DNA of 15,986 bases from an uncultured archaeon (GCA_963782915.1 CAWALK010000021.1:1-15986), one strand, 5' to 3'; numbered from the stretch's first letter, positions 1 to 15,986 are shown. Made by a program: numbers and translations. The notes: a model not told the origin generated them from the sequence alone.

Positions 1-297
1 GTTGCGCCTACTCAACCTTACCGCAGAAAAGATGAGAAGGATGAGAAAAACGAAAAGAACGAGAAGAATGAAGACCGCGAGAAACAGGAGAAGGGCGAAC
101 GAGGCTTCGTTGGCTTTTTAATCGGCGGATTGATTCTAATCACCTTCGGCTTGTTCTCTGTATTGCAGCTAAGCAATGCGTTACCCGATTCAGGTCAGAA
201 TTGGGCAATTATGCTATTGATAATCGGAGTCATCATCATAGTCGGCGCAATCTACGTAGCCACAACCGCACGCAAACATACACCAACGCCGAATTAG
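1..297 (+). CDS. C-terminal part of a small membrane protein (charged xEK-repeat segment then two TM helices); 5' end outside window
   Basis: Not in the ORF track. Frame 1 is open from base 1 to TAG 295-297: VAPTQPYRRKDEKDEKNEKNEKNEDREKQEKGERGFVGFLIGGLILITFGLFSVLQLSNALPDSGQNWAIMLLIIGVIIIVGAIYVATTARKHTPTPN*. Its stop overlaps the stop of the convergent GH3 gene. Confidence 0.85.
   Translation, partial: VAPTQPYRRKDEKDEKNEKNEKNEDREKQEKGERGFVGFLIGGLILITFGLFSVLQLSNALPDSGQNWAIMLLIIGVIIIVGAIYVATTARKHTPTPN
31..102 (+). repeat. Degenerate 9-nt coding tandem repeat, 8 units of x-E-(K/D/R)
   Basis: gatgagaag gatgagaaa aacgaaaag aacgagaag aatgaagac cgcgagaaa caggagaag ggcgaacga. Confidence 0.75.
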
Positions 298-1433
298 AGC
301 AGCCAACCCAAAAAGGCTCTGTAGAGACGATGCTCCAAAATGGTAGCGGTGTTGTTTCTTCCGAATATGCGGAAATAGTCTTTTCCTGCCGCTTCAACCA
401 TGTCGCCGATGTCATAACGCGGTAGCATACAGGATGAAACGATTAGTCTGCCCCATTCACCCCGTTTTAGTTCATGGAGCATTTTGACGCCTTTACCTGT
501 AGCGACTTCAAAGAGGTATGCGTCATAGTTCGGGGTTATGTATGGGTAATCGTCCGGTTGTTGCCCAAAGGTGCCTTCGGTGGCGGTGTACATTTCCACG
601 ATGGGGGCGTCGCCATAGTATTTTTTGAGGATCGGGCCATTATTTGAATTGGATTTTGCGTACGCTGGTGCAGAAGAGTGCTTGGGGTTTCCAGATGTCT
701 TTGGGGGATTTGCCATATTTCTGTTTGATGTATCTGGCAAAGCTCAGGATAACGGGGGTTACTCCCATGGTTGCGGTGACGGTTTGGTCCTTTGCCATTT
801 CGTAGACGAGGTCGAAGCGTTTTTCCCAGTCTTTTCTGCCAATCCCGCTGCCGAGTTTGTCGATTTCTTCTTGGCGGGGCAGGAGGCTGACTCGGTCAAA
901 CATGGGGTTTAAGCGTGCGTAGGTGCCGCTGCTGTAGCCGTAGGTTACTTCTTTGCCGTCCATGTTCATGGTGTGGACGCTTGAGGGAAAATTCAGGTTT
1001 AAGATGACGCCTAAGAAGACGTCGTATTTTTTGCGTTTGTAGGCGAAGTTGATGATGGCTCTTGCTCCGCAGCTATAGATTTGTTTTAGGTGGGTTTCTG
1101 TTGCTGGGAGGACTTTGCTGTTTCCTGTTGAGCCGCGGGTCATAACCCAGGTTTGGGGTGGTTCAGGCAAAAACGCCTTGTAACTGCGTTCTCTGACTGC
1201 TTGGAGGTACGGGGCAAGCCCTGCATAGTTTATAATGGGGAAATTCGCCTGATAATCGATGAAACTGCTTATTTTCGAGGCGTTATATTTTGCGCCATAT
1301 TCCGTAGTGGCATATTTGGGTAGCAAATCCGCGAGAACCTTCTCCTGTGCCTTCTGCGGGTTCTGATAGAGTCATACCATGGCTGCACATACGGTTCCAA
1401 AATGCTGTTAATGCTATCAGGGTCAGGCAACAT
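294..1433 (-). CDS. GH3 auxin-responsive-promoter family (ANL adenylating, acyl-acid amido synthetase-like) protein, ~379 aa when repaired; two compensating frameshifts (~1365, ~641)
   Basis: Three ORF fragments join: MLPDPDSINSILEPYVQPWYDSI|QNPQKAQEKVLADLLPKYATTEYG...FPIINY...MTRGSTGNSKVLP...CTSVRKIQFK|YGPILKKYYGDAPIVEMYTATEG...LPRYDIGD. P-loop-like, YxAxEG and RYxxGD motifs match GH3. A true pseudogene cannot be excluded. Confidence 0.8.
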
Positions 1434-1463
1434 AGCGCTCACAACATTGATGGTTGGAATCTG

Positions 1464-1471
1464 CTTATATG
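1464..1471. promoter_or_regulatory. Candidate TATA box in the 85-bp divergent GH3 / R15P isomerase spacer
   Basis: CTTATATG reads CATATAAG on the minus strand, preceded by purine-rich GGAGAAG, ~32 nt before GH3 ATG 1433. Confidence 0.4.
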
Positions 1472-1518
1472 CTTCTCCACAAAATACTAGCATATCCACT
1501 GCTTTAAGGTTGAAGATT

Positions 1519-2439
1519 ATGGGTGACTCTGTAGAAGTTACGGCTGAAAAGATTCGCAGAATTGAAGTTCAAGGCGCAAGAAACGTTGCCATCGCTGCTA
1601 TCAAGGCTTTTCAAACGTTGGCTGAGCAAACTAAGGCAGAAACCAAGCCGCAGCTGCTGTCCGAGTTAAAAGATGCACAGATATTGTTCTCCTCTGCCCG
1701 AGAAACCGAGCCGTTAATGCGCAACGCCATGCGCTACATAATCAACCAAACCCAAAACGCAGAGACCGAAAAAATCGGTGCTCTCCGTGAAGTAGTAATT
1801 GCAAACGCTGATCTGTTCCTCAAGGACTTGGCAGCTTCCAGCCAAAGTGCAGCGGAAATCGGAGCCAAACGCATCGGCGACGGCTCAGTAGTATTCACAC
1901 ATTGCCACAGCTCCACCGTCACCCGCATGCTAGCAAAAGCCAAAGCAGACGGCACAGACTTCCGAGTAATCTGCACAGAAACCCGCCCAGCCTATCAAGG
2001 GAGAATAACCGCAAAAGAGCTGGTTGGTTTAGGGATTGATACTACGTTTATCGTTGATTCAGCTGCACGGACCTTCATGGGCGAAGTTGATGTTGCCTTT
2101 GTTGGCGCTGATGCCATCACCTCGGAGGGTAATGTCGTTAACAAGATCGGCACCAGCGGAATCGCAGTACTCGCCAGTGAAGCCCGTGTACCATTCTATG
2201 TAGTATCTGAACTGCTCAAGTTTGACCCCGAAACTTTGAGCGGCGGCTGCGAAAAAATCGAACAACGCAATCCCAAAGAAGTCTGGGCAGAGGCGCCGCC
2301 GAAACTGACAGTGCGCAACCCCGCTTTTGATGTAACCCCAAACCGCTACATCCACGGCATCATCTGCGAAGAAGGCATAATCCCACCCCAAACCGTTTTG
2401 GAGGTTATGCGTAAACGGTACCCATGGGTTTTCCTCTAA
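1519..2439 (+). CDS. e2b2: Ribose-1,5-bisphosphate isomerase (eIF-2B alpha/beta/delta family)
   Basis: Motifs IEVQGARNVA, THCHSS (catalytic Cys), TETRPAYQG, VGADAI (catalytic Asp), NKIGT, NPAFDVTP. Start moved from 1402 to ATG 1519 (MGDSVEVTAEKI, 306 aa) to avoid overlapping GH3. Confidence 0.85.
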   Translation: MGDSVEVTAEKIRRIEVQGARNVAIAAIKAFQTLAEQTKAETKPQLLSELKDAQILFSSARETEPLMRNAMRYIINQTQNAETEKIGALREVVIANADLFLKDLAASSQSAAEIGAKRIGDGSVVFTHCHSSTVTRMLAKAKADGTDFRVICTETRPAYQGRITAKELVGLGIDTTFIVDSAARTFMGEVDVAFVGADAITSEGNVVNKIGTSGIAVLASEARVPFYVVSELLKFDPETLSGGCEKIEQRNPKEVWAEAPPKLTVRNPAFDVTPNRYIHGIICEEGIIPPQTVLEVMRKRYPWVFL

Positions 2440-2504
2440 GGCCTTAGCCTCAGAGAAGACATGGTGGCAGGAAGAGTCATGTGTCCCGCCCTTTTGGTAA
2501 GGGT

Positions 2505-2671
2505 GTTGCAGGTTAGACGGCTGCAAATGTGCACCATACACAAGTGTTTCTCAATAACCATTGCTAATCTATAGCGCTCACTCAACGAGTGCAGACTACT
2601 TTAACAAAAAAACCTGCCAAGTGTTCTATCCTATATATAAGGGAGGGAGGGGGTCCATCTTGGAGAGCAAC
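2505..2671 (-). repeat. Dispersed non-coding element, copy A (homologous to 10616-10776, inverted)
   Basis: Hand alignment with the reverse complement of copy B gives 72/106 identities without gaps (2505-2610). The TATA block (ctatatataa / ctataaatag) stays in register, and both copies share a G-run and GAGAGCAACA. Ends are GTTGC...GCAAC. Confidence 0.85.
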
Positions 2672-2683
2672 AGAACAAAGAGC

Positions 2684-4459
2684 CTAAGTCATAAATCGCC
2701 TTGGGTCAGTGTCAATATCCACAATCGTTGGCTTAGTAGATTTCAGTGCCTTATCAACAGCTGCTTCGAGTTCTTGAGGCTCCCTGACTTTTATGCCCAT
2801 TCCGCCTGAGTGCTCTGCGAAGTCGGCGAAGTTGTAATCGTGCAGCTCTGTTTGCCAGCCCTCGTAGCCTTCGACTTTCTGTTCCTGCATGATCATGCCA
2901 AGCCGTTTGTTGTTTATGACAAACACTTTCACAGGCAGATTATACTTCAAGGCTGTTAAGAAGTCGCCGAGCACCATCGTTAAGCCTCCATCACCCGTAA
3001 TGCAGATAATCTGTTTTCCTGGATACGCCAACGCAGCTGCTAAAGCTCCCGGCAAGCCAAAACCCATCGTCGCCAACGTGCCGCTCATAACCATCTTCTG
3101 GGTTTTCTTCATGCCGAAGTTGCGTCCGAACCACCAGCAGTTCTCGCCTACATCAAGCGAAATTACTGCGTCGTCGGCGATTTTTTCGTTAAGCACCTTC
3201 ATGATGTACTGTGGCCTGATGGGTTTGGCGGTTGGGTCTGCTTCTTTTAGGAGTTGGGCTTGCCATGCTTGTTTTAGTTGCCCAATCTCTGCAATATACG
3301 CCGCATTATCCTTCTGCGCAACCTTCTCAGTTAGTTTAGGTATCAAAACTGCGCTGTTCCCCAATAGCGAAACCTCAACTGGGTAACGTCGTGCAATCAT
3401 CAAGGGGTTAATGTCGATTTGCACCATGCGTTTCTGGGGTATCTGCGACAAATCCGAGAATGAAGTGCCGATTGCTATGAGCAAATCGGTTTTATCCATG
3501 AGTTGACCTGCTGCGGTTGAACCGACTCCACCATGGCAACCAACATACAACGGTTCGCTGTCATCAACGAAACCTTTGGCGCGGAATGTGGAAATGATCG
3601 GTGCACCAAGCTTCGATGCCAGCTTCAGCAGCTTAGTTCCTTGACCGCGGCAGCCGAAACCAGCCAAAATCACCGGTCTCTGCGCACCATCAATAACTTT
3701 AGCGGCTTTCTCAATCACCCAAGTCTCCTGCCCATAAGCCAAATTCGGCATCCTGCCCTCAAACGGCAACACTTCAGCTTCAAAGGGCAGCTTCTGAACA
3801 TCATTAGGAATCCCAATATGTGCCACACCCTGATCCAACAACGCATGCTTAATCGCCAAAGTAGCCAACGCAGTCGTTTGGTCCTCCGTCATCAGGGTCT
3901 TGTTGTAAACGCTTAATGGCTCAAAGAAGGCTTGTTGGTCGATTTCCTGTGTTGCACCTCGCCCAATCAGTTTACGTGGCACCATACCAGTCAACGCCAA
4001 AACAGGCGAATGATCCAACTGCGCATCATAAAGCCCCGTAACGAGGTTTGTTGCGCCCGGACCGGAAATCCCCAGAACCGCCGCTACATGCCCGGTCAGT
4101 TTGCCATAGGCTGAAGCCATAAAAGCTGCGGTTTCTTCATGGCGAACTTGGATGTATTGGACTTTGCCGTTGGTTTTGCGTATGGCATCGACGACTCCGA
4201 GGGTGGATGTGCCTGGGATTCCGAAGACGTATTTTACTCCCCAAGCAGCAATCTGGCTTATCAGCACATCGGAAACCGTGGTTTCAGTCTTCTTAGGTTT
4301 AGCTTCTTTCTCCCCTTTCTCCTCAGACAAGAGCACAAAAGCCGATTTGGGAGCGCCACAGATTGGGCAAACCCATTCCTTCGGTAAATCAGTAAACTTT
4401 ACTTTTTCTTTAGCATCATCATAAACCCAGTTGCAGACTGTGCATCTGTATTTCGCCAT
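2684..4459 (-). CDS. Thiamine-pyrophosphate-dependent pyruvate oxidase/AHAS-family enzyme with N-terminal rubredoxin domain
   Basis: N-terminal rubredoxin [12 protein letters not shown]...[18 protein letters not shown], then [25 protein letters not shown] and the TPP motif GDGG...NN. SD-like GAGGGT upstream. Confidence 0.9.
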
Positions 4460-4574
4460 AAATAACCCTCAAAAACACTTAAAACTAAGCTGTTTCGTCC
4501 TTATCAGTTTTTGCTCACCCGAACAATTCATAAACTTCTCCAACCCACTATTCAACAAGTAGAGGATGTTATTC

Positions 4575-5507
4575 ATGGAGAATTGGGATGTCATAATCGT
4601 TGGCGCTGGTTCAGCCGGATGCGCGGCAGCCATCTATGCAGTACGCAGTGGACTAAAAACATTGGTTTTAGACGAAAAATTCGCTGGTGGAACAATCGCC
4701 GATGCCCCAACCATAGTGAACTATCCTGGATTCGCCGAAATCAGCGGTGGCGAATTGGCGCAGAAGATGGTTGACCATGCACGGAAACTGGGCGCAACTA
4801 TCCATGACGTAGAAGCCGTAACCGCCATGAGCTTATCAGGGGAATCAAAAACTGTAACCACAACCGCAACCACCTACGGAGCCAAAGCCGTCATAGTCGC
4901 TACAGGCTCCCACTACAAAGAGATAGGTGCTAAAGGCGAAAAAGAATTCCGCGGCAGAGGAGTCAGCTACTGTGGAGTCTGCGATGGACCCTTCTTCAAA
5001 AACAAGAATATTTTGGTGGTTGGCGGAGGAAACTCTGCTTGCATAAGTACGCTATACCTTTCTGGGTTGGCAGCGCAAGTTACGGTTATTCATAGAAGGG
5101 AAATGTTCCGCGCCGAAGAATCCCTTGTCAACGATATCAGCACCAAATCTAACGTCAAAATTATCTGGAACACAGAAATTCAAGAAATAAAAGGCGACAA
5201 ACAAGTCCGCTCTGTCACATTAATCGATAACTCCACTGGGCAAAGCAGCGAATTAGCTGTTGATGCGGTGTTTGTGCAGGTCGGCGAAGCCCCAAACAGC
5301 CAACTTGCAGCGGCTGCTGGGGTTGAAGTGGATGAGCATGGCTACATCAAAATCGACATACGCCAACACACTAACCTTGATGGCGTTTTTGGCGCAGGCG
5401 ACATTACCAATCATCCAGTCAAGCAGGTTGGTACAGCTGTTGGGCAAGGTATAACTGCGGCATTGGAAGCGTATGCTTTCATACGTAGACCTTACTACAA
5501 AAAGTAG
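4575..5507 (+). CDS. trxB: Thioredoxin-disulfide reductase (low-MW, NADPH type)
   Basis: GAGSAG FAD motif, GVSYCGVCDG redox CxxC, GGGNSA and HRRxxxR NADPH motifs, GAGDIT. ATG 4575 is preferred over 4566 because GAGGA lies at 4562-4566. Confidence 0.92.
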   Translation: MENWDVIIVGAGSAGCAAAIYAVRSGLKTLVLDEKFAGGTIADAPTIVNYPGFAEISGGELAQKMVDHARKLGATIHDVEAVTAMSLSGESKTVTTTATTYGAKAVIVATGSHYKEIGAKGEKEFRGRGVSYCGVCDGPFFKNKNILVVGGGNSACISTLYLSGLAAQVTVIHRREMFRAEESLVNDISTKSNVKIIWNTEIQEIKGDKQVRSVTLIDNSTGQSSELAVDAVFVQVGEAPNSQLAAAAGVEVDEHGYIKIDIRQHTNLDGVFGAGDITNHPVKQVGTAVGQGITAALEAYAFIRRPYYKK

Positions 5508-5548
5508 TTGTTTGTCACTAGTTTGATTGACAAACAACCTTTTGTCAA
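5507..5548 (+). terminator. 11-bp perfect inverted repeat directly after the trxB stop; terminator/processing hairpin or operator
   Basis: GTTGTTTGTCA-n10-TGACAAACAAC (5507-5538), followed by CTTTTGTCAA. Confidence 0.55.
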
Positions 5549-5635
5549 CAACGCCACCATTCCCACTTGACTTAAAACCCGCCAGATGATACGTTTGTTA
5601 ACTTCGACTTTTATAGGGGATTTTCATAATTTCCA

Positions 5636-5729
5636 GAGGAAGGATTATATGATTCACAAAGCCTTTTTGTGTTTCCAGTTTTAGCCAACACGCTAAAGCC
5701 TTAAAGTTAACCAGGGAAATGCAAGAGGT
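5636..5729 (+). promoter_or_regulatory. Candidate BRE/TATA, inverted repeat and SD of the MvhD-Fd/sudB/sudA operon
   Basis: Purine run GAGGAAGGA, then TTATAT (5645-5650), CACAAA-n5-TTTGTG (5655-5671) and GAGGT SD (5725-5729) before ATG 5736. Confidence 0.45.
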
Positions 5730-5735
5730 TTACCA

Positions 5736-6947
5736 ATGAGTGAGAAATGTCTCGCTGTAGTTGAGGTTAATCAAGACTTATGCAGTAGATGTTATGTTTG
5801 CCAATCCATCTGCCCCTACGAAGCCATAAAACGTGATGCAGAGGGCAAAGTAAACGTTAACATTCAGGATTGCCAAGTCTGTGGCATCTGCTATAGTGCT
5901 TGTCCAGCTTCAGCCATAAAAATGCAATATTACACTTACGATAACCTGACCGATTACCTAAAACAGGCGCAAGCTAAAGCACCCAAAACCGAAACCTTGG
6001 TTTTGATGTGCAGAGGCAACTCGCCAAACAACGGGGAAGTACAAGATATCCTCAAAGAGCAAGGACTCAAAGTCGACGATTATCTTGCATTGCGCTTGCC
6101 ATGTGCAGGCAGAGTTCCAACAGACTTTGTCTTTGAAGCACTAAACTTAGGCATCAAAAACATAGTCTCAGTTCAATGCGAAGACCCATTCTGCCGCTAT
6201 AAAGAAGGCACAAAAATCAACACCCGCAGACTCACACTTGCAAAGAATGTGCTCAAGCAACTCGGCTACGACGAAAACGCAGTCAAAGTTGTGAAGTTCT
6301 CACGCAAAGCAGTATACGACGTCTTGGAATGCGTTGGGTGCGACAAATGCATATTCATCTGCCCATACGGAGCATTAGAATTCGAATCCTTCGCCACCCC
6401 AAAAATCAACGAAGACAAATGCGTCGGCTGCGGCGCATGCCAACTGGTCTGTCCACACCACGCCATCCAAGTCAAAGGCTTCGAATTCGAAAACGTCCTC
6501 AAACGCTATGGCGACTGCGCAGCACAAGTCAAAGCCAAACTCAACGGTCCAGCTGTGCTCGCATTTGTTTGTCAATGGTCAGAATTCTCAGCACTGGACA
6601 ACCCCAACAAAGCATTCGAAGGCAAAAACGTCCTGGCACTCGAAGTTCCATGCTTCAAATCCCTCGACCCAGTCCACGTAGTCAACGCATTAAACTGCGG
6701 ATTCGACGGAGTCATGGCAGTAGTCTGCTCATCCAAAGACTGCAAACTACAGGAAGGAAGAGACACCGCAGAACGCAACCTAGCCGTAATCCTCGACGTA
6801 CTTAAAAAGAAAGGCTTACTAGACAGATTCCAACTCTACGAGGAATCACCACGCTGCCAAGGCGACTTCGAACAGAAACTCGAAGATTTCTACCAAAAAA
6901 TCTCTTCTCTACCAAAAACCGAAGCTAAAGTGGAGGACAAGCAGTAA
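5736..6947 (+). CDS. Iron-sulfur protein of two tandem modules, each a 2[4Fe-4S] ferredoxin plus an MvhD/FlpD-like [2Fe-2S] domain
   Basis: Four CxxCxxCxxxCP motifs (CSRCYVCQSICP, CQVCGICYSACP, CVGCDKCIFICP, CVGCGACQLVCP). MvhD-like segments LMCR..RLPCAGRV..QCEDPFCRYKEG and FVCQWS..VPCFKSLD..GFDGVMAVVCSSKDCKLQEG. Confidence 0.88.
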   Translation: MSEKCLAVVEVNQDLCSRCYVCQSICPYEAIKRDAEGKVNVNIQDCQVCGICYSACPASAIKMQYYTYDNLTDYLKQAQAKAPKTETLVLMCRGNSPNNGEVQDILKEQGLKVDDYLALRLPCAGRVPTDFVFEALNLGIKNIVSVQCEDPFCRYKEGTKINTRRLTLAKNVLKQLGYDENAVKVVKFSRKAVYDVLECVGCDKCIFICPYGALEFESFATPKINEDKCVGCGACQLVCPHHAIQVKGFEFENVLKRYGDCAAQVKAKLNGPAVLAFVCQWSEFSALDNPNKAFEGKNVLALEVPCFKSLDPVHVVNALNCGFDGVMAVVCSSKDCKLQEGRDTAERNLAVILDVLKKKGLLDRFQLYEESPRCQGDFEQKLEDFYQKISSLPKTEAKVEDKQ

Positions 6948-7792
6948 TGTACAAAATCATCACCAAAACCGAACTGGTACCAAAGATAAAACTCTTCGAA
7001 GTAGAAGCACCCGATGTCGCAGCTAAATCACATCCTGGACAATTCCTAATAGTAATCCACGGCGAAAAAGGCGAACGCATCCCATTAACCATCGCAGGCT
7101 ATGACGCCAAGAAGGGCACAGTTTCGTTTGCTTTCCATGAAGTCGGCAAAACCACCAAAGACCTGGGCAAACTTGAGCAGGGTCAAGAAATCGGCAACGT
7201 CACAGGTCCATTGGGCAATCCGTCCGAAATCAAAAATTATGGTAAAGTGCTTTGTGTCGGCGGCAGCGTCATGATAGCTCCATTACTGTTGCAGTCTAAA
7301 GCGATGAAAGAAGCAGGCAACCACGTAACCACTGTTCTCGGTGCACGTAGCGAACCCTTCATAATGATGGAAGAAGAAGCCAAAGCATACAGCCACAAAG
7401 TCATCATCTCAACAGACGACGGCTCAAAAGGCTACCAAGGCTTAGATTTCCTCAAAGAACTCTGCGAGAAAGAAAAGTTTGACCGCTGCGTCGTAATGGG
7501 ACCAGTCATACTCATGAAAGACGTAAGCGCCATCACAAAAGCCTACAACATCCCCACAGTCGTCACCTTAACACCCATCATGATTGACGGTATGGGCATG
7601 TGCGGTGTCTGCCGCGTTACAGTCGGCGGAAAAATGATGTTCGGCTGCGTGGATGGAGCAGAATTCGATGGTCACCTAGTAGATTTTGACGAATTAATCC
7701 TAAGACAACGCACAATGCTTCCTGAAGAACGGTTAAGCAGTGTGTTGGCAGATATGAAGGGAGGTTGCAAGTGTGGCAGAAATAAAGCCTAA
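6947..7792 (+). CDS. sudB: SudB/NfnA (small subunit of the ferredoxin:NADP reductase / NfnAB transhydrogenase family; FAD, [2Fe-2S])
   Basis: PGQF, GERIPLTI, VGKTT, GPLGNP, TDDGSKG and MIDGMGMCGVCRV...CVDG (Asp + 3 Cys cluster ligands). Start overlaps the upstream stop (TAATG). Confidence 0.9.
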   Translation: MYKIITKTELVPKIKLFEVEAPDVAAKSHPGQFLIVIHGEKGERIPLTIAGYDAKKGTVSFAFHEVGKTTKDLGKLEQGQEIGNVTGPLGNPSEIKNYGKVLCVGGSVMIAPLLLQSKAMKEAGNHVTTVLGARSEPFIMMEEEAKAYSHKVIISTDDGSKGYQGLDFLKELCEKEKFDRCVVMGPVILMKDVSAITKAYNIPTVVTLTPIMIDGMGMCGVCRVTVGGKMMFGCVDGAEFDGHLVDFDELILRQRTMLPEERLSSVLADMKGGCKCGRNKA

Positions 7793-9183
7793 ACCAAAAC
7801 TAAACAAGAAAGCCGTAGAAATGGCTAAGCAAGAGCCTCATGTTCGCGCGAAAAACTTTAGTGAAGTCGCATTAGGTTACACTGAAGCGGAAGCACAAGA
7901 AGAAGCAGCCAGATGCCTCTGTTGTCCAAACCCAATGTGCCGAACAGGTTGCCCCGTTGAAGTTCCAATTCCAACATTCATCAAATGCATCAAAGAAAAG
8001 AAATACGCTGAAGGCATAGCCGCCATCAAAACCAAAAACGCTCTACCAGCAGTTTGCGGAAGAGTTTGCCCACAGGAAGTGCAGTGCCAAAGCAAATGTG
8101 TCATCGGCAAAATGGGTGATCCAGTAAGCATCGGACGCCTCGAACGTTTCCTTGCTGATTGGGAACGCGAAAACGGCGCAGTAATGCCACCAAAAGCAGA
8201 GCCAACAGGCAAAAAAGTTGCAGTTATCGGTGCAGGTCCAGCGGGCTTAACCGTTGCAGCAGACCTCGTCAAACTCGGACACGAAATCACCATGTTCGAA
8301 GCCCTGCACATCGGCGGCGGAGTGCTATCTTATGGTATCCCAGAATTCCGTTTACCAAAAGCCATCGTAAACAACGAAGTCAACTACGTCCAGAAACTCG
8401 GCGTAGACTTACGACTTAGGCAACTTGGTTGGCAGAATCCACACTATCCCCGAACTCATGAAAAACGGTTACGACGCAGTCTTCATCGGCTCAGGCGCAG
8501 GCTTACCACAATTCACAGGTTGCCCAGGAGAAAACCTCGGCGGCATCTACAGCGCAAACGAATTCCTCATCCGCGTAAACCTCATGAAAGCCTTCCAATT
8601 CCCAGAATACGACACACCAATCCGCATCGGCAAACACGTAGTTGTCATCGGCGGCGGAAACGTAGCTATGGACTGCGCAAGAAGCAGCATGCGACTCGGC
8701 TCAACGGTTTGCTTACTCTATAGACGTGGACGGGACGAATTACCCGCAAGGCACGAAGAAATCGAAAACGCAGAAGAAGAAGGCTTAGTCTGCAAATTCC
8801 TCGCAGCACCAGTAGAATTCTACGGCGACGGCAAAGGCTGGGTTAAAGCCATGAAATGCATCGCTATGGAACTCACTGAACCAGACGCAAGAGGCAGACG
8901 AGGAGTCAAAACAATCGCAGGCTCAGAATTCATCATGGACGTCGACACAGTCATCATCGCAATCGGACAAACACCAAACCCAATCATCCAACGCACAACC
9001 GACGGCTTACAAAGCGACCCCAAACACGGCACAATCACTGTTAACGAAGTCGGCAAAACCAGCTTAGACGGAGTCTACGCAGGCGGAGACGTCGCCACAG
9101 GCGCAGCTACAGTTATCAGCGCCATGGGTGCAGGTAAACGTGCAGCTAAAGCAATGCATGAATACCTCATGAACAAAAAATAA
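7773..9183 (+). CDS. sudA: SudA/NfnB (large subunit, GltD-like; often annotated NADPH-dependent glutamate synthase), ~469 aa when repaired; one frameshift at ~8416
   Basis: ARCLCCPNPMCRTGCP, CGRVCPQEVQCQSKC, GAGPAG and YGIPEFRLP lie in the first frame. GNLVGRIHTI...GSGAG, GGGNVAMDCAR, YRR and GGDVATGAATVISAMGAG lie in the next. Removing one base from CGACTTAGGC fuses them. GTG start with GGAGGT SD, overlapping sudB. Confidence 0.9.
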
Positions 9184-9200
9184 TCCCCTAAAACCTTAGC

Positions 9201-9227
9201 CCTTTTTTGGGTACCAATTTTCTCTTT
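9201..9227 (+). terminator. Oligo-T archaeal-type terminator candidate after sudA
   Basis: CCTTTTTTGG...ATTTTCTCTTT about 20-45 nt after the stop. Confidence 0.45.
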
Positions 9228-9285
9228 AAGCTAACTTCTCCAAAACTTCATATCCCTAAAGGTTACCTGTTCAAGCGGGGAACCG

Positions 9286-10568
9286 ATGGTAAGCTTCTCG
9301 ATTAGCAAACGGGAAATTTTGATTCTAACAGGGTTGCTCTCTGTTGCTTTCGCCATAAGGCTTCTTCTGTTTCCAACGCAGGGTCTCCAAGGCGACATAG
9401 ATACTTTCCTTTCATGGTTTCGCACTGCCGTCAATTATGGCGTAAGACCATTCTATAGCATGGTTGGCTTCTGCGATTATCCGCCCTTTAATGTTTACAT
9501 CTTCTGGGTAGGCGGTTCCTTGGCGAATGCGTTTTCAGCTTTTGGTGTGAGCGCTGTTAACATCGTAAAGTTGATTCCAACAGTCTTCGACCTTGCCACG
9601 TCAGTGCTCATCTACCTGTTCGTGCGTAAACAGTTATCTTTCAAACAGAGTCTGCTGACAACTGCACTCTATGCTTTCAACCCAGCAGTAATCTTTAACG
9701 TCGCCGTTTGGGGGCAATTCGATGCAATCTACACATTCTTCCTCGTACTTTCCCTGATGCTGGCACTGAAAAGCAAACCCAAACTAGCTGCAGGCGTCTT
9801 CGCAGTTGGATTGTTGACTAAACCGCAAGGCATCGCATTAGCGCCCCTGCTAATCTACTTGATTTACAGAAAAAATGGCTTGAAGAACCTATTGTTTTCT
9901 GTAGGGGTGTTTGCCGCCACTGTTTTCGCGGTGATTTTGCCGTTTGAATGGAGTAACCCCATAAGCTTTTCTGGGCAACGCCTATTTTGGTGCCTATAAC
10001 CGCTATGAAGTGACATCGGTTAATGCTTTTAATTTTTGGGGGCTGTTTGGTTTATGGGCACCCGATGTTGGATTGTACTTGGTTGGGTGGGTGCTTTTCG
10101 GAGTTGCCGCAGCCTTCACGTTAGTCGTTTTGCATAAGCGGTTCAGAGTCTCAGGTGATTGGCTTGCAGTGTTCGGTGCGTTCATGCTTTTCTTTGCCTT
10201 CTTCATGTTGCCAACCAGAATTCATGAACGCTATCTTTTCCCAGCCATCAGCATACTAGCGCTGATGTTTTTCACTCGTAAAATACAGTCGCCCATTGTA
10301 TGTAGCTTTAACTGGAACTTTGCTTGTTAACGAAGCATATATTCTGTTTACGTCAAACGCTGCTGGAAACGCTGGCTTAAACAATCCTAACCTGACAGGC
10401 GATCCTGTGGTGCTGGCGGTTAGCGCTCTTAATTTGGTTATGTTCAGCTATGCCATTGTGCTTTTGTTGGCTGAATTGAGGGGCAAGGGCGTTTTCAATC
10501 GGGGCACCATTGGCAAAACTGAACCTGCAACTGCAACGCCCTCCTTTGAAGCAGTTGATGGTGGTTAA
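9286..10568 (+). CDS. Polytopic GT-C glycosyltransferase (lipid-phosphate-sugar dependent; ALG6/ALG8- or GT87-like), ~426 aa when repaired; two frameshifts (~9968, ~10270)
   Basis: Many TM helices with GDIDTF, CDYPP, WGQFD, TKPQ, NAFNFW and IHERY motifs. Removing one T from the T4 run (9967-9970) and one from the T5 run (10268-10272) joins the three ORFs (..ISF|LGNAYFGAYNRYEVTSVNAFNFW..ALMF|SLVKYSRPLYVAL..). Confidence 0.8.
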
Positions 10569-10615
10569 ACTTTAGGTTCCAAGAGTCGGAAGCTAACACA
10601 GAGAGAAGGGCTTTT

Positions 10616-10776
10616 GTTGCTCTCACAGGGGTACCCCCCTCTATTTATAGGGTAGACGCGTGCAGGTTGAGCATTGTTGAGGCAGTATGCATTCGTTGAG
10701 TATACGCGTTGCATAAGCAATGCTTGTTGAGTCTGGCTTATTTTTATTGCACGTTTGCAGCGGTTTAGAATGCAAC
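10616..10776 (+). repeat. Dispersed non-coding element, copy B
   Basis: Homologous to copy A. Contains a GGGGTACCCC palindrome (10628-10637), CTATTTATAG (10641-10650), four GTTGAG (10666, 10676, 10695, 10726) and GTTGC...GCAAC ends. Confidence 0.85.
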
Positions 10777-10793
10777 TTCATGCGAAGAGGTTC

Positions 10794-11990
10794 TTAGATA
10801 TCGCCTTTGATTGGTTCCTTAACCAATGCAATCCAGACTACAGCGCCCAATATACCCAAGCTGCCTAAAACCAGCCCAACAGCTTGATAGCCATAGCTGT
10901 TTAGCATGAATCCTGCAATAAGCGAAGACAACAGCATGCCCACATTCATGAATGCCGTATTAAGCGACATCATGGTGCTTCGGAATTTGGGCAATTGCTC
11001 AATAATTAAACTGCCTCCCGCCGAGAGCGTCATTGCAGCAAACCAGTAGCGTATAATGCTAACGGCGGCTGAAAGCTCAGCAGTTGGCATAAACATAAAA
11101 ACCAAAGTAAGCACACCCGTAACTACGCAGGCGACTGTGCCTAATCGTTTGCGCCCCATCATATTTACCAGTAAACCCGCGACGAAACCGCCAACGGCGC
11201 CCACGAGGCTTCCTACCAAAACAAAAGTTGACCCCCAAGCAACAGTCATACTGAATTGTTCCCTAAAGAAAGAAACTGAATAATACGCTATTGCACCCTC
11301 ACAAAGCATTAGCACAGTTACAGAAAGCGCGGCAATGGTTGATAGGTTGGAGAAAGCTTGTTTGCAGCCAAGGAAAAATGGTTCCTTCGGAAATGAAGGG
11401 ATTGTTTTGAGCCTATTTGGAATTACTATCGCTGCTAAGGTAAGACTTACTAATGAAAATGGCAGTGATAAGAGAATCGTTGCTGTTCGCCAATCGCCAA
11501 AAGTAGATATTAGTGCGGTTGCTGGTCCACCGACGAGGTATGCAAGCGTTATTGCTGCAACCATCACACCGACTGCTCTGCCTCTTTTCTCCAATGGATA
11601 CACGTCACCGATTATAGAGTAAGCCATGGCCGTAACCATAGCTATTCCAGCGCCTACACCAATGTTAGCCGCTAAAAGCACGTTGAAATTTGGCGCAAAA
11701 TAGTATCCCAATGTAGCTATGCTTGTACAGGCAAGACCAATCAACAGAAACAGTTTATGATTATAGCGTACACATAAAACAGCCATCAACAAGCCAAAGA
11801 CGACGCCTGATATTGAGCCGACAGAAGCTGTCATGCTTGCGGTTCCAACTTCAACCTGAAAGTTATGGGCTATATCGACCATAAGTATCTGGAAAGTGAC
11901 AGTGATTAACCAAGTGGACAGTGCAGAAAGTGCCAAAACCGGCAACAGAAGCCTACTGTGATGTAGGTTACCACTATTTGTACTGCCCAT
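10794..11990 (-). CDS. MFS transporter (DHA1/arabinose-efflux-like)
   Basis: About 12 hydrophobic segments with IIGDVYPLEKRGRAVG, MGRKR and LPKFRSTMMSLN. ATG 11990 is preferred (TTTAAATA 25-32 nt upstream); 12008 is possible. Confidence 0.88.
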   Translation of the reverse strand: MGSTNSGNLHHSRLLLPVLALSALSTWLITVTFQILMVDIAHNFQVEVGTASMTASVGSISGVVFGLLMAVLCVRYNHKLFLLIGLACTSIATLGYYFAPNFNVLLAANIGVGAGIAMVTAMAYSIIGDVYPLEKRGRAVGVMVAAITLAYLVGGPATALISTFGDWRTATILLSLPFSLVSLTLAAIVIPNRLKTIPSFPKEPFFLGCKQAFSNLSTIAALSVTVLMLCEGAIAYYSVSFFREQFSMTVAWGSTFVLVGSLVGAVGGFVAGLLVNMMGRKRLGTVACVVTGVLTLVFMFMPTAELSAAVSIIRYWFAAMTLSAGGSLIIEQLPKFRSTMMSLNTAFMNVGMLLSSLIAGFMLNSYGYQAVGLVLGSLGILGAVVWIALVKEPIKGDI

Positions 11991-12014
11991 GCCCCTCTCT
12001 TTCCGCATAAGATG

Positions 12015-12022
12015 TATTTAAA
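12015..12022 (-). promoter_or_regulatory. Candidate TATA box for the MFS gene
   Basis: TTTAAATA on the minus strand at leaderless-transcript spacing from ATG 11990. Confidence 0.45.
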
Positions 12023-12055
12023 ACAAAAATTAAAGAATTGGAAACGCCGATGATC

Positions 12056-13228
12056 TTATCCGACGCACCAACCGAACCGCTTGATATCAGCCGGCGAAAC
12101 CTTCTCAGCAACCATCAAATCCTTCAAGCACACCGGGTCGGTTTCTAAGTAGTCGCCTGTGCATGCGTATGCTCGTCCTCTGCAGCCGCCACAGCCTTCC
12201 CTGTATTCGCAGCTTCCACATTTACCCTTCAGTGTTTGACGTTGCCGCAGAGTATTGAGAACTTTGGAGTTGCGCCATATGTCACTTAGGCTTTGTTCTC
12301 GGATATTGCCGACTTTGATTGGTAAGAATGTGCAGGGGTAGATGTCGCCGTTTGGTCGTAAGCTAAAGTACATGTTACCGGCATGGCAGCCTATTCCGTT
12401 GTGTATCCAGAATTCTTTGATGAGTAAGTCTTTGGCTTTGGTGCCGTGGTTGCGATGCATTTCGCAGGCGATTTCTGGGTAAAGTGGGGTGCCGCCTGAC
12501 ATGGTGAAAGTCATTTCTGTGTCTTCTTGTTTGCTTTGTAGCCATCGGATGAGGTTGACTCTTTGCTCCATAGTCATTGCTTGATCCATTACGTCTTTGC
12601 CTCTGCCTACAGGAACCAAATCATAAACTGCAACTTCATCTACGCCCAAATCGTTTAGGAACTCTATGCGTTTAGGCATCTCACTGTAGGTATCCTTCAT
12701 TGCCATAGTAGTTATAACGACTTCTAAATCGATTTCGAGGCAGGTTTTGATGGCTTGCACTGCCCGGTTAAAGGTCCCCGGCAGATTGCGCAGGTGATCA
12801 TGTTTTTCGGGAACCACCGAGTCAATGGGCATGCCGATGGCTTTGATTCCTGCTTCTTTAAGCTGCAACGCCGTATGTGGGGTAATTAGTAAGCCGTTGG
12901 AGAGTACTGCTGTTATGATGCCTAAGTCGTCGCAGTGTTCAGCAAGGGCTAGGACAAAATCTTTGCGGAGCATGGGTTCGCCTCCGCTGAAAATTACTGC
13001 TTGCGTACCCAAACTGTGCATCTCATCAATTGCATGCATTGCTTCTTTGAGGTTTAATTCGCCGGGCATGGCTTCTCTGGCAGAAACATGGCAGTGTAGG
13101 CACCGTAGATTACACGCTCGGGTTACTGCATAAGAAACAATAAGGGGTGTATTGGGTTCACCCTTCAGTCCCTGCCCTAAGAGTTTCTGTCTCAGCATCA
13201 GCTCGAGCAGTTTAAAGGTTGTACCCAC
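12056..13228 (-). CDS. Radical SAM protein with SPASM domain (AhbC/AhbD/NirJ/PqqE-like subgroup)
   Basis: VTRACNLRCLHC, FSGGEP and PVGRG. SPASM motifs GCHAG...NGDIYPC...GKCGSCEYREGCGGCRGRA...DPVC. GTG start 13 nt after the LamG stop. Confidence 0.92.
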   Translation of the reverse strand: MGTTFKLLELMLRQKLLGQGLKGEPNTPLIVSYAVTRACNLRCLHCHVSAREAMPGELNLKEAMHAIDEMHSLGTQAVIFSGGEPMLRKDFVLALAEHCDDLGIITAVLSNGLLITPHTALQLKEAGIKAIGMPIDSVVPEKHDHLRNLPGTFNRAVQAIKTCLEIDLEVVITTMAMKDTYSEMPKRIEFLNDLGVDEVAVYDLVPVGRGKDVMDQAMTMEQRVNLIRWLQSKQEDTEMTFTMSGGTPLYPEIACEMHRNHGTKAKDLLIKEFWIHNGIGCHAGNMYFSLRPNGDIYPCTFLPIKVGNIREQSLSDIWRNSKVLNTLRQRQTLKGKCGSCEYREGCGGCRGRAYACTGDYLETDPVCLKDLMVAEKVSPADIKRFGWCVG

Positions 13229-13241
13229 AGCATTTCATCCC

Positions 13242-14171
13242 TTAGATTTTGGGTTTTATTATCCAGAGCTGGATTCCTCTGCGTAGTAGCCAAGCCACCG
13301 CGAAGACTATGGAGACAACGACGATTACTATGACCATGTTGGGGCCGATGTCGAAGCTGTTTTCGATGTTTTGTGCTAAGTCTGTGATTTTTATTTTGTC
13401 GATGGAAGCTAAACTGTCGTGTCCAAAGTAGTATTCTGTGCCTTGTAGGATGTTGCCGCTTGGATTCTGTGTGCCCGATAAGACTTTGACGGTTTGTTCT
13501 TGGTTGTTGATGTAGAGGTGCATGCCTGTGGCTGTTCGGGTAAACTGAACGTTTATCCACTCGTTCAGTTGGATTGGCTGGGTAGTTACGATTTCGTTGA
13601 AGCCGCCGGTTTCCGTCATGACGAAGCCGCTGAGTGCTCCCTCAACGTATTCTTCGCCGTTGCTTGGTGCCCCTGCACGCAAAGCTAAGCCGAGGACGCG
13701 GGTGGTGTTTTGCCATGCACAGGCTTGGTCGGGGTGGTCGCATTTGATTACAATGTTGTTGTAGGTTGCATCCTTGTAGCCGGGAACGTTGATCCACGCA
13801 TCTATTGTGAAGTACTCTTGGATGTCGAGGTTGGTTGAGATTGGGACATACATGGGTTCATCCATCGGTGGAAAGCCTACGACGAATTTGATAGGGACAT
13901 AAATCGCGTTTTCTCCATTGAACTGCATTGCTTTGCCCGATTGCCCATCAACAAGGCTTGGGTATGGGTCGCCTGCGAGTATTCCGTTGTTGACGCCGGT
14001 TGCGTCGGGGGTTATGGTTGTGGAGCCGCTGATTTTAGTTTCGTCTAGTGCCCACTCGCCAACTGTAGTTGAGCTTTGAGCTTGGGTTGATAAGAGAAAG
14101 ATTGGGCTTAGCATGGTTGCTACCAGCAAGCACAAGGTTAAGGTTTTTGTGAAGGTTTTTTTGGTTGCCAT
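13242..14171 (-). CDS. Secreted, C-terminally membrane-anchored LamG/concanavalin-A-like domain protein
   Basis: Signal peptide MATKKTFTKTLTLCLLVATMLSPIFLLSTQA. LamG motifs GEWALDE, DATGVNNG, GQSGKAMQFNG, FTIDAWI, LNEWINV, MHLYINN, IDKIKI. C-terminal TM helix plus RR. ATG 14171 is preferred over GTG 14192. Confidence 0.85.
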   Translation of the reverse strand: MATKKTFTKTLTLCLLVATMLSPIFLLSTQAQSSTTVGEWALDETKISGSTTITPDATGVNNGILAGDPYPSLVDGQSGKAMQFNGENAIYVPIKFVVGFPPMDEPMYVPISTNLDIQEYFTIDAWINVPGYKDATYNNIVIKCDHPDQACAWQNTTRVLGLALRAGAPSNGEEYVEGALSGFVMTETGGFNEIVTTQPIQLNEWINVQFTRTATGMHLYINNQEQTVKVLSGTQNPSGNILQGTEYYFGHDSLASIDKIKITDLAQNIENSFDIGPNMVIVIVVVSIVFAVAWLLRRGIQLWIIKPKI

Positions 14172-14280
14172 TTGTTTTACACCGTTAGGCACTGTGTGGT
14201 ATGTGCCTTATTGCTCTCCCCCGGGAACAGCCTGTTCCCCCGGAAGAACAGCAAAAACGGCTTCTTTGGTATCCCATAGC

Positions 14281-14292
14281 ATAATATATTAT
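14281..14292. promoter_or_regulatory. Palindromic TATA box, possibly bidirectional (LamG operon / NERD gene)
   Basis: ATAATATATTAT is a perfect 12-bp palindrome 19-30 nt before NERD ATG 14311. Confidence 0.55.
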
Positions 14293-14310
14293 CAAAGCTA
14301 ATCCTGTCGT

Positions 14311-15045
14311 ATGCGTAAGATTAAAGCGTCAAGTAGCTACCTCAAGAACCAAACAAGAAAAAACCTTGCCAAAGCTGTCCTTTGTCTAATTGTATTTGGC
14401 GTTGTTTTGGCACTAATTATCTTTGGGATGCTTTCTTTGGTGCAGATGGGGCTTTTTAAAGAGATTGGACTGGTTTTTCTGATAGGGCTCATCTTTATGG
14501 TAGCGGCGCTAATCGGTTCCTACTATTATCTGCGCAAATACCACATTTTCAACGGCGGCTATCAGGGCGAAAAACAAGTAGCTAAACTGCTAAGCAATAG
14601 CTTAAGCGATGATTACTACCTCATAAACGACCTCTACTTACGTGAAGGCGGCGGAGACATCGACCACATCGTTTTGGCTCCGGGCGGCGTTTTTGTGTTA
14701 GAGACCAAAAACTGGAATGGCAGCATATCCGTTAGCGGGGATGAGTGGCATAGAGGTGGAAAACATGATTCTTCTTCGAGCCCAAGCCGCCAAGTTAACC
14801 GTAACGCTGGAAGAATTAAGCGCATAATAGATTCCTCGCCGAGTTTGCGGTCTTTAGGCATCTGGGTTGAAGGCATCGTCGTATTAACCAACAAACATTC
14901 AACATTACACGTAAACAATCCAACGGTGCCCATTCTCAAGCTTCCACAGCTACCAAACCACTTATCCACACATGGAAGCGCCCGAAGATTCAGCCGTGAA
15001 CAGTTAGAATCAATAGGAAAAGAAATTGCTAAGCAAAAAGCTTAG
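14311..15045 (+). CDS. NERD (nuclease-related domain) protein with two N-terminal TM helices
   Basis: GYQGEKQV...L, INDLYL, GDIDHIVLAPGGVFVLETKNWNG and SPSRQV. Confidence 0.9.
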   Translation: MRKIKASSSYLKNQTRKNLAKAVLCLIVFGVVLALIIFGMLSLVQMGLFKEIGLVFLIGLIFMVAALIGSYYYLRKYHIFNGGYQGEKQVAKLLSNSLSDDYYLINDLYLREGGGDIDHIVLAPGGVFVLETKNWNGSISVSGDEWHRGGKHDSSSSPSRQVNRNAGRIKRIIDSSPSLRSLGIWVEGIVVLTNKHSTLHVNNPTVPILKLPQLPNHLSTHGSARRFSREQLESIGKEIAKQKA

Positions 15046-15736
15046 GCTGCTTAGGTTCAGGCGGAGTAATCTTTAGCCAATCTTTCCTTGCCACGAAGGC
15101 AAAGGACATTATGCCTGTTATGAATAAGCTGACTATTCCAAACGAGTTAGGTAACCATCGGGTGAAATCATCGGCAATGGTTGAGGCAAGAATTGAAAGG
15201 GAACAGTACATCGCAAAGATCCCGGTGACAAAGGTAGCTACATGAAGACCCATTTTTATGCAGCAAGCCTTAGTTTTTATCCAATTCAAACAGAACTCAG
15301 TTCTCCTCGAAACATCAGGTAAATCATCCAGCAACATAGCTAACCCTGCCAAAAAGAACACTCTCGCAGCGTTAACCGGTATATCGTTAGAGTCTACAAA
15401 AAACAAACTAACAGCCGAAACAGGCGTCAAAACAGTAACTAACACTGAAGTTATCGCTAACACAAAAAAGCCATAAACATAATGGTGAAAGAGAAATCTG
15501 CCCGTATGAAGTGATCTGCCTGTTGCAGCGGCTGGGAAGACACAGATTATGCCTGCGGCGAGTGCCAACAAAAACAGGTTTCCATCAAGCAGATAAGGCG
15601 CATATGGATGCCACTGCGGGTTTGATCTGTAGAATCCGTATAGAATGCCGGCGACTGTAGCTATAGTGATTAGCGCATTAAAAATTAACGCTAAACTGAA
15701 GATTTTCTTAAGTATTACCCCGACGGAGTCAGCCAT
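15029..15736 (-). CDS. Integral membrane protein of unknown function (~6 TM, FHHYVYG and LLDD motifs)
   Basis: 235-aa hydrophobic ORF; 3' end overlaps the NERD gene by 17 nt. Confidence 0.8.
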   Translation of the reverse strand: MADSVGVILKKIFSLALIFNALITIATVAGILYGFYRSNPQWHPYAPYLLDGNLFLLALAAGIICVFPAAATGRSLHTGRFLFHHYVYGFFVLAITSVLVTVLTPVSAVSLFFVDSNDIPVNAARVFFLAGLAMLLDDLPDVSRRTEFCLNWIKTKACCIKMGLHVATFVTGIFAMYCSLSILASTIADDFTRWLPNSFGIVSLFITGIMSFAFVARKDWLKITPPEPKQPKLFA

Positions 15737-15986
15737 GTATATGCCATGCCCTAAACTTAGCCTTTAGCTGTAATTTTAGTAACATGGTTTAGTTTGGCGT
15801 CTTTTATAAGTAACGCATGTTTACCCGTAAATGTTATCTGAATCGCTGCCCCTCGAACCTTGCCAGCGAATTATCGACAAAAGCTCGCTTGCAAAAATCT
15901 AAATCCTTTATATTCAAAATTTTTTTTAAGCAAGCACACAACTTACCGATAGGACATAAAAAACCAGACAGTGGTAAGAGAAAAAT

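Follow-up and report, generated by a model that had tools for sequence, protein, structure and literature searches.

Putative small RNA genes headed by a shared promoter-like cassette form a multi-copy non-coding family in a Bathyarchaeia genome

Results

Two distant copies of one non-coding family

The window, i.e. the whole 15,986-nucleotide stretch of DNA analysed, belongs to a Bathyarchaeia genome and contains two members of one non-coding family, copy A (2505-2675, minus strand) and copy B (10612-10776, plus strand). Both are located between convergent genes, as described in the original prediction: copy A is flanked by a plus-strand IF-2B-family gene and a minus-strand TPP enzyme gene, copy B by plus-strand fragments of a PMT_2/GT-C gene and a minus-strand MFS gene. 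The TPP enzyme gene, co-oriented with copy A, ends at 2684, and the cassette of copy A begins 9 nt past its stop codon. The features of both copies are listed in Table 1.

Table 1. Features of copies A and B and of the segment carrying copy B
Feature	Position	Strand	Basis
1.6-kb segment: broken GT-C gene and copy B	9192..10812		missing from otherwise colinear G122
Copy B, upstream part of cassette, TTTTGTTGCTCTC and short dyad CTCT..AG	10612..10633	+	block heads most cassettes genome-wide
Copy B, C-run CCCCCCTC, immediately 5' of TATA box (BRE position)	10634..10641	+	near-invariant columns in 35-copy alignment; kept in other species' members
Copy B, TATA box TATTTATA	10642..10649	+	35-copy alignment; cross-species members
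Copy B, conserved word ACGCGTGCAG, 12-16 nt past TATA box	10656..10665	+	spacing in 35 copies and 8 other genomes
Copy B, G+U-rich body	10666..10776	+	60.5% G+T; no Rfam match
Copy B, body box TGCATTCGTTGAGT	10688-10701	+
Copy B, body box AGCAATGCTTGTTGAG	10716-10731	+
Copy B, body T5 run	10741-10745	+
Copy B, body box TGCACGTTTGCAGC	10748-10761	+
Copy B, body inverted repeat TTGCA / TGCAA	10755-10759 / 10771-10775	+
Copy A, upstream part of cassette, TTCTGTTGCTCTCC (2675-2662) and C-run (2653-2641)	2641..2675	-
Copy A, TATA box TTATATATA	2632..2640	-	MAFFT alignment
Copy A, body, from GCAG (2617-2614)	2505..2617	-
Copy A, body box TGCACTCGTTGAGT	2593-2580	-
Copy A, body box AGCAATGGTTATTGAG	2565-2550	-
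Copy A, body box TGCACATTTGCAGC	2533-2520	-
Copy A, body end CTGCAAC	2511-2505	-
Copy A, weakly conserved tail past the originally predicted end, GGGACACATGACTCTTCCTG like other members' tails	2462..2504	-

The predicted homology between the two spacers is real: local alignment of the copies gave a score of 68, well above the 16.4 ± 2.2 (maximum 28) of 1000 dinucleotide-preserving shuffles, and without the promoter-like part the score was 51 (shuffles 16.2 ± 2.6, maximum 30). The MAFFT alignment of 2480-2700 (reverse complement) with 10590-10810 showed a mean column identity of 77% and recovered every block that had been listed by hand, namely TGTTGCTCTC, the C-run, TATwTATAGG, GCAGGTT, TGCAyTCGTTGAGT, AGCAATGnTTrTTGAG, TGCACrTTTGCAGC and TGCAAC. 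In many members homology continues for about 45 nt beyond the last of these, the originally predicted end. In BLASTN searches of the genome, neither copy was found among the matches of the other; A and B are distant members, connected via other members and via a profile.

This profile, built from A and B alone, gave 44 matches at E <= 1e-3 in the genome and, after one iteration, 47 matches spanning at least 140 of the 167 profile positions in the 3.28-Mb genome, in agreement with the guess of many copies per genome. The family therefore consists of about 35-47 non-coding units in this genome, each headed by a highly conserved promoter-like cassette. With a sequence-only covariance model, 9 of the 120 genomes searched in the genus (this genome, G000, included) showed the body, so that relatives carry the family in 8 of the 119 others. 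Four of these nine hold 11-15 body copies each. Copy number is uneven among close species, with at least 27 scored matches in G000 (93.5% complete) against 1 in G002 (89% complete).

The cassette resembles a promoter

The most invariant columns of the 35-copy alignment correspond to the cassette, which opens with a T-rich word, CTTTTGTTG, and in which a GCTC-containing upstream dyad is followed by CCCCCTCCC and then by the TATA box. Its core motif has 148 occurrences in the genome, 145 of them intergenic, and none in the reversed genome. The cassette of C-run and TATA box is common to about 100 further loci with other bodies; several unrelated G+U-rich bodies are headed by this one cassette, and most of the approximately 150 intergenic cassette sites head non-coding G+U-rich bodies. 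Only 8 single cassette matches were obtained in the viral contig collection searched. The stretch upstream of the C-run can form stems of at least 4 bp in 62/148 cassettes, compared to 26/148 after shuffling.

Among the 23 members compared from 8 other genomes, the spacing of C-run, TATA box and TGCAG is kept, the TGCAG word lying 12-16 nt 3' of the TATA box across species, whereas the sequence further 5' of the C-run diverges. The roughly 8-bp TATA box of an archaeal core promoter is found in both window copies (TATTTATA, 10642-10649; TTATATATA, 2640-2632). A purine/A-rich BRE directly 5' of the TATA box is absent, its place being occupied by CCCCCTCCC. In this genome the genes for tRNAs, SRP RNA, RNase P RNA and 16S rRNA have an ordinary A-rich BRE (GAAAnn-type) with a TATA box and no C-run; therefore the C-run is unlike the BRE of stable-RNA promoters. 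Archaeal transcription usually starts about 25 nt past the TATA box, whose centre lies near -26/-27; from this spacing the start site of copy B would be expected near 10668-10675, with a counterpart near 2607-2612 in copy A.

Convergent-gene spacers, in which no protein gene needs a promoter, hold 50 of the 145 intergenic cassettes, for a simple expectation of 25%. Additionally, 10/37 family copies and 18/148 cassettes lie within 40 nt past the stop codon of a co-oriented upstream gene, while upstream genes that read away from family copies are never nearer than 80 nt.

The direction of the cassette was considered as well. Read oppositely, it would present TATA box, G-run and a GAGCAACAA initiator, firing away from a body that would then be upstream regulatory DNA. 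Two tRNA-Glu genes are arranged in a comparable way, with canonical BRE and TATA box, then GAGAGCAACAAC, then the tRNA; this GAGAGCAACAAC, between TATA box and start site, matches the cassette's upstream word in reverse complement. In this direction the TATA box is followed after about 20-24 nt by GAGCA, in G000 and in other species, and gene starts are as frequent behind the motif (69) as ahead of it (64). However, both window copies would then run antisense into a gene or broken gene, 10/37 family copies would run straight into the end of an opposite-strand gene, and that side of the TATA box has no A-rich BRE. A 110-nt RNase P fragment, fused in forward sense to one family-A-like body (see below), is weak evidence against reverse firing. 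Reverse firing is, in our view, quite improbable.

Body composition, coding capacity and fold

The family body contains 60.5% G+T, against 50% in the genome, and that of a second family behind the same cassette contains 76%. Family members of other species retain the boxes GCATTCATTG, GTTTGTTGG and CATTTGCAG. The proposal of block-wise conservation in a multi-copy family is borne out.

As G+T-rich DNA holds many codons for hydrophobic residues, the body could encode a small hydrophobic protein, and single copies of the second family indeed read, by eye, as hydrophobic peptides of 30-35 residues. No conserved ORF was found, however, which agrees with the earlier statement that the copies share none: in any anchored frame 0-7 of 26 copies are stop-free, open stretches are not longer than in shuffles (longest ORFs, median 29 codons forward and 36 reverse), and close copies are put out of frame with each other by one-base indels. 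A coding function is hardly credible.

RNAalifold gave no consensus fold for the family. A mean pair probability above 0.25 was reached only by three pairs, joining a 5' GCA, which would sit 5' of the inferred start site, to a 3' UGC. In the three named helices 66.9% of cells are paired compared to 64.3% in shuffles, with a covariation score of 0.232 compared to 0.195, and the folding energies of 6/6 copies are no better than those of shuffles (z -1.43 to +1.11). Only 11/37 copies have a run of four or more T where the candidate terminator would be (87-92 nt), and 16/37 have no run of five or more T within 400 nt.

No Rfam covariance model matched the window at E <= 1, and in 20 loci (62 kb) around members and cassettes the sole notable matches were a 23S rRNA start and a tRNA; the copies match neither an Rfam family nor an IS end, two identities against which the original prediction had been set. 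C/D box sRNAs, of about 50-70 nt, carry C (RUGAUGA) and D (CUGA) boxes near their ends, and neither box is in the family consensus. RNase P RNA was likewise rejected: the window copies have no match to RF00373 (catalytic and specificity domains). Only C25:81043-81180, which is family-A-like, matches this model (33.7 bits for a cut-off of 84), because it carries the copied 3' end of the genuine gene. The search for targets revealed none, short matches elsewhere in the genome being only about 2-fold above mononucleotide shuffles and falling in low-complexity CA-rich coding DNA.

The original prediction also proposed a protein-bound chromosomal site. The unit may be a cis-acting DNA element at gene ends, i.e. 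a terminator-plus-insulator or a chromosome-organising site with no functional RNA. The lack of a stable RNA fold, the over-representation in convergent spacers and the placement directly behind co-oriented stop codons would all suit it; CTTTTGTTG could end upstream transcription, the dyad 5' of the C-run is variable in sequence, and TTGTTG-like words recur both 5' of the body and within it. On the other hand, such a strong G+T strand bias is not expected of a duplex binding site and, at 60.5% and 76%, favours a transcribed strand over a symmetric DNA site, while a TATA-to-word spacing fixed across species is a need of promoters, not of terminators. We know of no binding protein for the unit, and consider this reading unlikely.

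Mobile-element hallmarks and orthologous sites

The flanks of 25 complete copies show no target-site duplication, and these copies have no terminal inverted repeats beyond a word of 5-6 nt, their sole end symmetry being GTTGC...GCAAC or TTGCAG...CTGCAA. No clean empty site was seen among 7 sites compared with G122 or G002; where the orthologous copy is missing, there is a replacement or the 1.6-kb indel. A split parent element would give profile matches limited to the 3' end, and there are none. The Y1 transposase PF01797 had 0 matches in G000, the control being positive in 6/14 reference genomes. The earlier remark that no transposase or target-site duplication was seen is thus confirmed.

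In the close relative G122, the site of copy A is occupied by an orthologous but decayed copy. As G122 orthologues have lost the TATA box or the C-run, single copies are dispensable. The tail past the originally predicted end is well conserved between C1:67052 and its G122 orthologue. In place of the segment carrying copy B, G122 has 85 nt. The element is kept at the same site in 4/4 orthologous pairs aligned in detail; of 3 further sites compared, one has a different member and two have no element. At the C18:59549 site G122 has unrelated DNA, and in 5/5 more distant relatives the gene flanking copy A has other neighbours. Orthologous copies hence persist between close species but decay or get replaced.

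A selfish dispersed repeat, i.e. a miniature element spread by mobility or recombination, with no host function and with an incidental or self-serving promoter look, would account for this decay, for the very uneven copy number, for the restriction to 9/120 genomes, for copies at synteny breaks or indels (the segment of copy B, C18:59549, the flank of copy A) and for homology with sharp outer limits. The family-A-like body joined to the copied RNase P 3' end indicates that the units take part in DNA rearrangements. Against such a repeat stand the missing terminal repeats, target-site duplications and Y1 transposase, the absences that are replacements or larger indels, the lack of 3'-confined matches, the retention in all four detailed pairs, the boxes and promoter spacing conserved across species, and the few matches in viral contigs. 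The MITE/REP-like candidate of the original prediction lacks its expected hallmarks; we regard a selfish dispersed repeat as possible, if doubtful.

Discussion

Among the three candidates originally named, small RNA genes fit best, because a promoter-like cassette heads the units and the TATA-to-TGCAG spacing is kept across species; fold and covariation lend this candidate no support. We give a probability of about one half to the units being genes for small non-coding RNAs, each transcribed independently from a dedicated promoter. The promoter role of the cassette, the direction in which it fires, the ends of the RNA and any function are inferred.

As small RNA genes, each copy would be a self-contained non-coding transcription unit. 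A lineage-specific promoter (GCTC-containing dyad, C-run at the BRE position, TATA box) would come first, then the ACnnnTGCAG word, with transcription starting perhaps 6-10 nt past TGCAG. The product would be a short G+U-rich RNA of roughly 70-110 nt with the boxes GUUGAGG, UGCAUUCAUUGAG and GCUUGUUGRGG, with its 3' end either at a U-run about 88 nt past the TATA box or behind the terminal UUGCAG..CUGCAA repeat. Since it appears to have little stable fold, this RNA would probably act through linear boxes, by base-pairing or protein binding, and not as a ribozyme-like fold. The family may spread and turn over by duplication and recombination among intergenic sites, often right behind a co-oriented stop codon.

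RNA-seq surveys of Methanosarcina, Haloferax, Sulfolobus and others have catalogued archaeal intergenic sRNA genes with their own BRE/TATA. Like these, the family units are intergenic, non-coding, about 100 nt long and independent of neighbour gene orientation, and their TATA box stands at a distance from a conserved start region that suits a promoter. They differ in having about 35-47 paralogues per genome instead of single genes, a C-run in place of the A-rich BRE, and one cassette over several unrelated bodies at about 150 loci. The bacterial Qrr1-5 sRNAs, a multi-copy family sharing one regulated promoter, are similarly paralogous non-coding units with the same conserved promoter (here promoter-like) part and with boxes between variable stretches; the present family has ten-fold more copies, lacks a known regulator as well as conserved hairpins or a conserved terminator, and turns over fast between close species. 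Compared to the Sulfolobus SM1-SM4 MITEs and the bacterial REP/BIME elements at gene ends, the units are also dispersed, non-coding, 100-200 bp long, variable in copy number among relatives and enriched in convergent spacers and right after stop codons, but they lack terminal inverted repeats, target-site duplications and a palindromic REP unit, no Y1/RAYT transposase was found, and they carry a complete promoter-like cassette.

Bathyarchaeia are abundant, mostly uncultured archaea of sediments and soils, and the literature searched yielded no account of their promoters or small RNAs. If the cassette is transcribed, these units would be among the largest families of non-coding transcription units reported from an archaeal genome and would offer a way to approach alternative promoter recognition in archaea. 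Otherwise they would represent an unusual dispersed repeat without the hallmarks of the mobile-element classes tested.

A broader and rather unlikely reading is that the cassette defines a second, dedicated start class in a Bathyarchaeia subgroup, e.g. via a specialised TFB paralogue, producing more than 100 short G+U-rich ncRNAs per genome, those of the present family included. The outcome would be non-coding punctuation and regulation on the scale of the genome, renewed by recombination: many sites of this putative class would lie behind stop codons or between convergent genes, ending upstream transcription there and giving rise to RNAs antisense to the 3' ends of neighbours.

Two distant members of one dispersed family

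The block-for-block likeness claimed in the original prediction for window positions 2505-2671 (minus strand) and 10616-10776 (plus strand), here copies A and B, was reproduced. Their local alignment gave a score of 68, compared with 16.4 ± 2.2 (maximum 28) for 1000 dinucleotide-preserving shuffles, so that the similarity goes beyond that of shuffled sequences; the bodies alone, with the promoter-like part removed, scored 51 vs 16.2 ± 2.6 for shuffles. Neither copy was among the BLASTN matches of the other in the genome, the nearest relative of copy A being C18:48028 (contig:position, 78% identity) and that of copy B C12:126087 (79%); they are thus only distantly related within one family. Both copies have the neighbours that the prediction named (see Table). 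The GT-C (PMT_2) gene adjoining copy B (window 9286-10568) looks broken: only a 237-aa fragment of it is present, and the two short ORFs behind it gave no family match. A tRNA/tmRNA scan of the window found none.

The genome under study comprises 3.28 Mb in 25 contigs with 45% G+C, the window being one whole contig. The suspicion of many copies per genome proved right: a profile built from copies A and B only detected 44 places at E ≤ 1e-3 and, after one iteration, 166, of which 47 span at least 140 of the 167 profile positions. The remaining ~120 places match chiefly the first 50-60 positions.

The segment C20:21582-25764 is paralogous to window 992-4136, which holds the TPP enzyme gene, the element and the IF-2B-family gene, and it carries a family member of its own (C20:24306-24148), which indicates that some copies have multiplied by segmental duplication along with their flanking genes.

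A separate cassette heads several kinds of body

The first profile positions form a separate unit, composed of (C)TTTGTTGCTCTG, a short variable dyad, CCCCCTCCC and TTATWTATAG. The core of this cassette, searched as CCCCCTCCC[CT]TAT[AT]TATAG with at most two substitutions, was found 148 times in the genome vs 0 in the reversed genome. There is a second upstream variant, ACCTACCTCAGAGGTACCT, mostly with TTATTTAAAG, and stems of at least 4 bp occur in the 27 nt preceding the C-run in 62 of 148 cassettes vs 26 of 148 when shuffled. Judged by a rough gene prediction of our own (3788 genes covering 79% of the DNA), 145 of the 148 cassettes are intergenic, lying between convergent (50), divergent (38) and tandem (57) genes. 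Alternatively, the family might act in cis as DNA at the ends of genes, which we hold to be improbable.

The 150 nt behind the cassettes sort into several groups. The family of copies A and B accounts for 37 cassettes, a second family, more G+T-rich still, for 15 and a mixed group including tandem cassettes for 36, the others falling into small groups and singletons, some of which precede ordinary genes. The second family is non-coding and has several GGG tracts (15 loci, e.g. C15:18910, C19:10104 and C20:358733); its first and last words, ACAACTGC and GCAGTTGT, are reverse complements of each other, and TTTT comes after the last. In the mixed group, about 12 cassettes lie antisense directly against the final codons of genes from one family, whose products share a conserved hydrophobic anchor at the end (..EWAMLVPDFIALFIAVIVCKVIH); the stop codon is 6-8 nt away from the TATA box. 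A second cassette often precedes these cassettes in tandem, and the anchor-family genes were mostly missed by the rough gene caller.

Coordinates and make-up of the features (window positions, or contig:position in the genome under study, G000)
Feature	Location	Strand	Remarks
Copy A	window 2505-2671/2675	minus	
IF-2B-family gene		plus	flanks copy A
TPP enzyme gene		minus	flanks copy A; with rubredoxin domain
Copy B	window 10612/10616-10776	plus	
PMT_2/GT-C gene fragments		plus	flank copy B
MFS transporter gene		minus	flanks copy B
Cassettes antisense to anchor-gene ends	e.g. C22:98695, C25:43103, C23:82909, C20:262918		
tRNA-Glu upstream regions	C8:5283-5372 and C12:326807-326896		BRE/TATA CGAAAACCTATTTATTTC, then GAGAGCAACAAC, then tRNA
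Fused unit	G000:C25:80933-81185		locus L260 ~1391-1643
Genuine RNase P RNA gene	G000:C15:218743-219046		
Methanocella sp. loci	L130, L131, L157, L158, L161, L169, L170, L172, L177, L183, L188, L193, L200, L201		

Conserved boxes in an apparently unfolded body

After TGCAG, the body consists of a variable stretch (often with GTTGAGG), the boxes TGCATTCATTGAG and GCTTGTTGRGG, a T-rich stretch, TGCACGTTTGCAGC and a short inverted repeat TTGCAG..CTGCAA, beyond which many copies have a weakly conserved tail of ~45 nt. The boxes were found again in family members of other species. Of 37 copies, 11 have a T4+ run 87-92 nt past the TATA box; in copy B it is T5 at 10741-10745, and copy A lacks it.

Nothing convincingly points to a folded RNA. 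RNAalifold gave no consensus structure for the family, the averaged pair probability exceeding 0.25 for three pairs only, from the first GCA, which is probably upstream of the start site, to the last UGC. Three helices picked by eye were paired in 66.9% of cells (shuffles, 64.3%) and the closing helix in 75.0% (shuffles, 72.0%), and the folding energy of six copies was no better than that of their own shuffles (z −1.43 to +1.11). Rfam gave no match, either in the window or in 20 loci holding family members or cassettes. That the body encodes a small protein is barely conceivable, and a small conserved ORF was rejected since the reading frame is not conserved. The variable stretches were also rejected as guides, their short genome matches being merely about two-fold over mononucleotide shuffles and falling in low-complexity, CA-rich coding DNA.

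Direction of the cassette

The spacing of C-run, TATA box and TGCAG (12-16 nt past the TATA box) is constant in 35 copies of the genome under study and in 23 family members of 8 other genomes, though farther upstream the sequence is unlike between species. The bodies are rich in G+T (60.5% in the family, 76% in the second family, 50% in the genome). For 10 of 37 copies, the stop codon of a co-oriented gene lies no more than 40 nt before the start of the copy, and upstream genes reading away from a family copy are never closer than 80 nt. Spacing, strand bias and near-stop placement speak for a promoter directed at the body, the firing direction that we infer for the cassette. On the other side, the tRNA, SRP RNA, RNase P RNA and 16S rRNA promoters of this genome are of the ordinary kind, with an A-rich BRE and a TATA box but without the C-run.

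A promoter pointing the other way, for which the body would be upstream DNA, finds two points in its favour: gene starts are equally common behind (69) and ahead of (64) the cassette, and both tRNA-Glu genes have the reverse complement of the cassette upstream word between TATA box and tRNA. The position of GAGAGCAACAAC between a canonical TATA box and the tRNA-Glu start bears on the firing direction of the cassette. We consider the reversed promoter very doubtful.

The 3' part of the body (T-run, CGTTTGCAGC, ..TAG) as a degenerate second core promoter was not supported by segment scores. The mean was 3.3 for a copy's own segments, while shuffles gave 2.8 and a stretch from an unrelated body 3.4; an exact 7-mer is shared in 8 of 35 copies.

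The best-supported account, with a probability of about 0.5, is that the family consists of small non-coding units, each transcribed on its own from a dedicated promoter cassette specific to the lineage. Their RNA would be largely unstructured and act through its sequence boxes, and the family would be renewed via duplication and recombination, single copies being expendable. Such units are alike in kind to archaeal intergenic sRNA genes and to multi-copy sRNA families with a common promoter, from which they differ in copy number, in the C-run at the BRE position, in the use of one cassette for several unrelated bodies at ~150 sites and in their fast turnover. In literature listings on Bathyarchaeia promoters and on Bathyarchaeota small or non-coding RNA, no description of the cassette or family was found; the paper listed for the promoters concerns RNA polymerase subunit evolution (PMC13257274), and those listed for small RNA are unrelated. 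As far as we searched, cassette and family are unpublished.

Distribution among genomes

Using a sequence-only covariance model of the body, with at most 27 scored candidates per genome, the family was detected in 9 of 120 genomes of the genus, the one under study included. The others held at least 15 (G076), 12 (G122 and G134), 11 (G088), 3 (G050) and 1 (G103, G002 and G070) members. The exact cassette motif (at most one mismatch) is present in 26 of the 120 genomes. Counted by the motif only, the high-copy genomes are the one under study (136), G065 (86), G070 (53), G058 (46), G085 (36), G076 (32) and G050 (25). Close species that have both kept the family can differ in the exact motif, so the C-run drifts.

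Among the matches listed for species-representative genomes, exact ones come from numerous Bathyarchaeia assemblies, from an assembly with the title Methanocella sp. and from one conserved Streptococcus site, the last being probably unrelated. In the Methanocella sp. assembly the same cassette stands at no fewer than 14 loci, with G+U-rich bodies like those of Bathyarchaeia; either this assembly is wrongly labelled or binned, or the cassette exists outside Bathyarchaeia. A viral origin of the cassette was rejected, IMG/VR contigs having 8 single matches only.

Turnover at orthologous sites

The close relative G122 shows ~85-91% DNA identity across colinear stretches. At the corresponding site it carries an orthologue of copy A, with TATA box and C-run broken and a body only partly alike, between genes that are ~88% identical; in five relatives that are more distant, the gene adjoining copy A stands next to different genes. 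Orthologues are kept at C1:67052 and C12:46872 in G122 and at C24:40042 in a further genome of the genus (G002), with some blocks conserved and other stretches rewritten or deleted. At the C18:48179 site, G122 has a shorter, different family member and two cassettes, and at C18:59549 ~850 nt of unrelated DNA. Copy B, together with the broken GT-C gene, lies within a 1.6-kb segment (9192-10812) that is missing from G122. Farther along the window, 291 nt stand in G122 in place of 11958-14309 (2.35 kb).

Among the sites compared in G122 and G002 no clean empty orthologous site was seen, just replacements or larger indels. At the element ends there is no target-site duplication and no terminal inverted repeat past a 5-6-nt word, and no Y1 transposase was found in the genome. 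By the tests applied, the family does not qualify as a MITE, as REP/RAYT, as a C/D box sRNA, as RNase P RNA or as a member of any Rfam family. A selfish dispersed cassette with no host function is a less likely possibility, and may overlap with the account of transcribed non-coding units.

An RNase P RNA fragment joined to a family-like unit

One unit resembling the family is fused, at the common word GTCCTGCAAG, with 106 nt that match the genuine RNase P RNA gene at its 3' end with 91.5% identity. The Rfam model RNaseP_arch scored 33.7 bits on this fused unit (cut-off 84), with the specificity domain wholly absent. An RNase P-like nature of the family was rejected, the single Rfam match being a copied fragment of the real gene. 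A more diverged RNase P-derived version (77%) lies behind the unit at C12:62632. The last 26-29 nt of the fragment are repeated at C25:81760, where the adjoining ACCCAATTA is repeated too, and at C25:82782; these short repeats look like attachment sites of an integrating element.
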